Positions 1 to 63,992 of a stretch of DNA of 63,992 nt are shown here, in pieces. The stretch is from an uncultured Thermoanaerobaculia bacterium (lineage in GTDB: Bacteria; Acidobacteriota; Thermoanaerobaculia; Thermoanaerobaculales; Sulfomarinibacteraceae). Position 1 is the stretch's first letter, and every line of letters starts with the position of its first letter. The stretch is taken from NCBI GenBank assembly GCA_964641295.1, contig CAZXNA010000003.1:1-63992 (forward strand). Direction: 5' to 3'. The translations under genes and the position numbers were made by a program. The notes under the pieces were generated by a model. It ran no database searches and was not told the origin of the DNA. It worked only from the letters and a program-made list of their open reading frames with translations.

Positions 1-1282
1 TCGTCGTGGCGGTGCGGGGCCGGGTGGCCGCGGGCGCGCCCTGCCTCTCGCCGGGGACCGGCGGGCCCTGCTGCGGGGCCCGTGGCACCTCGGGTTCGGG
101 CGGCGGGGGGTCCTCCAGGGGGAGACGCCGGCGGCCCGGGGTCAAGCGAAACCGCCAAAGGGAGCTCCAGGCGGACTGGACGCCTTCGGTGTCGAGGGCG
201 GCCACCCTCCAGTAGTACGTGCCGGGCAGCACTCCCTTGAGGCGCGCCGACGTCTTGGTCAGGTCCTTGGCATCGATATCCATGGAGCTGGGCAGGAAAC
301 GACGGGACCGGGCCACCTGGAGCAACGAACGGTGTGTTCCGGAAAAAAGCCGCCAGCGGAGCGTCAGGATCGGGGAGCGGTCCAGGTCCACACGCAGGTT
401 GTTCTCGGGTGTGAGCAGGACGGGGGGCTTCGGGATCTGGCCCTTGGCCCCGATGGTCCCGTCCACGAGGGTCGTGACCCGGTCCTGGCGCCGCAACAGC
501 ACCTCGGCGCCGGACTTGGAACGGACGCGCGCCGAACCGGCGTAAGCGGCGACCAGCGTCCGGTGATCCTCCTGATCGACGTTGACCGCAACACGGCTCT
601 CCCGTGCCACCCGGGTTTCTGCACTCTCGGTGGTGACGGTCGAGGAGTTGGACGAAGTGTAGACGTTGAGCCGGCCGACGACCATGGTGACCTTGGCCGG
701 AGCACGCTGATGGGGCTGGCTGTGGATCTCCAGCAGAGAGTCGGGCGCCACCCGGTAGAGGGTTCCGTCGGCGAACAGAACCTCTGCCGAACCGTCGGCC
801 CCGGTTCGGATGTAGTCACCGTTGAACACGGGCAGCCGTTCGCGGGCCGGCTCCCACTCGTTGTGTCCCGCCCGTTCGATATCGACGCGGCCCTGGAGGC
901 TGATGATCTGACCCGCTCCGATGACCTCGCCCTCACCGGCGCCGAGGAAAAACCGGAAACGCTGGTCGGCCGCCCGGGCCAGGCTGATGGCCTCGTTCCA
1001 GCGCTCGGCTCCGTAGGCCTGCCTGGCCTTCTCGAGTTGGGTAGTGGCTTCGTTGAACTCCCGCCGCCAGGTCGAGGGGATTTCCCGTGCCTTGGCGTCG
1101 CGGAGGTCCTTTTCTGCGCGTTCGATGGCCTTCCGCGCCACGGCCTGGGGCGGCTGGTGGAGCCGGAAGTAGGCGAACCCCAGCAGGCTCGCAGCCACCA
1201 GTCCCGTCGCTCCCAGGGCGATGGCGCGCCGAATGGTGTTGATCCGAACAACCACCCAATCGATTTCGATTCCCCGTCCCAA
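1..1282 (-). CDS. FecR-domain, membrane-anchored protein (C-terminus runs off the window; absent from ORF track because no stop is in the window)
   Basis: Manual minus-strand translation from TTG 1282 (GGAGG 10 nt upstream). It reads [39 protein letters not shown] (TM helix), then [32 protein letters not shown] (FecR-like). The frame stays open to base 1. Confidence 0.6.
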
Positions 1283-1498
1283 CGTGGTCAGACCTCCAAG
1301 AGCCAAGGTACCACGACGCCGCGTCGTCGGGCAAGCGCAAGGGCTTGGGTGACAAGCCCTTGTCCTGTTCCGGGGGGGAATGGTGACGGTCGCCACGGTC
1401 CGTGCCGGCGTGTGGGGCCGGGGCAGGCCCGCTTGCGCCACCGCGAGGGCTCGGCTACACTGCGCTGTCCGAACAGCGGACTTCGGGTGGAGGAGACG

Positions 1499-3454
1499 AT
1501 GGCTCTCAAATTGATGCGGGACAACCTCAAGCACCTCAAATGGATTCTTTGGTTCGTGGTGCTTGTTTTCGTTCTCTTGGTGTTTGTCGACTGGGGAACC
1601 GGTCGGCAGAGCGGTGGCCGGGAAGGCGCGGCCGTTCGCGTCGGTGACACGGTTTTCACGGAGCAGGAGTTCCTCCAGGAGCTGCGATCGACCGAAAACC
1701 GCATGCAGAACCTCTATGGCGAACAGTGGAACCAGATCCGGAGCCGGCTCAACATGGCCGAGCAGACGGCCCAGCAGCTGATCCAACGGCAGTTGCTGAT
1801 CGATGAAGCCCACCGGGCCGGTCTGGTGGTCTCGGACCGGGAGGTTCAGGAGCAGATCCTGTCCTACCCGGCGTTTCGCCAAGAGGATGGCACCTTCATC
1901 GGCGATGCCGCCTACAGGCGGATCCTCCGGGCCAACCAGATGACGCCGGACCGCTTCGAGGCGCAGGTGCGGAGCGATCTCCTGATCCAGAAGCTCCAGG
2001 ACGTCTTGCGCCAGGGGGTGCTCCTCGGTGACGCCGAGGTCGAAGCAGAGGTCCGACGCCAGCGAGAGAGCGCCGATTTCGATCTGGTCATGGTCGGTCT
2101 GCAGCCCTTCCTCGGGAAAGTGTCCGCCGGGGATGCCGAGGTGGAGGCCTACTATGCGGCCCACAAGGACGAGCTGCGCCAGCCCGAGGAGCGGGTCATC
2201 CGTTACCTGGTGGTCGAGACCAACACCCTGCGCCGCCTTCTTCCCGTGGACGAAAAGGAGATCGGTAGTTACTACAAGGATCATCTGGACGAATTCCGCG
2301 AGGGTGAGAGGGCCCACGCCGCCCACATCCTGATCCGGATCCCGTCCAACGGCGGCACCGAGGCGGAGGCCAAGGCCAAGTTGAAGGCCGAGCAGGTGGC
2401 CAAGCTTGCCCGGAGTGGAGCCGACTTCGCGACCCTGGCCAAGAAGTATTCCGAGGACCCGGGCTCCAAGGACAAGGGAGGCGACCTGGGCTGGTTCGAA
2501 CGGGGACGGATGGTCAAGGAGTTTGAGAACGCCGTCTTCTCCCACAAGCCCGGTGAAATCGTCGGTCCCATCAAGTCACAGTTCGGCTACCACATCATCA
2601 AGGTGGAGGGGTTCCGGCCCGCCCGCGTCCGGCCTCTGGCGGAGGTCAAGGACCAGGTCAAGTTCCGTCTTCTGGAGAGCCGGGCCGCCGCGGAGGGCGA
2701 GAGCCGGGCCGCCGCCCTGGCCCGCCGGATCCAACGCGAGAAACCCGATACCGACGAGGCGTGGGACAAGCTCGCCGCGGGAGACGAGGCGGTCAACTCC
2801 TTCATCTCGCCTCCCTTCGGGGAAAAGGACGTCATTCCCGGCGTCGGGCAGAACCCCGAGCTGAGCAAGGCGGCCTTCGCCGCCAAGGTCGGTGACACAG
2901 GCGGTCCCGTCCCAATCTCCCGAGGGTGGCTGATCTGGCAGCTCAAGGAGATCCACCCCGAGGGCGTACCGCCGCTTGAGAAGATCAAGGACAAGGTGGC
3001 CGGCCTCGTCGTCAAGGAGAAGGCGCTCGCAATGGCCCGCGAAAAGGCTGCCGAGTTGGCCGAGGCGTGGAAGACCGGCAAGGATGTGGAGGCGTTGACC
3101 AAGAAGATGGGCGTCGCCGTGACACCGGTGCGTAGCCACAAGCGGGGTCAGCCGATCCCCGGCGTCGGGTCCTCCGTTGAGCTGACCGAGGCGGTCTTCG
3201 GCGCCAGCGCCGGAGATGTCGTCGGGCCGGTGACGGTTCCCGGTCGCGGGGCGGCGGTGGCCAAGGTTGTGGCCGTCACCGTGCTCAGCCCGGAGGAGCT
3301 TCGGGCCGCCATGGCGCCCGTGCGGAAGAGTCTCGAGGATCAGCGGGTCAACAACCTCATCAGCTCGATTCTCGAGGAGCGCCGCCGCAACACGGTGATC
3401 ACGGTGGACCAGCAGTTGATCGATCGCTTCGCCCCCCAGAAGCAGAGCGGATGA
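1499..3454 (+). CDS. PpiD/SurA-type periplasmic peptidyl-prolyl isomerase (parvulin domain)
   Basis: Internal ATG 1499 of ORF 332..3454. N-terminal TM ([18 protein letters not shown]). Parvulin motif AHAAHILI...[21 protein letters not shown]...GYHIIKVEG. Confidence 0.85.
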
Positions 3455-3458
3455 GCCC

Positions 3459-4043
3459 GTGATCGGCCGTCTTGAAGGCCAGCTGCACCAGGTGGGACCC
3501 GGCGAGGTCATCGTCGACGCCGGGGGCATCGGGTGGCTGGTCCGCATCGGCCTGCGGACCTTCGAGGCGCTCAGTGGGAAACCCTCCGCGGTTCTCTGGA
3601 CTCACACGTTGGTCCGCTCGGACGAGATCACCCTTTACGGCTTCCCCGACCGCGAGGAGCTGGAGATGTTCCAGCGGCTGATCGCCATCGCGGGGGTCGG
3701 GCCGAGGACGGCCCTGGCGCTCCTTTCCGGCATGTCGCCCGAGGAGCTGGCGGCGGCCGTCGAGGGGGGTGACGCACCCCGGCTCCAGCGTGTTCCCGGC
3801 GTTGGCCGGAAGACCGCGGAGCGGATCATCCTTGAGCTTCGGGGCCGTTTGCCCGTGGGGGCCGGCGCGGGTTCGGCGCCGGGCGGTGACGCCTCGAGCG
3901 ACGCAGTGTCCGCACTGATGAACCTGGGCTACGCGGCCCGCGAGTCCGAACGGGCGGTCCGGGCGGCCGCAGCGGAGTGCCCTGACGCCGCGCTTTCCGA
4001 GCTCCTGAGGGTCGCTCTTCGTCGGCTCAACGAGGCACCATGA
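3459..4043 (+). CDS. ruvA: Holliday junction branch migration protein RuvA
   Basis: MIGRLEGQL...GIGWLVRI, HhH motifs ([25 protein letters not shown]). GTG start, 4-nt overlap with ruvB. Confidence 0.9.
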
Positions 4044-5065
4044 ACGACGAGGTGCTCCGGAGCGACGCCGGGCCCGACGAGGGGAAGTTCGAGGAGACCC
4101 TTCGGCCCAGGGCCCTGGCCGAGTTCGTCGGCCAGGCGCAGCTTCGGGCCAATCTGGAGGTGTTCATCTCGGCGGCCCGCGACCGTGGGGAAACCCTGGA
4201 CCACGTGCTCTTTGCGGGGCCTCCGGGCCTCGGGAAGACGACCCTGGCCAAGATCATCGCCGTGGAGATGGGGGCGGAGATCCACCACACCTCCGGACCC
4301 GTGCTGGAACGGGCGGGGGACCTGGCGGCCCTGATGACCAGCCTCCAGGAGGGGGACGTGCTCTTTATCGACGAGATCCACCGGCTGGGGCCCGCTGTGG
4401 AGGAGATCCTCTACCCGGCCATGGAGGACTTCGAATTGGACCTGGTCATCGGCCAGGGACCGGGCGCACGCTCCGTCCGCCTGACCCTCCCCCGCTTCAC
4501 CCTGGTGGGGGCGACGACGCGCATGGGTCTGTTGACCGGGCCCCTGCGGGATCGCTTCGGTATTGTGCACCGCCTGGGCTTCTACCGGCCGGAGGAGCTC
4601 GAGACCATCGTCCGGCGTTCCGCCCGGATCCTGGGGATCGCCATCGACGGCGACGCGGCGTCGGAGATCGCCTCTCGGTCGCGGGGCACACCGCGGATCG
4701 CCAACCGGATGCTTCGGCGGGTCCGTGATTTCGCCCACCACCTCAAGACCGAGGGGGTGACGCTGGAGGCGACGCGTTGGGGCCTCGCGCAGATGGAGGT
4801 GGACAGCATCGGGCTGGATCCGGTTGATCGCCGCCTGCTGATGACCATCATCGAGATCTACGGAGGCGGTCCCGTGGGCCTCAAGGCCATCGCGGCCTCC
4901 ATGGGGGAGGACCAGGGAACCCTGGAGGACATCCACGAGCCATACCTGCTGCAGATCGGCTTCCTCCGCCGCACCTCTCGCGGGAGGATGGTCACGCCCA
5001 GGGCCCTGCACCACCTGGGGCTGGAGACGCCGGGCGGCGGCCCCCTGTTCGAGGACGAGGGGTGA
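4040..5065 (+). CDS. ruvB: Holliday junction DNA helicase RuvB
   Basis: Walker [38 protein letters not shown]; full-length RuvB pattern. Confidence 0.95.
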
Positions 5066-5973
5066 ACCGGACCCTCTCGCTGATCTACTCACCGGTCTCC
5101 GGCAGGGGTCGTCTGCTCCGGAGGCTTCCCCTGGTGCAACGGAAGGCCGAGGAGCTGGGGGTGTCCCTGCGTCTGCTGGAGACCCGCGCCCCCGGTCATG
5201 CCACCGAGCTGGCGGCCCAGTGCGCCCATGCCGGCGAGGACCTCGTCTTCGCCTACGGCGGCGACGGAACCTACAACGAGGTGGCCAGGGGCCTCCTGGG
5301 TACGGCCACGGCCATGGCCATGCTTCCCGGCGGGACGACCTCGGTGCTGGCCTACGAGCTCGACATCCCACGGCCGGCCCAGGCAGCCCTGCCGGCCCTC
5401 CTGGCCGGTGAAGACCGGGCCATGCGTTGCGGCAGGACTGACCGGGACCAGATTTTCCTGATGATGCTCTCGGCGGGCCCCGACGCCGTGGTCCTCGACC
5501 GCCTGGACACCGGGCTCAAGCTCAAGGGGGGCAAGCTGGGGATCGCGGTCCAGGCCGTGCGGGAGATGGGACGGGGGCCCCTTCCCCAGGTGCGGGTGAC
5601 GGCAGGCCCGTGGACGGAAACCGGCGGGTGGGTCATCGTCGGCAACATTCGCTGCTACGGCGGCCCCTTCCACGCGACGCCCGGGGCGGATCCCTTCTCG
5701 GAACACCTGGAGATCGTCCTGCAGCGGAGGGTCGGCAGACTGGCGGCGCTGCCCTTCTTCTTCTCCATCCCACTGGGCCGTCACCTCAGGCGGCGCGACG
5801 TGGTACGGCGCAGTGTGGAGCGGCTACGCCTCGAGCCCGCCGTCGCCGGAGAGCGCGTGCCCTACCAGATCGACGGCGACCCCGGGGGGACGCTTCCCGT
5901 TGACATCTCCGTGGCGCCGGAGTCCGTCTGGGTCCGCCTGCCCGAGGCCACCTCGCCGGGCAACCCCTCCTGA
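5062..5973 (+). CDS. Diacylglycerol/lipid kinase family protein (YegS/BmrU-like)
   Basis: [13 protein letters not shown] and [10 protein letters not shown] motifs; GTG start overlapping the ruvB stop. Confidence 0.75.
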
Positions 5974-5979
5974 TCGTTT

Positions 5980-5997
5980 CCGGCCGAAGGCGGCCGG
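5980..5997. terminator. GC hairpin between convergent genes (weak terminator candidate)
   Basis: CCGGCCG-AAGG-CGGCCGG, 7-bp stem, between the lipid kinase stop and the cysK stop. No clear U-tract. Confidence 0.3.
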
Positions 5998-6003
5998 TCT
6001 GGA

Positions 6004-6939
6004 TCAGTCGTCAAGGCCCTCGAAAAGCGGTGTCGAGAGGTAGCGCTCGGAAGTTGAGGGGGCGATGAAAACGATACGTTTGCCCTCGTTTTCCGGCCGG
6101 GCGGCCAGCTGGAGGGCGGCGAAGCAGGCCGCTCCCGTCGAGATTCCCGGAAGGAGCCCCTCCTGGGCCGCCAGGCGACGGGCCGTTGTGAAGGCCTCCT
6201 CACCGCTGACCTGAACGATCTCGTCGATGAGGTCGACCTGGAGGTTGGCAGGGATGAAGCCTGCTCCAATCCCCTGGATCGGGTGCGGTCCCGGTTGGCC
6301 ACCGGAGATGACGGCGGATGCGGAGGGCTCGACGGCGACGATCCGCACCCTGGGCCGTCTGGCTTTCCAGAAGCGGGCAACACCGGTCAAGGTGCCGCCG
6401 GTACCCACGCCAGCGACGAAGATATCCATGGTGCCCTCGGTGTCGCGCCACAGCTCCACGGCGGTGGTCGCTTCGTGGACGGCGGGGTTGGCCGGGTTGG
6501 AGAACTGGTCGGGAATGGCGGCGTCGGCGGTCTCCGCCACGATCTCCTCGGCGCGCTCCCGGGCACGGCCCATCCCCCCCTCGGCCGGCGTCAGCTCCAC
6601 GCGGGCTCCCAGGAGCTGGATGACCCGGCGCCGTTCGATGGAAACGGACTCGGGCATGACGAGAATGCAGCGGTAGCCCCGGGCCGCCGCCACCATGGCC
6701 AGGGCGATGCCGGTATTGCCCGAGGTGGGCTCGACGATGGTGGACCGCCCGGGGACGAGCCGGCCGTCCTGCTCCATGGCGTCGACCATTGCCACACCGA
6801 TCCTGTCCTTGACCGAGTGCGTGGGGTTGAAGAACTCCAGCTTCGCCAGGACGGTGCCGGGTAACCCGGCTGCCAGGCGGTCGAGACGAACCAGCGGCGT
6901 GTTGCCGACGAGATGACGGGTGTCCGAAGCCATGTCCAT
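6004..6939 (-). CDS. cysK: Cysteine synthase A (O-acetylserine sulfhydrylase)
   Basis: [22 protein letters not shown] (PLP lysine), GTGGTLTG; 311 aa. Confidence 0.9.
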
Positions 6940-7045
6940 GATCTACCCCCCTTCCAGATACAACGTTCGAAGCCGCAGAAGATTTCCAGGTTCAAACAAC
7001 TGTGCCGGGAATCCCCATGGGTTACAATGGCCCCGGAGGTTGGAT

Positions 7046-8047
7046 ATGGGTTTTCTCGAGGAACTTCAGGATCGTGCCCGGAGTGTTGGTGGACACATCG
7101 TCCTACCCGAGGGGGACGATCCGAGGGTAATCGAGGCGGCGTTCACTCTTCGGGCCGGCGACATCTGCCGGGTCACCCTGCTCTGCCCCACCGGCCGGCG
7201 GACGGAGCGGCACGAGGAGCTGGCCTCCCACGGGGTCGAGGTCGTCGATCCCGCGACGGACCCCCGGCATGAGGCCCTGGCGATCCACCTGGCCGAGCGC
7301 CGCCGCGCCAAGGGAATGACCCTCGAGGCCGCCCGGGAACAGGTCGTCGACCCCCTGTACTTCGCCGCCGGCCTCGTGGCGACCGGGGAGGCATCGGGCT
7401 CGGTTGGCGGCGCGGTTCGCACCACGGCCGATTCCGTACGTGCCGCGCTGCACTGTATCGGCGCCAGGCCGGGACTAAAGACCGTCTCTTCCTGCTTCGT
7501 CATGGTGCACCCCGATCCCCGCTGGGGCAGCGACGGTGTCATGGTGTTCTCCGACTGCGCCGTGGTCCCGGACCCGGACCCCGTGGCCCTGGCCGAGATC
7601 GCCATGGCGGCGGCCGCGAGCTTCCGGAGCATCGTCGGGGACGAGCCGCGGGTGGCCCTGCTCTCCTTCTCGACCAGGGGAAGTGCCGAGCACCCCCTGG
7701 TGGATAAGGTCCGCGAGGCCGTCCACGAGCTCGAGGGCAGGGAGCCGGACTTCGAGTTCGACGGCGAGCTCCAGCTGGACGCCGCCCTGATCGAGAGCAT
7801 CGGTATGCGCAAGGCCCCGGGCTCTCCCGTGGCGGGACACGCCAACGTGCTGGTGTTTCCCGATCTTAACGCCGGGAACATCTGCTACAAGGCCACGGAA
7901 CGCCTGGGCGGCGCCCGGGCCCTCGGCCCCTTGCTCCAGGGCCTGGCCCGTCCTGCCAACGATCTAAGCCGCGGATGCTCCGCCGCGGATATCGTGGAAA
8001 CGGCCTGCCTGACCCTCCTGCAGGCGGCCGGGGGGGGCGAGCGATGA
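7046..8047 (+). CDS. pta: Phosphate acetyltransferase (short PTA_PTB form)
   Basis: Internal ATG 7046 with GGAGG at 7035..7039. [43 protein letters not shown]. Confidence 0.85.
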
Positions 8048-9327
8048 AGGCCCTGGTCATCGGATCGGGGGCGCGGGAGCACGCCATCGTGCACGCCCTC
8101 AGGCGGTCACCGAGCGTTACGGAGATCTACGCCGCGCCGGGGAATCCGGGCATCGCCGAGGCGGCCGACGTGCTGCCCATCGCCGTGGACGACATCCCCT
8201 CCCTGGCCGAGGCGGCCGCGGACCTCAGGATCGATCTGACCGTCGTCGGACCCGAGCTTCCCCTGGCCCTGGGCATCGGTGACACCTTTGCCGGGAAGGG
8301 GCTGCGCCTTTTCGGTCCGACGAGTCACGCGGCCCAGCTGGAGGCCAGCAAGGTCTTCGCCAAGGAGTTTTGCCTGCGGAACGACATCCCGACGGCCCGG
8401 GCCCGGGTGGCCCGGACCCGTGACGAGGCCGCCGCCGCCGCCCGCGAGATCGGACTCCCGCTGGTGCTCAAGGCGGACGGTCTGGCCGCCGGCAAGGGTG
8501 TGCTGATCGTCGAGGACGAGGAGGGCCTCGAAGAGGCGTTCGACGTGTTCTACGAGGAGCGGCGTTTCGGCGACGCCGGAGAGAAGATCCTGGTGGAGGA
8601 GTTTCTCGAGGGCGAGGAGCTCTCCTTCATGGTCATCAGTGACGGACGGCGTTTCGTGCCTCTGGCCACCTCCCATGACTACAAGCGGGCCCTGGACGGC
8701 GATCAAGGCCCCAACACCGGTGGCATGGGATCCCACTCCCCGGCGGTTCTGACGTCCGGCCTTGGACGGGAGATCATCGATACGGTGGTCCGACCGACGA
8801 TCGCCGGCATGGAGGCCGAGGGAAGGACCTACCGGGGCGTGCTCTACGTCGGCCTGATGCTGACCTCCAAGGGTCCCATGGTCCTGGAATTCAACTGCCG
8901 TCTCGGGGATCCCGAGGCGCAGTCGATCCTCCTCCGGCTTGAAGATGATCTCGGCCAGGCCCTCACCGCGGCAGCGGACGGCGCCCTGAGCCACGCCTCC
9001 TTCTCGTGGCGGAGGGAGGCTGTCGCCTGCGTCGTGCTGGCGGCCCACGGCTATCCCGGGAACGTTCGCCGGGGTGATGTCATCACGGGAATCGACGAGG
9101 CGCTGACCCTCCCCAGGGTGACCGTGTACCAGGCCGGGACCGCCCGCGACGAGGAGGGACGGCTGATCACGGCCGGTGGACGCGTCCTTTCCGTCTGCGG
9201 ACGAGGGGCCAACCTGGCCGACGCCCTGGCCACGGCCTACGCTGGCGTCGAGAAGATCCACTTTGAGGGTAAGCGCTACCGTACCGATATCGGTGCCGAT
9301 AGCTTGGCCCGTCTCGGAGGAAGTTGA
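8044..9327 (+). CDS. purD: Phosphoribosylamine--glycine ligase
   Basis: [19 protein letters not shown]; ATP-grasp [17 protein letters not shown]; ATGA overlap with the pta stop. Confidence 0.95.
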
Positions 9328-9839
9328 TGGAAAGAACCGACGTGGCCGTGCTCATGGGCTCGGCCAGCGATTGGCCGGCCGTCCGGCCGGCCACGGAGAT
9401 CTTGCGGACCATGGGCCTTTCCTTCGAGGTCCACGTCACCTCGGCCCACAGAACGCCGGAGCGGACCGTCAAGCTCGTCCGCCGCGCCGAGGAGGCGGGC
9501 GTCAGCGTCTTCATCTGTGCGGCGGGCATGGCGGCCCATCTTGCCGGCGCGGTGGCGGCGCTGACCACGCGCCCCGTTCTCGGCGTTCCCCTGGCGGGAG
9601 GTGTTCTCGATGGAGTGGACGCCCTGCTGTCCACCGTCCAGATGCCGCCGGGGATTCCCGTGGCAACTTTCGCTGTCGGGACGGCCGGAGCGAAGAACGC
9701 CGCTCATTTTGCCGCCCAGATTGTCGCTACGAAACGGTCCGAGATAGAGGCGGCCATCGACGAACAACGCGCCCGGGGGGTGGCCAAGGTGGAGGCCGGG
9801 GAAGCGGCCATCGCGGAGGAGCTCGGGGGCGCCTCGTGA
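9327..9839 (+). CDS. purE: 5-(carboxyamino)imidazole ribonucleotide mutase
   Basis: VAVLMGSASDW...VTSAHRTPE...AGMAAHLAG. The start overlaps the purD stop (TTG 9324 is the alternative). Confidence 0.9.
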   Translation: MERTDVAVLMGSASDWPAVRPATEILRTMGLSFEVHVTSAHRTPERTVKLVRRAEEAGVSVFICAAGMAAHLAGAVAALTTRPVLGVPLAGGVLDGVDALLSTVQMPPGIPVATFAVGTAGAKNAAHFAAQIVATKRSEIEAAIDEQRARGVAKVEAGEAAIAEELGGAS

Positions 9840-10528
9840 GCTGTGCCCACTGTGCGCTCTCCGTTCCGTCCCTGGAGGACGGGTGGATCCCGGTCATCGT
9901 CGATCCCGATGCGGCCGCCCTGCCCTGCCAGCGGGGGGAGCTCGACCTGGTCCACGACGAGCAGGTTGTGGTGGAGACACCGGACGGCCCATACATCGGT
10001 CGGGTCTCCCTCTTCTGTACACCCATCGTCAAGACCCCGGAGATCCGGTCGGGACGCGTTCTTCGGCGACCCACGGAGGAGGACCTGTCCAGGCAGAGGA
10101 ACGCCGACGATGTCGCCGCCGAGATCGAACGGTACCTCAAGTCCCGAGTCGCTCAACTCGGGCTGGATCTGCGCCCGCTCAAGGTCCGCATTCCCCTGGT
10201 GGGATCGCGCGCCGTAGTCTATTTTTCCTCCGAGCAGCGGGTCGACTTTCGGAGGCTCGTGCGGGGAATGGCCCGCCGCTTCCGGCGGCGGATCGAGATG
10301 CGTCCCCTTGGGGTGCGAGACGGGGCGAAGCTCGTGGGCGCCCTGGGCCCCTGCGGACGGAGTCTCTGTTGCGTGACGTTCATGAACCGCTTCCACTCGG
10401 TGACCGTTCGGATGGCCAAGCGCCAGAACCTCAGCCTCAATCCCACCAAGATCTCAGGGATGTGCGGCCGCCTGATGTGTTGCCTGGCCCACGAGGTGGA
10501 CCAGTACCCGAAACCCCAGCGCAAGTGA
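9836..10528 (+). CDS. PSP1 domain protein (YaaT/RicT-like)
   Basis: GTG 9836 overlaps the purE stop. C-terminal Cys cluster GPCGRSLCCVTFM...ISGMCGRLMCCLAHE is typical of PSP1. Confidence 0.75.
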   Translation: MSCAHCALSVPSLEDGWIPVIVDPDAAALPCQRGELDLVHDEQVVVETPDGPYIGRVSLFCTPIVKTPEIRSGRVLRRPTEEDLSRQRNADDVAAEIERYLKSRVAQLGLDLRPLKVRIPLVGSRAVVYFSSEQRVDFRRLVRGMARRFRRRIEMRPLGVRDGAKLVGALGPCGRSLCCVTFMNRFHSVTVRMAKRQNLSLNPTKISGMCGRLMCCLAHEVDQYPKPQRK

Positions 10529-10711
10529 GCCGCAGACCGGCGGATGTTGCCGCAGTGTGACGAGGGCTCCGTGCGGCCCGGACGGGAATGGGGTATGATG
10601 ATGACAGGGTAACCTCTGAAGAACGGTGGCGCGGGAGTTGCATGACTCCGGTCAGGAGACGAAGCGTCGCGGACCGAGATCGATTGAGGATACGAGCCGG
10701 GGAGATGCCAT

Positions 10712-11050
10712 ATGTCCGAACGCAAACTAATCCGTCCCTCACTGGGTGAAATGATGGAACGCTACCCCGTCCGGTCGGCGACGCGCCGAAAGCAGGTGCC
10801 GGCCGAGCAAACGAACGCGGAGAACTTCTACTACCTCAAACAGATGCAGGCGAAGACCCCCATGGTCGTCGTCCTGATGGATGGCACTGAGCTCAACGGC
10901 TGGATCGAGTGGTACGACAAGAACTGCATCAAGCTCAACCGCAACGACGCGCCCAACCTCGTCCTGTTCAAGCACTCCATCAAGTTCATGTTCAAGGAGG
11001 AAGAGCTCCGCTCCCGGCGCCGGAAGAGAACCACCACGCCGCGCCGTTGA
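10712..11050 (+). CDS. hfq: Hfq/Sm-like RNA-binding protein with N-terminal extension and basic tail
   Basis: ENFYYLKQMQAKTPMVVVLMDGTELNGWIEWYDKNCIKLNRNDAPNLVLFKHSIKFMF aligns with the Hfq Sm1/Sm2 pattern (FLN...V.I.L.NG..L.G.I..FD.F...L.......V.KHAIS). Confidence 0.55.
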   Translation: MSERKLIRPSLGEMMERYPVRSATRRKQVPAEQTNAENFYYLKQMQAKTPMVVVLMDGTELNGWIEWYDKNCIKLNRNDAPNLVLFKHSIKFMFKEEELRSRRRKRTTTPRR

Positions 11051-11059
11051 GGCGTCACT

Positions 11060-11096
11060 GTGCCGGGCTGGCGCGCCGCGGCGCGCTGTTCGGCAC
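11060..11096. terminator. Hairpin between convergent hfq-like and minD-like genes
   Basis: GTGCCG..GCGCGCCGCGGCGCGC..CGGCAC nested palindrome; no U-tract. Confidence 0.35.
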
Positions 11097-11145
11097 GGGG
11101 CCCAACGATCCTCGAGGTACAGTGAACTGAGAACGCCGCTCTGGC

Positions 11146-12408
11146 TCAGTCTGTGTCTCGGAATATGTGCTGTAGCATGGCCGAGGGCGGCATCAGCCGG
11201 GGTTGGCCGAAGACCTCCGCGGGCAGGTCGCGGGCCAGGTGGAGGGCCCGGTGAGTGATGTAGGCGAAGTTGTCGCGCACCCTCATGGCGCCGCGGCTGC
11301 TGTACATCCGGTTGAGCACCTCGAGCTGGGCCGTGAAGGGATCCGATCCGGCGAGGCCGGCAAGGACGTCTCGATCCTCGCCGGCTTGGGGAGCCGCGAA
11401 ATCTTCGGTCGTGGGGAGTCCCAGAAGTGAGGCCTCGAGCCGTTCCAGCTCGTTGAGCACGGGGTTCACGGCGCGCTTCGTGGCGGTGCTGTGGCCATCC
11501 AGAAGGATGGGGCGCCGACGGCAATTGGCCCGGTGGATCTCTGGATCATGCACAATCCATCCGAGGTTCGTGATGTGGAGCCGGCGGGAGACGCCGCTGT
11601 GGAGCTGGGCGATGAAGGGCTTGACGGCCGTTTCCCATGACTCCTCGATCCCGTTGAACATGTTGAGGATGAAGTAGACGCCAAAGCTGTGGATGACCTC
11701 CCGGATGGGACGAAGATAGGGGTTGTCTCCCAGGGCCTGCTCGAGGTCGACGAGAAAGGCATCAAGGTTGGGGAGCTCCTCCACGTAGACGTCCTCCACC
11801 TGATCGAGGAGTTCGTTGACCAGGCGGTGCTGCTGGATTCCGCCGGGCTGGCGAAAGAGCGGGGACTCCCGGGAGAAGACGATCCTCAGCTTGCGGAAGA
11901 GGAGACTGCGGACGATATCGGCCGCGGCCAGCGTGGCGGCCGGGTGTTGGGGCGTGAAGATCAGGATGCCGGAGTTGGACAGGGGAAGATAATCGATGAC
12001 GTGTCCGTCGAGCCCGGCGCGGAGATCCAGCACGATGAAGCTGGCCGGCAGCTCGTTGAGGGCCGCCATGAGACGCCACCGAGCGTTCTGGGACATGGAG
12101 CTGATCTCCTCGATGGCGTGGCGTGGAGCGGCTATGAAGCCGAAGTTGGCGTAGAGACCGTTGGGGTCCATCCGTCCATCAAGCCCCGTGATGCACTCCT
12201 CGAGACGGGCTCCCCGCCGGAAGTAGTGGTAAAGGTCCTTCTCGACCTTGAGATCCAGGGTGCTCCGGACGGAGGAGGTGCCCGTATCCAGATCAACGAG
12301 GATGGTCGGTGCGACCCGGGACAGGGCCAGGGCAAAGTTGATGGCGAAGGTGGTCTTCCCAACGCCTCCCTTGCCCGAGGCCACGCTGATGATCCGCCGG
12401 ACCATCAT
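11146..12408 (-). CDS. MinD/ParA-family P-loop ATPase with a C-terminal extension beyond the core NTPase fold
   Basis: Internal ATG 12408 of ORF 11146..12756. Deviant Walker A SGKGGVGKTT. ATGA overlap with the udk stop. 420 aa. Confidence 0.75.
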   Translation of the reverse strand: MMVRRIISVASGKGGVGKTTFAINFALALSRVAPTILVDLDTGTSSVRSTLDLKVEKDLYHYFRRGARLEECITGLDGRMDPNGLYANFGFIAAPRHAIEEISSMSQNARWRLMAALNELPASFIVLDLRAGLDGHVIDYLPLSNSGILIFTPQHPAATLAAADIVRSLLFRKLRIVFSRESPLFRQPGGIQQHRLVNELLDQVEDVYVEELPNLDAFLVDLEQALGDNPYLRPIREVIHSFGVYFILNMFNGIEESWETAVKPFIAQLHSGVSRRLHITNLGWIVHDPEIHRANCRRRPILLDGHSTATKRAVNPVLNELERLEASLLGLPTTEDFAAPQAGEDRDVLAGLAGSDPFTAQLEVLNRMYSSRGAMRVRDNFAYITHRALHLARDLPAEVFGQPRLMPPSAMLQHIFRDTD

Positions 12409-13049
12409 GGAGCTCCGGTGACCTCGGGGCGGCCCTCTCCGAGGTCCTGAAGAACCCGGCTGACCACGAGATCGAGGGCCACGGAGTTGTACCCCCCCTC
12501 CGGAATGATGATGTGAGCCCATCGCTTGGAGGGCTCCACGAATTCCAGGTGCATGGGCCGTACCGTGGTGGTGTACTGCTCGATGACGCCCTCGACCGTT
12601 CGCGAGCGTTCTCTCATGTCCCGGAGCAGACGCCGGATGAACCTGATGTCGGGATCGGTATCGACGAAGATCCGGATGTCCATCAGGCGGCGGAGTTCGG
12701 GTTCCGCCAGCACGAGGATTCCCTCCACGAGAATGACGGGGCGGGGTTCCATCCACTCGATCTCGTCACGGCGGACGTGCCGTGAGAAGTCGTACACGGG
12801 GAGCGGCGCCGGTTGACCGGCCCGAAGCAGCTGGAGGTGTTCCACCATCAGGGTCGTTTCCAGGGCTGCCGGATGGTCGAAATTGTGGCGGAGCAGCTCG
12901 TGGTGCTGCTGGGCCGAGAGATCGTGGTAATAGCGGTCGTGGTTGACGACGGCCACCCGTTCGGTACCGACGCGCCGGGCGATCTCCCGCGCCACGGTCG
13001 TCTTTCCCGACCCCGTTCCTCCCGCGACGCCCAGGACCAGCGGTGTCAT
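12405..13049 (-). CDS. udk: Uridine kinase
   Basis: GVAGGTGSGKTTVA P-loop, FDHPAA, ILVEGIL, RDxxERGR-like RDMRERSRT. Confidence 0.9.
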   Translation of the reverse strand: MTPLVLGVAGGTGSGKTTVAREIARRVGTERVAVVNHDRYYHDLSAQQHHELLRHNFDHPAALETTLMVEHLQLLRAGQPAPLPVYDFSRHVRRDEIEWMEPRPVILVEGILVLAEPELRRLMDIRIFVDTDPDIRFIRRLLRDMRERSRTVEGVIEQYTTTVRPMHLEFVEPSKRWAHIIIPEGGYNSVALDLVVSRVLQDLGEGRPEVTGAP

Positions 13050-13135
13050 GGAACGAGGCCAGGCAGGAGCACGACCGCCGTGGGGTCGGGCCCGAAGGCG
13101 AGGCCGGCGGGTTGGTGGCGGGTCGTCACAGGTTG

Positions 13136-14074
13136 TTACAGGTACTTGAGGGTTTCCCTGACGCCGCCGGCCTGCGGGCCGTTGGGCGCCACCTCCAGGT
13201 AATGTTCAAGCTTCTCCTTGGCGCCTGCCATGTCGCCGCTCCTCAGGAGGAGCATGCCGTACTCATAGACGCACTCCGGGTAGTCGCCATCCACCTCGAG
13301 GCATTTCTCCAGCAGCGGCCGTGCGTGCTCGTCGTCCATCTTGTTGAGGTACTGGGCGGCCTCGTTGAAGATGGTCGCCGGATCGTCCGGGTTGAGCTCC
13401 TGGTAACGGGCCATGTAGGCCGCGGCGTCTTCATTCTTGCCGAGGGCCTTGGAGGCGTTGATGGCCACGGCCAGGCACTCGACCGACTCTTCGTCCAGCT
13501 CGAGACACTTCTTGGCGTCGGCGAGGGCGGTCTCGGTGTCGCCGGCGGCCAGATCGAGGTTGGCCAACGCCTCCCAGGCGTTCTGCAGGTCGGGCTTGAC
13601 CTTGACGGCCTCACGGAGCTTGGCCCGGGCGCCGTCCTTGTCGCCCCCTTTGAGGAGGGCCTTGGCTTCTTCCACCTCCTTGTAACCCGGCTGCTCCAGG
13701 AGCTTCTGCTGTTCCAGCTTGACCATCTCCTGCTGCGTCTTGAGCGTGAACGTGAACTCGTTGTCGGTCGTGCCGATGGGAACTTTGAAGGGCTCCTTGT
13801 AGGGGATGAAGCCCGGCGCCTCCACATGGAAGGTGTAGTGGCGGGTGGCGTCCAGGATCACCGTGGAGAACTCACCCTTCTCGTTGACGTGGAGCACCTT
13901 CTTGTAATCGCCCGTGGCCTGGCACGTGATGGTGATGACCGCATCGGGGATGGGCTTGCCCGAGCTGTCGACGACGATGCCCTTGATGCGGGCCTGAGCG
14001 CCGGCAAAGGCCAGGGCGCCGCAGAAGAGCGCCACGGTCAAGGTTGCTATGACAGTTTTCCGGAGTGTAGCCAT
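13136..14074 (-). CDS. Secreted CarboxypepD_reg-like + TPR repeat protein
   Basis: Internal ATG 14074 (GGGAGG SD). Signal peptide MATLRKTVIATLTVALFCGALAFAGAQA. IKGIVVDSSGKPIPDAVITI, then TPR-like repeats. Confidence 0.7.
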   Translation of the reverse strand: MATLRKTVIATLTVALFCGALAFAGAQARIKGIVVDSSGKPIPDAVITITCQATGDYKKVLHVNEKGEFSTVILDATRHYTFHVEAPGFIPYKEPFKVPIGTTDNEFTFTLKTQQEMVKLEQQKLLEQPGYKEVEEAKALLKGGDKDGARAKLREAVKVKPDLQNAWEALANLDLAAGDTETALADAKKCLELDEESVECLAVAINASKALGKNEDAAAYMARYQELNPDDPATIFNEAAQYLNKMDDEHARPLLEKCLEVDGDYPECVYEYGMLLLRSGDMAGAKEKLEHYLEVAPNGPQAGGVRETLKYL

Positions 14075-14181
14075 GAAAGCCTCCCTGGCGCCGCTGCGCA
14101 CGGGCCCAGGATACCCCGTTTTGACGGGCGTCTCAACGCAGGGGCCAAACTCGGTTTCGGTATGGGGAGCCCGATTCCTCC

Positions 14182-15090
14182 TCAAGGCCGGCTTCCAAGA
14201 CCGAGCATGGCCCGGATGACGTGCTTGGCGACCGTCGGATTCTCGCGGAGCCGGCGCGTGGAGTAGGGGTACCAGTCCTCGCCGTAAGGGACGTACACCC
14301 GGAGCCGGTGCCCGCCGTCGAGGATGATCCGCCGGAGCTCGGGATCGACGCCCAGCAGCATCTGGAATTCGTACCGGTCCCGCGGGAGCCGCAGGCGGTC
14401 GACGGTCATCATCCCCGCCCACACCAGGTGCTCGTCGTGGGTCGCGATGCCGACGTAGGCTCCGCCCTCGAGGAGCTTCTCCAGGGCGGCCACGAAGTTG
14501 GCGCGGATGGTGTCGAAGTTCTTCCAGGCGATGGTCCGTGGCTCGCGGTAGATCCCCTTGCACAGGCGGATGTTCGGCGTCATGGGGAGCAGGTCGCCGA
14601 CGTCGGAAAGCGTTCGGCGCATGTACGCCTGAAGGACCGTGCCGACGTTGCCGTACCGTTCCTGAAGGGTCCGGTAGGCCCGAAGGGTCGCGTCGGTGCA
14701 GGTGTGGTCCTCCATGTCGATGCGGACGAAGTTGCCGTGCTCCCTGGCCCGATCGACGATGGTAGCCATGTTGTCCAGGCAAAACTCCTCGTCGATGCGG
14801 AGCCCCAGGAGGGTCGGCTTGATGGAAACGTTGCAGTCCAACCCCAGCTCCTCGATGGTATCGAAGATCCGGACGTACTCGGTGACGGCCGCCTCGGCCT
14901 TGGCCCGTTCCGTGACCTCCTCGCCCAGGAGGTCGACCGTGGCCATGGCCCCCTCGGCGTTGAGCTTGCGGATGGTGGCCACGGCGTCGTCCAGGGTCTC
15001 CCCGGCCACGTAGCGGCTGGCCACCTTTCCCACGATGAACTTGGGGATCAGGGGAAGCCCGTGCTGAATCAGGGAGTCGAATAAGCTCAT
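14182..15090 (-). CDS. Proline dehydrogenase (monofunctional PutA-like)
   Basis: Internal ATG 15090 (GGAGG SD). 302 aa. TVDLLGE...SIKPT..G...RIDMED...LQAY..R...RLCKG.Y pattern. Confidence 0.75.
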   Translation of the reverse strand: MSLFDSLIQHGLPLIPKFIVGKVASRYVAGETLDDAVATIRKLNAEGAMATVDLLGEEVTERAKAEAAVTEYVRIFDTIEELGLDCNVSIKPTLLGLRIDEEFCLDNMATIVDRAREHGNFVRIDMEDHTCTDATLRAYRTLQERYGNVGTVLQAYMRRTLSDVGDLLPMTPNIRLCKGIYREPRTIAWKNFDTIRANFVAALEKLLEGGAYVGIATHDEHLVWAGMMTVDRLRLPRDRYEFQMLLGVDPELRRIILDGGHRLRVYVPYGEDWYPYSTRRLRENPTVAKHVIRAMLGLGSRP

Positions 15091-15103
15091 ATGACCTCCG
15101 CCG

Positions 15104-15817
15104 TCACATGGCCGCCGCCAGGACGGAAACGTGGACCTCTGTGGCGCCGGCGGCGCGCAGGGCGCCGCAGGCCCGCCGGATTGTACTACCGGTGGCCATG
15201 ACGTCGTCCACCAGGAGGATATGCCGCCCGGCCACACGGCCCCGGGCGGCGAAGGAGCGGGCGGGGAGGGCACGCCGCTGGGCCCGCGAACGGGTCGCCT
15301 GACGGCCCAGGCCGCGCCGGATCAGCAGGGATGCCGTGGGCAGATCGAGCGCCCTGGCGGTCTCCTGTGCCAGCAGGCGCGCGGTGGACCAGCCACGGCG
15401 AATCCGGTGGAGGGGGTGGGTGGGCACCCAGGCGACGGCGTCCAGATCGCCGAGCCACGGTGCGGTTGCCACGGCGGCCGCCAACCGCTGGCCCAGGGGC
15501 CGGGCCAGCTCGTCGTGACCGTGGTGCTTGAGGGCGAGCAGCGCCCGGCGGAGAGTGCCATCGTAAACCCCCCAGACCGTCGTGCTGTCCTGTGGGGGTA
15601 AGGTGTCGAGGCATGTGGGGCACTCGATCTCCCACCCCTCGCTGGGTACGCCGCAGCGGGGGCAGCGGGCGCCGGGATCGGGCAGCACCGTGCTCCAGCA
15701 GTCGTCGCACAGTCCGCGCCGGTCCCCCGCGAGTGGCGTCGAGCAGACGGCACAGATCGCCGGAAGCAAGGCCTGGCGGACACTGGAGAAGGTGGAAACG
15801 GCCGGCACATCCAGCAT
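15104..15817 (-). CDS. comF: ComF-family phosphoribosyltransferase
   Basis: Internal ATG 15817. N-terminal Cys pairs (CAVC..CDDC..CPRC), C-terminal PRT motif ILLVDDVMATGST. Confidence 0.75.
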   Translation of the reverse strand: MLDVPAVSTFSSVRQALLPAICAVCSTPLAGDRRGLCDDCWSTVLPDPGARCPRCGVPSEGWEIECPTCLDTLPPQDSTTVWGVYDGTLRRALLALKHHGHDELARPLGQRLAAAVATAPWLGDLDAVAWVPTHPLHRIRRGWSTARLLAQETARALDLPTASLLIRRGLGRQATRSRAQRRALPARSFAARGRVAGRHILLVDDVMATGSTIRRACGALRAAGATEVHVSVLAAAM

Positions 15818-15856
15818 CGTAGCAGAGGGGATGTGTCGGCGCCCGGCCGTGTCGCG

Positions 15857-15862
15857 TATAAT
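15857..15862 (+). promoter_or_regulatory. Consensus -10 hexamer TATAAT 6 nt upstream of the yjbQ ATG (possible leaderless transcript)
   Basis: gtcgcgTATAATttttccATG. No SD between the hexamer and the ATG. No good -35. Confidence 0.3.
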
Positions 15863-15868
15863 TTTTCC

Positions 15869-16291
15869 ATGGTGGTACGGCACGGCGCGTTGCAGTTGGA
15901 GACGGCGGGGCACGGGCATGTGTACGACCTGAGCTCCGACGTGGAGCGGTGGCTGTTCACAGAGGGAGCGAAGGACGGAATGCTGACGGTGACGGTTCCG
16001 GGGTCGACGGCGGCCATCACGACCATCGAGTACGAGCCCGGAGCCCTGGAGGACCTGCGGGAGGCCCTGGAGAGGATCGCCCCCTCGGACCGGCAGTACC
16101 ACCACGACCGGCGCTGGGGCGATGGGAATGGGTTCTCCCACCTCAGGGCTGCCCTGCTCGGGCCCTCCCTCTCCGTGCCCGTTTCCTCGGGCCGGGCAGT
16201 TCTCGGCACCTGGCAGCAGCTCGTCCTTGTGGAGTGCGACAACCGCCCGAGGAGCCGGCGGGTCGCCCTGTGCTTCGTGGGGGAGATCTGA
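15869..16291 (+). CDS. yjbQ: YjbQ/UPF0047 family (secondary thiamine-phosphate synthase-like)
   Basis: TGHGHVYDLSSDV...GMLTVTVPGSTAAITTIEYEPG...NGFSHLRAALLGPSLSVPV. GTG 15833 is the alternative start. Confidence 0.75.
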   Translation: MVVRHGALQLETAGHGHVYDLSSDVERWLFTEGAKDGMLTVTVPGSTAAITTIEYEPGALEDLREALERIAPSDRQYHHDRRWGDGNGFSHLRAALLGPSLSVPVSSGRAVLGTWQQLVLVECDNRPRSRRVALCFVGEI

Positions 16292-16689
16292 TGCCCCACC
16301 TCAACCTGGCCGGGTGGCAACCGCTGGAAACCGTCGTCGAGGCCTTCGAGCCCGCGGTGGAACGCTGGGGCCGGGCCGTGCTCAAGACCACGGGCTGGTG
16401 GCGGCGGCATGACGGCCAGGCCGTCCTGGTCGAGGGGGTGATCGTCGAGTTCTCCCGGCCCCTGCACCCGGTGGCCCTTGTCACCAAGCACCACGGGGAC
16501 ACCGCGGTGCGGCTGTGGCCGACGGTGCCGGTGGAGCGAACGCAGGCGGTTCAGCGTTGGCTCGCCCTGCTGGCCTCGCGGCTCCAGGCCAGGGGCCTTG
16601 GCCCGGTCCTCCGGACCAACCTCCCCCAGGAGCTCCTGGAGGGGCTGGGCCTCGAGATGGCCGAGGGGATCACTTCAACGCGTCGTTGA
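16291..16689 (+). CDS. Hypothetical protein, translationally coupled to yjbQ
   Basis: ATG 16291 shares its A with the yjbQ TGA. 132 aa, no recognisable motif. Confidence 0.45.
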   Translation: MPHLNLAGWQPLETVVEAFEPAVERWGRAVLKTTGWWRRHDGQAVLVEGVIVEFSRPLHPVALVTKHHGDTAVRLWPTVPVERTQAVQRWLALLASRLQARGLGPVLRTNLPQELLEGLGLEMAEGITSTRR

Positions 16690-17200
16690 GCTCCTGCATC
16701 TGTTCCCGCTGGGACTGTTCCAGGTTGTCCAGGCGGTCCTGGATCCCGGCCACCGGTCCCTGGGCCGTCGGCTCACCGGCCAGGGCGCGTTTGGCGGCCT
16801 CGAGCCGTGAGCGGGCCCGCTCAAGGTGGCTCCTCCGGCCGTCGGTGGCGAAGGCCTGGAGCTCATTGGCCGCGGTGCGGATGGACACGGCGGCGTGGAG
16901 TTGGGCGCCGCCCGACGGGACGCCCTCGGCCCAGGAGGCCGCCTCCCCCGCGATGGCCCTGAGGTCGTCGGCCGCCGCCGCGATGGACGACGGATCGGCC
17001 AGCAGACGCTCCATGGTCCGGACGGCCCGCTGGGCTGCACCGCGGTCGAAACTCCTGGCCTCGACGCGCCCGGTGCGGAGGTTCGTGGCGGCCTGGTCGA
17101 CGGCTCTGAAGTCGGAGCTTGCCGAACGGGAATTGAGGTAGAGCACGATGCCGGCCGCCAGGAGAACGGTCAGCATCAGAGCCCCTGCAATGCCCCTCAT
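16670..17200 (-). CDS. Hypothetical membrane-anchored helical protein
   Basis: Internal ATG 17200 (GGAGG SD). N-terminal TM MRGIAGALMLTVLLAAGIVLYL, then Ala/Arg-rich helical region. Confidence 0.5.
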   Translation of the reverse strand: MRGIAGALMLTVLLAAGIVLYLNSRSASSDFRAVDQAATNLRTGRVEARSFDRGAAQRAVRTMERLLADPSSIAAAADDLRAIAGEAASWAEGVPSGGAQLHAAVSIRTAANELQAFATDGRRSHLERARSRLEAAKRALAGEPTAQGPVAGIQDRLDNLEQSQREQMQELNDALK

Positions 17201-17420
17201 GGATCCTCCCCGGGGCACCCGTGGAGAGAACGCCCCTGCTGCACCCAGTGTACCGCCGCTGCTGTACACGCCGGAGGACGGCGGTGTCGGACAGGGGACA
17301 GTCGAGAAGGACGGCCGGGCCGGCGGCCGGCCGTTGCAAAGCCCCGGAAACGGTTGTCAAATCCGCGTCCCAGGGCTCTCCAGACGGGTGCACCGATGAT
17401 GGCGAACCCCCGCGGAAGCG

Positions 17421-17437
17421 TTGGCACGAGTTCTGCA
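17421..17437 (+). promoter_or_regulatory. Sigma-54 (-24/-12) promoter
   Basis: TTGGCACGAGTTCTGCA versus consensus YTGGCACGrNNNTTGCW. GG and GC are at the correct 12-nt register, with only T->C at the first -12 position. It lies 29 nt upstream of ATG 17466, and GGGAGG SD sits between. Confidence 0.55.
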
Positions 17438-17465
17438 CTCACTCTGGGGGAAACGGGAGGTTGCC

Positions 17466-18404
17466 ATGCTTCGCAAGACAATGACGATCCTTATTCTCCT
17501 CGCGGCGGCGAGCGGTGCGGCCTGGGCCCAGCTGTCCCCGGCCTGGATGATACCCGCCGCTGCCCACGTCAACGGGGTCGGTGACAGCTTCTGGACGACC
17601 GACGTGGCGATCCACAACCCGCACCAGTTCCAGCTGCCCGTGGTCGTGCAGTTCCTGGCCAGCAACCGGGAGAACTTCTCGGTTCCCACCTTGGAGCTGA
17701 CCCTGGACCCGTGGGAAACGGTCAACCTCTGGGACGTGCTCGGGCCCGATCTCTTCGCCTGGAACGGGACCGGCGCCCTCCTGGTCTACGCCGACGTGGA
17801 CGTACTGGACTGCTCCGTTCCCGAGGAATGCTACCTGCTGACCACCTCTCGAACCTACACCCTCGATCCATTCACCTGGGCCGGAGAGTACGCCCAGGCC
17901 ATGCCGGGTGTGCCCGTCTCCCAGGGGCTCGACGCGTCGACCCTTGGCTATGTCAGCGGCATCATGAACGACGGGGATGAGTTCCGGGCCAACGCGGGCG
18001 TCGCCTCGTGGACGCCGGAATGGACCACGGTCCAGATGGACGTGCAAGACTCCCGAGGGAACATCCTGCGGACCGAGGTGTTCCAGGTGCCTCCCTTCGG
18101 TCACATCCAACGCCGGATCGCCACGCCCGTCACCGGCGGTACCGTGGTCTTCTACCTGGTCGACCCACCGGCCGATGCCCTGGTCTTCCCCTACGCCACC
18201 ATCGTCAACAACGTCACCAACGATCCGACGTTCCTCCCCACCTTTGTTTCTGTCGTCGGTGTCAGTGTCCAGGAGTTGAAGCGCGGAGGGTTTTCTCTCC
18301 CCCAGACGCCCGAGGTCCAGGGTGTTCCCCGTCAGCTGGAGCGGTCGCTTCTCGAACAGCTGAAACGGCGCCCGAACCCCCGTCAGGAGGTTTCGCCGGA
18401 ATGA
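17466..18404 (+). CDS. Secreted hypothetical protein (paralogue of 57974..59164)
   Basis: Internal ATG 17466. Signal peptide MLRKTMTILILLAAASGAAWA. IPAAAHVNGVGDSFWTTDVAIHNP motif is shared with the second copy. Confidence 0.65.
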   Translation: MLRKTMTILILLAAASGAAWAQLSPAWMIPAAAHVNGVGDSFWTTDVAIHNPHQFQLPVVVQFLASNRENFSVPTLELTLDPWETVNLWDVLGPDLFAWNGTGALLVYADVDVLDCSVPEECYLLTTSRTYTLDPFTWAGEYAQAMPGVPVSQGLDASTLGYVSGIMNDGDEFRANAGVASWTPEWTTVQMDVQDSRGNILRTEVFQVPPFGHIQRRIATPVTGGTVVFYLVDPPADALVFPYATIVNNVTNDPTFLPTFVSVVGVSVQELKRGGFSLPQTPEVQGVPRQLERSLLEQLKRRPNPRQEVSPE

Positions 18405-18732
18405 CCCGCATTGTTATCCGTCCCCTGCAGGGCGGGGTGTGGCTCGGCTCTCGGCGTCTTCTCCACTCGCTCGCTCAACGTTCCTCGAGCGCGCCTCCGC
18501 TCCCTCATCTTCCGGGAGCTCCGAGATCCGCGCCACCTCCCACCCTTCGCGACCATATCCGGTGAACCATGGGGGATGACGGCCTCCTCCCGTTTCCGCG
18601 GGCCGGTCCCCCGGTGGACCGGCCCCGTCCATTTCATTGAAGGACTGGACACCACCGGGATGAACCGGGCTACAATGGGGCAGCTTGTACTGAGAGGCTC
18701 CCGGTGTAGGTTGTGTCTCCGCAGGAGGGACG

Positions 18733-20907
18733 ATGGTCCAATTCGACAACCAGTATCGCCAAGTCAAGGTCAAGATCGTCTACTACGGCCCCGCCATGGG
18801 CGGCAAGACCACCTGTCTCCAACATATCCACGGCGTTACGGATCCCCAGCACCGCACCCGGCTCTACTCCCTCAACACGGCCAACGACAGGACCTTGTTC
18901 TTCGATCTCATGTCCCTCGATCTGGGTCGAATCCGGGGTTACCGCCTGGCCCTTCAGCTGTACACCGTCCCCGGCCAGGTCCAGTACAACGCGACGCGTC
19001 GGGCCGTGCTTTCCGGGGCCGACGGCGTCGTCTTCGTCGCCGACTCCCAGGAGAACCAGCGCGAGCCCAATCGGGAGTCCCTGGCCAACCTCTGGGAAAA
19101 CCTGGCGGCCAACGGTCTGGACCGGCAACGGATTCCCCTCGTGTTCCAGTACAACAAGAGGGATCTCTCCCCGCTCCTCTCCATCGAGCAGCTGGAGGCG
19201 GACCTCAACGACCGGCGGGTTCCCTCCTTCCCCACCATCGCGACCCGGGGACAGGGCGTCATGGAGGCCTTCCACGCCATCACCGAGGCCACACTCGTGG
19301 CGGTGGCCGACAAGCTGGGGATGGGTGGGAACCCCCAGGCCCTCGAGCAGATTCGCCAGAGGGTCCGCTCCGTCCTGGCTCCGTTCGAGCCCACAGAGGC
19401 CCGGACCGGAAGGCCCGGGGACGAGCTCGCCGTCGTCCGGTCCACGGCGGATCGTGGCGTCTCCCACCTGGGGAAGGACGCCCTGGTGCAGGAGGCCGTG
19501 CGAGCCAACGTCGCCATGACGGACCTCAACGTCCGCCTCGATGAGCTCAGCCGCCAGTTGGAGCGCAAGGCCGCCGTTCTCTCCGGGATTGCCCGCTTCG
19601 GCCAGGAAGTGACCTCCGAACGCGATCCGGAAGGCGTGCTCCGGAAGCTGATCGACACCGTGGTGGAACTCCTCGGCGCCTCGGCCGCCGCTGTCCTCGT
19701 GGTGCCCGGGTCCGGCCAGTTGCGCCTGGCCGTCGCCCACGGGATGGAAAGCGATCCTCTTCTGACCACCGCCGACGAGATCGGCGAGCCCCTGGCCCTG
19801 AACATCCTCGAGGGACGCCGGCCACAGATCTTCAGAGCGGAGACGGACGAAGGAGAAAATTCCCTGGCCGGCGAGGTCCTCGAGGCTGCGGGATTCAATT
19901 CCTGTCTGGCGGTGCCGCTGATCGCCGGTGACCGGGTCGCTGGGCTGCTGACCGTCTACGCGACCGGTGATCGGCTCCCCCTTGAGGAGGACGATCTGCA
20001 GCTGGCGACCGTGCTGGCCGCCTCGGGCGGAGTGGCCCATTCCAACGCCGTGGCATGGCAGCGTCTCGAGGAGCTCAACCGGGGGCTCGAAACCCAGGTG
20101 ACGGCACGAACGCAGGAGTTGCAGAAGGCGCTGAGCGAGGTTCAGGCCATGGCGGCCGATCTGGAGAAGAAGAACGAGCTGCTGGACAACGCCTACCGTG
20201 AGCTGGCCAAGCTCGATCATGTGAAGAACGAGCTGGTGACGCGGCTTTCCAGCGAGCTCAAGGAACCGGTTTCTGCCGTGTTGATGGCGACGCGTGTTCT
20301 CCGGGAGGCGCCGAGTCAGGATATCAACTCCAGGGCCCGCCTGATTGAGGTGGTCTTCAAGGAGGCGGACAAGCTCGGGGAGATCCTTGAGAACCTGCTT
20401 CAGACCTCAATCCTGACCGCCGCCCAGAGGCCCCCCGAGATCGAAAGTGTCCCCGTTCAGCGTTTCGTCAAGGAGGCCGTCGGGCCGCTGCGGGAGCTGG
20501 CCGATGACCGCGGTGTGGCCCTGCACATCAAGGTCGCCTCGGGGCTCGAGGTCCTCCGGTGCGAGCCCGAAACCGTCATGGCTGCCCTGAGGTCGGTGAT
20601 TCGCAACGCCATCCAGTTCAGGCCCTCCGGGTCCGACGTGGATGTGGAGCTCCGGCGCTTCCAGACGGAGAACGGTCCCTGGGTCGCCATTCGGGTGCGG
20701 GACCACGGGCCGGGGATCCCCGAGGACGAGCTGCCCCACGTGACCGAGGCCCTCTGGCGGGGGGCGGCAGCCGTTGCCGGTGAGCAGCGGGGAATCGGCC
20801 TTGGCCTGACCATCGCCGATCGCGTCATGGCCAGCCACGGAGGGAGACTGGCCATCGAGAGCCCCCCCGGCAAGGGTACGACCGTCACCTTGGCGTGGCC
20901 CCAGTAG
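18733..20907 (+). CDS. MglA-family small GTPase fused to GAF and a histidine-kinase-like DHp/HATPase core (H-box His replaced by Ser)
   Basis: aa 1-195: GPAMGGKT, NDRTLFFD, TVPGQ, NKRD, alignable to MglA at 62337..62921. aa ~295-445 are GAF-like. aa ~495-560 are DHp, KNELVTRLSSELKEPV. aa ~580-724 are CA: N box VIRNAIQF, G1 DHGPGIP, G2 GIGLGLTIA. Confidence 0.8.
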   Translation: MVQFDNQYRQVKVKIVYYGPAMGGKTTCLQHIHGVTDPQHRTRLYSLNTANDRTLFFDLMSLDLGRIRGYRLALQLYTVPGQVQYNATRRAVLSGADGVVFVADSQENQREPNRESLANLWENLAANGLDRQRIPLVFQYNKRDLSPLLSIEQLEADLNDRRVPSFPTIATRGQGVMEAFHAITEATLVAVADKLGMGGNPQALEQIRQRVRSVLAPFEPTEARTGRPGDELAVVRSTADRGVSHLGKDALVQEAVRANVAMTDLNVRLDELSRQLERKAAVLSGIARFGQEVTSERDPEGVLRKLIDTVVELLGASAAAVLVVPGSGQLRLAVAHGMESDPLLTTADEIGEPLALNILEGRRPQIFRAETDEGENSLAGEVLEAAGFNSCLAVPLIAGDRVAGLLTVYATGDRLPLEEDDLQLATVLAASGGVAHSNAVAWQRLEELNRGLETQVTARTQELQKALSEVQAMAADLEKKNELLDNAYRELAKLDHVKNELVTRLSSELKEPVSAVLMATRVLREAPSQDINSRARLIEVVFKEADKLGEILENLLQTSILTAAQRPPEIESVPVQRFVKEAVGPLRELADDRGVALHIKVASGLEVLRCEPETVMAALRSVIRNAIQFRPSGSDVDVELRRFQTENGPWVAIRVRDHGPGIPEDELPHVTEALWRGAAAVAGEQRGIGLGLTIADRVMASHGGRLAIESPPGKGTTVTLAWPQ

Positions 20908-21156
20908 CCCGCATTTCCCACCGGTCTTCCGGCACGACCGCGGACGTACCCGCCCTTCCGAGAGAGAGGGAGGCCGCGGAGTATCACGGGTTGAGAATGG
21001 AGGAAGATCCGGACCGAGAGAGGGACGGCAAACGCTCGTCACCGTGGTGGGAGGACGACGATTGCCCTCCTTTCACTCATCGCACCTCACCCTTCCTTCC
21101 AAATCCGTGTGAATCCCGTGCCTTCTTCTCTTCCCCCCGCCACCGTCTGGCCGCTC

Positions 21157-22197
21157 TCAGGTGGACGAGACGCCGGCCGTCGCCAAGGAGGGCAGGCGGA
21201 TGTTGTACATCTCCCGGGCCAGGGTCAGCTCGAATGTGCGGGAGGAGGCGAAGGCCTCGATGGTGCCGGACCAGCGGGCCATGAACTCACGCACGAGACG
21301 CTCCATCCACCGGACGAAAGGCGTCGGCCGGAAGAGAAGCTCGTCCTCGGCTGACCGGCAGTCCAGGAGAACGTCGTGGTGGTGGCTGAAGGGGCTGAAG
21401 GCCGTTCCGAGACCGACGGCGTCGAGCCACTGGTTGGGGATGGAGATCAGGTTGGGCTCCACCCCCAGGAGCCGGGCCGCCAGCTCGATGAACTGGCGGA
21501 GTGTGACCGTCTCCCGCTGGGCCAGGTTGTAGCTCCGCCCGTAGGCCGTCGTGTTGGCCAGGTTGGCTGCCACGGCCTCCGCCACGTCCTCGGCCCACAG
21601 GAAGCCCCAGGAGTTGAGCCCCCCGTCGGGAAGAAGCAGGGGGCCGCCGCTGGCCAGGCGTTCCAGGTAGGCGTCGGCACGCCGGGTCTCATCTGCGGGT
21701 CCGAGGACCATGGGCAGCCTCAGGGAGGTGAAGGGGAAGCGGTGCTCCACCCAGGCACGGTGGAGGGCGTCCTCGCAGCGCCGCTTGTGGTAGGCGAAGA
21801 GCCAGGATGACCCGCCCTTGGCCGGCCTGGGTATCAGACGGCCTTCGAACTGTTCCTCGCGAAACGGCGGATAGAGGGCATCCCGGATCAGGTAGACCGC
21901 CGCCGTGGAGATGTGGATGAAATGTTCGATGGCGCCCTGAAGGGCCTCGACGGCGGTCCTGGTGTCCTTCTCCTGATAAGCGGTGACATCGACGACCGCA
22001 TCGTACTCCCCCTTGGCAAGGGCCTTGCCGAGGATGTCGGGGTCCCTGCGATCTCCCAACACCCTTCGGACACGTGTGGAGAAAGGATCGGCCCTCGTTC
22101 CCCGATTGAGGAGGGTGATGGCGTGACCCTCCTGGAGGAGCCGGTGGACGATGGCCCTTCCCACGAACCGCGTGCCGCCGAAGACCAGTATCCGCAT
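21157..22197 (-). CDS. NAD-dependent epimerase/dehydratase (SDR family)
   Basis: MRILVFGGTRFVGRAIV Rossmann motif; 346 aa. Confidence 0.8.
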   Translation of the reverse strand: MRILVFGGTRFVGRAIVHRLLQEGHAITLLNRGTRADPFSTRVRRVLGDRRDPDILGKALAKGEYDAVVDVTAYQEKDTRTAVEALQGAIEHFIHISTAAVYLIRDALYPPFREEQFEGRLIPRPAKGGSSWLFAYHKRRCEDALHRAWVEHRFPFTSLRLPMVLGPADETRRADAYLERLASGGPLLLPDGGLNSWGFLWAEDVAEAVAANLANTTAYGRSYNLAQRETVTLRQFIELAARLLGVEPNLISIPNQWLDAVGLGTAFSPFSHHHDVLLDCRSAEDELLFRPTPFVRWMERLVREFMARWSGTIEAFASSRTFELTLAREMYNIRLPSLATAGVSST

Positions 22198-22202
22198 GGT
22201 CG

Positions 22203-23588
22203 CTATCCTACCCCATTTGGCTCGCCGGTATGGTCATCCCGGTCGATTTCGGCGTCGATGGCGTGGGCCGCCGCGACCAGGTCGTCGGGGGAGGCAACGG
22301 AGAGGAGGAGCTCGTCGTCTCCCGCCAGTGGATCGAGCCAGAGTCTGGCGTTGGGAAGGGTCCCATGGGCCAGGTGTAAACAGGCGCCGACTGGTGTGGA
22401 CACCCGCGGCTGGAAAAGACGCTGGAGGGAGGGGGGAAGCGCGGCCCTCATGGCGAGGATGGCCCCGAGCCGGCGGGGAAGCTCCTGGAGAAGGGTGTGG
22501 CGTAGCGGGGCGTGGGGGATGGGAACCGTGGTCATGACCCACAGCACCAGGTCCGTGGGAACGACGAGCAGGTGGGCCGCCAGACGGACCTCCGTCGGCG
22601 TAACCCCCAGGTGCGGAGCCGCCGCGGCGGCCCGCCGGCCCCACCGGATGGCCGTCTGGGAGGTCAGCTGATCGAGCCGCGGGACGTCGGGACGGTGCCA
22701 GAGGGTCGCCCTGCCCAGCTGGTCGCAAAGATCGTAGAAGGAATTGTCACAGTGCAGGTCGTCGGGAATCGGGTCGTTCGAGCCCCCGGGTACGCGAATG
22801 CCCGAGGCGATGACGGTGCGGTCCCAGACGGCCTGGGGGAAACCCTCGCCGTTGATGCTCTTCTGCTTTTCGAGTGATGAGAGGATGCTGGACACGTGGG
22901 CGGCCGGCACCGGAACGAGGCCGAAGCTCGTGGTGGCCCACTGGGACAGGGTGCCGACCACGTCGTGGATCAGGTGGCGGAGACGCAGCAACTCCTCGCC
23001 CGACACGGGGTTCTGGCGGGTGAAGCTGGGACCGACCAGATCCCAGAAGAAGTTGTCGAAGGCCTCGCCGGAAATGGGCAGCTGGGAGTCGATGGCGATG
23101 GTCTCCTCCTCGGGGGACTCGTCGGTCCTGCGCGCGGCATCGAGGAGAAGGTGGTTGGGGTCCAGGGCCAGGTCCTGACCGAGGAGATCGCGGACCGGGA
23201 AGTCGGGATCGAAGGTCAGCTCCTTGGGAGGCGAAAGCAGGAGGCGGGTCGTGATGACCATGGCCAGGGACTCCATGATCCGGCGCAGGTCCTCCAGCCC
23301 GAGCCCGGCCTCCTCCAGGAGGATCCTGGTCAGGGGCCGGTGCTGGAAGAGCGATCGGGCGAGGCAGCTCCTCAGCTGATCCAGGGGCAGAACCCCCTGC
23401 GCGGCCATGAACGAGGCCAGCCGTTCCGACGGCACCATGGAGGACACGAAGACGATCCGACCCTCCATGAAGTCGATTCGCCGCTCGTAGCCCTCCCCGG
23501 ACAGACTCAGGCGCCCCGTCATACTGCCCATCTTCAACCACTGAAGGAAGTCGCCGAGATGCAACCTGTCGAGAGTTCCACGAATCAC
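22203..23588 (-). CDS. DUF4388 (PATAN-like) domain protein with long uncharacterised C-terminal region
   Basis: N-terminus GTLDRLHLGDFLQWLKMGSMTGRLSLSGEGYERRIDFMEGRIVFVSS matches the DUF4388 signature (G.L....L.D.LQ.L......G.L.......G.I.F..G.IV.A). Confidence 0.65.
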   Translation of the reverse strand: MIRGTLDRLHLGDFLQWLKMGSMTGRLSLSGEGYERRIDFMEGRIVFVSSMVPSERLASFMAAQGVLPLDQLRSCLARSLFQHRPLTRILLEEAGLGLEDLRRIMESLAMVITTRLLLSPPKELTFDPDFPVRDLLGQDLALDPNHLLLDAARRTDESPEEETIAIDSQLPISGEAFDNFFWDLVGPSFTRQNPVSGEELLRLRHLIHDVVGTLSQWATTSFGLVPVPAAHVSSILSSLEKQKSINGEGFPQAVWDRTVIASGIRVPGGSNDPIPDDLHCDNSFYDLCDQLGRATLWHRPDVPRLDQLTSQTAIRWGRRAAAAAPHLGVTPTEVRLAAHLLVVPTDLVLWVMTTVPIPHAPLRHTLLQELPRRLGAILAMRAALPPSLQRLFQPRVSTPVGACLHLAHGTLPNARLWLDPLAGDDELLLSVASPDDLVAAAHAIDAEIDRDDHTGEPNGVG

Positions 23589-23833
23589 CGTCTCAGTATA
23601 ACGCCTTCATGTCCAGACAGGGCACAGGGGGCCCCAGCCCGCACATCTGGCCGTTCCACCGCTGCGGACCGCGATGTGGCGTACGTTCAGGGGTTTTCTC
23701 TCCTCGGGTTCTTCGACGTACGGTTGGGTGCGACTGCGTGGCCCCCGGGTCGAAAACACCCCATGGAACGGCACCTCGCCGCCCTCGCCGGGTGACTCGG
23801 CTGGACATGCAGGCGAGCGGGATATGATGGGGC

Positions 23834-24721
23834 ATGCGGTTGCTGTTGCTTTCGGCCCGCCCCGGCCTGGATGTCAACCAACGTCTCGTGGAAGCGGCAT
23901 CGGACCGGGGGGAAGAGCTCCACGTGGGCGATGTCACGCGGATGAACGCGCGGTGCGGTGCATCTCCAGCGGTTTTCTTGGACGGCGCCGCCCTGCCGGA
24001 TCCGGACGTGGTCCTGGCCCGTGTGGGTAACTGGCGGCCCGAGAGCGCCCTGGCCGTACTCGAAGCGCTGGAGGCCCGCGGGGTACCCACACCCAACCCA
24101 CCACCGGCCATCCGGGCCGGACGGGATCACTGGCGGACCATGATGCTCCTGGCCCGGGCGGGCCTCCCGGTGCCGCCGACGGTGGCGGGCTCCGATCCCG
24201 AGGTCCTGGCGGCCACGGCCGTCGAGGAGCTCGGTCTCCCGGTGGTGGTCAAACAGCGGCGATCCCGCATGGGGGTCGGCGTCATCCTGTGCCGGCACCG
24301 GGACCACCTGGAGGCCGTGCTGGATTCCCTGTGGCGGGTGGGGGACGAGGTCGTCGTGCAGTCCTTCGTCCCGACCCATGGGATCAGCCTGCGTGCCTTC
24401 ATCGTAGGGGGCAGGGTCGTGGCGGGGGCCCGGTTCCGGCCGGGACCGGGCGAGTGGAGATCCAACGCGGCCCGCGGTGGCGCGGTGGAGACGTGGCGTC
24501 CCGAAGCGACCGAGGAGCGGCTGGCCGTGGAGGCCGCGTCCGCCCTGGGCCTGGGTATCGCGGCGGTGGACCTGCTTCCGGGACCGCAGGGTGTGCTCAT
24601 CGGCGAGGTCAACCCCTCGCCGGGTTTCAGGGCCCTGGAGCGGGCCACCGGGGCCGATCTGGCGGGCGCCATGGTCGAGCACATGATCGGATTGGGACGG
24701 AAGCTCTCGGGCGGATCGTAG
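23834..24721 (+). CDS. rimK: RimK-family ATP-grasp alpha-L-glutamate ligase
   Basis: VVVKQRRSRMGVGV, EWRSNAARGG, AAVDLL...VLIGEVNPSPGF. Confidence 0.75.
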   Translation: MRLLLLSARPGLDVNQRLVEAASDRGEELHVGDVTRMNARCGASPAVFLDGAALPDPDVVLARVGNWRPESALAVLEALEARGVPTPNPPPAIRAGRDHWRTMMLLARAGLPVPPTVAGSDPEVLAATAVEELGLPVVVKQRRSRMGVGVILCRHRDHLEAVLDSLWRVGDEVVVQSFVPTHGISLRAFIVGGRVVAGARFRPGPGEWRSNAARGGAVETWRPEATEERLAVEAASALGLGIAAVDLLPGPQGVLIGEVNPSPGFRALERATGADLAGAMVEHMIGLGRKLSGGS

Positions 24722-24744
24722 TCGGCTCGCGAGGGTGTTCTCCG

Positions 24745-24793
24745 GAGAAAAATCGGCCGCACCGGAGCCCGGTGCGGCCGTGGCGGGTTTCTT
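24745..24793. terminator. Bidirectional rho-independent terminator (rimK / ferritin)
   Basis: CGGCCGCACCG-GAGCC-CGGTGCGGCCG, 11-bp perfect stem. It is flanked by GAAAAAT (a U-tract for the minus-strand gene) and GGGTTTCTT on the plus side. Confidence 0.7.
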
Positions 24794-24807
24794 GGAGAGC
24801 CTTGGTC

Positions 24808-25317
24808 CTACCCTTCGTCCCCGGATCCACTACCCCGGCCGGCAAGCTCCCGATCGAGCATGAGAAGACCGTGGGGTGAGCCGTCCAGCATGGCCGTCCG
24901 GTTGTAGAGACGGTCCGCCGTCGCCTCCTCTTCCACCTGCTCGGAGATGTACCAGTGCAGGAAGACCGTGGTCGCGTGGTCGTTCTCCTGGGCGGCAAGG
25001 TTGGCCAACGCGTTGATCCGGCCGGTGATGGAGCGTTCGTGGTCCAGAACGGCCCTGACCGCGGCGGAGGGGCTCTCCCACTGGGCCCTCGGCTTGTCGA
25101 TGGCCTCGAGGACGACCGTGCCGCCCCGGTCCATGATGTGGTGGAAAAGCTTCATCCCATGCTCGAACTCCTCCTTGGCCTGGGCCTCCATCCAGCTGGC
25201 GAAGCCGTCCAGATGCTGGTCGTTGAACCAGGCGGCAACGGCCAGGTAGAGGTACGAGGAGTAGAACTCGGCGTGGGTCTGTTCGTTGAGGGCCTTTTCG
25301 ATGGTTTCAGTGAGCAT
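24808..25317 (-). CDS. Ferritin (non-haem, Ftn type)
   Basis: LNEQTHAEFYSSYLYLAVAAWF...EEFEHGMKLFHHI...HWYISEQVEEE ferroxidase ligand pattern. Confidence 0.85.
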   Translation of the reverse strand: MLTETIEKALNEQTHAEFYSSYLYLAVAAWFNDQHLDGFASWMEAQAKEEFEHGMKLFHHIMDRGGTVVLEAIDKPRAQWESPSAAVRAVLDHERSITGRINALANLAAQENDHATTVFLHWYISEQVEEEATADRLYNRTAMLDGSPHGLLMLDRELAGRGSGSGDEG

Positions 25318-25382
25318 GCGGACCTCCTTGGTCGTTGAGGGGTGTAGGACGCTGCATTCCGGGTGGCGTGCGCCGGGGCGGG

Positions 25383-25973
25383 TCAGGAGGCGTGCTCGGC
25401 CAGATAATGGGCGACGCCCTCGGCCGTCGGCTTCATGGCCTCTTCACCCTCGTGCCAGTCGGCCGGGCAGACCTCACCGTACTCCTCCAGATGCTGCAAG
25501 GCTTTGAGGACTCGGAGGGCCTCTTCGACGGAGCGGCCCAGGCCCAGGTCGTTGACGACCTCATGCCGGACGATCCCCTCCTTGTCGATGAGGAAAAGAC
25601 CGCGCAGGGCGACGCCAGCATCCTCCAGGAGCACGCCGTAATCGGCGGAGATCTTCTTGGTGATGTCGGCCACGAGGGGGTAGCGGATCTGCCCGATCCC
25701 GCCCTGGTCCACAGGCGTGTTCTTCCAGGCCCAGTGGCTGAACTGGGAATCCACCGAGGCACCGATGACCTGGCAGCCGAGCTTCTCGAATTCGTCCAGG
25801 TGCTTGTCGAAGGCGATGATCTCGGTCGGACAGACGAAGGTGAAATCCAGGGGATAGAAGAAGAGGATGACGTACTTCCCCCGATAATCGGAGAGAGTCA
25901 GCTCCTCGAAGCTGTTGTCCGCCATGACGGCCTGGGCGGTAAAATCGGGCGCTTTCTTGGTGACGAGAGACAT
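25383..25973 (-). CDS. ahpC: Typical 2-Cys peroxiredoxin (AhpC/Tsa)
   Basis: Internal ATG 25973 (AGGAGG SD). [15 protein letters not shown] peroxidatic Cys and C-terminal EVCPADW resolving Cys. Confidence 0.85.
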
Positions 25974-26026
25974 GTTTGACCTCCTGTTGGTGTGATATTG
26001 ACGGTCTTGGACCGCCGACAGGGATC

Positions 26027-26971
26027 TTACTCGAATTGATTCCGCGTTACAAGATCCTTTTGCGAGGAGGTAACGGCGTGTCTGTAAAGCTCCACGGGCA
26101 CGACCCAGGGCCGGACGTTGTTGAAGGCGTTGGGCCGGGCCCAGAGGATTCCCGAAGCCCGGTTGCGGGAGAGGGGGCGCCCACCAACGTAGAGCAGTCC
26201 GCCGAGCACAACGGCTGTCACGACGAGGAGGACAACGGTTCCCAGCCTGTTGGGCTCCAGGGGGAGAACCCAGGGCTCGACGGTGAAAACGGCGGAGGCC
26301 AGGAGCGCCGTGACCAGTGGGAGGGCGGCGCCGGCCGCGGGAAGGGCCGGGAGATGGCCGGCGGCGGCGGACCCCAGGCCAATCCACAGGGCCGTCGGCG
26401 GCAGGAAACACAGCAGCGTGACGGCCATGCGGCGGAAGACGCCGGAGGACCGGTGGGCGGCACGATCGAAGGCCAGCATGCGAAGGACGGCGGGCAGGGC
26501 GGCGGCGGAGCCGATGATCGGTGGAACGGCCAGGAGAAAGGAAGGGAGGTCCTGAAGGTCGAGCCAACGCGCCAGGTGCCCGTCCACCGGGTCCAGGAGG
26601 GGCAGCCAGCCCAGGCCGCCGACCGCCATGCCGAAGGCGGTCTGGACTGCGGCGACCTCGGCCCAGACGGTCTTGGAACGCGGCAGAAAACTGACGATCG
26701 CCACGGCGAGGATTGCCGGAAGGACCAAGGCTCCGAGCCAGTATCCGGTGGCGGCGGAGGTGCTGGCGAAGTTGAGGGTCGGCTCGTTGACCAGTGCCCA
26801 GGGTTGGCGGTGGAGCGGCAGGGTCAGGCCGATCCACGTGCAGTGCCCGGCCACGGCGCCCAGACCTTGTCCCAGGGCGCCCGTCACGACGGCCAGGGGC
26901 AGAGCGGCCAGGGCGGCCAGCCAGCTGGCCAGAAGGTTCTGTGGCGCCAGAGGATCCATGGCCCGTTGCAT
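26027..26971 (-). CDS. Polytopic integral membrane protein, unknown function
   Basis: 314 aa with about 8 hydrophobic segments; no motif recognised. Confidence 0.5.
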
Positions 26972-26996
26972 TCCTGCATGCTACCATGGGGCCATC

Positions 26997-29027
26997 ATGA
27001 GGGAGAAACTCCTTTTCTTTCAGGGACCTCGGAACAACAATGTCCAATGTCGCCGGTGGATCTCGGGCGTGGTCTTCCTGCTGGCGGCCGTCGCAGCGCC
27101 GTCGGCCCGAGGGCAGGTGCTGCACACGGAGACCTTGCCCGGCGGTACGGAGCTCGTCCTGGTCGCACAGGCCGAGGCCACCGCCACCGCCGTTGCCTGG
27201 CCCGAGAGGGTTCCGGATCAACGGATCACCATCCGCAGCGTCGCCAGCGGAGAGCTGACCCTGGCGTCCGATCTGGCGTCGGCCTTCGAAGGGGCCGAGC
27301 ATGCGCCGCCGGTGGTGATCGCCGTGGGTGCAGCGGCCCGGGACGAGCTGGCCGGCGCACTGGCCGGAGCCTTTGGATCGCTGACCCCGGCCTCGTTCCG
27401 GCCAGCCCCACGGAACACCTTCTCCGACGAGGGCGGGACCGAACGGCGTCTCGGTGCGCCGGGATCGGAAGCCATCCTCCGTTTGAACCTGCCCCTCCCG
27501 CCCCTCGAGGACGGCCGCCGGACGGCCGTCGAGCTGCTCCTGAACATGGCGCCCCAGCTCCTGGCGAGGGATTTCCCCGGTCTCCGGGAAGGTGGCACTC
27601 CGGACCTGGTGATCCTGGAGGTCCACGTGGACCCCGCCGGGGCGGATCTCTACCTGAACCGTCTCCGCCGTCGCCTGGCGCAACTGGGTGACGACCCGGG
27701 ACTGGACGCCGGGGCCGTCGACCGTGCCCGGCGGCATCTCGAGGTGACGCGCCGAGCCGGGCTGGAGGAGCTCCCAACTGGTGCGGAGCACCTCGTGAAG
27801 ATCTGGCTCGCCGGCGGAGACGAGGCCATCCGGCAGTACCTCTTCGGCGCCAGTGGAGCCGGCCTCAAGGGCGTGCGGGAGGCGGCTCGTACGTGGCTTG
27901 CCAGGCACCCGGGACGGGCCACGATCCTTCTGCCCCCCCAGTCCCTCAACCCCCGGTTCGCCGGGGGGCCCGAGCTGGAGCTTCTCGAGAACGGGATCTC
28001 GGTGGCCCTGCTGGAGCGGCCGGCCACACCACTCTCCGTTCTTTGCCTCCGTCCCGTCATGAGTCCGGATCTGGCCGGCGACCGTACGGGCACCGTGCTG
28101 GCCCGCCTCGCTGGCCTGCTGCGCCAGTCGGAAAACGCGCCGGCCTGGATCCGCGTGACGACCGATCCGCCGAGCCTCGTGGTGGCCAACGACCCCGACG
28201 GGTTTCCCGAGGCACTGGAGGCCGTGACGGCCGGGCTCAAAGAGTTGCGCCGCGATACGGCTCCGCTCCCCGAATACCGGGATCCCCGCCACGCCGTTCT
28301 CGAGCTGACGGCGTCCTTGCTGGGGATCCGTGATACGGCCCTGACGCCGGCCACGCTTCTGATCCCTGGCAACCTGGCCCTGGGTGCGGTCGTTCCCGAT
28401 GTGGAGCGTGCCAAGGAGGCCCTGCACAAGCTCCTGGACGTCTTTACGGCGCCCTCCAGCGCGACGGCCGTCAGCCTGGAGGGGGCGCCCCGGTACGCCC
28501 TGGCGCTGCCCGGCTCACGGAGCGCCCTGGTACTGCTTCTCGAGGTGGGGCAGTCCACGGACGATGTCGATCTCCAGCTGGCGGCAGCTCTCCTCCGATC
28601 GCGGCTCGAAGCACACTTCGGTGCGGGGGCGAGCTCCGTACTTCGCCCGGACGTGCCGGGCCGGACCCTGTTGGTCGTTGTCATCGAGGGTGAGGGGACG
28701 GTCGATGCGCTGGAGGCGCGCGTCAAGGAGGCGTGGCCGCGGCTGGTGGCGTCGCCCACCGAAGAGGAGCTGGTGCCCCTGCGCCACCGGGTGGCCTCGG
28801 CCCTGGCGACCCGGGCCAGCGGCACCGTGGGGGCCGCCCTGCGCTGCGCGCGCCTGGCGGCGGCCGGTGGCGGCTGGCACCGGCCCGGCGAGCTGGAGCG
28901 AATGGCGCTTGCCGCTGAACCGGCGGCCGTCGGGGCGGTGTTTGAGCCGCTGCTGGACTGGGGAGGGCTCGAGCGCGCCGTGGCGGGCCCCCTGCCCGTG
29001 GATGCCCTGACGCTGCCGAAGAAGTGA
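26997..29027 (+). CDS. Secreted M16 (pitrilysin)-like two-lobed protein lacking the HxxEH zinc motif
   Basis: Internal ATG 26997. Signal-like [31 protein letters not shown] entry strand is typical of the M16 N-lobe. No HxxEH anywhere in the translation. Confidence 0.4.
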
Positions 29028-29131
29028 AGCGGACGGGAGGCTCCGGGGGCGTCCACTGGAAAGCTGGTGGCGATGCGGGTAGAGTTCCCCCATCCGGCGG
29101 GGTTGCATCCCACCGGCAAGAAGGAGGCGCC

Positions 29132-30367
29132 GTGGAGTTTGGAAGCATCGATGAGCAACTGGCCTATCTGACAAAAGGGTGTGTGGATGTCATCCGTCCC
29201 CAGGACCTCAAGACGAAGCTGGAACGCTCGGCCACCACTGGCGAGCCCCTGACGGTCAAGGTCGGCTTCGACCCCTCGGCGCCCGATCTCCACCTGGGCC
29301 ATACGGTGGTCATCCGGAAGATGCGACACTTCCAGCAGCTCGGACATCGCGTCGTCTTCCTTATCGGCGACTTCACCGGGCTGATCGGCGATCCCACCGG
29401 CAAGAAGGTGACCCGCCCACAGCTGACCCCGGAGGAGATCGCCGAAAACGCCCGAACTTACGAACGGCAGATCTTCAAGCTGCTCGATCCCCAGCGGACC
29501 GTCATCGACTTCAACTCCAGATGGCTTGGCAAGCTGAGCTCCGCCGACTGGATCCGCCTGGCGGCCAAGGTGACCGTGGCGCAGATGCTGGAAAGAGATG
29601 ATTTCCGGAAGCGTTACGAGGCCCAACAGCCCATCGCCCTCCACGAGTTCCTCTACCCGCTGGCCCAGGGTTACGATTCGGTGGCCCTCAAGTGCGACGT
29701 GGAGCTCGGCGGCACGGATCAGCTCTTCAACCTCCTGGTGGGGCGGCACCTCATGCGGGAGAGCGGTCTGGAGTCCCAGGTGGTCCTGACCGTTCCCCTG
29801 CTCGAAGGCCTGGACGGCGTGGAGAAGATGTCCAAGTCCCTGGGCAACTACGTGGCCGTGGAAGACCCCCCCTTCGAGATGTTCGGCAAGTTGATGTCCA
29901 TCTCTGACGAGCTCATGTGGAAGTACTGGCTCCTGCTGACGGACCGGACGCAAGCCGAGATCAAGGAGCTCAAGGGTCAGGTGGAGGGCGGGAAGCGCCA
30001 CCCCATGGAGGTCAAGAAGGAGCTGGCGGCCACCATCGTCGAGGAGCTGCACGGACCGGATGAAGCCAAGGCCGCCGCCCAGGAGTTCGAAAAGGTCTTC
30101 TCCAGACGGCAGCGGCCAACGGAGGTCCCCGAGGTCGAGCTGCCCTCACCCGGGGAAAAGGTTCTCGTCTCCCGTGTGCTGACCATGGCGGGCCTGGCGG
30201 CCTCCAACTCAGAGGCGCGGCGCCTGATTCAGCAGGGCGGCGTCCGGATCGACGAGGCCCGGGTCTCCGACATCAAGGCCGAGATCCAGGCCTCCCCGGG
30301 ACGGGACTACATGATCCGGGCGGGCAAGCGTCGCTTCGCCCGCGTGCGCTTCATCGGGGAAGGTTGA
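29132..30367 (+). CDS. tyrS: Tyrosine--tRNA ligase
   Basis: GTG 29132 (AGGAGG SD). HIGH-type HLGH, KMSKS, C-terminal S4-like domain. Confidence 0.9.
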
Positions 30368-30391
30368 TCTCCGAACGACGCCGGAGTCGCA

Positions 30392-30859
30392 TCAGCCGAG
30401 GAAGGAGCTCTCCTGCTCGAGCTTCTGGCAGTCGGAGCACAGTCCCTGGATCTGGATGGAGTAGAACGAAGGCCTGAAACCGTGCTCGGCACAGATCTGG
30501 CGTTGCCGCTCGTCCATGGCCGGATCCCAGAACTCGATGATCTTGCCGCAGTGGGTGCAGACCATGTGGTCGTGCCGTTTGCCCGGCTGGACCTTCTCGT
30601 AGAAGTAGTGCTCGTGCCCAAGACGGCTCTTCCGGACGAGGCCGCACTGGACGAGGAGGTCGAGGGTCCGGTAAACCGTCGCCCGGGACACCTTGCGGTG
30701 TTTGGCCTTCATCTTGGCCAGCAACTCTTCGGCGTCCAGATGCTCGTTGGTGGAGAAGATCTCGTCCAATAGGGCGAGCCGCTCCTGCGTCACCTTGAGA
30801 TTGTTTTCCCGAAGGTATTGGATGAAAAGCTTCTGTGCCCTTTGCGAGAGTGTACCCAT
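30392..30859 (-). CDS. fur: Fur-family metalloregulator
   Basis: VTQERLALL..., RATVYRTLDLL winged helix, HDHMVCTHCG...CSDC metal sites. Confidence 0.85.
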   Translation of the reverse strand: MGTLSQRAQKLFIQYLRENNLKVTQERLALLDEIFSTNEHLDAEELLAKMKAKHRKVSRATVYRTLDLLVQCGLVRKSRLGHEHYFYEKVQPGKRHDHMVCTHCGKIIEFWDPAMDERQRQICAEHGFRPSFYSIQIQGLCSDCQKLEQESSFLG

Positions 30860-31146
30860 GGTTCTAATCCAGTCTCATTATCAATGTTCCACCTCCACCA
30901 TAAAGATCCAGGGCCTCCCTGTCAAGTCCCAAAACGCTGAGGAATTAGTACTCTACATAACCATATGTGGATATTCAAATTGATAGAGTCCCCACTTGAC
31001 ATGGTCGATAGTTGAGAGTTACCTTTGTTGTGAATACGCTCAAGCGCGCACTGGTACATATTAGAAAACAACAGTCTGGGCCTGGTGTACCTGTGGCGCC
31101 CCGGTGGGGCGGTTCTCAACCGGAGTGTTGTATTCGGTCCTCCGCT

Positions 31147-31162
31147 TGTGATTTTTGTCACA
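31147..31162. promoter_or_regulatory. Perfect CRP-type palindrome TGTGA-N6-TCACA
   Basis: TGTGATTTTTGTCACA, 88 nt upstream of the porin GTG 31250. A weaker TGTGA-N6-TCAAG lies at 31029..31044. Confidence 0.5.
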
Positions 31163-31249
31163 GGGCTCTGTCCGGAAATCGAAACCCAAACCGTCCTTTC
31201 GCCGCAACTGCCGCGGGAGACGGTACCAGATGAGGGGGGGGAAAAGGCC

Positions 31250-33118
31250 GTGAGGATTTCCCATGGGCGAGGGGCGGTTTTCACAGGGATCTTTGTGGCT
31301 GTGGTCGGGTTCCTGGCCGTTCCGGGCCATTCGCAGACCCTGACGGGGGCCATCGGTGTGGCCTACGCGTGGCAGAGTTCGAGTGGCAACGCATCGAGTT
31401 TCCGGAGCCAGACGGACCTGAGGCCGGGCTTCATCCTCGAAGAGCTCGATCTGACGCTTCCCCGGGAGGACGGTGGGGACCGCTTTTCCCTTCGGGCGTG
31501 GGGCTTCGGCCGGTCGGAGCCCGCCGAGGGGGCGGTGCTGACGGCCGATCTCGGCAGGGCCTTTTCCCTGGACGTGCGCTACGACCGGCGGCGGTCCTTT
31601 TTCGAGCTGGCGGAGGGCGATCTCTCGGCCCGGTCGGACCGGTGGCACATCACCCGCTGGCGGGGCGCACTGGCATGGGATGGCTGGTCGTTCGCGCGGT
31701 TGACCCTGGATCTGCGCCACACGGACCGCGGGGGCACGGTGCATCGGCTCTCCTACGGCCTCAACGAGCTCTACCCGATCCGTGTGGCCCTGGACGAGAG
31801 CATGGACGAGGCCGCGATCCGGTTCGAGACCAAGACGCTGCCGGTTCACATCCGCTTCGAGCAGGCCTTCGCCACCTTCACGCGGAAGAACCGGCCGGCG
31901 CCGGACGGCTCGGTCTCCGTCGGGGGCGATCCCGATCTGCTGACCGATCTCGGGACGAGCTACGAGGACAGCCAGGACGTGCCGACCACACGCCTTGACC
32001 TCTCCTGGGCCGGGCGGAGCGTCGAGGTGGCGGCCAACATCCTGTGGAGCTCGGCGGACCTGGACTCGACGGGCTCGGGCTGGCAGGAGTACGCCATCTC
32101 CGCCGGCGAGGCCGGGACGATCCGGATGGTGGACGACATCGTCGGCACGGCGAGCATGGACACCCTGGCCGGAGGGATCGCCGTGGGCGTTCGCCTGGGC
32201 GGTCGGTGGCAGCTCAAGCTGCGGAGCGACTACCGGGACGCGTCGTCGGACTCGACCCTCATGGGGATGCGCTTGCTCAAGGTCACCAACCCGGCCGGTG
32301 GAGGCCTGGAGCTCTCGGCGCCCATGGACGACTCGGGCCGCTACGACTTTACGGATTTCGGCGGCGAGGCGACGGTGGAGTACCGGGCGGACCGTTTCGC
32401 CGTGTGGGGTGGTGGGCTGGTCGGGAGCCGGGAGGTCAGCTGGAGGCGTTTCGACGGCGATCCCGGGGAGGACGTCACACGGGACACCTCGGGCATCCTG
32501 GTGGGCGGGTCCTTGCACCTGGCCTCGAAGCTCCGCGGGAGCGTGGAGTACCGCCACGGCTCCTTCGAGAAGTACGTCTTCAGGACGGATCCGGAGACGG
32601 TGGACGCCGTCAGCCTGCGACTCTCGGCCGATCTGGGAGCGGGGTTCAGCCTTGTGGCCAACGGGAGCTTCGAGAGCGCCGACAACCCCGCTTCGGAGTC
32701 TTCCCTGGACGTCAGCTCGGGAGCGGGGGGCCTTGGACTCGCCTGGGCCTCGGCCGACGGCAAGGCCTCGGCGGGGGTTTCGGCGAGCCTGGTGGACCTG
32801 ACGACCGAGACCTCCCTTGTGCTACCCGGCGGGACCGAGGGGCAGTCGCGCTACGACCTCAACCTGACGACCCTGGGCGTCTACGGTGCCATGGACTGGG
32901 GAGTCGTTCTCCTGAGGGGTTCGGTGACGTGGATGGAGGACACGGGGGACAGCTGGCCGGTCACTGCGTGGAACGGGGCGGTGCGCCTTGGTTACCGCGT
33001 GATGGAAAGGCTGGAGCTGGCGGCCTTCGTCCGGTACTGGTCCTACGACGAAGGGCTCTCCGAGCTCGATGATTTCGATCTAACGCGCTACGGCCTGGCC
33101 GTGAGATGGAGCTTCTGA
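31250..33118 (+). CDS. Outer-membrane beta-barrel protein, MtrB/PioB-like porin candidate
   Basis: GTG 31250. Signal peptide VRISHGRGAVFTGIFVAVVGFLAVPGHSQ. Alternating strand pattern throughout. C-terminal YGLAVRWSF. Its stop overlaps the decahaem gene start. Confidence 0.6.
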   Translation: MRISHGRGAVFTGIFVAVVGFLAVPGHSQTLTGAIGVAYAWQSSSGNASSFRSQTDLRPGFILEELDLTLPREDGGDRFSLRAWGFGRSEPAEGAVLTADLGRAFSLDVRYDRRRSFFELAEGDLSARSDRWHITRWRGALAWDGWSFARLTLDLRHTDRGGTVHRLSYGLNELYPIRVALDESMDEAAIRFETKTLPVHIRFEQAFATFTRKNRPAPDGSVSVGGDPDLLTDLGTSYEDSQDVPTTRLDLSWAGRSVEVAANILWSSADLDSTGSGWQEYAISAGEAGTIRMVDDIVGTASMDTLAGGIAVGVRLGGRWQLKLRSDYRDASSDSTLMGMRLLKVTNPAGGGLELSAPMDDSGRYDFTDFGGEATVEYRADRFAVWGGGLVGSREVSWRRFDGDPGEDVTRDTSGILVGGSLHLASKLRGSVEYRHGSFEKYVFRTDPETVDAVSLRLSADLGAGFSLVANGSFESADNPASESSLDVSSGAGGLGLAWASADGKASAGVSASLVDLTTETSLVLPGGTEGQSRYDLNLTTLGVYGAMDWGVVLLRGSVTWMEDTGDSWPVTAWNGAVRLGYRVMERLELAAFVRYWSYDEGLSELDDFDLTRYGLAVRWSF

Positions 33119-33972
33119 TGCGGAGCACACTGTGGACCCTGTTGTTGGCCGGGGCGGTGGCCGCCGCCGTGCCGGGGATGGCCCAGGACACGGGTGGTGG
33201 GGAGCCCGTGACCCTGAAGACCTGTGCCACGTGCCACGACGACGTGGCTGCGGCCTTTGCGGCCGGACCCCATGGGCGCGCCATGGCCAAGGTCTCTTCC
33301 AAGCTCCTGGAGCGCTCGTGCGTCGGCTGCCATGGGCCGGCTGCGGCCCACGTGGACGATCCCTCGCCGGAGAACATCAACGCTCACCCGGGATCGCAGG
33401 CCTGCGCCATGTGCCATGGGGACCGTGCCGGGGGCGTGGAGCTCAACATGCCGGCCCATCCGAGAAACGACGTCCAGTGCCTGGACTGCCACACCCCGGG
33501 GCACAGCGACTCCGGAACCGAGCACATGCTCCTCAAGCCCGTGAGGCAGCTCTGCGCCGGCTGCCACCAGCTGGAAGCGGCGCGGTTCCAGTGGCCCTAC
33601 GCCCACCGGAAGGGAGCCCAGGAGCCCTTCGAATGCACTGCGTGCCACGATCCCCACGGGGAGAACCGGAGCGGCCGGCTGACCCTGCTGGGCAACGGTG
33701 GTGTCTGCATCGAGTGCCACACGGAAAAGGCGGGGCCCTTTGTCTACCCACACCCGCCGCGGGAGGTCGACGGTTGCGTCACCTGCCACGAGCCTCACGG
33801 CTCCATGAACGCGCGACAGCTCAAGCGGTCGAGCATCACCAACCTCTGTCTCGAATGTCACGCCGACGTCCCGGTGTTTCATGACCTTTCGCAGGCGCGC
33901 TACCGGGCGTGCCAGAACTGTCACGTCGCGGTTCACGGCTCCAACCGTGATCCGCGCCTGCTGGCGGAGTGA
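33106..33972 (+). CDS. Periplasmic decahaem c-type cytochrome, MtrA/DmsE/PioA-like
   Basis: Ten CxxCH motifs in 288 aa (CATCH, CVGCH, CAMCH, CLDCH, CAGCH, CTACH, CIECH, CVTCH, CLECH, CQNCH). GPFVYPHPP and CQNCHVAVHGSN are DmsE-family-like. ATG 33118 is the alternative start. Confidence 0.8.
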   Translation: MELLMRSTLWTLLLAGAVAAAVPGMAQDTGGGEPVTLKTCATCHDDVAAAFAAGPHGRAMAKVSSKLLERSCVGCHGPAAAHVDDPSPENINAHPGSQACAMCHGDRAGGVELNMPAHPRNDVQCLDCHTPGHSDSGTEHMLLKPVRQLCAGCHQLEAARFQWPYAHRKGAQEPFECTACHDPHGENRSGRLTLLGNGGVCIECHTEKAGPFVYPHPPREVDGCVTCHEPHGSMNARQLKRSSITNLCLECHADVPVFHDLSQARYRACQNCHVAVHGSNRDPRLLAE

Positions 33973-34021
33973 GCCCATGAGCGGGCGAACAACCCCCCGA
34001 AACGGGGAGAAGGAGGTGCGT

Positions 34022-35836
34022 ATGAAACGAGGAACGAGTGTCATGGCAGTGGCGGTCCTGGTGGTCGCCGTGGCCGCGACCGCCGGGGCCCAGCACATGA
34101 GGGCGAGCCATGGAACGCGGGCAACGCCGGCCGACCCGATCAGCTTCACCCAGGGCGTCCAGAAGCTCCAGACCCTGTACAGCGCCCAGGAGCTGGCAGA
34201 GGGGACCTACGTCGGGTCGGAGTTCTGCATCGCCTGCCACCAGGACAAGGCGGGATTCCGGTACACCCTGCACCGCATGAAGATCCGCGTTCCCAGGCCC
34301 GACACGGTGGTCAACGATTACAACCAGAACGGCATCAACGATTTTGACGAGGGACTGGATTTCAACCAGATCTCCTCGGACTTCGACGTCTACAAGCCCA
34401 ATGCCCCCAAGCTCTCCCACGAGGGCGACACCTACTACATCACCATCGGCGACCTCAAGATGCCCCTGGTGGCGGCTCAGGGCGGCGTCGGCTGGAAGCA
34501 GCGCTATGTGGTGCGCGTTCCGGTCACCGGTACCCCCGACGGCCTGACGGCCGGCAACTATATCTCGCCCATCCAGTACAACCTCAAGACCCACGGCTAC
34601 GTGGTGTACCACGGCTCCGACTGGTACGACGCCAACAACCAGCCCAAGTTCCACACCGGCGTCAGTGCGGCCGACTTCGCGGCCAACAACACGCGCTCCT
34701 ACTCCAAGGGGTGCATCGGCTGCCACTCCACCGGCGTCAAGTCCATCGTGCAGGACGCCAACGGCGAGTGGCAGGCGGACCTGTGGCCGGCGGCCCTTTA
34801 CCAGCCGGACGATCCCACCTACTGGGACTTCGACCATGACGGCAACAAGGACCTGACCAACGTCGGCTGCGAGAGCTGTCACGGTCCCGGCTCGGCGCAC
34901 GTCCTCGGCGGGGGAGATCCTTCCAAGATCGTCAACCCCGCCGATCTGGACACCGAGGAGGCAAACCAGGTCTGCGGCCAGTGCCACCTCCGGCCCAAAT
35001 CGGTGCCGAGCGGCCTCTTCGGCTTCCCCTACAACGAGACCGAGCAGCGGCAGTGGATTCCGGGATCGGGCGAGGACCTCAACGACTTCGGAACCGACGC
35101 CGCGGGCCGCTGGCCGGACGGCGTCCACTCCAAGCAGCACCACCAGCAGTGGCTGGACTTCAACGAGTCCAGCAAGCCGACCTTCCCATTCCACCCGGTT
35201 CGCTGCTCCGAGTGCCACGAGCCGCACCGCAACACGGCCAACGAGCACCAGATCGTGGAGTCCATCGAGGACGACGGCGTGGTCATCCCGACGGCCAACG
35301 ACAACAACACCCTCTGCCTGGCGTGCCACGCCACCCACGGCGATTTCGAGGACATCACACCGGAGATGGTGGCCAACTACGAGGAGAACATCGGCGTCAT
35401 CGGCGCCACCGTGGCCGCCCACACCCACCACCCCTACGCGCCCGATCGGGCGCTCGGCCTGTCGCGCTGCTCCAAGTGCCACATGCCGACGGTGGCCAAG
35501 TCGGCCATCAGCTTCGACATCCACTCGCACACCTTCGAGGCCATCCCACCCGAGAAGACGCTCATGTACCAGGACCAGGGCGGGATGCCCAACTCCTGCG
35601 CCGTCAGCTGTCACTCCCAGAAGGTCAACCTCTGGGAGTTCGGGATCTCGGACGATATCGCCGTCTGGAACAGCGACTTCGAGGTCATGAACGCCAACGA
35701 GCTGATGGAGTACTTTGGCCCAGGCGGCCTGTGGTGGGACACCGACCAGGCGCAGTCCATGACGGCCAGGGTGATGCGGAACGCCGCACCTCCAGGTGAG
35801 ATCATCGTCGATCCCAACGAGGAACCGGAGGACTGA
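34022..35836 (+). CDS. Secreted multihaem c-type cytochrome (7 CxxCH + 1 CxxxCH)
   Basis: Internal ATG 34022 (GGAGAAGGAGG SD). Signal peptide without a lipobox. CIACH, CIGCH, CESCH, CGQCH, CSECH, CLACH, CSKCH plus CAVSCH. Confidence 0.8.
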   Translation: MKRGTSVMAVAVLVVAVAATAGAQHMRASHGTRATPADPISFTQGVQKLQTLYSAQELAEGTYVGSEFCIACHQDKAGFRYTLHRMKIRVPRPDTVVNDYNQNGINDFDEGLDFNQISSDFDVYKPNAPKLSHEGDTYYITIGDLKMPLVAAQGGVGWKQRYVVRVPVTGTPDGLTAGNYISPIQYNLKTHGYVVYHGSDWYDANNQPKFHTGVSAADFAANNTRSYSKGCIGCHSTGVKSIVQDANGEWQADLWPAALYQPDDPTYWDFDHDGNKDLTNVGCESCHGPGSAHVLGGGDPSKIVNPADLDTEEANQVCGQCHLRPKSVPSGLFGFPYNETEQRQWIPGSGEDLNDFGTDAAGRWPDGVHSKQHHQQWLDFNESSKPTFPFHPVRCSECHEPHRNTANEHQIVESIEDDGVVIPTANDNNTLCLACHATHGDFEDITPEMVANYEENIGVIGATVAAHTHHPYAPDRALGLSRCSKCHMPTVAKSAISFDIHSHTFEAIPPEKTLMYQDQGGMPNSCAVSCHSQKVNLWEFGISDDIAVWNSDFEVMNANELMEYFGPGGLWWDTDQAQSMTARVMRNAAPPGEIIVDPNEEPED

Positions 35837-35866
35837 CACCCGGCGCCTGAACGACAACCTTCAACG

Positions 35867-35896
35867 CGGGGAGGGCACGCGCCCTCCCCGTTTTCT
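35867..35896 (+). terminator. Rho-independent terminator after the cytochrome operon
   Basis: CGGGGAGGGC-ACGC-GCCCTCCCCG, 10-bp perfect stem, followed by TTTTCT. Confidence 0.8.
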
Positions 35897-35938
35897 CGGT
35901 GCTATTGTTGAGGTGAAACGACCAGAGGAGAATGTTCT

Positions 35939-37468
35939 ATGGATTACCCGATTTGGGACGTTGCCATGGGCGGTGAACTGCTCATGGCCCTGGTGGCCGT
36001 CACCCACGTCATCGTGTCCCACTTCGCCATCGGCGGCGGCCTGCTGATCGTGGTGGCCGAGACCCTGTCCGTGCGGCGTGGGGACCGGGAGCTCCGGGAG
36101 CTGGCCCGCCGCTCCTCGCTGGTGCTGATCCTCTTCTCCACGGTATTCGGGGCCATCTCAGGGGTGGGCATCTGGGTGGTGGCAGGGCTGATCTCCCCGG
36201 GGGCCATCTCGGCCCTGATCCACACCTACGTCTGGGGTTGGGCCATGGAGTGGGTGTTCTTCATCCTCGAGATCGTTGCTGCCCTGATCTACTACGCCAC
36301 CTGGAACAAGATCTCCAAGGGCGCCCACCTTCTCGTCGGGTGGCTCTATTTCGTCGGGGCCTATGGCTCCCTCGTCATCATCAATGGAATCGTCACCTTC
36401 ATGCTGACGCCGGGCCGTTGGCTGGAGACCCGCGACTTCTGGGACGGCTTCTTCAACCCCACCAACTGGCCCAGCGTCGTGCTGAGGACGGGTATCGCCC
36501 TGATGATGGCGGCCGTCTTCATGGTCTTTCCAGCCCTCAAGGCCTCCGCCGGGGCACGGCCTCGCCTCCTCCGCTTCCTGGGGTGGTGGCTCGTGGCGGG
36601 AACCCTCCTGGCCTACGGCGGCTACCGCTGGTGGGAGACGGAGCTTCTTCCCGCCAGCCGGAGCCTCTTCCTCGGCGCGGCACCCTTGCTGGAGAAGCTG
36701 GCGGCCACGCGTACCTTCACACTGTGGTCCATGGCCCTCACCCTGGCCCTGGCCCTGGTTTTCCTCGTGGGGATGCCCCGGTTGATGCGGGTGGTCGTAG
36801 CGGTCGTGGTGGCCCTGGCCGCCTTCTCCTCCTTCGCGGGTTTCGAGCGGGTTCGCGAGGGTGTCCGGAAGCCGTTCCTCATTCACGGCTACATGTTTTC
36901 CAACGGCTTGCTGGTGGAGCGGATCCCGGAGATCAACGAGAAAGGAATCCTCGCCGTCTCCGGATGGGCGGCCCGGATCGCTGGCGACGACCCCGTGTCC
37001 GTGGGGCGGCAGATCTTCCGCGTGGAGTGTTCCGCGTGTCATACCCTCGACGGGTACCAGAGTATCCGCCGGGCCCTGCCAACCGCGGACGATCTCGCCG
37101 CCGTGGCCGCCGGGGGTGCGGGAGAGGAAGGGGAACGGGCGTTCCGCGCCCAGTGCCTCTCCTGCCACCGGGATTCCTCGGCGGCTGAGATGGCCGAGAG
37201 CCTCCCCTCCCCGGAGGAGATGAAGGAGGACCCGGAAATGATCCAGGACCTCCTCGCCGGTATGGTCGAGGGGACCCTGGTGAACCTCAAGGACATGGGC
37301 GAGGTCTACGCCGAGGCGGGGGGCTCCGGCCCCGTCGATACGAGGGGCCTCTCCCATCCCTACATGCCGCCCTTCGCCGGTACGGACGAGGAGCTCGAGG
37401 CCCTGGCCGCCTACCTGGAGACGCTCGGACCCCCCGACACGCCCGACGCCGGGGAAGGAGGCCGGTGA
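35939..37468 (+). CDS. Cytochrome bd subunit-I-like membrane domain fused to two C-terminal c-type haem domains
   Basis: N-terminus MDYPIWDVAMGGELLMALVAVTHVIVSHFAIGGGLL resembles CydA-family N-termini. About 8 TM segments. C-terminal soluble part has CSACH and CLSCH. Confidence 0.5.
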   Translation: MDYPIWDVAMGGELLMALVAVTHVIVSHFAIGGGLLIVVAETLSVRRGDRELRELARRSSLVLILFSTVFGAISGVGIWVVAGLISPGAISALIHTYVWGWAMEWVFFILEIVAALIYYATWNKISKGAHLLVGWLYFVGAYGSLVIINGIVTFMLTPGRWLETRDFWDGFFNPTNWPSVVLRTGIALMMAAVFMVFPALKASAGARPRLLRFLGWWLVAGTLLAYGGYRWWETELLPASRSLFLGAAPLLEKLAATRTFTLWSMALTLALALVFLVGMPRLMRVVVAVVVALAAFSSFAGFERVREGVRKPFLIHGYMFSNGLLVERIPEINEKGILAVSGWAARIAGDDPVSVGRQIFRVECSACHTLDGYQSIRRALPTADDLAAVAAGGAGEEGERAFRAQCLSCHRDSSAAEMAESLPSPEEMKEDPEMIQDLLAGMVEGTLVNLKDMGEVYAEAGGSGPVDTRGLSHPYMPPFAGTDEELEALAAYLETLGPPDTPDAGEGGR

Positions 37469-38580
37469 TGCTGCCCGATTTGATTCCCGCACCCGACGCC
37501 GCTCCCCTGCCAGGGCCTGCGTGGCTCTTCCAGCTCCTGCTGGTCTTGACCTTCTTTCTGCACCTGATCTTCGTCAACCTGGCCCTGGGCGGTACCCTGC
37601 TGGCGGCCCTCGCCCAGCTCGCTTCGAAAGGCCGTGAGGGGGACCCCAGAACCGCCCTGGCCTCGCGGTTGGCGGCCATCAACGGGTATGGCGTCTCCCT
37701 GGCCATCACAACGGGCGTCGCGCCATTGCTCTTCATCCAGGTGATCTACGGCCAGTATTTCTACTCTGCGACGATCCTCCTCGGCTGGATCTGGTTCTGC
37801 CTCCTGGCGGCGCTGATGGTCGGCTACTACGCCCTCTACCTCTACAAGTTCCGGCCCAGTCCGCCGAAAAGGACGGCGGGGTTCTGGCTCGTCGTCTCCG
37901 CGTTGATGTTCCTGGCGGTGGCGGTGGTCCAGGTGATGGTCAACCTGCTCCACTCCCAGCCGGGCCGCTGGCCCAACGCTCTCCACAACCCCTGGGTGAT
38001 CCTGGCCGACCCGACCTTCCTTCCGCGCCTGGCCCACTTCGTCCTGGCTGCCGTCGGCTTCTCGGCCCTTGTCGTGTGCTGGTGGGCCGTGCGGCAGGCC
38101 CGCCGGGGCGGGAGCCAGCTGGAAAGCGAGATGGCGACGTATACCTGGAAATGGGTGCTGTGGACCACCCTGCTCCAGATCGTGGATGGGGCCCTCCTGC
38201 TCCTGTTGCTGCCCGCAGACGTGCTTGGCAGGCTGATGAAGGGTGGGCCCGCAGCCCACATCCCCCTGACCCTCGGGATTCTCCTCGGCCTCGTTCTCCT
38301 CCTGCTGCTTGCACGTACCCAGCACCCCGTGAAGGCTCCAAGGGTGGTCGACATCACCCTCCTTCTCTACGTGGCCACCGTGCTCTCCATGGCCATCACG
38401 CGGCATCAGGTCCGCGGTTGGTACCTCGAGGAGGCCACCTCCAGGTACCACCTGGCGGAGGCTCCCCAGTGGAGCATCTTCCTCCTCTTCGCGGTGTTGC
38501 TGGTGGCCGGCCTGGCGACGGTGGCGTGGATGATCCGCAAGGTGCTGACCAGTCCGGCCGCGGGGGACGACGCCGCCTGA
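37465..38580 (+). CDS. Polytopic membrane protein coupled to the bd-like gene
   Basis: GTGATG overlap with the upstream stop. 371 aa, about 9 TM segments, no motif recognised. Confidence 0.5.
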   Translation: MMLPDLIPAPDAAPLPGPAWLFQLLLVLTFFLHLIFVNLALGGTLLAALAQLASKGREGDPRTALASRLAAINGYGVSLAITTGVAPLLFIQVIYGQYFYSATILLGWIWFCLLAALMVGYYALYLYKFRPSPPKRTAGFWLVVSALMFLAVAVVQVMVNLLHSQPGRWPNALHNPWVILADPTFLPRLAHFVLAAVGFSALVVCWWAVRQARRGGSQLESEMATYTWKWVLWTTLLQIVDGALLLLLLPADVLGRLMKGGPAAHIPLTLGILLGLVLLLLLARTQHPVKAPRVVDITLLLYVATVLSMAITRHQVRGWYLEEATSRYHLAEAPQWSIFLLFAVLLVAGLATVAWMIRKVLTSPAAGDDAA

Positions 38581-38622
38581 AGGACGGGCACCGCCATCGG
38601 TGGGCGGGACTCCGACCGGTCC

Positions 38623-40488
38623 TCAGAAGGACGCGCGGAGGCCGCCGATGAAGCGGCGGCCGGCGGCCGGGTAGCCCGCCACGGCCTCGTAGGCGCGATC
38701 CGTCAGGTTCTCCATGCGAAGGGTCACCTCGAGGGGGGGCAGCACTCTCCAGGCCAGGGCCAGGTTCGCCGTGACGAAGCCGCCGACGGAGATCCGGCCG
38801 AAGTTGAGGGGGTCGACGTCGTCCCGGCTTCCCACGTAGAGGACGGTAAGATCTCCACGAAGGACGTCCCAGCCCAGGCGCCCGGTGAGGGTCAACGAGC
38901 CGCTCCAGTCCGGCCGGCGCAGGAGCCTGTCTCCGGCGTCGTCCTCGGTGTCGAGCCAGGTCAGCTGACCCTGCAGGCGCGTGTCGTCGCCAAGAACGAC
39001 CCCGGCACCGAGTTCGATACCGTCGATGTCCGCCGAGCCGACGTTCTGGAAGGTGTAGGTGCCGTAATCGAACTGGATCAGATCGTTGAGGTTCGTGGTG
39101 AACAGGGTGGCCTCGAACCGGAACGTACCCCCTTCGGAGGTGTGGACCGCACCGACCTCAGTGGAGGTCGAGGTTTCGGCGTCGAGATCGGGATTGCCGG
39201 AATAGGGGAAGTAGAGCTCTCCCACGGAGGGCTGGCGGAAGGCCTGCCCCCAGCTGGCCCGGAGCTCCCACAGCCGGCCCACCCGCCAGCGGAGCCCGAC
39301 CCGGGGGGAGAGCTGGGAGCCCCACCGGTCGGCATCGTCCCAGCGGGTGCCCAGCTGAACGGACACCTTCTTCGACAGGCGCCAGAGGTCCTGCACGAAG
39401 AGGCCGGTCGTGTCGACCTTCTCCCCGTCCAGGTTGGTTCCGAAGGAGGAGCGGTCGTCGACGCTGTCACCACGCCACTCCCCGCCGAAGCTCAGATGGT
39501 GGCCGCCCAGATGATGATGAACGCTGACGCGGACCTGGTCCGTGTCGGCCGAGGTGTCCGACCGGGTGAAGCCAAAGGGATCATCGGGATCGCGGAAGGT
39601 GAAATCGCGCTCCACATGGGAGAGGGTGGCCTGGAGATCCCAGCGCTCACCGATCCGCCACCGGAGAGGCACCGCCGCCAGGATCTGGTCCGAGCTCTGA
39701 TGGCGATGGGGGGTCACCGTCGCCCCGGCAAAGGGGATCTCCACACGGGACGAGACACTCTGGAAGAGTAGGCCGACACGGCTCCCAGGCGCCCAGGTGA
39801 AGCCGGCGTCCACCAGGGTCTGGCCCAGGGAGTAGTCGCTGTTGTCCAGGGTGCCGCTGCCCTCCCGGTAAAACCCCGAGGCCAGCACGTCGAAGCCGCC
39901 GGAACCCCAGGAGACCTGGGCCTGGCCCCGCTTCCAGCTGTCCTCGCCCCCCTCGGCGAGGACCGTGCCCTCAAGACCATCGTGGCCCAGCTCAGGGATG
40001 AGATTGACCACGCCGCCCACGGCGTCGCCACCCCACAGGGCCGAAAACGGCCCGCGGGCCACCTCGAGACGCTCGAGGCCGGCCGTCGGGAGGATGCTCC
40101 AGTCAAAACCGCCGAAGTAAGGGGAGTTGAGCCGGACGCCGTCGAAGAGCACCAGGGTTTGACTGGAGTTGGTACCACGGGTGAAGACCGAGGTGACGCC
40201 GCCGGCATCGCCCGACTGCATCACGGTCAGCCCGGGGACGCGCCGCAGCAGCCCCACAACCGTGTCCATCTGCGAATCCTCGATCTCCTGACGGTCGATG
40301 ACGGTGACGGCTGCAGGGACCGCCTCGGCGGTGGCCTCCTCGCCCGTTGCCGTGACCGTCACCTGACCGGTGAACTTCTTGCCGTCGCCGGCAGCGTTGG
40401 TCGGGTTTTCCTCCGCGGCCGGAGCGGTGGCCGGCAGGACGGCGGCTATCACGAGACCGAGGGAAAGGACGAACGAAGGACGGAACAT
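38623..40488 (-). CDS. btuB: TonB-dependent receptor, BtuB-like
   Basis: Internal ATG 40488 (GGGAGG SD). Signal peptide, plug domain DTVVGLLRRVPGLTV...TRGTNSSQTLVLFDGVRLN, C-terminal ...GGLRASF. A cobalamin riboswitch lies directly upstream. Confidence 0.8.
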   Translation of the reverse strand: MFRPSFVLSLGLVIAAVLPATAPAAEENPTNAAGDGKKFTGQVTVTATGEEATAEAVPAAVTVIDRQEIEDSQMDTVVGLLRRVPGLTVMQSGDAGGVTSVFTRGTNSSQTLVLFDGVRLNSPYFGGFDWSILPTAGLERLEVARGPFSALWGGDAVGGVVNLIPELGHDGLEGTVLAEGGEDSWKRGQAQVSWGSGGFDVLASGFYREGSGTLDNSDYSLGQTLVDAGFTWAPGSRVGLLFQSVSSRVEIPFAGATVTPHRHQSSDQILAAVPLRWRIGERWDLQATLSHVERDFTFRDPDDPFGFTRSDTSADTDQVRVSVHHHLGGHHLSFGGEWRGDSVDDRSSFGTNLDGEKVDTTGLFVQDLWRLSKKVSVQLGTRWDDADRWGSQLSPRVGLRWRVGRLWELRASWGQAFRQPSVGELYFPYSGNPDLDAETSTSTEVGAVHTSEGGTFRFEATLFTTNLNDLIQFDYGTYTFQNVGSADIDGIELGAGVVLGDDTRLQGQLTWLDTEDDAGDRLLRRPDWSGSLTLTGRLGWDVLRGDLTVLYVGSRDDVDPLNFGRISVGGFVTANLALAWRVLPPLEVTLRMENLTDRAYEAVAGYPAAGRRFIGGLRASF

Positions 40489-40511
40489 GACGAAACCTCC
40501 CGTTTCTGTTT

Positions 40512-40735
40512 GGAACGGCAGGTCTCCTGACTTCCGGATCTGTTGGAGGCGTCCCAGGACGCCCGACAAGCGCCGGATCCGTTTACCTTCCCAGCCGGTC
40601 AACCCCTGTGGATCGTACCGACCAGTGGCCGGGTCTCCCCGTGAACGGTCCGTCCCCGGTTACAGTGGCGGGGGCCGTGCCGGACTCTCACCGGCTTCCC
40701 TTCGCCGCTCCGTTGGCTCCGAGCTTAGGCTGTCC
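40512..40735 (-). promoter_or_regulatory. Cobalamin riboswitch
   Basis: Minus strand reads ...GAAGGGAAGCCGGTGAGAGTCCGGCACGGCCCCCGCCACTGTAACCGGGGA...GGCCACTGG...CTGGGAAGG...AGTCAGGAGACCTGCC (B12 box), ending about 25 nt before the btuB start. Confidence 0.85.
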
Positions 40736-40974
40736 TACCCCCCCGGTCAAGCTGCGAAGATTCCTGGGAGCGGGCTCAACCCACCCACCACCGGGTCGCC
40801 GAAGAGGTGTTGCGGCTGGAGCCGTGCCACCGAGGGCAGGAAGGACACGGCAAGGAATCCCGTGATCCACAGACCGATCCGATTGAAGACGACGAGAAGG
40901 AGGAGATCCCTGGAACCGGTCCCAGAGCCCCGAAGATGGAGGCCACCGTGGAGCCCTTCCTCCGGGGTGCGTCG

Positions 40975-41541
40975 TCAGCTCTCCGCGCGGGAGACGTACT
41001 CGCCGGTTCGGGTGTCGACGACGATCTTCGTTCCGGTCTCGATGTAGGCAGGAACGGTGACGGTGATCCCCGTTTCCAGCTTGGCGGGCTTGGAGTTGCC
41101 GGCGGCGGTGGCGCCCTTGAGCTTCGGCTCGGTTTCGACGACCTCGAGGACAACGGTGTTGGGGAGCTCGACGCCGACGGGCTCGCCGTTGTAGAAGTCG
41201 ACCTCGACGACGGTGTCCGGGAGCAGATAATCCTTGGCTTCGGCCAGGGCTTCCTCGGGCATCGCCAGCTGCTCGTAGCTCTCGAGGTTCATGAAGTGAT
41301 AGTGGTGGCCGTCGGAGTAGAGGTACTGCATCTCGTGGGTGTCGATGCGCGCCACCTCGATCTTGTCCGAAGGCCGGAATCGGTGCTCGGTCTGCACGCC
41401 GGTCCTCAGGCTGCGAATCTTGCTCTGAACCAGGGCGTTGCCCTTGCCCGGTGTGACATGGGTCGTGCTGAGCACGCGGTAGAGCTCGCCGTTGTGGACG
41501 ATGATCTGACCGGAGCGAAGCTGGGTCGCGATGATCTGCAT
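40975..41541 (-). CDS. efp: Elongation factor P
   Basis: Internal ATG 41541. LRSGQIIVHNGELYRVL...PGKGNALVQSKIRSL...GEPVGVELP...; 188 aa. Confidence 0.95.
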   Translation of the reverse strand: MQIIATQLRSGQIIVHNGELYRVLSTTHVTPGKGNALVQSKIRSLRTGVQTEHRFRPSDKIEVARIDTHEMQYLYSDGHHYHFMNLESYEQLAMPEEALAEAKDYLLPDTVVEVDFYNGEPVGVELPNTVVLEVVETEPKLKGATAAGNSKPAKLETGITVTVPAYIETGTKIVVDTRTGEYVSRAES

Positions 41542-41746
41542 GATCTCTCCCTCTGTCGTTATCTCGACCGGCTGGCGTGCACCGCGCGCCGGCATGGGGC
41601 GCCATTGTACCCGACGGCGCACGGATGTCACGCCCGGCGCGGTACCATGGGAAATCGAGAACGGATAGCCCGCATTGTTCATGAGGGTTCGTCGCCCCCT
41701 GCAGCAGACGGCTCATGAATAATGCGGGCTAGGGAGGGAGTTCCCC

Positions 41747-42433
41747 ATGGAGACCGTGGAACTGCAGAGGCTGGCTCAGAGTATCGATCACACCCTGTTG
41801 AAGGCGGAGGCGGGAGAGGCGGACGTCGTCGAGCTCTGTAGACAGGCCCGGGAGTGGGGCTTCGCCGCCGTCTGCGTCAACCCCGTCTGGATCGAAGCGG
41901 CGGTGCGGGAGCTCCGGGGGAGCGGTGTCGAGGTGGCCTCCGTGTGCGGCTTTCCCCTGGGCGCCACCACGACCGCCGTCAAGCTGGAGGAAGCGCGCCA
42001 GGCCCTTGGGCACGGGGCGAGCGAGATCGATGTGGTCATCAACATCGGATGGGTGCTGGAGGGGCGCTGGCGGAGCGTCGACGAGGAACTGGCCGCCATG
42101 GCGGACGCCGTCCACCAGGGGGGCGGCCGCCTCAAGGTCATTCTGGAGTGTGGTCTCCTGGACGAGGTCAGGAAGGCCGAGGCGGCGCGGCGCGCCGTCG
42201 CCGCCGGCGTTGACTTCCTCAAGACGTCAACGGGTTTTCTGGCCGGGGGGGCGACGGTCGAAGATGTCACGCTCCTGCGCAGCATCGCCGGAGGATTGGT
42301 GGGGGTCAAGGCCTCCGGGGGGATCCGGACCCTGGAACAGGCGCTGACCATGCTGGCGGCCGGAGCGGACCGGTTGGGAACCTCGTCCGGCATGGCCATC
42401 ATGGAGGAGGCCCAGGACCGGGTCCATGGCTGA
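41747..42433 (+). CDS. deoC: Deoxyribose-phosphate aldolase
   Basis: IDHTLLK, VCVNP, EIDVVIN, LKVILE, FLKTSTGF (Schiff-base Lys), VKASGGIRT. Confidence 0.9.
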   Translation: METVELQRLAQSIDHTLLKAEAGEADVVELCRQAREWGFAAVCVNPVWIEAAVRELRGSGVEVASVCGFPLGATTTAVKLEEARQALGHGASEIDVVINIGWVLEGRWRSVDEELAAMADAVHQGGGRLKVILECGLLDEVRKAEAARRAVAAGVDFLKTSTGFLAGGATVEDVTLLRSIAGGLVGVKASGGIRTLEQALTMLAAGADRLGTSSGMAIMEEAQDRVHG

Positions 42434-45155
42434 TCGATCCGCCCCAGCTTCGGCGCCGGGCCGCCGGCTCCGCCAGGATCCGGGTGCCAGGGTCGTCATC
42501 CGCCGGGTATTGGTGGCGCTGGTGACCCTCCTGGCCCTGGGGCTTTCGATCAGCTCCATGTACCGCACCCTGCGCACCTTCCGGGTGCTGGACTTCAGCG
42601 TCAACTGGGGTGAGGATGGTCTGCGGGTCGTCCAGGTCCCGCCGGGCTCCACCGCCGAACGCTCGGGCCTCCGGCCCAGCGACATCATTCTCAGCATCGA
42701 TGACCGGCTGGTTTCCAGCATGCCGAACCCAACGGGGGTCTTTCTCGGGGTGGGGAGTCACCGGCTGACCGTTCAGCGTCAGGACGGGACGCGGGAGAAC
42801 CTCCTGTACCAGCCGCCACCACTCCACCTGGATCCGGTCTACGTGGCACGTTCCCTGGTGGCCCTGGTCGGCCTGATCTGCGCCGTCATCGCCGTTCTGG
42901 GAACCCGGCGCCGGGAGGCCATGACCTTCTTCCTGCTGGCCCTGTCGTCCCTCGTGGTCGCCACCGTTCCACACCGGATCGCCGGCATGTCCATGCTTCT
43001 GAAACTGGTTCACCGGGCGGCAGGGGCGGCCATTCCCTTTCTGCTGGTACGCTTCTTCGTCGTCTTCCCCCGCGGCCGGCGCATGTGGCCGTGGTGGGAC
43101 GTGGTGACGATCCTGGTAATGGCCGTGGCCGGCTCCACAGCCGTCTCTCCCCTGACGACACCCTGGTGGCCGGCCGTGGCCATCGGGCTCCGTGTCTTCT
43201 TCGTCGCTGCCCTCCTGGCGGTCGCGGCCATCCAGATGCGCCAGTGGCGGCAGGCGGTGCGGCTGGCGGCCGTCCGGCGCCAAATCGAGTGGACGGCCCT
43301 CGGGATGTTCGTCGGCCTGTTCCCCTACGCGACGCTGGTGCTCCTGCCACGGTGGCTGGACATCGGCTTCGAACCCTTCTCGTGGCTGGCGGTCCTTCCC
43401 ATCGCTGCCATTCCCCTCAGCTTCCTGGCGGCCCTGGGGAGGTACCGTCTGTGGGACCTGGAGCCCATCACGAGGGACGTCGTGTCAGCGACCCTGGCCG
43501 TCGTCGTCGGGGGGCTGGTCTTCACGACCCTCAACGCCGTGCTCTTCCCCACCGTCGAAGCCGTCGGCGCGCTCCGCAACCTGCTGGCCTTCGGAACGGG
43601 CGTCCTCCTGGTGGTCCTCCTGTTGCCCATGCGGGCCAGGGTTGGCGCGTTTCTCGATCGCTGGCTCTACCACGGCCGGCCGGCGCCGAGGCTCCTGGTG
43701 ACCCATGTGACCCGCGAACTGGCGGAAACGACAGATCCCCGGCTCCTGCTGGAGCGGTTGACGCGGGCCTTGGTGGACAGTCTGGAGCTGGAGCCCGTGG
43801 CCACGTACCTGCGAACCTCCCAGGGCCGGTTCCGGCGGGTGACGGGGGAGGGGCTCTCCCTTCCGGTGGATCTTCCGGTCACCGTGGCGGCGTCGCCCTT
43901 CCCCTGCGAGGAGGAAGAGGCGCTGGCCCGGGCGGGTTTTGAGGAACGCTTCCTTCTGGAGCGGGCGGGTACGGTGCATGGAGTGCTCTACATCGGCCTC
44001 CGACGAGCCATCTTCCCCCTGGGAACCGAGGGCCGGGAGATGATCGAGGCGCTGGCGGCCCAGGCGGCCCTGGCTCTGGAAAGCGCGCGTCTCATGGAGG
44101 ACCTTCGGGACAAGGCCGAGGAGTACCGCATCCTCCACACCAACACCCGGCGGATCATCGAGTCGTCGGCCGCGGGGATCCTCGTCTGTGACGCGGCGGG
44201 CCGCGTGCTGTCGAGCAACGCCCGCGCCCAGGCCATCCTCGGGTCGGACCAGCTGGTCGGCCGAGAGCTTCGCCAGTTGATCCGCCTGCCCGAGGCCTGG
44301 GGTCCGCAGCTTCCCATCCACGCCGTCAACGCCGAGGGTGAGACACTGGCGGGCGAGAAGCGGCGGGTGATCATGGCGGTCTCGGTCCTGGAGCTGGAGA
44401 GCGGGCAGTTCAACGGCCGGGTCGTAGTCCTCCAGGACGTCACCGAGCTGCGGGAGCTCGAGCAGAGGCTCCAGGAGCAGGAGCGCCTGGCGGCCCTGGG
44501 ACGTTTGGCCTCGGGTCTCGCCCACGAGATCAACACTCCCTTGACCGGTATCGCCTCCTACGCGCAGATGCTCGGGGAGATGACGGGCACCGACGATCCC
44601 CGGTCGGAGCTGGTCCACAAGCTGGTATCCCAGAGCTTCCGCGTCTCGAGGATCGTCGCCAACCTCAAGGCGGCCATGCGGGAAGTGAGCTCCGAGCAGG
44701 TGCTCGTCGATGCGGTCGAGGTGACCGGCCGGGCGGCCGTGGAGGCGGCGCAGTCCCTCGAGGCCGAGGAACGGCTCCGCCTGGACCTGCCCCCCGTGGA
44801 GCTGTCCGTTCGGGTGGCCGAGGGCGCCCTGGTGCTGGCCGTCAGCAACCTGGTACGGAACGCCATCGAGGCCTCCTCGTCGGCCACGCCCGTCGTCGTT
44901 GGGGCCTGGGGCGACGAGAGCGTGGTCGAGATCCGCGTCGACGATGCCGGTCCTGGGGTGCCGGAGGAGCTCAGGGAACGGGTGTTCGAGCCCTTCTTCA
45001 CGACCCGTTCCCAACGCGGTGGGACCGGTCTTGGGCTTGCCATCACGCGTGATATGATCGCGCGACAGGGAGGTGAAGTACGGCTGGAAGAGTCTCCCCA
45101 GGGAGGGACGCGGGCGGTCATCCGCCTGCCCAGGGAACCGGCGGCGCCGTCCTGA
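42426..45155 (+). CDS. Sensor histidine kinase: TM, PDZ, multi-TM block, GAF-like, PAS, HisKA, HATPase_c
   Basis: PDZ-like GLRVVQVPPGSTAERSGLRPSDIILSIDD between TM1 and about 8 further TM segments. H-box LASGLAHEINTPL. N box VRNAIEA, G1 DDAGPGV, G2 GGTGLGLAI. Confidence 0.85.
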   Translation: MADRSAPASAPGRRLRQDPGARVVIRRVLVALVTLLALGLSISSMYRTLRTFRVLDFSVNWGEDGLRVVQVPPGSTAERSGLRPSDIILSIDDRLVSSMPNPTGVFLGVGSHRLTVQRQDGTRENLLYQPPPLHLDPVYVARSLVALVGLICAVIAVLGTRRREAMTFFLLALSSLVVATVPHRIAGMSMLLKLVHRAAGAAIPFLLVRFFVVFPRGRRMWPWWDVVTILVMAVAGSTAVSPLTTPWWPAVAIGLRVFFVAALLAVAAIQMRQWRQAVRLAAVRRQIEWTALGMFVGLFPYATLVLLPRWLDIGFEPFSWLAVLPIAAIPLSFLAALGRYRLWDLEPITRDVVSATLAVVVGGLVFTTLNAVLFPTVEAVGALRNLLAFGTGVLLVVLLLPMRARVGAFLDRWLYHGRPAPRLLVTHVTRELAETTDPRLLLERLTRALVDSLELEPVATYLRTSQGRFRRVTGEGLSLPVDLPVTVAASPFPCEEEEALARAGFEERFLLERAGTVHGVLYIGLRRAIFPLGTEGREMIEALAAQAALALESARLMEDLRDKAEEYRILHTNTRRIIESSAAGILVCDAAGRVLSSNARAQAILGSDQLVGRELRQLIRLPEAWGPQLPIHAVNAEGETLAGEKRRVIMAVSVLELESGQFNGRVVVLQDVTELRELEQRLQEQERLAALGRLASGLAHEINTPLTGIASYAQMLGEMTGTDDPRSELVHKLVSQSFRVSRIVANLKAAMREVSSEQVLVDAVEVTGRAAVEAAQSLEAEERLRLDLPPVELSVRVAEGALVLAVSNLVRNAIEASSSATPVVVGAWGDESVVEIRVDDAGPGVPEELRERVFEPFFTTRSQRGGTGLGLAITRDMIARQGGEVRLEESPQGGTRAVIRLPREPAAPS

Positions 45156-46504
45156 TCATCGACGACGAGCCCGTTCTCCACGACGTGCTCGGCTCACTTC
45201 TCGGGCGAAACGGCTTTTCCCATCTGCATGCCTCGACGGCGACGGAGGGGCTCGCCCGGCTCGAGGAGGAGGAGGTCGATGTCATCCTCCTGGATGTCAT
45301 GCTCCCCGACCGTTCGGGCCTGGAGCTCCTGCCCGACCTCAAGGAGAGGGCGCCCGACGTGCCGGTGGTCATCATCACCGCCTACTCCTCCATCGAATCG
45401 GCCATCGAGGCCATGCGGGCCGGGGCCTTCCACTACGTCCCCAAGCCCTTCAAGAACGAGGAAGTACTCCACCTCATCCGGCGGGCCATGGAGCAGCGGC
45501 GCCTCCTGACGGAGAACGTGCGGCTCAGGAACCGTCTGGAGGGTTATGAGGAGATCGTCGGGAAGAGCCGGCGCATGCAGGAGATCTTCGAGGTCCTGCA
45601 CCGCATCGGTCCCGCGAGGTCCAACATTCTGATCACGGGAGAGCCCGGCACGGGCAAGGAGCTTCTGGCCAGGGCGATCCATCGCCGTAGCGCCCGTGCC
45701 GAGGGCCCCTTCGTCTCCCTTCGTGCTGGAGGAGTCTCGCCCGACCTCATGGCCAGCACCCTTTTCGGTCATGTCAAGGGTGCTTTCCCCGGAGCCGTGG
45801 CCGCTCAGCGGGGGCTCCTGGAGACCGCCCACGGCGGAACGTTCTTTCTCGATGAAATCGGCACCTTGTCCCAGGATATCCAGGCCATGCTGGTTCGCGT
45901 TCTCCAGGAGCGGGAGCTCGTCCGGCTGGGGAGCGACGAACCGCTCCGGGCGGATGTGCGGCTGATCGCCGCCTGCACCGGGGATCTCTGGGAACGGGTG
46001 GAGCGCGTGGAGTTCCGGGAGGATCTTTACTACCGCCTCAATGTCGTCACCATCGAGCTGCCGCCCCTGCGGGAGCGGGTCGAGGACATTCCCCTGCTGG
46101 CCCAGCACTTCCTTCGCCGTTTCGCCAAGGAGAACGAGCGCCGCATCGAGGCCTTCACCCCGCGGGCCGTGGACGCTCTCTGCGCCTACCCCTGGCCGGG
46201 CAACGTCCGGGAGCTGGAAAACGCCGTCGAGCGGGCCGTGGTCATGTGCCGGCGGGATGTTGTCGATCTGGACGAGCTGCCGGAGCCCGTTCGCAAGGGG
46301 CTGGTCCGCATGGCGCCGGCGACGATCCTCCCCAACGAGGGGTTGGACTTCCGGAAGGCCGTGGAGGAGTACCAACGCCGCCTGATCCGGGAGGCCCTCA
46401 AGCGAACGGGAGGCGTTCAGCGGAAGGCCGCTCGCCTTCTCCAGATGAGCCCGACGACCTTCAACGAGAAGGTGCACCGCCTGGGGTTGGCCACGGACGA
46501 CTGA
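45152..46504 (+). CDS. Sigma-54-dependent response regulator (NtrC family); start codon uncertain
   Basis: REC (LIIDDEP...VILLDVMLPD...KPF), AAA+ (GEPGTGKE, GAFPGA, FFLDEIG, RVIAA-like RLIAA), C-terminal HTH. The track ORF starts at GTG 45185, but REC strand beta-1 (AVLIIDDEPVLHD) is encoded in frame upstream with only CTG/ATC available. Confidence 0.8.
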   Translation: MIIDDEPVLHDVLGSLLGRNGFSHLHASTATEGLARLEEEEVDVILLDVMLPDRSGLELLPDLKERAPDVPVVIITAYSSIESAIEAMRAGAFHYVPKPFKNEEVLHLIRRAMEQRRLLTENVRLRNRLEGYEEIVGKSRRMQEIFEVLHRIGPARSNILITGEPGTGKELLARAIHRRSARAEGPFVSLRAGGVSPDLMASTLFGHVKGAFPGAVAAQRGLLETAHGGTFFLDEIGTLSQDIQAMLVRVLQERELVRLGSDEPLRADVRLIAACTGDLWERVERVEFREDLYYRLNVVTIELPPLRERVEDIPLLAQHFLRRFAKENERRIEAFTPRAVDALCAYPWPGNVRELENAVERAVVMCRRDVVDLDELPEPVRKGLVRMAPATILPNEGLDFRKAVEEYQRRLIREALKRTGGVQRKAARLLQMSPTTFNEKVHRLGLATDD

Positions 46505-46532
46505 ATGGGTTCGGCCGCTCGTGCGCCGCAGG

Positions 46533-47231
46533 CTACGAATCGCCCCTTGAGGTCTGGCTGACGTGGACCGCCACCAAACGGGCCAGGGTCATGGCGATGA
46601 AGAGTTGGCCCATCACCGCCTCCAACCATGAGAGCGTCCGTGCGATGTCGGTCCTGGGGGTGATGTCGCCGTAACCCAGTGTCGTCAGGGTGACGAAACT
46701 GTAGTAGAAGAAGGCCGTTGGCAGCTCTTCCCTTGAGGGCGCGAACTCTGTCGTTCCCGTGACCGTTGCAGGACGGGAGAACGATCCCGGATGGGTGATC
46801 TCCGTCAGGGCAAACGCCGAGGCCCAGACGATTCCCATGAGAATGTAGATGCTGATGGCGCCCCGGAGGGTTCCCATGGTGACTGTCTTCGAGCGAAAGA
46901 CCTCGCTCCCCACGCCCCAGATGGCCATGCAAAAGAGGCAGATGTTGAAGAGGAGGGCCACGATCTCGCCGGCCGAAGACTGGGGCCACAGCAGGGCGGC
47001 GCCATGCGCGGCCAACGCCACGGTCGCCATCAGGCCGATGACGACGAGGGTGGCCCGCCGGTGTTCTATGTTGAACGCTGCTCCGAAGGCCACGATGGTG
47101 AAAACGAACAGGAGGATCTCCCGGCCGAAGGAGTCGCCGGGCAGGACGACGGGAAGGATCAGCAGGGTCACCAGGGCCACCAGGAGGACCGTGAACCTCC
47201 CGTGATCCCCGGTGATCTCAGACTTCGCCAC
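46533..47231 (-). CDS. Two-TM-type potassium channel (TxGYGD filter)
   Basis: YYSFVTLTTLGYGDITP selectivity filter. GTG 47231 is chosen because ATG 47309 would overlap the RND gene by 92 nt. Confidence 0.7.
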   Translation of the reverse strand: MAKSEITGDHGRFTVLLVALVTLLILPVVLPGDSFGREILLFVFTIVAFGAAFNIEHRRATLVVIGLMATVALAAHGAALLWPQSSAGEIVALLFNICLFCMAIWGVGSEVFRSKTVTMGTLRGAISIYILMGIVWASAFALTEITHPGSFSRPATVTGTTEFAPSREELPTAFFYYSFVTLTTLGYGDITPRTDIARTLSWLEAVMGQLFIAMTLARLVAVHVSQTSRGDS

Positions 47232-50200
47232 GGTTCGTCGGCTCCTCACGGGCCGTGACGGCCGCGCGATCTTCAGCTTTCGAGCCTCCGGAGAGCCGGG
47301 TGATGACACTCCAGAAGACCGGCACGAAGAGCACGGCCATGATGATGGCGGCGATCTGGCCGCCGAACACGGCGGTGCCGGCGGCCTGCCGGCTGGCCGC
47401 GCCCGCTCCCGAGGCGATCACCAGCGGAAAGGTGCCCAGAACGAAGGCCAGGGAGGTCATGAGGATGGGCCTGAAGCGCAGCCGTGCGGCCTCCACGGCG
47501 GCCTCGAAGATGGGCTTGCCCCCGTCGTGGAGCTGCTTGGCGAACTCCACGATGAGGATGGCGTTCTTGGCCGCCAGGGCCACCAGGAGGACGAGGCCGA
47601 TTTGGGTATAGGTGTTGGCCTCCATACCGCGGAGCACCAGGGCGATGGTCACGCCCAGGACCGAGAGCGGAACCACCATGATGACGCCCAGGGGTACCGA
47701 CCAGCTCTCGTACTGGGCGGCCAGTACGAGGAAGACGAAGACGATGGACATGAGGAAGGTGGTGCTCCCCCCGCTGGCGGCGATCTTTTCCTGGAAGGAC
47801 ATGCCCGTCCACTCGAACCCCATGGAGTTGGGGATCGTCCGGCGGGTCAGGTCCTCCATGAGGCCAAGCGCCTGGCCCGAGCTGAAGCCCGGTGCTGGGT
47901 TCCCGTTGACGTTGGCCGCGGGATAGAGGTTGAATCGCGAGATCACCTGGGGACCGAGGATGAAATGCGTGTCCAGGAAGGTGCCCAGCGGGATCATCTT
48001 CCCGTCACGGTTCCGGACCTTGAGCTTGACGATGTCGTCGATTCTCGCCCGGGCCATGGAGTCGGCCTGAAGGTTGACCTGGAAGTTGCGCCCGAACTGG
48101 GTGAAGTCGTTGACGTAGGCCGAGCCCAGATAGGTCTGGAGCGTGCCGAAAATGTCGTTGAGGGGCACGCCCACCATCTTGGCCGCCGTCCGGTCCACGT
48201 CCACGAAGAGCTGCGGCGTGGTGGCCCGGAAGGTGGTGTAGACCCCCTGGAGACCGCTCTGCGTATTGGCAGCCTGGGCCACCGCCTCGGCCATCTGTTG
48301 GAGGACCTGTGTGCCCACGCCGGTGCGGTCCTGGAGCTTCATCTCGAAGCCGCCGGAGTTCCCGAGGCCGGGGATGGCCGGCGGCGCAAATGCTACGAGG
48401 CGGGCCTCCTGGGTATCGGCGGCGATCTTCTTGATCTCACGGAGGATGAAATCCATGGTGTGGCCGTGGGGAAGACGGTCCTCGAACGGCTTGAGTGAGA
48501 GGAAGAAGGTGATCGTGTTCGACAAGGTGGCGTTGTCCAGGAGGGAGTAGCCGTCGACGGCCACCGTGTCCTGGACGCCCGGGATGGCGCCGATCCGTTC
48601 GCTCAGCGTGTTGCCGACCTTCGCTGACCGGTCCAGGGTGGCGGCGTCGGGGAGCTGGGCGAAGGCGAAGATGTACCCCTGGTCCTCTGTGGGGAGGAAG
48701 CCCGTGGGCAGGGAGCCGAAGCCCCACATGGCGAGGACGCCGATGGCGATGGCGAGCACCATGGAAATGGCGGACTTTCGGACCAGCCCCCGCACCAGGG
48801 CCGTGTACCCCCGCGTCGAAGCATCGAAGGAGCGGTTGAAGAGACGAAAGAAGAGGTTGACTCTCTTGTTGGGATCCTTCGGGCGGAGCAACAGCGCCGC
48901 CAGGGCCGGGCTCAGGGTCAGGGCGTTGATGGAGCTGATCACCGTGGCCGCCGAGATGGTCAGGGCGAACTGCTTGAAGAGCCGTCCGGTGATGCCTGGC
49001 ATGAAAGCGGTGGGCACGAAGACCGCCAGCAGCACCAGGGTGGTGGCCACCACCGCGCCTCCGACCTCCTCCATGGCATGGATGGCCGCCTGTCTCGGCG
49101 CCATTCCCCCCTCGTTGATGTTGCGGTCGGTGTTCTCCACCACCACGATGGCGTCGTCCACCACGATCCCGATGGCCAGCACCAGGCCGAAGAGGGAGAT
49201 CATGTTGATGGAGAAGCCCAGGGAGGCCATGACCATGAAGGTGCCGATGAGGGAGACCGGGATGGCCACGCCGGGAATGATGGTGGTGCGCCAATCCTGA
49301 AGAAAGATGAAGAGCGTCACGAAAACGAGGAGCACGGCGAGGAAGAGCGTCACGACCACCTCGTCGATGGAGTCGCTGATAAAGAGGGTGGTGTCCAGGG
49401 GGATGGAGTACTCGAGCCCCTCGGGAAAGGTCTTCTTCAGCTCCTCCATCTTGTCGTGAACGCGTGCGGCGACATCCAGGGCGTTGGCGCCGGGGGTCTG
49501 GTAGATGCCGAGAATGGCCGTGGGCTTTCCGTCGAGGAGCGCCTTGTAGGCGTAGCTCTTGGAGCCCAGCTCCACCCGGGCCACATCCTTGACGTAGAGG
49601 TTTCGTCCTCCGGAGAGGCTCCGGATGATGATATTGCCGAACTCCTCCGGATCACTCAGGCGTCCCTTGACGTTGACCGTGTACTGGAACGCCTGGTTGG
49701 GGGGCGCCGGCGGTGCCCCGATCTGACCGGCCGCCACCTGGACGTTCTGCTCACGGATGGCGTTGAAAACGTCCGTGGTGGTGACCCCGCGCTCGTCCAT
49801 CCTCTCGGGGTCGAGCCAGATCCGCATGGAGTAGTCCCCGACGCCGAAGATCTTCACCGAGCCCACACCGGGTGTCCGGGCGAGCTCGTCCTTGATCCGC
49901 ATGTTGGCGAAGTTGGAGAGGTAGAGGTCATCGTACCGGCCGTCGGGCGAGCTGAGGGCGATGAGCTCCACCATGTTGGGGGACTGCTTCTGGGTGGTCA
50001 CGCCCAGGCGCTTGACCTCCTCGGGGAGCTTGGCGGTGGCGATCCCCACACGGTTCTGGACGAGCACCGTGGCGATGTCCAGGTCGGTCCCCACCTCGAA
50101 GGTGACCGTCAGGGAGTAGGAGCCGTCGGCCGAGCAGGTGGAGTCCATGTAGAGCATGTTCTCCACGCCGTTGACCTGCTCCTCGATGGGCTGGGCCACC

Positions 50201-50382
50201 GTCGTGGATACCACCTCCGCGTTGGCCCCCGGGTAGATGGCCGAGACGTTGACCGTGGGTGGAGTGATCTCGGGGTACTGGGCGATGGGAAGCCCCAGCA
50301 TCGAGATACCTCCCGCGATGACGAACACGATGGCGATGACCGAGGCGAAGATGGGACGTTCGATAAAGAACCGGCTGAACAT
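47218..50382 (-). CDS. RND efflux permease (AcrB/MexB-like, HAE1)
   Basis: MFSRFFIERPIFASVIAIVFVIAGG...; 1054 aa, 12-TM RND pattern. Confidence 0.9.
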   Translation of the reverse strand: MFSRFFIERPIFASVIAIVFVIAGGISMLGLPIAQYPEITPPTVNVSAIYPGANAEVVSTTVAQPIEEQVNGVENMLYMDSTCSADGSYSLTVTFEVGTDLDIATVLVQNRVGIATAKLPEEVKRLGVTTQKQSPNMVELIALSSPDGRYDDLYLSNFANMRIKDELARTPGVGSVKIFGVGDYSMRIWLDPERMDERGVTTTDVFNAIREQNVQVAAGQIGAPPAPPNQAFQYTVNVKGRLSDPEEFGNIIIRSLSGGRNLYVKDVARVELGSKSYAYKALLDGKPTAILGIYQTPGANALDVAARVHDKMEELKKTFPEGLEYSIPLDTTLFISDSIDEVVVTLFLAVLLVFVTLFIFLQDWRTTIIPGVAIPVSLIGTFMVMASLGFSINMISLFGLVLAIGIVVDDAIVVVENTDRNINEGGMAPRQAAIHAMEEVGGAVVATTLVLLAVFVPTAFMPGITGRLFKQFALTISAATVISSINALTLSPALAALLLRPKDPNKRVNLFFRLFNRSFDASTRGYTALVRGLVRKSAISMVLAIAIGVLAMWGFGSLPTGFLPTEDQGYIFAFAQLPDAATLDRSAKVGNTLSERIGAIPGVQDTVAVDGYSLLDNATLSNTITFFLSLKPFEDRLPHGHTMDFILREIKKIAADTQEARLVAFAPPAIPGLGNSGGFEMKLQDRTGVGTQVLQQMAEAVAQAANTQSGLQGVYTTFRATTPQLFVDVDRTAAKMVGVPLNDIFGTLQTYLGSAYVNDFTQFGRNFQVNLQADSMARARIDDIVKLKVRNRDGKMIPLGTFLDTHFILGPQVISRFNLYPAANVNGNPAPGFSSGQALGLMEDLTRRTIPNSMGFEWTGMSFQEKIAASGGSTTFLMSIVFVFLVLAAQYESWSVPLGVIMVVPLSVLGVTIALVLRGMEANTYTQIGLVLLVALAAKNAILIVEFAKQLHDGGKPIFEAAVEAARLRFRPILMTSLAFVLGTFPLVIASGAGAASRQAAGTAVFGGQIAAIIMAVLFVPVFWSVITRLSGGSKAEDRAAVTAREEPTNRGEV

Positions 50383-50395
50383 CGGTCGCTCTCCC

Positions 50396-51661
50396 TCAGC
50401 CAGCCGGCTCGGTCGGTGCCTCCGGCGCGGGGGTGGCCTCGCCGGCCGGCCCGGTCACGGGCGCAGGCTCCGTTGCAGCCTCGATGGAGGTCATCTCCGC
50501 GGTCACCTCGGAACCGGGGCGGGCGTTGAGCAGGCCGTTGACCACCACGCGGTCATCGGGGCCGAGCCCCTTCAGGATGACCACGAGCTCGCCCTCCTTG
50601 GATCCGATCTCCACGCCTCGCCGCTCCACCACGTTCTTCTCGTTGACCACCAGGACGTACCGGCCCTGCTGGTCCTGGGCGGTGGCGATCTCCGGGACCA
50701 GGAGGGCGTCCTGGATGACCGTGGAAGGGATCCGGATGCGCGAGAACATCCCGGGCAGTAGCAGGATCTCCTCGTTGGGAAAGACGGCCCGGGCCTGCAT
50801 GGTTCCGGTTTCCGGATCGACCCGGTTGTCCACAAAGCTCAGGGTGCCCTTGTGGGGGTAGCCCTCCTCGGTGGCGACACCGAGCTCCACCGGGACATCC
50901 AGGTCACTACCCCGCGTGTGCTCCTTGGGCGCGGATGAAGAGATCTGGAGGTAGCGGGCGACATCCCGCTCGCTGACGTTGAAGTAGGCGTAGATGGGCT
51001 TGATCTGGACCACGGTGGTGAGAAGGGTGGGCTCGCCCGCCCCGACCAGGTTGCCGATGTCCACACGGTGCCGCGAGGTCTTCCCGGTGATGGGGGACCG
51101 GATCTCGCAGTAGGACAGGTTGATCTTCGCCTTCTCGAGGCGGGCCTCGGCACCGGCCACGGTGGCCAGCGCCCGGTCACGGTCGGCCCGGCTTCGGAGG
51201 AGGTCGAGCTCGCTGATGGCGTTCTCGGCGAAGGCCTTCTCCCGGCGGGCGAGATCGTTTTCCGCGAAGGCCAGGGCGGTCTTCGCGTTGAGCAGGTCCG
51301 CCTCGGCCTGCTGGACGGCGGCCTCGTACTCCCGCGGGTCGATGGTGAACAGAAGGTCACCCTTGCGAACCACGGCGCCATCGGCAAAGTGGATCTTCTC
51401 GAGCCATCCCTGGACCCTGGCGCGGATCTCCACCGACGCCACCGAGTCGGTCTTCCCCGTGAAGTTGTTGTAGGTCGTGACGTCCCGGACCACGGGGTGG
51501 GCCACCGTCACCTTGGGTGGTGGTGGCGGCACGAACTCGTTCTTCTGGCCGCATCCCGAGACAAGGACGGCAAGGACCATGATGGCGAGGGCGGAGGCAG
51601 TCCGGCCCGTGTCGGTCTTGACAACGTTGAGGGGCAGGAATCGGGGGGGGCGTGTATCCAT
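50396..51661 (-). CDS. RND efflux periplasmic adaptor (MFP) lipoprotein
   Basis: Lipobox LVSGC. Hairpin/lipoyl/beta-barrel pattern (RVQGWLEKIHFADGAVVRKGDLLFTID...). Confidence 0.85.
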   Translation of the reverse strand: MDTRPPRFLPLNVVKTDTGRTASALAIMVLAVLVSGCGQKNEFVPPPPPKVTVAHPVVRDVTTYNNFTGKTDSVASVEIRARVQGWLEKIHFADGAVVRKGDLLFTIDPREYEAAVQQAEADLLNAKTALAFAENDLARREKAFAENAISELDLLRSRADRDRALATVAGAEARLEKAKINLSYCEIRSPITGKTSRHRVDIGNLVGAGEPTLLTTVVQIKPIYAYFNVSERDVARYLQISSSAPKEHTRGSDLDVPVELGVATEEGYPHKGTLSFVDNRVDPETGTMQARAVFPNEEILLLPGMFSRIRIPSTVIQDALLVPEIATAQDQQGRYVLVVNEKNVVERRGVEIGSKEGELVVILKGLGPDDRVVVNGLLNARPGSEVTAEMTSIEAATEPAPVTGPAGEATPAPEAPTEPAG

Positions 51662-51663
51662 GC

Positions 51664-53163
51664 TTACTTGACCTCATTCGTCGGTTGGCTGGCTTGGGAT
51701 CGTTTGTAGCCAGCATGAAAGGACTCCTCGGGAGCGTCGGGGTTCCACCCCCCACCGAGGCTCTGATAAAGATCCACCAGGGCGAGAGTGGCGCCGCCGT
51801 CGGCGGTCGCCATCAGGTTCACGGCGTCGAAGAGTGACCGTTCGGCATCGAGGGTGCTCTGGAAGTCCCGGAGCCCGTCCTTGTAGAGTTCGAGAGCCAG
51901 ACGGAGGGACCGCTCGGCGGCCTCGGCATTCCGGACCAGGGCGGCGCGCCTCTTGGAGAACTCGGCCACCGCCACCAGGGAGTCCTCCACCTGGCGGAGC
52001 GCCTCCAGGACGGTCTGCTCGTACCGGAGCAGCGCCTGCTCGGTCTTGGCGTCCTCCACGCGGATCTGGTTCCGGATGGACCCGCCGGCGAAGAGGTTCC
52101 AGGTGATGCCCCCGCCCAGGGTGTAGGTCTGGCTCCCGGAGGTGAACAGAGCGCTGGTCTTCCCCGCGGCGAGGCCGAAGACGCCCAGGATGTTGAAGCG
52201 GGGGTAGAGCTCCGCGGTGGCCATCCCGATGCGGGCGGTCTGCGCGGCCAGCTGTCGTTCCGCACGGCGGATGTCCGGGCGCCGCCGGACCAGGTCGGCC
52301 GGGACACCAATGCTGACAGCGTCGGACACCTCTGGAATGGGCCGCGGCTCGGCCAGCTCCTCGGCGAGGGCCCCAGGCTCCTTGCCCAGGAGCACGGCCA
52401 GGGCGTGCATGGAGGTGTCGAGCTGGAGCTGGATCGTGGGCACGGTGGCTTCCGACGAGGCCAGCACCTGCTCCGCCTGGGCCACGTCCAGGTCTGACGA
52501 CAGGCCGTATTTGAAGCGGGTCTTCGTAAGCTCCACGATCTCCCGCTGCGACTCGATGTTGTGGAGCGACGCCGCGAGACGGGTCTGTGCGGTGCGCAGG
52601 TTGATGTAGTTCCGGGCCACCTCGGCGTAGACGGCGATGAGCACGTCGTTGCGGTCCTCCTCGGTGGCCTGGTACTCGGCGGTGGCGGCCTCGATCGATC
52701 GCCGGATCCGGCCAAAGACGTCGATCTCCCAGGTGGCCCCGACACCGAGTGAGAAGCTGTTCTGCGTCTGGCCGCCCGGGAGCGGGAGTTGATTCTCACT
52801 GATCCGTGAGCGTTGGGCATCGGCATTGGCGCCCACCTGGGGAGCGTACTGGCCGGAAACCACTCCCACGAACGAGCGAGCCTCTTCCACGCGGGCGATG
52901 GCGATGCGGAGGTCGTAGTTGCTCCGGCCGGCCTCGTCGATCAGCCGGTCCAGGATGGGATCATCGAAGATCTCCCACCACTTCTCAATCTCCCCCGGCG
53001 CCGGCACGAGGGCCGGATCCCGGCTGAGAACCGATTGCTGCCATTGCTCGGGTGTGTTGGTCTCCGGTTTCTCATAGTCGGGTCCAACTGTGCAACCCCC
53101 GGCCAAGGCTAGAGCCGTGGCAAGGGCCAGAAATCGATGGAACCTTGGTTGCTGTGATGACAT
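51664..53163 (-). CDS. Efflux outer-membrane factor lipoprotein (NodT family)
   Basis: Internal ATG 53163. Lipobox LALAGGCTVGPDY. Two TolC-like repeats. Confidence 0.85.
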   Translation of the reverse strand: MSSQQPRFHRFLALATALALAGGCTVGPDYEKPETNTPEQWQQSVLSRDPALVPAPGEIEKWWEIFDDPILDRLIDEAGRSNYDLRIAIARVEEARSFVGVVSGQYAPQVGANADAQRSRISENQLPLPGGQTQNSFSLGVGATWEIDVFGRIRRSIEAATAEYQATEEDRNDVLIAVYAEVARNYINLRTAQTRLAASLHNIESQREIVELTKTRFKYGLSSDLDVAQAEQVLASSEATVPTIQLQLDTSMHALAVLLGKEPGALAEELAEPRPIPEVSDAVSIGVPADLVRRRPDIRRAERQLAAQTARIGMATAELYPRFNILGVFGLAAGKTSALFTSGSQTYTLGGGITWNLFAGGSIRNQIRVEDAKTEQALLRYEQTVLEALRQVEDSLVAVAEFSKRRAALVRNAEAAERSLRLALELYKDGLRDFQSTLDAERSLFDAVNLMATADGGATLALVDLYQSLGGGWNPDAPEESFHAGYKRSQASQPTNEVK

Positions 53164-53487
53164 GACCTCGCGCTCGAGGGTTGTTGGCACCTTCTCCACT
53201 CCCGTCGTGGTGTAGCGATCAGTTCGCAGATTGATCATACCATTTCCGGTGAAACCGCCTGACGGCCGTTCTGTGGACACCGGATCACTGGCGAAAGGGC
53301 AGCATAGTAATCGCTGTGGATTCCCAATCTCGATACGTTCCTCACACAATTGCGTTGCGGCAGCCCGCCGGGGCCTCCACGAAGAGACCCGGCCGGGTGC
53401 ACCGCGGCGCTCGCCCCTCGAGGAGCGCCCGCCGGGCCCGAAGGGGTTGCGCACCCGGCGGGAAATTGTTATCGTATTTCTCCCTGC

Positions 53488-53563
53488 GGCGCGTTCGTCT
53501 AGGGGTCTAGGACGCCGGCCTCTCACGCCGGTAACACGGGTTCGAATCCCGTACGCGCTGCCA
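53488..53563 (+). tRNA. tRNA-Glu (anticodon CUC), CCA encoded
   Basis: GGCGCGT acceptor, TCTAGGGGTCTAGGA D-arm, CCGGC-CTCTCAC-GCCGG anticodon arm, ACGGG-TTCGAAT-CCCGT T-arm, ACGCGCT-G-CCA. Confidence 0.9.
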
Positions 53564-53777
53564 ACCCCCCCCTCACTGTCATCCTCGGATTCATCCAACG
53601 CGGTTTCAATGATTGATGGCGGCCGGCCCGCGTCGGCCAGGAGCTTTCCTGGCGCGCAGAGCGTTTGGGCGGCCATGGGGATCGAGAGAGCGCTTTCGTC
53701 TTTGACGGGTCTCGGGTACCATGGCGGCATCTCCCCCGAGAGGGGAAAACACATGCTGCGGACCAAGGGAGGTACCG

Positions 53778-54329
53778 ATGACCGATGATGTTCTCGACAA
53801 TGGCCAGCCTACGGCGGGCGACGTTCCGCCTCCCCCTCCGGATGCAGCGGTGCCGCCGCCACCACCACCAGCCATGCAGGCTTCCGCACCGGCACGGGTC
53901 AAGGCGGACCTGGGCAAGCGCTTCCTGGCCGCCCTGATCGACGGGTTGCTCTCGGGAATCGTCGGATTGATCCCCTTCATCGGCGGCCTGGCCGGGGCGG
54001 CGTACATGCTCGTGCGCGACGGCTTGGAGCTGGACTTCATGGACCAGCGCTCCATCCGCAAGAAGATCATGAAGCTCCGTCCGATTCGTCTCGACGGCCA
54101 ACCCATGGATCTTGGCACCTCGGTGAAACGGAACATCCCCTTCGCCATCGGGCCCCTGGGCGCGGCCTTCCTCGTCATTCCGGTGGCCGGCTGGATCGCG
54201 GGTCTGCTTCTGGGCGTGATCAGCTTCATCGTCGTCGTCATTGAGATCATTCTGGTGCTGACCGACGGCGAGGGGCGCCGGATGGGCGACAAGCTGGCCG
54301 ACACGATGGTGGTCGAAGTCGACAGCTGA
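53778..54329 (+). CDS. RDD-family membrane protein with Pro-rich N-terminus
   Basis: Internal ATG 53778 (GGGAGG SD). RFLAALIDGLL...D..S..K...KLR..R.DG; TM pair. Confidence 0.65.
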   Translation: MTDDVLDNGQPTAGDVPPPPPDAAVPPPPPPAMQASAPARVKADLGKRFLAALIDGLLSGIVGLIPFIGGLAGAAYMLVRDGLELDFMDQRSIRKKIMKLRPIRLDGQPMDLGTSVKRNIPFAIGPLGAAFLVIPVAGWIAGLLLGVISFIVVVIEIILVLTDGEGRRMGDKLADTMVVEVDS

Positions 54330-54429
54330 TCCCCGTGCTTCAACCGGTCGGAGCGGGTCGGGCGCGGGTTCAGCCTCGCACGGAGCTCCGCCGGCGGGCT
54401 GAGGCCGGGAGGGACACGTTGGGACCCGT

Positions 54430-54927
54430 ATGGTGGGTTCCCGCGGGGAGGCGGTCGTGGGAGGCTGGAAGCTCTACGAAAAGTTGGACCCGGACAGGAT
54501 CCTGATCGATCCTCCCGTGCGGGACCGCTCCGGGCTTTTCGCCCGCTTCGGTCAGCTGTTGGAGGAAACCGGGCATGTGGACGACGCGGCGCGTGTGGTT
54601 CGCCTCCTCGAGGAACGTGAACGAATCCTCCCGACGGGCATCGGCAAGGGAGTGGCGGTTCCCCACGCCCAGCTCGACGATCTGGATCACCTGGTCCTGG
54701 CCGTATCCACCCATCCCAGGGGCCTCGACTACCCCGCCCTGGACGACGAACCGGTGCGGTTGGTGTTCTGCCTTCTGGCCGGGTTGGATACGGCGGCCCT
54801 CCACCTGGCGGGGCTGGCCCACATCGCCCGCATCGCCCGTCGCAGCGGGGAGCTGGATCCCTTGGTGGAGGCCCCGTCGGCGGAGGCCTTCCTCGAGACC
54901 CTTCGCCGGATCGAGGGGGGTGCGTGA
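54430..54927 (+). CDS. ptsN: PTS EIIA type-2 protein (EIIA-Ntr/PtsN-like)
   Basis: ILPTGIGKGVAVPHAQL with the phosphorylatable His. 165 aa, stand-alone. Confidence 0.6.
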   Translation: MVGSRGEAVVGGWKLYEKLDPDRILIDPPVRDRSGLFARFGQLLEETGHVDDAARVVRLLEERERILPTGIGKGVAVPHAQLDDLDHLVLAVSTHPRGLDYPALDDEPVRLVFCLLAGLDTAALHLAGLAHIARIARRSGELDPLVEAPSAEAFLETLRRIEGGA

Positions 54928-55257
54928 GTGCAGCTCCTGGCGATCATCGTGCATCACGAGGAGGTGCTCGGCGAGGTGCTCTCCACCTTGGTCGAGCAGG
55001 AGCTGCCCGACGCCGTGGTGGTGGAGACCCGGACCGGGCTGGGGCTCCTGGAGCGCGACCTCCCCATCTTCGCCGGTGTGAGGACGCTGGTTCCGGGAGG
55101 ACTGGACTTCTGCCGTCTGGTCCTCTGCCCCATCGAGGACGATGGTGCGGCCCGGGAGGCCCTGGAGGCGCTGGAATCCATCGCCGTTCCCGTGCTCCCT
55201 GGAGAGCCACGTACGACGGCCTTCCTGGTGCCGATCACCGCCATGCGGGACCTGTAG
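54928..55257 (+). CDS. PII-like small signalling protein
   Basis: 109 aa. LLAIIVHHEEVLGEVLSTLVEQELPDAVVVETRTG ... FCRLVLCPIEDDGAAREALEALESI ... TAFLVPI mirrors the GlnB beta-alpha-beta x2 layout. GTG directly abuts the EIIA stop. Confidence 0.45.
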   Translation: MQLLAIIVHHEEVLGEVLSTLVEQELPDAVVVETRTGLGLLERDLPIFAGVRTLVPGGLDFCRLVLCPIEDDGAAREALEALESIAVPVLPGEPRTTAFLVPITAMRDL

Positions 55258-55462
55258 TCCGCAGAGCTCACCGGCCTCCTGCCGCCACTGTGGAGATGCC
55301 CACCATTGCGGCATCTTCACCGACGGCGGCGCCTGGGGGTCACCTCGACCGTTCCCCGGAGGCCGCTTGGGCGGCACGCCAAACCGATGAGCGTCTACAC
55401 GCTCCTGCCAGGAGGTCCCGCGGAAGCTGGCGGTCTGGACTCGGGGCCGGAGGAAGCTCCCC

Positions 55463-56638
55463 ATGATGCCGGGCACGCTGGCCTTCGTCTTCCTGGTCCT
55501 GCTGGCCCTGTTGGGAACGGCGGCCCGGCGGTGGCTCGGACAGCACGAGCGGAGGGTGCCGGGGCTGCAGAGCCTCGTGACGGTGCTGGCAGGGGTTGTC
55601 ATGGGAAGGGCCGGGCTGGGACTCTTCCCGGAGAACCTCGTGGAGCTGCTGCGGCCGGTCATCCTCCTGGGGTTGGCCTGGATCGGGCTGCTGATCGGGC
55701 TCCAGTTCGATCTCCGCATCCTCCGCTCCCTCGAGCCCTGGCAGAGACGTGCGGGTTTCCTCATTCCCATGGCTGCCGGCGGCGCCACGGGCGCTGGGGC
55801 CCTGGCCGCTGGTTTCGACGGGCGCGTGGCGCTGCTGCTGGCCGCCATCGCAACGGTCAGCTCGCCGCGTCTCATCGACCATCTCTCCCGGACGCGGCCA
55901 CCGGTCGATCGCCTGGCCATGCGTCTGCTCCTGCTGGTCGCCTCCCTGAGCAGCGCTCCTGCCGTGCTGCTCTTCGGCGTCGGAAGCACCGTCATCACGT
56001 CGTCCGGTGAGACCTTCGGGCCGGCGGCCTCCCTGACCATCGGAATGGGTGTGGCGGTGATCTTCGGTTACGCCACCATCCTGCTGCTGCACGGAGAGAG
56101 AGAGGAGATCCACGTCCTGGCCCTCCTGGTGGGGGTCATGGCGCTGACGGCCGGCGCGGCCGTGCTGACGGGCGCCGAGCCCATGTTGATGGCGGCCATC
56201 ACCGGAGCGGTCATCGCCAACCGCTCCCGATTCCCCCACCGGATCCTCCGGGCGGCCCACGCCATCGAGACACCCATGTTGACGGCGATCCTGCTGCTGC
56301 TGGGGGCGTGGTGGCGTCCCTGCCTGCCCTCCCTCGCCGGTCTCCTCCTGCTGGTGTTGGTTCGAGATGCGGCCGTCCTGGGTGGGGGACGCGTGCTGGA
56401 AGGGTTAGCCGGAAGACGCCACGTGGTCGTCGAGGCGCGGCTCATGGGGACGGGCCTGTTGCCCCAGGGTCCCCTGGCGCTGGCGTTTCTCATGGCCTCG
56501 GTCCAGATGGGCCACGGGACGCCGGCCCTCGCCGGCGGCGTCTTCGCCGCCCTGGTCTTCAACCACCTTGCCGGGGGGTTCTGGACGCGGCGGGTGCTGT
56601 TCCGTCTGTCGGAGCCGGCCGGGGAGGGGTCATCGTGA
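55463..56638 (+). CDS. Cation:proton antiporter (CPA family) membrane protein
   Basis: 391 aa, about 11 TM segments. GLLIGLQFDLRIL and related Na_H_exchanger-like segments. Confidence 0.6.
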   Translation: MMPGTLAFVFLVLLALLGTAARRWLGQHERRVPGLQSLVTVLAGVVMGRAGLGLFPENLVELLRPVILLGLAWIGLLIGLQFDLRILRSLEPWQRRAGFLIPMAAGGATGAGALAAGFDGRVALLLAAIATVSSPRLIDHLSRTRPPVDRLAMRLLLLVASLSSAPAVLLFGVGSTVITSSGETFGPAASLTIGMGVAVIFGYATILLLHGEREEIHVLALLVGVMALTAGAAVLTGAEPMLMAAITGAVIANRSRFPHRILRAAHAIETPMLTAILLLLGAWWRPCLPSLAGLLLLVLVRDAAVLGGGRVLEGLAGRRHVVVEARLMGTGLLPQGPLALAFLMASVQMGHGTPALAGGVFAALVFNHLAGGFWTRRVLFRLSEPAGEGSS

Positions 56639-57951
56639 GGTGGTTCCTCCTGGCCGCCGTCGGCGCCCTGATCTGGCTGCTGCGGGCGGTTCCCGGCCCG
56701 GGATGGGTGGATCGCGACGCCTCGGCCCTGCTGGCACTGGGCATGATCATGATCGGCGGCGAGCTGGTGGGAGATCTGGCCCAGCGAGTCCGGCTGCCGC
56801 GGATCAGCGGTTACCTGATCCTGGGCATGGCGTTGGGGCCGTCCCTGACCGCCCTGGTCACACGGGGAGATCTCAACAGTCTGGTCCTCTTCGAGGAGCT
56901 GGCCCTCGGGCTGATCGCCCTGACGGCCGGCGGCGAGCTGCGGATGGAGGCTCTCCGGAAGGGATGGAGGTTGCTGGGCACCATCATCTTCAGCCACGCC
57001 GTGGGGATTGTCCTGGCCTCGTCGGTCCTTTTCTGGCTGATCCTCGGCCAGCTGCCCTTCCTCGGGGCGTTGACGCCGGCCCAGCGACTGGCGGCCGTGG
57101 CGCTCCTCGGGATCCTCGTCGTGGCAAACTCGCCGGCCACCACCATTGCCATCATCACCGAAACCCGCTCCCGGGGACCCCTGGTGGATACGGTGCTCGG
57201 CGTGACAGTGGTCAAGGATCTGATCATCCTCCTCCTCTTCACGTGGGTCAGCGGGATGGCCGCCGGGTGGGTCGGAGGCGGTGGCGTCGACCTAAAGGTC
57301 CTTGCCGCCCTGGGAACCGAGATGGTCCTCTCCCTCGTGGCCGGGACGGTTCTTGGCCTGGCCCTGGGCGCTTATCTGGACTACATGGGCTTTCACCCGG
57401 AGATCACCGTGCTGGCCCTCGTCCTGGTGTCCATGGAGTTGGCCCACACCTGGCATCTTGAGCACCTCCTGGTGACCATGGCCGCCGGGTTCATCGCCCG
57501 CAACGTCTTCCCCAGGGCTGCTACGGGCTTTCTCCACGCCCTGGAACGCTCGTCGCCCCCCATCTACGTGGTGTTCTTCGCGCTGGTCGGGGCCGGCCTC
57601 GATCTCGGCGTTTTCCGGATCGCCTGGGCCGGGGTCGCCGTCCTGGTTCTCGTCCGGCTGGTCCTGACCTGGGGTCTGACGGCGGCGCCGGCGATCCTCA
57701 TGAAGGCGCCGCATTCCGTGCGGCAACGGGCGTGGGTGGGATTCGTCGCCCAGGCCGGGTTGACCCTGGGCCTGGCGGGACGTATCGCCCGGGAGTTCCC
57801 CGGCTTCGGCGCGAAGCTGGCCGCCGTCATTGTCGGCGCCGTGGTCGTCAACCAGCTCGTTGGCCCCGTGCTCTGGCGCCACGCCCTCGTTGCTGCGGGC
57901 GAGGCCGGCCGTGCGGAAACGGAAAACCCCGGGCCAGCGGCCCGGGGTTGA
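56635..57951 (+). CDS. Cation:proton antiporter (CPA family)
   Basis: GTG 56635 overlaps the upstream stop. GELVGDLAQRVRLPRISGYLILGMALGPS, LALGLIALTAGGEL are typical CPA2 N-terminal motifs. Confidence 0.7.
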   Translation: MRWFLLAAVGALIWLLRAVPGPGWVDRDASALLALGMIMIGGELVGDLAQRVRLPRISGYLILGMALGPSLTALVTRGDLNSLVLFEELALGLIALTAGGELRMEALRKGWRLLGTIIFSHAVGIVLASSVLFWLILGQLPFLGALTPAQRLAAVALLGILVVANSPATTIAIITETRSRGPLVDTVLGVTVVKDLIILLLFTWVSGMAAGWVGGGGVDLKVLAALGTEMVLSLVAGTVLGLALGAYLDYMGFHPEITVLALVLVSMELAHTWHLEHLLVTMAAGFIARNVFPRAATGFLHALERSSPPIYVVFFALVGAGLDLGVFRIAWAGVAVLVLVRLVLTWGLTAAPAILMKAPHSVRQRAWVGFVAQAGLTLGLAGRIAREFPGFGAKLAAVIVGAVVVNQLVGPVLWRHALVAAGEAGRAETENPGPAARG

Positions 57952-57973
57952 GCGGTGTCACAACTCTCTCTGA

Positions 57974-59164
57974 CTACTGCACGCCGGCCATCAGGGTCAG
58001 GGCCGGGAAGGAGCCGTTGCACCCGGCGTCGTCACCGCTGAAGTTGGAACCGACGGCCGTCAGGGTGCCCACCAGGGAGCTGCCGGACTTGTTCAGGGTG
58101 AAGGTGAAGACCAGGTCACCGCCGGAGAAGCTGCCGTTGGCGGGGTAGTTGAGGTGGTAGCTGACGCCGGAGGCGTAGTCCGCCACGGGGTGGATGGCAA
58201 AGTCGTCCGAGAAGCCCGAACCGATGTCGAAGAGGACGGGGCAGTCGGACACCTGGTCCTGATCCTCGTCCTTCTCGTAATTGATCTCGATGCCGTTGAT
58301 TCCCGTGATGTTGCCGCCGGCAACGACGATGTTGCCCCCGCCGCTGGCGCCGATGGTGTCATAGACGGCGAACTGGTAGGTGCCGTCACCGCCTGCGGCG
58401 CCGCCGGCCCACCAGGCTTCGAGGGTCGTGCCGTCGGAGGAACCGTTGTCGTTCTTGGAGGCGACGACGATGGCGGAGCCCGAGCTCACGGCCGCGTGGA
58501 GGGTTCCGTTGTCGAAACTGCCCGCGCCAAGGTCGGTGACCTTCTTGTAGAGCGCGGCGTAGGGCGGGAGGGTGTAGCTCTTGGAGGCGACCGTGGTGCC
58601 CGAGCTGTCCATGAGCGTCACGTCCAGGGTCGTCGGGGACGACGAGGTGTTGACGGCGAAGATGTTGGAACGGAAGGTCCCAGGCGTATCACCGTTTGAG
58701 GTCAGACCGACGATGTCGGTGGGATTGCCCGGTGTAACGGCGACCGAGGCCGGAACGCCCTCGAGCCCCTGGCCGAAGGTGTCGGTTCCAGCCTTGTTGT
58801 ACACCCGGCAGTTGGCGATCACCTCACCTGTGGCGACGATGCGGAAGGCCCCGGCGGCGCTGGACTGGCCGAAGGTCCCCAGGATGACGTCCGGCAGGGT
58901 CAGGGTTTCGTTGGCCCCCAGGCTGAAGGTCGTGGGAACGGCCCCGGAGTTGTCCGTGTCCCGTGGCAGGAAGTAGATGTCGACGGATACCGTCGAGGTC
59001 CCCGGGTTAAAAACGAAGAGGTCCGTGTACCACTGGGAGCTGTTGGCTCCCGCCCCACGGGCCGCCGCCGGAACGTACAGCTCCGTGGATGGGTTGAGCG
59101 CCGCCGACGGCAGCGCGATGGCCAGGACCATGGCCAGAATCGTGAATGTCATTACTCGCCGCAT
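57974..59164 (-). CDS. Secreted hypothetical protein (paralogue of 17466..18404) with extra C-terminal domain
   Basis: Internal ATG 59164. Signal peptide MRRVMTFTILAMVLAIALPSAA. VPAAARGAGANSSQWYTDLFVFNP motif. Confidence 0.65.
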   Translation of the reverse strand: MRRVMTFTILAMVLAIALPSAALNPSTELYVPAAARGAGANSSQWYTDLFVFNPGTSTVSVDIYFLPRDTDNSGAVPTTFSLGANETLTLPDVILGTFGQSSAAGAFRIVATGEVIANCRVYNKAGTDTFGQGLEGVPASVAVTPGNPTDIVGLTSNGDTPGTFRSNIFAVNTSSSPTTLDVTLMDSSGTTVASKSYTLPPYAALYKKVTDLGAGSFDNGTLHAAVSSGSAIVVASKNDNGSSDGTTLEAWWAGGAAGGDGTYQFAVYDTIGASGGGNIVVAGGNITGINGIEINYEKDEDQDQVSDCPVLFDIGSGFSDDFAIHPVADYASGVSYHLNYPANGSFSGGDLVFTFTLNKSGSSLVGTLTAVGSNFSGDDAGCNGSFPALTLMAGVQ

Positions 59165-59500
59165 GTTATCCCCCTTGTGTCGTTCGCTCCGGCTCTCCCG
59201 AAGCCGATCTCCATGTTGCACCTCAGTGTACGACGTTCCGCGGCCCGGAGGGTTGACCCCGGTCACTCCGCAGGCTCTCCGGCCCCCACGGAGATGGCAC
59301 CTGCTACTGATGGCGGTCCATCACCGTGGAAACGGGGACCCGGGCCGGCGGCGTCAGATCGTTTCCCGCTTCACTCGACGGCGAGTATACCCTCGACTGC
59401 GTCTGGGTTCCCGTTCCCCTGCCCGTTGCATGGCCGGCGAACGGTGGAGCACGCGGAGGGACGCCTGGCCTGCCGGGTCCGGCTGAGCTACCATGCCCGG

Positions 59501-61162
59501 GTGACATACCAGGTTCTCGCCCGCTCCTGGAGGCCCCAGCGCTTCGCCGACATCCTCGGCCAGGAGGCCGTGGTCCGAACGCTCCAGAACGCCCTGAAAA
59601 CGGGCACCCTGGGCCACGCCTACCTGTTCTCGGGGCTTCGCGGCGTCGGGAAGACGACGGCGGCCCGGCTTCTGGCCAAGGCGGTCAACTGCGAGAAGGG
59701 CCCGGCCCCGGAGCCCTGTGGGGAATGCGTCTCCTGCCGCGAGGTGACGGCGGGGGCCAGCCTGGACGTGGTCGAAATCGATGCCGCCACCCACACGGGC
59801 GTCGACAACGTGCGGGAGCTCCAGGAGCTCCTCCGCTACCGGCCGACCCGGGACCGCTACCGCGTGCTGATCGTCGACGAGGTCCACATGCTCTCCAAGT
59901 CGGCCTTCAACTCCCTGCTCAAGAGCCTGGAAGAGCCGCCGCCGTACATCCTGTGGATCTTCGCCACCACCGAGCGGCACAAGGTGCCCGCGACCATCCT
60001 TTCCCGTTGCCAGCAGCTGGAGTTCCGGCCCCTGGGGGTCGGCCAGATCGCTGCGCACCTGAACCACATCGCCGAGGCCGAGGGCTTCCAGCTGAGCGCA
60101 GGCGCCGCCGAGGCCGTGGCGCGGGCCGCCGACGGCAGTGTCCGAGACGGCCTCTCGCTCCTGGATCAGCTCCGGGCCTTCTCCGGGGACGCCATCGACG
60201 AGGAGGCCGTCGCCGCGGTCCTCGGCGTGCCCCGGGCCGAGCGGATCGTCCGGCTGGTGGGGCACCTGGCCCGCGGCGAGGCCGCCGAGGGTCTGGCAAT
60301 CGTCCGGGAGGAGCTGGCCTCGGGCCACGATCCCGTCGTCCTCTACGAGGAGGTCGGGCGGACCCTGCGGCGGATGACCCACCTGGCGCTGGATCCCGAG
60401 CTCGAGCCGGGGCCCCAGGGGGAGCTGCGGCGCCTGCTGGAGGATGCCGCCCGGGGCGTTGACGTGGCGGGGCTGACCCGCATGCTCGGCCTGTGGCTCG
60501 AGCAACAGGGGTTGATCCGCGAGGGGATCAACCGGGAGCTCGGCCTCGAGGTGGCCTGCCTCCGCCTCTCCCGCTGGCCCTCTATCCGTGCGGTGGAGGC
60601 CCTGTTGGCCGGGGAGACGCCTCCCTCCGTTCCAGGGCCTCCGGCCTCTGGCCAGCGGCGGGCCGGGGGAAGCGGCGGTGGCCAAAGGGGCCCATCGGCA
60701 GCAACGGAGGGTCTTCTCCCTGCCCCGCCGGCCGGGAACCATCAACCGGCGCCGCCCCGCATCGACGCGGTCGATCCCAGCCCCCATGCGCCGGGCTCTC
60801 CCGGCCAGATCCTCAGCGAGGCGTTGTGGCCCGTCCGGCCCCGCATCGCGGCGGCCATCGATGCCGCCGAAGTGAACCTGACCGACGGGGAGCTCCGGCT
60901 GAAGTTTCCCGCCGACGCGGCGGGCCTTGCCGATTTCCTCCGGGAGGAGGAGATCCGGGGCCAGGTGGCCGAGGCCGCCCGGCGCCATCTTGAGGGCTTC
61001 CAGGGGCTAAGCATTGCCGTGGAGGGTGAGACGGCCGGCGGGAACGGCGGGAGCCGGGCCCTCAGGGAGCTGGCCGAGAGCGACGAGGGCGTCGCCATGG
61101 CCCGGCGGATCCTCGGCGGCACCATCCGGTCGGTCGTGCCGGACGACGGGGGCGACAAGTGA
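59501..61162 (+). CDS. dnaX: DNA polymerase III subunits gamma/tau
   Basis: GTG 59501. YQVLARSWRPQRFADILGQ, GLRGVGKTT, Zn module CEKGPAPEPCGECVSC, VDEVHML, SRCQ. Confidence 0.9.
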   Translation: MTYQVLARSWRPQRFADILGQEAVVRTLQNALKTGTLGHAYLFSGLRGVGKTTAARLLAKAVNCEKGPAPEPCGECVSCREVTAGASLDVVEIDAATHTGVDNVRELQELLRYRPTRDRYRVLIVDEVHMLSKSAFNSLLKSLEEPPPYILWIFATTERHKVPATILSRCQQLEFRPLGVGQIAAHLNHIAEAEGFQLSAGAAEAVARAADGSVRDGLSLLDQLRAFSGDAIDEEAVAAVLGVPRAERIVRLVGHLARGEAAEGLAIVREELASGHDPVVLYEEVGRTLRRMTHLALDPELEPGPQGELRRLLEDAARGVDVAGLTRMLGLWLEQQGLIREGINRELGLEVACLRLSRWPSIRAVEALLAGETPPSVPGPPASGQRRAGGSGGGQRGPSAATEGLLPAPPAGNHQPAPPRIDAVDPSPHAPGSPGQILSEALWPVRPRIAAAIDAAEVNLTDGELRLKFPADAAGLADFLREEEIRGQVAEAARRHLEGFQGLSIAVEGETAGGNGGSRALRELAESDEGVAMARRILGGTIRSVVPDDGGDK

Positions 61163-61761
61163 AGGAGCTCCGACCCGCGGCGGTCCGCGAGGTGCTCGCC
61201 CACCTGGAACGGCTCCCGGGGGTCGGCCCGCGCTCGGCCCAGCGGCTGGTGGAGCATCTCCTGACCTGCCCGCCCGACGAGCCCGTACGGCTTGGTGAGG
61301 CGCTGACGGCCCTGAGAGACCGTATCCGCCTTTGCTCCAGATGTTTCCTGCTGACGGAGGAGGACCCCTGTCCCGTCTGCTCGGATCCGGGGCGCGACCG
61401 CTCCATCATCCTGGTGGTGGAGTCGCCGACGACGGCCTGGTCCGTGGAGGCGACCGGTGAGTACAACGGCCTGTACCACGCCCTGCTGGGCCACCTCTCG
61501 CCCCTCCATGGCGTCGGTCCCGAAGATCTGAGAATCGAGGAGCTGCTCGACCGCGTGAAGGGCGGAGAGGTGCGGGAGGTCATCCTGGCCACGAACCCCA
61601 CCGTGGAGGGTGAGACAACGGCCCTCTACATCGCCCGGCGGCTCGAGCCCCTGGGTGTGGACATCAGTCAGCCGGCGTCGGGCATACCCGTCGGGGGCGA
61701 GGTGGGGGCCGTCGACCAGGTGACCCTGGCCCAGGCGCTCCAACTCCGCAGGCGGGTGTGA
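61159..61761 (+). CDS. recR: Recombination protein RecR
   Basis: LPGVGPRSAQRL HhH, CSRCF..C.VC zinc finger, Toprim ILVVESP...ATNPTVEGETTA. Confidence 0.95.
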   Translation: MKELRPAAVREVLAHLERLPGVGPRSAQRLVEHLLTCPPDEPVRLGEALTALRDRIRLCSRCFLLTEEDPCPVCSDPGRDRSIILVVESPTTAWSVEATGEYNGLYHALLGHLSPLHGVGPEDLRIEELLDRVKGGEVREVILATNPTVEGETTALYIARRLEPLGVDISQPASGIPVGGEVGAVDQVTLAQALQLRRRV

Positions 61762-61851
61762 GACATGCCACCTCCCGGAGGAACCCTTTCCCTTGCTCCC
61801 GGGATACAATTGTGTTAGAACGAGTTGGATGGAAGTGGGGAGGCTGCCGCT

Positions 61852-62340
61852 GTGGACTCCGGATTGGTGATGTATGAAGAAGAGTTCAACAAGATCAGTG
61901 CGGTCCTCAATCGCCTGAGGGTTGACGCCAGCGCCAAGATCGTGTTTCTCATCGACAAGAACGGTCAGCAGATCGCCGCTGCCGGTGAGATCGAGTATGT
62001 GGACACGACCTCCCTGGCCTCCCTGACCGCTGGCAACGTTGCCGCCACCGATGGGCTGGCCAAGCTGATCGGCGAGAAGGAGTTCTCCATCCTCTTCCAC
62101 GAGGGGAAGAAGGACAACATTCACATCTCCATCGTCGGGCAGCGCCTGATCCTCGTGGTCATCTTCGACGAGCGTTCCTCCCTGGGGCTCGTCCGGCTCC
62201 GGGTCCGCAAGGCGGCGGCCGAGCTGGAGCGCATCCTGGGTGAGATGGAGCAAAAGGCCCTCGAGGTCGGCGCAGAGGAGGCCGCTTCGCCCTTTGCCGA
62301 GATCACAGACGAAGATATCGACGCCCTGTTTTCAGAATGA
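61852..62340 (+). CDS. mglB: Roadblock/LC7 protein MglB (MglA GAP)
   Basis: [17 protein letters not shown]...[13 protein letters not shown]...[13 protein letters not shown], acidic tail. GTG 61852 has GGAGG 8 nt upstream (alternatives TTG 61825, ATG 61870). Overlaps the mglA start. Confidence 0.8.
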
Positions 62341-62921
62341 GCTTCATCAATTACGCCGCCCGTGAGATCAACGTCAAGATCGTCTACTACGGCCCTGGTC
62401 TCTGCGGGAAAACCACCAACCTCCAGTACATCTACGAGCGGTCCAACCCCCAGCAGAAAGGGAAGCTGATCTCCCTGGCCACGGAGACGGACCGCACCCT
62501 GTTCTTCGACTTCCTCCCCCTGGACCTGGGCTCGGTCCGCGGGTTCAAGACGCGCTTCCACCTGTACACGGTCCCGGGCCAGGTCTTCTACGACGCCAGC
62601 CGGAAGCTGATCCTCAAGGGCGTGGACGGCATCATCTTCGTGGCGGATTCCCAGGAGGTTCGCGAGGACGCCAACCTCGAGTCCCTCCATAACCTGGAAA
62701 TCAACCTCAAGGAAAACGGCTTCGACCTCAAGACCATCCCCTACGCACTTCAGCTCAACAAGCGCGACCTCCCGACGGCCATGCCCGTTGATCACATGTA
62801 CCGGCAGCTCAACTTCAAGGGGGAGCCGACCTTCGAGGCCATCGCCACCCAGGGGATGGGCGTCTTCGAGACCCTCAAGGCCGTCGCCAAACAGGTCCTC
62901 TACGAGCTTCGCCGCAAGTAG
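62337..62921 (+). CDS. mglA: Ras-like GTPase MglA
   Basis: [55 protein letters not shown]; 194 aa. Confidence 0.9.
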
Positions 62922-62923
62922 CC

Positions 62924-63992
<1,069 letters not shown>

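Follow-up and report, generated by a model that had tools for sequence, protein, structure and literature searches.

A conserved fusion of an MglA-type GTPase domain with a GAF domain and a (pseudo)histidine-kinase core in Thermoanaerobaculia

A 63,992-nucleotide stretch of DNA from an uncultured Thermoanaerobaculia bacterium (contig CAZXNA010000003.1, hereafter the window) encodes a 724-aa protein that comprises, in order, a Group-1 MglA-type G domain, a disordered tether, a coiled coil, a GAF domain, a DHp domain and a CA domain. This fusion is one real, conserved gene. We propose, at a probability of roughly 0.45, that it is a signalling protein gated by its GTP switch, and that in the lineage of the window the kinase body has become an ATP-binding pseudokinase scaffold resembling DivL. 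The model for Ras-like polarity switching in bacteria is provided by MglA-type GTPases, which are treated as stand-alone proteins. What connects them to two-component signalling, Frz/RomR in Myxococcus and the conservons in Actinobacteria, is indirect and little understood.

The open reading frame was found on translation just as a preliminary description of this DNA had given it, unbroken and with the motifs GPAMGGKT, DRTLFFD, TVPGQ and NKRD in its N-terminal part. Relatives were sampled as protein clusters at 90% identity (at least 120) and as species-level genomes (the best 80), with up to 326 stretches matching. That GTPase and kinase only seem joined, through a frameshift, a missed stop or a misassembly, is ruled out because the same continuous ORF and the same linker motifs are conserved family-wide, in at least 120 clusters and in the best 80 species-level genomes. 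These 80 genomes, nearly all of them Thermoanaerobaculia (Acidobacteriota), carry a full-length uninterrupted fusion. Promoter and terminator scans around the gene returned nothing exceeding shuffled expectation. The protein is soluble, with zero predicted membrane segments, and Pfam searches matched Arf at residues 12-185 (8e-6), GAF at 296-435 and HATPase_c at 613-723 (E 1.5e-22). Structure prediction with AF2 (pLDDT 77) gave, in order, the G domain, a disordered segment 220-247, helix 248-294, GAF, a helix running unbroken over 419-525, DHp helix 2 and CA; the model is a monomer with a pTM of 0.35 and is uninformative on contacts between the G domain and the core. Foldseek matched the model to MglA (TM 0.85-0.88) and to HK853/DivL (TM ~0.73). 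By analogy with other DHp-containing kinases, we infer that the protein is dimeric. The features are collected in Table 1.

Table 1. Features of the fusion gene, its product and its surroundings, in window positions
Feature	Position	Strand	Remarks
MglA-GAF-(pseudo)histidine-kinase fusion gene	18733..20907	+	724 aa, ATG start, one ORF; full-length homologues exist
Shine-Dalgarno AGGAGG	18723..18728	+	4 nt before the fusion ATG; direct sequence reading; strong ribosome-binding site
MglA-type G domain, aa 1-197	18733..19323	+	48% identity with window MglA; PDB MglA E 4e-54; Foldseek TM 0.85-0.88
P-loop GPAMGGKT, aa 19-26	18787..18810	+	G19 and K25 in 119/120 clusters listed (gap in the other row); T26 in 120/120
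Intrinsic arginine finger R53 and switch-I T54	18889..18894	+	Same positions as in MglA; 120/120 clusters listed
G3 motif TVPGQ, aa 78-82, catalytic Q82	18964..18978	+	P80, G81 and Q82 in 120/120 clusters listed
G4 motif NKRD, aa 141-144	19153..19164	+	119-120/120 clusters listed
Tether, aa 198-247	19324..19473	+	Helix 201-218, then disordered 220-247 (AF2 pLDDT 30-46 over 220-247)
Conserved long helix, aa 248-294	19474..19614	+	AF2 helix leading into GAF; motif LVxEAVRANxAMTDLNxRLD conserved
GAF domain, aa 296-435	19618..20037	+	Pfam GAF_2 2.9e-14, GAF 2e-13
Signalling helix and DHp four-helix-bundle region, aa 436-563	20038..20421	+	AF2 helices 419-525 and 531-563
S507, degenerate phospho-acceptor position	20251..20253	+	Aligns with the phospho-His of 8u4x and with HK853 H260(A)
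CA (HATPase_c), aa 571-723	20443..20901	+	HATPase_c 1.5e-22; N625; G1 D657-G659-G661; G2 G687-G689-G691
Upstream gene, 327 aa	17421..18404	+	N-terminal signal-peptide-like sequence; upstream on the same strand in 61/66 loci
PATAN/DUF4388-domain gene, 461 aa	22203..23588	-	Convergent, downstream; Pfam DUF4388 6.5e-17; candidate partner by context
Canonical mglB-mglA pair	61852..62921	+	Robl_LC7 2e-14; MglA 62337..62921; 41 kb downstream of the fusion

The N-terminal part had been said to align end to end with the canonical MglA of the window, and BLASTP bears this out (48% identity over 186 aa, 0 gaps, E 2e-60). Its assignment to the small GTPases likewise stands, with the Arf match and with M. 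xanthus MglA as the phmmer match in the PDB (E 4e-54). The latter alignment has 0 gaps and identical numbering, and R53 and Q82 of the fusion therefore coincide with those of M. xanthus MglA. More broadly, the P-loop, R53, T54, TVPGQ with Q82, NKxD and the beta2 patch are shared, in gap-free numbering, with MglA of M. xanthus and T. thermophilus. Eleven residues (G19, K25, T26, R53, T54, P80, G81, Q82, N141, K142, D144) are each found in 119-120 of the 120 clusters listed, and conservation within the fusion is highest in the G domain, at 70-74% identity versus 34-60% in the other domains. The hydrophobic beta2 patch (L55, F56, F57, L59) is invariant across the family alignment; the patch through which MglA contacts MglB consists of L55, F56, F57 and F59 (PMC3199381). 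Besides L59, the switch-region substitutions LYSLNTA and QVQYNATRR are specific to the fusion family. MglA is moreover a stand-alone protein of ~195 aa usually encoded beside mglB, whereas its counterpart here is the N-terminal domain of a 724-aa protein with no nearby roadblock gene. Group 1 of the MglA family has a TVPGQ G3 motif, in which Thr replaces the Ras Asp, together with an intrinsic Arg finger, and most of its members are coupled to an mglB encoded within four genes (PMC4316618). The fusion has the G1-G4 motifs, TVPGQ with the catalytic Gln and R53 beside the G2 threonine; it differs from the group in lacking single-domain size and a nearby mglB. Judged by its residues, the G domain is a catalytically complete Group-1 MglA-type GTPase domain.

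The tether that follows, with its disordered stretch of roughly 30 residues, varies in length among relatives, with indels of up to ~25 aa in the family alignment, and the modelled helix 248-294 is probably a dimerising coiled coil. From this point on, the layout of coiled coil, GAF, signalling helix, DHp and CA is that of HisKA kinases with a cytoplasmic GAF (HK853-like core), with the N, G1 and G2 boxes intact in both. Pfam matches and conserved residues uphold the GAF domain and the ATP-binding CA domain of the preliminary description. The PDB sequence closest to the GAF domain, 2vzw, is a marginal match (E 0.003), so that no ligand can be inferred from it.

For the DHp helix and the kinase core the outcome is divided: the fold is supported by AF2 and Foldseek, but the phospho-acceptor His is missing, with Ser at position 507, and the HisKA match (residues 498-560) scores 26.1 bits, slightly under the Pfam cut-off of 26.9 bits. 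The H-box of the window fusion, LVTRLSSELKEPVS (20233-20274), contains S-E-L-K-E-P with Glu as the +4 residue, whereas His-bearing relatives have HELKTP or HELNTP; the threonine of the HExxT/N phosphatase motif is thus lost as well. Among the 120 clusters listed, position 507 is L in 71, H in 26 and S in 8, the rest being G, A, R, E, T, K, N or D, and in relatives that share at least 74% identity with the window protein it is S, S, R, G and G. S507 was rejected as a conserved acceptor, the position being unconstrained across the family. The sole invariant histidines of the family alignment are H33 and H702, and none is found in the DHp region. Seven CA residues (N625, D657, G659, G661, G687, G689, G691), by comparison, are present in 120 of the 120 clusters listed. 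Because of S507, the replacement of the HExxT/N Thr by Glu and the lack of a response-regulator gene within 6 kb, features that all depart from HisKA kinases, canonical kinase or phosphatase action would be impossible. The window copy is best read as a pseudo-histidine kinase, its ATP pocket intact but these canonical activities gone.

The same residues bear on the idea that the protein is a GHKL kinase of the Ser/Thr type (RsbW, SpoIIAB, mitochondrial BCKDK-like), in which the CA domain phosphorylates a serine, possibly S507, or a partner. Fully conserved ATP-binding motifs, the Ser at 507 and the acidic residue adjoining the former His, kept in 116 of the 120 clusters listed, would all agree with such an activity, as would the PP2C (SpoIIE-family) Ser/Thr phosphatase of the ancestral operons. 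We nevertheless consider it improbable, given that L occupies position 507 in 71 of the 120 clusters listed and that the position looks unconstrained in the close relatives too. Furthermore, the PP2C gene is missing from the His-less loci whose genes were listed, and the gene lists of the window and five related loci, read without a specific STAS search, contain no STAS/anti-sigma-antagonist gene.

Across the best 80 species-level genomes, the phospho-acceptor position is His in 41 and another residue in 39. At least four independent H-box changes are placed on the family tree, with His inferred at the midpoint root, and the family appears to have begun as a true histidine kinase. Values of dN/dS over DHp and CA were 0.06-0.22 for His-less pairs and 0.05-0.17 for His-bearing pairs (0.07-0.20 for CA of His-less pairs), and on account of the 0.06-0.22 range the His-less kinase core is probably still functional. 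These values also speak against a decaying relic, or an assembly or annotation artefact, in which only the G domain would matter. While such an explanation could draw on the missing His and on the HisKA score below the Pfam cut-off, it sits poorly with ATP-binding residues that are 100% conserved and with an ORF whose length stays constant over at least 120 clusters and the best 80 species-level genomes, which come from many independent assemblies; it is the least credible of the explanations considered, and is refuted as far as sequence evidence reaches.

The preliminary description could place this architecture in no described family. Indeed, no description of an MglA-GAF-histidine-kinase protein, nor of any histidine kinase whose N-terminal module is a small-GTPase domain, was found in the literature searched, a coverage outside which many subscription papers lie. 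The fusion is, on the other hand, not a one-off: its family is populated though not characterised, and its members go by pipeline names such as ‘GAF domain-containing protein’, ‘ATP-binding protein’ and ‘signal transduction histidine kinase/SRP receptor subunit beta’. Only proteins of 150-240 aa entered the main survey of prokaryotic Ras-like GTPases (PMC4316618), a size limit that would omit the fusion. When 94 other long proteins that begin with an MglA domain were scanned with Pfam, their tails contained no known domain and so shed no light on the fusion.

Gene neighbourhoods separate the two kinds of family member. His-bearing relatives lie in an operon of a REC-HK (REC-HisKA-HATPase hybrid), the fusion, a GAF-PP2C phosphatase and a stand-alone REC, and thus combine a canonical H-box with adjacent REC partners, as HisKA kinases do. 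The 327-aa gene upstream, whose product has 0 Pfam or NCBIfam matches, is possibly the first gene of the ancestral operon. At 66 loci with enough flanking DNA, REC genes within 2.5 kb accompany 28 His-bearing and 0 non-His fusions and are missing beside 3 His-bearing and 35 non-His ones, counts that are uncorrected for phylogeny and reflect at least four events and not 66 independent ones. Partner loss and His loss were not strictly simultaneous, as 3 to 5 His-bearing loci have no REC neighbour. No response-regulator (REC) or kinase gene lies within 6 kb of the fusion in the window or in any of the 39 His-less species-level loci scanned; a distant orphan regulator may nevertheless lie beyond the 64 kb covered by the window.

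This pattern weighs on the suggestion that the protein is a canonical histidine kinase that uses another His, such as H496, together with a response regulator whose gene lies elsewhere in the genome. Orphan kinases whose regulators are encoded far away are common, and H496 lies on the same helix as S507, 11 residues (three helical turns) before it. However, His loss goes together with loss of the REC neighbour (0 of 35 His-less loci have one), the HExxT threonine has gone too, and no DHp His is invariant; H496 itself was rejected as a substitute phospho-acceptor, position 496 being H, R, Q, E, G or K. We therefore regard this explanation as very improbable.

The gene that converges on the fusion from downstream encodes a PATAN protein and is found within 3.5 kb at 30 of 35 His-less loci versus 7 of 31 His-bearing loci, a gene order seen in a lineage where the entire region is syntenic. 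Their convergent orientation means that the fusion and the PATAN gene are not transcribed together. The PATAN protein has 84 orthologue clusters in the same lineage as the fusion, and PATAN genes were earlier tied to MglA/MglB by genome context (PMC4316618, PMC11580455). Its AF2 model (pLDDT 85, pTM 0.86), started from a gene call without the first 19 PATAN-domain residues, matched no PDB structure at E < 0.1 and nothing roadblock- or longin-like, and a sequence search of the PDB gave no match. The predicted structure having no roadblock-like fold, the protein was rejected as a roadblock-fold substitute for MglB. The C-terminal helical domain bears a weak resemblance to HDOD proteins (TM ~0.4). 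The PATAN protein is a candidate partner or effector of the fusion, by gene context only.

As previously stated, no second mglB adjoins the fusion, and a single-seed HMM of limited sensitivity found no roadblock gene near it in 85 loci. The only roadblock gene in the window (61852..62340) does encode the Roadblock/LC7 protein reported as MglB (Pfam Robl_LC7 2e-14). The canonical mglBA pair is flanked by dnaX, recR and a CofD-like gene, with no polarity-module genes near it.

In the model that we favour, the window fusion would signal without phosphotransfer, as a nucleotide-gated scaffold in the manner of DivL. Its lineage has lost the phospho-acceptor His, the HExxT threonine and all neighbouring two-component partners, and has kept the GTPase and ATP-binding residues and purifying selection on every domain. 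The L55-F56-F57-L59 beta2 patch would be exposed when the tethered MglA domain is in its GTP form. Which partners the GAF-DHp-CA dimer engages, at what time and in what place, would depend on the GTP/GDP state of the G domain, and the GAF ligand and ATP binding to CA would tune how the core is folded into its conformations. MglB (61852..62340) would be the likely GAP, acting in trans, and the neighbouring PATAN protein a likely trans-acting partner or effector. In relatives that keep the His, this same switch would control autophosphorylation and the passing of phosphate to the REC proteins encoded alongside. DivL (4q20) ranks with the top matches to the core of the fusion, both by structure and by sequence. 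It has a histidine-kinase fold without the phospho-His and functions by protein-protein interaction, not phosphotransfer, with Tyr at the His position, PAS inputs, and DivK~P and CckA as partners. The fusion shares with such pseudo-histidine kinases a kinase fold that lacks the acceptor His and is under purifying selection; in contrast to DivL, its inputs would be an MglA domain and a GAF domain, and the substituting residue is variable.

The wiring may instead run in reverse, with GAF-DHp-CA as the sensor and the tethered MglA domain as the output: the GAF ligand and ATP bound to CA would change the dimer and thereby control nucleotide exchange, hydrolysis or accessibility of the G domain, whose GTP form would bind downstream effectors such as motility or polarity proteins. 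We see this as a possibility to be taken seriously, albeit on the unlikely side. Conservation peaks in the G domain, which would fit a domain that contacts conserved effectors, and purifying selection persists even though the phosphotransfer output is gone. A similar wiring is proposed for the actinobacterial conservons/AGPS, in which an MglA-family GTPase, an HK-like protein and a GAF act in one signalling system and the HK-like CvnA and the GAF protein CvnF stand upstream of the GTPase (PMC13343842, PMC4316618). This is the module set of the fusion, but conservons distribute it over separate proteins encoded in a four- or five-gene operon (CvnA kinase, CvnB roadblock, CvnC, CvnD GTPase and optionally CvnF GAF). 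They have a Group-2 GTPase without Arg finger, a membrane-bound CvnA and an obligatory roadblock and CvnC, and occur in Actinomycetota only, whereas the fusion is one acidobacteriotal polypeptide with a Group-1-type G domain, R53 and no roadblock or CvnC neighbour. Against the reverse wiring, the core of His-bearing relatives has its own output in the adjacent REC proteins, that core contains no recognisable GEF- or GAP-like element, and the disordered tether offers no obvious allosteric path. In addition, the N-terminal domains of histidine kinases are normally inputs.

Beyond the pseudokinase scaffold favoured for the window lineage, the family as a whole might be a ‘Rosetta stone’, in which an MglA-type GTP switch directly gates a two-component kinase and the ATP-bound pseudokinase core of His-less members has been re-used as a built-in effector or regulator of the G domain, an idea that we hold to be doubtful. 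MglB and the polarity machinery would then set the state of the G domain and so switch autophosphorylation and REC transfer in His-bearing members, and in His-less members a metabolite sensed by GAF would be connected, with no phosphotransfer, to the control of cell polarity or motility. If true, bacteria would have their own form of ROCO logic, built on a histidine kinase. ROCO proteins (e.g., LRRK2) are dimeric and combine a Roc-COR tandem with a eukaryotic-type Ser/Thr kinase. The fusion shares with them a Ras-like G domain covalently joined to a kinase-type ATPase; it has no Pfam COR or protein-kinase match, its best small-GTPase match is Arf/MglA-like, and homology is limited to the P-loop GTPase fold.

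The conserved covalent joining of MglA, GAF and histidine kinase offers a direct, testable case of coupling between a GTPase and two-component signalling, in a fixed ratio of one G domain to each kinase subunit. The family also amounts to a natural experiment in the origin of pseudokinases, with at least four losses of the His that are associated with loss of REC partners and through which, as far as residues and dN/dS indicate, ATP binding, the GTPase residues and purifying selection persist. Thermoanaerobaculia inhabit sediments, soils and hot springs and are known mostly from MAGs; a cultured relative, in the genus Thermoanaerobaculum, could open experimental access. The fusion family is widespread among the available Thermoanaerobaculia genomes, and because it recurs across so many of them, it may be important to the physiology of these bacteria.

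The domain anatomy that the preliminary description attributed to the 724-aa fusion of an MglA-type GTPase, a GAF domain and a histidine-kinase core is real, as judged from Pfam matches, alignments to MglA proteins, an AlphaFold2 model (mean pLDDT 77) and Foldseek. Residues 1-195 align with the canonical MglA of the window with 48% identity and no gaps over 186 aa (E 2e-60), and the head matches M. xanthus MglA structures without gaps and with identical residue numbers (E 4e-54), so that GPAMGGKT, R53/T54, TVPGQ with Q82, and NKRD lie at the exact MglA positions. Together with the Pfam Arf match, these alignments support the earlier assignment of the N-terminal ~195 aa to the MglA-type GTPases, whose Group 1 is defined by an intrinsic Arg finger and TVPGQ (PMC4316618). 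Searching with the fusion model, Foldseek matched the head to MglA (TM 0.85-0.88) and the tail to HK853 and DivL (TM ~0.73). The tether that joins the G domain to the rest of the protein is disordered and variable in length.

Coordinates of the fusion gene, its domains and neighbouring genes (aa, residues of the fusion; other positions in the window)
Feature	Position	Strand	Remarks
Fusion ORF	18733..20907	+	single 724-aa ORF, ATG start
AGGAGG	18723-18728	+	4 nt 5' of fusion ATG
Arf/small-GTPase match	aa 12-185		Pfam
GAF match	aa 296-435		Pfam
HisKA match	aa 498-560		Pfam, 26.1 bits, slightly below the 26.9-bit cut-off
HATPase_c match	aa 613-723		Pfam, E 1.5e-22
G domain	aa 1-197		AlphaFold2
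Helix	aa 201-218		AlphaFold2
Disordered stretch	aa 220-247		AlphaFold2
Long helix	aa 248-294		AlphaFold2
GAF	aa 299-411		AlphaFold2
One continuous helix	aa 419-525		AlphaFold2
DHp helix 2	aa 531-563		AlphaFold2
CA domain	aa 571-723		AlphaFold2
H-box	20233-20274		LVTRLSSELKEPVS
ParA/MinD-type P-loop ATPase	11146..12756	-	adjoins uridine kinase, ~6 kb upstream of fusion
UP (signal-peptide-like protein)	17421..18404	+	327 aa; N-terminal signal-peptide-like sequence MLRKTMTILILLAAASGAAWAQ
PATAN/DUF4388-domain protein	22203..23588	-	461 aa, convergent to fusion
dnaX	59177..61162
recR	61159..61761
Canonical mglB	61852..62340	+	overlaps mglA by 4 nt (ATGA)
Canonical mglA	62337..62921	+
CofD/YvcK-like	62924..63886

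The fusion is not an isolated case and defines a conserved family. A search of 5.8 billion proteins recovered at least 120 clusters of relatives (90% identity level) of ~725 aa, with 96-100% query coverage and 50-79% identity. The few labelled clusters are named 'GAF domain-containing protein', 'ATP-binding protein', 'signal transduction histidine kinase/signal recognition particle receptor subunit beta' and, once, 'MglA'. Scanning one genome per GTDB species revealed 326 stretches encoding relatives; the best 80 of these all span fusion residues 1 to 721-724, and their hosts are almost entirely Thermoanaerobaculia, Thermoanaerobaculales, Thermoanaerobaculaceae, Ca. Sulfomarinibacteraceae or unclassified Acidobacteriota MAGs, the closest being an Acidobacteriota MAG at 79%, so that the window very probably belongs to this class. 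The N-terminus MVQFDNQ and linker motifs such as ADKLGxGxNPQA and LVxEAVRANxAMTDLNxRLD are kept across the family. Neither a frameshift nor a missed stop can therefore lie in 19300..19650, which bears out the uninterrupted reading frame first reported.

A second, profile-free search with residues 1-300 against 1.84 billion representatives recovered the same architecture, MglA-GAF-DHp-CA, from about two dozen 50%-identity clusters, some only 39-45% identical and one labelled Planctomycetota. All eight distant members inspected carry a canonical SHELxTPLT H-box. At the two distant loci examined (L085 and L086, encoding P0140 and P0196, of a lineage with 39-48% identity in the head and a SHELLTPLT H-box), the fusion lies near dnaA-dnaN-gyrB and no response regulator or roadblock gene adjoins it. 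When G domains were placed in a crude neighbour-joining tree, the GAF/kinase-bearing proteins grouped apart from both canonical MglA and MglA-like proteins with other tails. The latter are numerous: among the 150 best 50%-identity matches to the N-terminal 300 aa, about 94 (within P0143-P0269) are proteins of 290-800 aa with a complete N-terminal Group-1-type MglA domain. Their long C-terminal tails match no Pfam family, and the tail consensus shows little conservation except scattered prolines. Extended MglA domains seem much commoner in metagenomes than the stand-alone picture implies.

The histidine-kinase core proposed in the preliminary description stands as regards the fold and the N, G1 and G2 ATP boxes, but the phospho-acceptor histidine is absent, a point overlooked there. 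The aligned position, which corresponds to the phospho-acceptor of the solved kinase 8u4x and to H260 of HK853, is S507, and the threonine position of HExxT/N is Glu; the window copy is therefore without both the kinase and the phosphatase residue of HisKA-type enzymes. Of the 120 clusters, 71 have L here, 26 have H and 8 have S, the others carrying G, A, R, E, T, K, N or D. The best 80 of the 326 species-level stretches have His in 41 and another residue in 39. The closest relatives (at least 74% identity to the window protein) have S, S, R, G and G, indicating that the position is unconstrained. That another histidine serves as phospho-acceptor is unlikely. In a neighbour-joining tree, the H-box changed at least four times independently, and midpoint rooting puts His at the root.

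The G-domain and ATP-pocket residues checked are strongly conserved. G19, K25, T26, R53, T54, P80, G81, Q82, N141, K142 and D144 are each found in 119-120 of the 120 clusters, and the G domain carries the full set of residues that MglA requires to bind GTP and to hydrolyse it via its own Arg finger and Gln. Mean identity is by far highest in the G domain (70-74%, compared with 34-60% for linker, GAF, DHp and CA). The beta2 hydrophobic patch L55, F56, F57 and L59 is invariant in the family; the GTP form of MglA exposes its beta2 patch (L55, F56, F57, F59) for MglB binding (PMC3199381). The ATP-pocket residues N625, D657, G659, G661, G687, G689 and G691 are likewise each kept in 119-120 of 120 clusters, and in its residues the CA domain is fully equipped for ATP-Mg binding. 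With such a pocket the core could be pictured as a GHKL-type Ser/Thr kinase, a role that we consider unlikely. Loss of the histidine could also mark the kinase half as a decaying relic. For close His-less pairs, Nei-Gojobori dN/dS ranges from 0.06 to 0.22 over the DHp region and from 0.07 to 0.20 over CA; His-bearing pairs give 0.05-0.17. These low values make decay unlikely: judged by its substitution pattern, the His-less kinase body is held by selection.

H-box state is largely mirrored in the gene neighbourhood. Class-wide synteny comprises Pro_dh, ComF-like, YjbQ, two small unknown genes, UP (~300 aa) and the fusion. In the window UP matches no Pfam or NCBIfam domain; 61 of 66 related loci have it directly 5' of the fusion or of a REC-HK gene preceding the fusion, and it may be the first gene of the ancestral operon. 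A typical His-bearing locus (L072) reads UP, REC-HisKA-HATPase (384 aa), fusion, GAF-SpoIIE/PP2C phosphatase (505 aa), stand-alone REC (143 aa) and RimK. The end of the REC-HisKA-HATPase gene overlaps the fusion start, and the GAF-SpoIIE/PP2C start overlaps the fusion stop. This compact four-gene operon (9572..14777 of L072), from REC-HisKA-HATPase to REC, with overlapping adjacent start and stop codons, also occurs in L047-L083; it is in itself unusual that a PP2C phosphatase should accompany two histidine kinases together with an MglA domain. The window order is UP, fusion, epimerase (-), PATAN, RimK and ferritin (-). Among the 66 species-level loci with enough flanking DNA, REC genes occur within 2.5 kb of the fusion in 28 of 31 His and 0 of 35 non-His loci, and PATAN within 3.5 kb in 7 of 31 and 30 of 35, respectively. 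For REC, Fisher's exact test gives p = 1e-15, a value that ignores shared ancestry, with at least four independent events. A few intermediate loci (L006, L011, L013 and L032) have the His and PATAN and no REC genes. In the simplest history, an ancestral multi-component phosphorelay around the MglA-GAF-kinase would have gained the PATAN gene beside it and then lost its partner genes, with loss of the His following or accompanying this. Further upstream, the closest syntenic relative, L001, shares the ParA/MinD-type ATPase gene (called 421 aa), but L003 lacks it at the matching position; positioning or polarity is a frequent role of ParA-like ATPases.

PATAN orthologues (~459 aa, 84 clusters) come so far from metagenome contigs only, several of which also carry the fusion. 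In the confident AlphaFold2 model (pLDDT 85, pTM 0.86) a beta/alpha PATAN part at the N-terminus is followed by a large C-terminal domain made up entirely of helices, for which the PDB offered no fold match; HDOD proteins resemble it only weakly. The gene as publicly called (442 aa) begins 19 codons inside the conserved N-terminus MIRGTLDRLHLGDFLQWLK. PATAN genes were linked earlier to MglA/MglB by context (PMC4316618; PMC11580455). The canonical mglBA pair is flanked by dnaX, recR and a CofD/YvcK-like gene, and its surroundings showed no gene resembling RomR, RomX or Frz; the mglB start is ambiguous, at TTG 61825 or at 61852 as first described.

We favor, with a probability of roughly 0.45, a reading in which tethered G domains gate or dock and the His-less core acts by protein-protein interaction. 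The protein would dimerize via the coiled coil and DHp, as other kinases of the class do, and its two G domains would serve for docking or gating, depending on their nucleotide. Where the His is kept, G domains and GAF ligand would set kinase output to neighbouring REC proteins; the output of the His-less window copy would have to be protein-protein interaction, as in the pseudo-kinase DivL. As candidate GAP the only MglB of the genome suggests itself, and as candidate partner the PATAN protein. The main rival, which we consider less likely, reverses the flow as proposed for conservons: GAF and the ATP-bound core would control the G domain, and the latter would serve as output.

By every sequence criterion the fusion head agrees with MglA Group 1, whereas the whole protein is neither single-domain nor coupled to mglB. 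Its tail agrees with HisKA/HATPase_c kinases in fold and ATP pocket but, in the window copy, lacks the defining phospho-acceptor. Among multi-protein systems the closest analogue is the actinobacterial conservon/AGPS, comprising the CvnA kinase, CvnF GAF protein, CvnB roadblock, CvnC and CvnD GTPase (PMC13343842); unlike the fusion, it consists of separate proteins, always includes roadblock and CvnC, and has a Group 2 GTPase. With ROCO proteins the resemblance is confined to the principle of joining a G domain to a kinase. No description of an MglA-GAF-kinase fusion was found in the literature searched, and the 2014 survey of prokaryotic Ras-like GTPases took in only proteins of 150-240 aa (PMC4316618). 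The fusion unites in one chain two known kinds of protein, a GTPase of the MglA family and a kinase or pseudokinase of the two-component type, working by a mechanism that we infer. The family offers a concrete handle on the coupling of small GTPase and two-component signalling and on the origin of pseudokinases.

Follow-up and report, generated by a model that had tools for sequence, protein, structure and literature searches.

What kind of electron-transfer system could be encoded by three tightly packed genes of an uncultured Acidobacteriota genome, specifying an outer-membrane barrel, an MtrA-type decahaem cytochrome and an octahaem cytochrome related to OcwA? The locus lies in a stretch of 63,992 nucleotides (hereafter the window), for which a sequence-only reading had proposed an unusual electron conduit made of a porin, an MtrA/DmsE-like decahaem and a cytochrome that is not of the MtrC kind, and this proposal is supported by our computational analysis (Table 1). 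We conclude that the cassette is a real porin-cytochrome conduit, and it looks like an apparently undescribed version of the machinery for electron exchange with minerals outside the cell.

Table 1. Features of the cassette and its flanks (positions counted from the first nucleotide of the window)
Feature	Position	Strand	Basis
Intergenic, between fur-family gene (divergent) and barrel gene; presumed promoter region	30860-31249	+	sequence reading, alignment
Barrel gene, outer-membrane, MtrB-like fold, signal peptide, 622 aa	31250-33118	+	AF2, Foldseek
Decahaem c-type cytochrome, MtrA/DmsE type, 288 aa	33106-33972	+	motifs, TIGR03508, MtrA alignment
OcwA-family octahaem c-type cytochrome, 604 aa, signal peptide	34022-35836	+	motifs, AF2, Foldseek, profile
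Intrinsic-terminator-like hairpin and T-rich tail, 3' end of three-gene unit	35866-35897	+	folding energy
CydA-like membrane protein with C-terminal dihaem cytochrome c domain, membership uncertain	35939-37468	+	Pfam, CxxCH
371-aa polytopic membrane protein, probably OR-C1b-like second subunit, membership uncertain	37465-38580	+	weak paralogy

The three genes (31250-35836) would form a single transcription unit. The overlap of the barrel stop with the decahaem start was correctly described in the earlier reading: the TGA (33116-33118) overlaps both candidate starts, ATG 33106 and ATG 33118 (the latter within TGATG), which give products of 288 and 284 aa, respectively. The octahaem gene begins 49 nt after the decahaem gene, with a strong ribosome-binding site (AAGGAGGTG) just 5' of it. 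Upstream of the barrel gene, the presumed promoter region contains TTGACA at 30996-31001, and in an alignment with four relatives a CTTGAC block is kept on the + strand, as is a TGTCAAG block, which is the -35 element of the sole promoter-like site found on the - strand. Past the octahaem gene, a hairpin with arms GCGGGGAGGGC and GCCCTCCCCGT and the loop ACGC, followed by TTTCTC, has a folding energy of -29.8 kcal/mol (z = -5.07) that was equalled by none of 200 shuffles, and a hairpin of differing sequence stands at the same position in two relatives (L001, L007), bearing out the strong terminator noted earlier; a simple terminator scan did not flag this hairpin.

The barrel protein is 622 aa long from a GTG start, carries a signal peptide in front and ends in YGLAVRWSF, just as first read; the open frame reaches back to 31085, and homologues align with the 622-aa form from near its residue 7 onwards. 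It has a single N-terminal hydrophobic segment and no cysteine. The sequence-only reading had staked its proposal on a large barrel of 20 or more strands, and the AF2 model (pLDDT 89, pTM 0.80) is all-beta with 26 long and two short strands, taken from the DSSP listing, giving a barrel of about 26 strands with a predicted width that would suffice to hold a decahaem. MtrB (6r2q_B) is the best PDB match by Foldseek, with an E value of 6.4e-14 and TM scores of 0.69/0.66; the remaining listed fold matches have TM scores of 0.33-0.47 and are nearly all TonB-dependent transporters, the 22-strand receptors scoring 0.40-0.47. At the level of sequence, no Pfam or NCBIfam match was found, nor any PDB sequence match with the single sequence or a profile, MtrB included, and the MtrB_PioB profile search that the earlier reading looked to did not bear fruit, with 0 of 27 barrel family members matching PF11854 (MtrB/PioB) at E up to 10. 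The barrel has 339 related clusters at 50% identity. One protein that its profile picks up at a distance, P0361 (E 3.4e-15), scores 23.9 bits against the PF11854 cut-off of 23, with P0324 at 18.4 bits; through these two proteins the barrel appears tied to MtrB/PioB by sequence, and only transitively. In P0361 (eight CxxCH) and P0374, a multihaem cytochrome is fused ahead of a related barrel, and such natural fusions lend indirect support to a decahaem threading through the barrel.

Exactly ten CxxCH motifs, the number given at the outset, were counted in the decahaem, which ends in CQNCHVAVHGSN. It scores 170.7 bits against the DmsE family model TIGR03508 over positions 3-257 of 258 (curated cut-off 192.2), the MtrA chain of 6r2q aligns with its residues 31-282 at E 1.5e-21, and JGI annotates many of its homologues as 'DmsE family decaheme c-type cytochrome'. 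The GSU2203 decahaem model gives 140 bits (cut-off 325), and the NrfB/NrfH models give 27-36 bits (cut-offs 134-167). An NrfB-type shuttle, the alternative against which the sequence-only reading had measured itself, is not supported, given these low NrfB/NrfH scores and the end-to-end alignment with MtrA; genes of a nitrite or sulfur pathway (nrf, ttr, sulfite) were not found near the cassette.

The third protein had been described as a 604-aa cytochrome with seven CxxCH and one CAVSCH and no lipobox, and the sequence agrees: its signal peptide ends in AGAQ, the lipobox cysteine is absent, and the irregular motif is C526-x3-C530-H531. This pattern of seven CxxCH and one CxxxCH is far from chance: of 76 family members examined, 75 retain it, and the remaining one (L076) is truncated by a contig end. 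None of the eight motifs varies across an alignment of 39 sequences. In the AF2 model (pLDDT 82) a beta domain is inserted at roughly residues 95-230, and two loops of the DxDxNG/DxDxDG type are invariant. OcwA (6i5b, E 5.5e-12, TM 0.41/0.50) and OmhA (6qvm, E 2.8e-6) are the only fold matches below 1e-3, and the family profile matches OcwA (6i5b_A) at E 4.2e-19 with 71.6 bits and OmhA at E 4.3e-5. The octahaem is a distant homologue of OcwA/OmhA, within the NrfA/c554/MccA superfamily, and is nearer to octahaem enzymes than to MtrC/OmcA, as had been suspected. Its invariant H373-H374 aligns with H281-H282 of OcwA, above the five-coordinate haem 2 of that protein, and the second His-His pair of OcwA is absent, T468 standing opposite OcwA H381. 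Judged from these alignments, a single haem of the octahaem, haem 2, has probably stayed five-coordinate beneath the conserved His-His pair, and with this open haem the protein may also bind small substrates.

Two other identities for this protein were considered and rejected. An MtrC/OmcA-type decahaem lipoprotein does not agree with the eight motifs, the missing lipobox and the absence of MtrC from the fold matches. An enzyme of the NrfA, ONR, HAO, OTR or MccA type does not agree with the absence of both CxxCK and CX15CH; none of these five structures is among the fold matches at E up to 10, and the NrfA/NrfB models score far under their cut-offs. PF22113 is a precomputed annotation on some octahaem homologues, with one faint match recorded.

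The distribution of the three-gene block, a point raised by the sequence-only reading, could be followed across 59 informative genome loci. An octahaem gene with adjacent barrel and decahaem genes recurs in 40 of them, and those that can be attributed are all Acidobacteriota. The barrel and decahaem genes adjoin in all 40, with the order barrel-decahaem-octahaem in 37 and octahaem-barrel-decahaem in three, and the cassette persists at 40-44% barrel identity where the surrounding genes are otherwise unrelated. In the other 19 loci, which include every informative Ignavibacteria, Calditrichia and KSB1 locus as well as other Acidobacteriota, the octahaem has no neighbouring barrel or decahaem gene, and it follows that the octahaem does not need the conduit.

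Taken together, we consider it reasonably probable that the cassette encodes a porin-cytochrome conduit on the Mtr principle, with the octahaem at the surface. In the outer membrane, the barrel of about 26 strands would act as an insulating sheath, and the decahaem would be threaded through it as a wire of haems linking the periplasm with the cell surface. The octahaem would be exported and take its place at the outer end of this wire, in the position of MtrC in Shewanella, acting there as a terminal oxidoreductase that touches Fe(III)/Mn(IV) minerals, humics, shuttles or an electrode; a metal-related role for the cassette is inferred. In Gram-positive iron reducers, OcwA and OmhA serve as terminal reductases on the cell surface (PMC6703420, PMC7829351). 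The sole grounds for favouring outward flow are Fe(III) reduction by the cultured genus Thermoanaerobaculum and the presence of the cassette in a Thermoanaerobaculum sp. MAG (L016); Fe(III) reduction by T. aquaticum is reported in work cited in PMC6137239 and PMC9671151. Several points stand against parts of this reading: the octahaem has no lipobox or other anchor, and no signal for secretion across the outer membrane is readable from its sequence; the barrel has no direct MtrB/PioB sequence match and the decahaem is below the TIGR03508 cut-off; and OcwA haem 7 has no counterpart in the octahaem family by profile alignment.

The iron-related context that had been proposed for the cassette is weak. 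The gene positions are as earlier given, with the fur-family gene divergent upstream, a TonB-type receptor downstream and ferritin and peroxiredoxin genes nearby, but the iron connection drawn from them did not hold up well: a cobalamin riboswitch precedes the receptor, which is BtuB-like, and PerR and Fur score equally for the fur-family gene, which adjoins the peroxiredoxin and ferritin genes. The neighbourhood with the fur-family gene and TonB receptor is common only to close relatives.

Alternatively, the outer membrane may be spanned by the barrel and decahaem as a two-component conduit, with the decahaem itself meeting the extracellular partner and the octahaem remaining in the periplasm as an electron hub, or as an enzyme, that connects quinol-oxidising complexes of the inner membrane with the periplasmic end of the decahaem. 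Although we regard this as unlikely, it would sit well with a signal peptide that has no lipobox and with the 19 loci in which no barrel or decahaem adjoins, and in two separate lineages (L003/L019 and L065) the octahaem gene directly precedes Rieske, cytochrome b and multihaem genes, neighbours to which a periplasmic role is equally well suited. A cytochrome-c-dependent bd-like oxidase is also encoded next to the cassette in the window and in close relatives, and MtoAB and PioAB function without an MtrC-type partner (PMC3274759). The only relatives of known location, OcwA and OmhA, are nevertheless cell-surface proteins (PMC6703420, PMC7829351), the octahaem gene is the last of a tight barrel-decahaem unit in 37 loci, and a protein of 604 aa with an extra beta domain and loops appears unlike the small, soluble periplasmic carriers of Shewanella and Geobacter.

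The two genes 3' of the terminator (bd-like oxidase, fused c-type haem domain) were omitted in the sequence-only reading. The CydA-like protein matches PF01654 on its N-terminal half (positions 5-193 of 418 only) and PF13442/PF00034 at its C-terminus, where it has two CxxCH. The start of the gene for the 371-aa protein overlaps the stop of the CydA-like gene, and its product has about 8-9 hydrophobic segments and no Pfam match, and aligns weakly (26% over 184 aa, E 0.005) with the CydA-like protein in the N-terminal half of the latter. The OR-C family has been described as having no quinol site and as probably receiving its electrons from cytochrome c (bioRxiv 10.1101/2021.01.16.426971). Judged from this published description, the CydA-like protein may be an OR-C1a-like bd-type oxidase subunit, with a likeness to OR-C oxidases in the half-length PF01654 match, the C-terminal haem c domain and the weakly paralogous partner.

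With such an oxidase, electrons might instead flow inward, from extracellular Fe(II) or another reduced solid, and reach the bd-type oxidase by way of periplasmic carriers. The c-type haem domain fused to this oxidase would take them from cytochromes and not from quinol; if true, this would amount to a short Fe(II)-to-O2 chain. We hold this to be improbable. In its favour, the CydA-like gene and its paralogous partner follow on the same strand 3' of the cassette in the window and in four relatives (L001, L002, L007, L008), with a fragment in L005, and the MtrA homologues MtoA and PioA work oxidatively, electron flow through Mtr conduits being reversible (PMC3274759, PMC8258643). A conserved terminator, however, stands between the cassette and the oxidase genes, which adjoin it only in close relatives sharing the whole neighbourhood, so that the linkage may be mere synteny; unrelated genes lie 3' of other cassettes, and cultured relatives of the class are anaerobic Fe(III) reducers according to work cited in PMC6137239.

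It seems highly doubtful that extracellular transfer is absent altogether and that the octahaem is a periplasmic reductase of nitrite, hydroxylamine, tetrathionate or sulfite, with an NrfB-like decahaem as its donor and the barrel as an ordinary channel, since its kinship with the NrfA/c554/MccA/OcwA superfamily, the His-His pair over a probable open haem, the slow reduction of nitrite and hydroxylamine by OcwA in vitro, and weak Pfam/NCBIfam matches to c554 and NrfB-like models are set against an octahaem that has no CxxCK and finds none of the NrfA, ONR, HAO, OTR and MccA structures by fold at E up to 10, a decahaem that matches MtrA at full length and falls far below the NrfB/NrfH cut-offs, a barrel of about 26 strands that is closest to MtrB and not a diffusion porin, and a neighbourhood in which nrf, ttr and sulfite-pathway genes were not found.

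The favoured Mtr-type conduit with a surface octahaem can be set beside several known systems. It is like MtrCAB of Shewanella (6R2Q) in its barrel of about 26 strands with MtrB as the best fold match, in a decahaem homologous to MtrA from end to end, including the C-terminal CxNCHxxVHGSN, and in a third multihaem cytochrome within the operon. It differs in that the barrel has only a transitive link to PF11854, in gene order (C-A-B there, barrel-decahaem-third cytochrome here), and in its third protein, an octahaem of the OcwA type bearing an ordinary signal peptide, whereas MtrC/OmcA is a decahaem lipoprotein. MtoAB and PioAB likewise combine a DmsE/MtrA-family decahaem with a large barrel in the absence of an MtrC-type partner, and this likeness to Fe(II)-oxidising conduits makes inward flow possible for the cassette; their decahaem gene, in contrast, precedes the barrel gene, and their barrel is a recognisable MtrB/PioB member. 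We know of no OcwA-like octahaem in MtoAB/PioAB clusters. None is described for them in the available portions of PMC3274759 and PMC5566968. The Geobacter Pcc/Ext systems (OmaB-OmbB-OmcB, ExtABCD) also have a barrel gene flanked by genes for periplasmic and outer multihaem cytochromes, but their periplasmic octa- or dodecahaem is unrelated to MtrA and their outer cytochrome is a lipoprotein (PMC4245776); the decahaem described here also stays well under the cut-off of the GSU2203 model. With OcwA of Thermincola potens and OmhA of Carboxydothermus ferrireducens, finally, the octahaem shares collinear haem motifs, detectable sequence homology, the His-His pair over haem 2 and a GMP-x-SC segment before the last haem. 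It has eight haems where OcwA has nine and OmhA eleven, it keeps only the first of the His-His pairs that cover the two five-coordinate haems of these proteins, its last motif is CxxxCH and its N-terminal beta domain is larger; unlike OcwA and OmhA, it belongs to a diderm host, in which its gene is part of an MtrAB-like operon.

The cassette consists of three co-oriented genes, all on the + strand, that encode a barrel protein, a decahaem cytochrome and an octahaem cytochrome (Table), and direct reading of the sequence bore out the sequence-only reading of its genes, motifs, gene overlap and terminator throughout. The frame of gene 1 is open from 31085, but alignment with homologues (604-633 aa) begins near residue 7 of the 622-aa form. 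The product carries one N-terminal hydrophobic segment, is cysteine-free and ends in YGLAVRWSF. The TGA of gene 1 is overlapped by either candidate start of gene 2, whose product has CQNCHVAVHGSNRDPRLLAE as its C-terminus, while gene 3 has the ribosome-binding site AAGGAGGTG and encodes a protein with a signal peptide without lipobox, seven CxxCH motifs and C526-AVS-C530-H531. The hairpin that follows the octahaem gene was not listed by a simple terminator scan, and is clear on folding (-29.8 kcal/mol, z = -5.1; 0 of 200 shuffles fold as well). A hairpin of different sequence stands at the corresponding place in the relatives L001 and L007, and we read the structure as a conserved terminator closing the three-gene unit.

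Table. Features of the cassette and its surroundings in the window
Feature	Position	Strand	Description
Fur-family regulator	30392-30859	-	PerR 80.7 bits, Fur 79.4 bits, both below cut-offs
Half-site-like motif	30866-30885		just upstream of the fur start codon; reverse complement TGATAATGAGACTGGATT
Gene 1 (barrel)	31250-33118	+	622 aa from GTG; G-rich stretch precedes start
Gene 2 (decahaem)	from ATG 33106 or from ATG 33118 (in TGATG)	+	288 aa, exactly ten CxxCH
Gene 3 (octahaem)	34022-35836	+	604 aa; 49 nt after gene 2
Octahaem acidic loop, residues 99-115	34316-34366		NDYNQNGINDFDEGLDFN
Octahaem acidic loop, residues 267-283	34820-34870		WDFDHDGNKDLTNVGC
Terminator hairpin	35866-35897	+	11-bp, G+C-rich, T-rich tail
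CydA-like protein	35939-37468	+	matches first half only of cytochrome bd subunit I model; C-terminal dihaem cytochrome c domain
Membrane protein	37465-38580	+	371 aa; weakly paralogous to the CydA-like protein
TonB-dependent receptor	38623 to ~40491	-	best model vitamin B12 receptor, 285 bits, below cut-off
Cobalamin riboswitch	40500-40724	-	RF00174, 74.9 bits; directly 5' of the receptor
tRNA gene	53488-53560	+	RF00005, 60.5 bits

Searches of Pfam, NCBIfam and PDB sequences matched nothing to the gene 1 product, whether it was used singly or as a 27-sequence profile (PDB hits were noise only), and when each of the 27 family members was compared with Pfam, only generic OMP_b-brl/Porin_4 matches came back. 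An AlphaFold2 model built on the 27-sequence alignment is confident (mean pLDDT 89, pTM 0.80) and all-beta, with 26 long and two very short strands. Its best match among PDB structures is the MtrB barrel of the Shewanella Mtr complex (6R2Q chain B; E 6.4e-14, TM 0.69/0.66), in agreement with the proposal that this barrel has at least 20 strands and can hold a cytochrome. The other listed PDB matches, nearly all of them 22-strand TonB-dependent transporters, reach a TM of 0.33-0.47 versus 0.69 for MtrB, and we therefore rejected a TonB-type transporter identity. Nor is the barrel a rare protein. A word-indexed protein search found only 27 homologues, a count that reflects the sensitivity limit of that search, since pairwise comparison recovered barrels at 40-44% identity in loci L003 and L004, and exhaustive searching of 1.84 billion representatives with a profile yielded 339 related clusters (52 at <1e-30), with full-length proteins of 620-690 aa in the tail. 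Among ten distant matches that we scanned, two touched the MtrB/PioB Pfam model (P0361 with 23.9 bits against a cut-off of 23, and P0324 with 18.4 bits), so that the likeness of the family to MtrB lies in its fold, and is only transitive in sequence. In P0361 (895 aa) and another distant match, P0374 (886 aa), an N-terminal multihaem domain, with eight CxxCH in P0361, is fused in one polypeptide to a large barrel that is related to the gene 1 family and, at cut-off, to MtrB/PioB. These proteins would be covalently fused multihaem porin-cytochromes, and they lend independent support to a partnership between such barrels and a multihaem cytochrome.

The decahaem resembles proteins of the MtrA/DmsE type. 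Its match to the DmsE-family model TIGR03508 spans model positions 3-257 of 258, with 170.7 bits, which is below the curated cut-off of 192.2. Its residues 31-282 align with MtrA of 6R2Q, C-terminal motif included (E 1.5e-21), and JGI annotates many of the 1,403 homologues as 'DmsE family decaheme c-type cytochrome'.

The third protein belongs to a large, well-conserved family with about 1,000 matches at 50% identity or above, found at 360 loci among 185,579 species genomes; a cluster look-up linked the octahaem to no cultured type strain. All eight haem motifs, the CxxxCH among them, are conserved without exception across 39 aligned sequences and occur in 75 of 76 members checked, the exception (L076) being cut by a contig end. 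The AlphaFold2 model (pLDDT 82) gave only three significant PDB matches, two of them chains of OcwA, the cell-surface nonahaem cytochrome of Thermincola potens (E 5.5e-12), and the third OmhA, the S-layer undecahaem cytochrome of Carboxydothermus ferrireducens (E 2.8e-6); NrfA, ONR, HAO, OTR, MccA and MtrC were absent from these fold matches, and an MtrC-type outer cytochrome was rejected on that ground. The family profile also finds the OcwA sequence directly (E 4.2e-19). In the profile alignment, motifs 1-6 correspond to OcwA haems 1-6 and motifs 7-8 to OcwA haems 8-9, whereas OcwA haem 7 is without counterpart. The invariant H373-H374 aligns with OcwA H281-H282 (chain numbering offset 29), the non-ligating pair above five-coordinate haem 2; a second OcwA His-His pair is not kept, OcwA H381 being aligned with T468. 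For the seven other haems the 39-sequence alignment offers seven candidate distal ligands, namely the invariant H84, H293, H402, H467, H470 and H503 and the nearly invariant M522, which lies in GGMPNSC and corresponds to the GMPDSC before the last OcwA haem (haem 9), itself His-Met-ligated. From the match to the non-ligating pair and these seven candidates we infer one open haem and seven six-coordinate haems. The octahaem also carries two invariant acidic loops of DxDxNG/DxDxDG type, which look like putative calcium-binding sites.

To follow the cassette across genomes, the six-frame ORFs of the best 80 of the 360 octahaem loci were searched with the proteins of the window, and 59 loci had enough flanking sequence to be informative. 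The barrel and decahaem genes adjoin the octahaem gene in 40 of these 59, in the order barrel-decahaem-octahaem in 37 and octahaem-barrel-decahaem in three. The cassette persists where the barrels are as diverged as in L003 and L004, amid otherwise unrelated neighbours: in L003 it lies between an upstream [NiFe] hydrogenase and downstream Rieske/cytochrome b genes, and in L004 an unknown gene of 456 aa lies downstream. Nearly all lineage-named cassette loci are from Acidobacteriota (Thermoanaerobaculia, Holophagae, Solibacteraceae, Acanthopleuribacteraceae and Sulfomarinibacteraceae), a Thermoanaerobaculum sp. MAG included, with one exception in a contig binned as Acidimicrobiia (L028). The conduit is missing beside the octahaem in the remaining 19, among them further Acidobacteriota loci and every informative locus from Calditrichaceae, Melioribacteraceae and KSB1. 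Since it occurs both with and without the conduit, the octahaem is a module in its own right, which Acidobacteriota have linked to a core resembling MtrAB. We found no general conserved partner of the octahaem in the conduit-less loci; two-component regulators, Rieske/cytochrome b genes or a 17-haem cytochrome accompany it in subsets. In an Acidobacteriota genome (L003/L019, 12041-15556) and a Melioribacteraceae MAG (L065, 4736-7536), genes for Rieske, cytochrome b and multihaem cytochrome proteins come after the octahaem gene, possibly a dedicated quinol-oxidising partner. In another Melioribacteraceae locus (L072, 11046-13061), the octahaem is followed by a roughly 670-aa cytochrome bearing 17 CxxCH, and jackhmmer matched cytochrome-like ORFs of similar size in the equivalent place in L073 (5498-7513) and L081 (2204-4231). 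Downstream of two Acidobacteriota cassettes lies a second, diverged octahaem paralogue (L043, 5859-7799; L044, 6093-7919).

The neighbourhood seen in the window is common only to close relatives, which are syntenic throughout, and the iron-related context proposed for it proved weaker than it had looked. The TonB-dependent receptor is BtuB-like, as its best model is the vitamin B12 receptor and a cobalamin riboswitch lies directly 5' of it; its true start probably lies downstream of the ORF start listed at 40602. The Fur-family gene lies near peroxiredoxin and ferritin genes, and with PerR and Fur scores alike, its product may be a peroxide regulator. The Fur-box consensus TGATAATNATTATCA, with up to 3 mismatches, had no match anywhere in the window, and Fur control of the cassette is therefore not claimed. 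The half-site-like motif upstream of fur is largely conserved in four relatives. Beyond the cassette we found no other multihaem cytochromes in the window, the remainder of which looks like housekeeping genes.

Taken together, the best-supported reading, and one that we regard as probable, is a conduit of the Mtr type whose outer cytochrome, the one facing the substrate, is the OcwA-like octahaem in place of MtrC; where the octahaem sits, whether the decahaem threads the barrel, what the substrate is and which way electrons flow are all points that we infer. The main rival, which we consider unlikely, would keep the octahaem in the periplasm and let the barrel-decahaem pair work alone, by analogy with MtoAB/PioAB. 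Less likely still is that electrons flow inward to a neighbouring oxidase. The CydA-like and 371-aa genes, which lie after the terminator and were missed by the sequence-only reading, fit the published description of an OR-C-family bd-type oxygen reductase, a family thought to accept electrons from cytochrome c and not from quinol (bioRxiv 10.1101/2021.01.16.426971); the pair adjoins the cassette in close relatives only. A joint reading, in which Acidobacteriota would have coupled an MtrAB-like wire to a surface OcwA-type cytochrome whose open haem binds substrate, and the conduit of this lineage would feed electrons inward to this adjacent cytochrome-c-dependent bd-type oxidase, is likewise doubtful; if true, the surface terminal component would be a catalytic haem enzyme and not a pure electron-transfer cytochrome, within a respiratory chain from Fe(II) or a solid donor to oxygen of a composition not described before. 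A purely periplasmic nitrogen- or sulfur-oxyanion reductase is highly improbable: NrfB and NrfH models score 27-36 bits on the decahaem versus cut-offs of 134-167, which together with the lack of NrfA among the octahaem fold matches led us to reject an NrfB/NrfA-type nitrite system, and no nitrite or sulfur pathway genes were found near the cassette. An NrfB-type shuttle of such a pathway, which would have refuted the sequence-only reading, is thus not what we see.

To our knowledge, porin-cytochrome conduits are the only well-understood route for respiratory electrons across the diderm outer membrane. Conduits that have been solved and genetically tested come almost entirely from Proteobacteria and Geobacter, and we know of OcwA/OmhA surface reductases only from Gram-positive thermophiles. 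In the limited literature searched we found no description of a barrel-MtrA-OcwA-like cassette, whether under OcwA paired with MtrA/MtrB or under Acidobacteriota with MtrB, and nothing on Thermoanaerobaculia with multihaem and porin. There are annotation-level reports of 'MtrA' genes in Thermoanaerobaculum genomes (PMC9671151) and of putative conduits in Holophaga (PMC7399161); the nearest mention is an unannotated cluster of 'multihemes from Acidobacteria' in a tree of OmhA relatives (PMC7829351), and the evolutionary studies of the OcwA group that we consulted name Clostridia alone for OcwA and OmhA (PMC9250108). The barrel is invisible to the MtrB/PioB models of iron-gene annotation tools, and surveys with such tools will therefore report at most an orphan 'MtrA/MtoA'. 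The cassette is a widespread version of the conduit specific to Acidobacteriota, and offers a concrete marker for the iron/manganese cycling of Thermoanaerobaculia and Holophagae in sedimentary, hot-spring and hydrothermal settings. Its octahaem forms a bridge from the Mtr principle of Gram-negatives to the surface reductases OcwA and OmhA, and, if it is the outer partner, would represent a second answer, unrelated to the first, to the question of how the wire meets the mineral.
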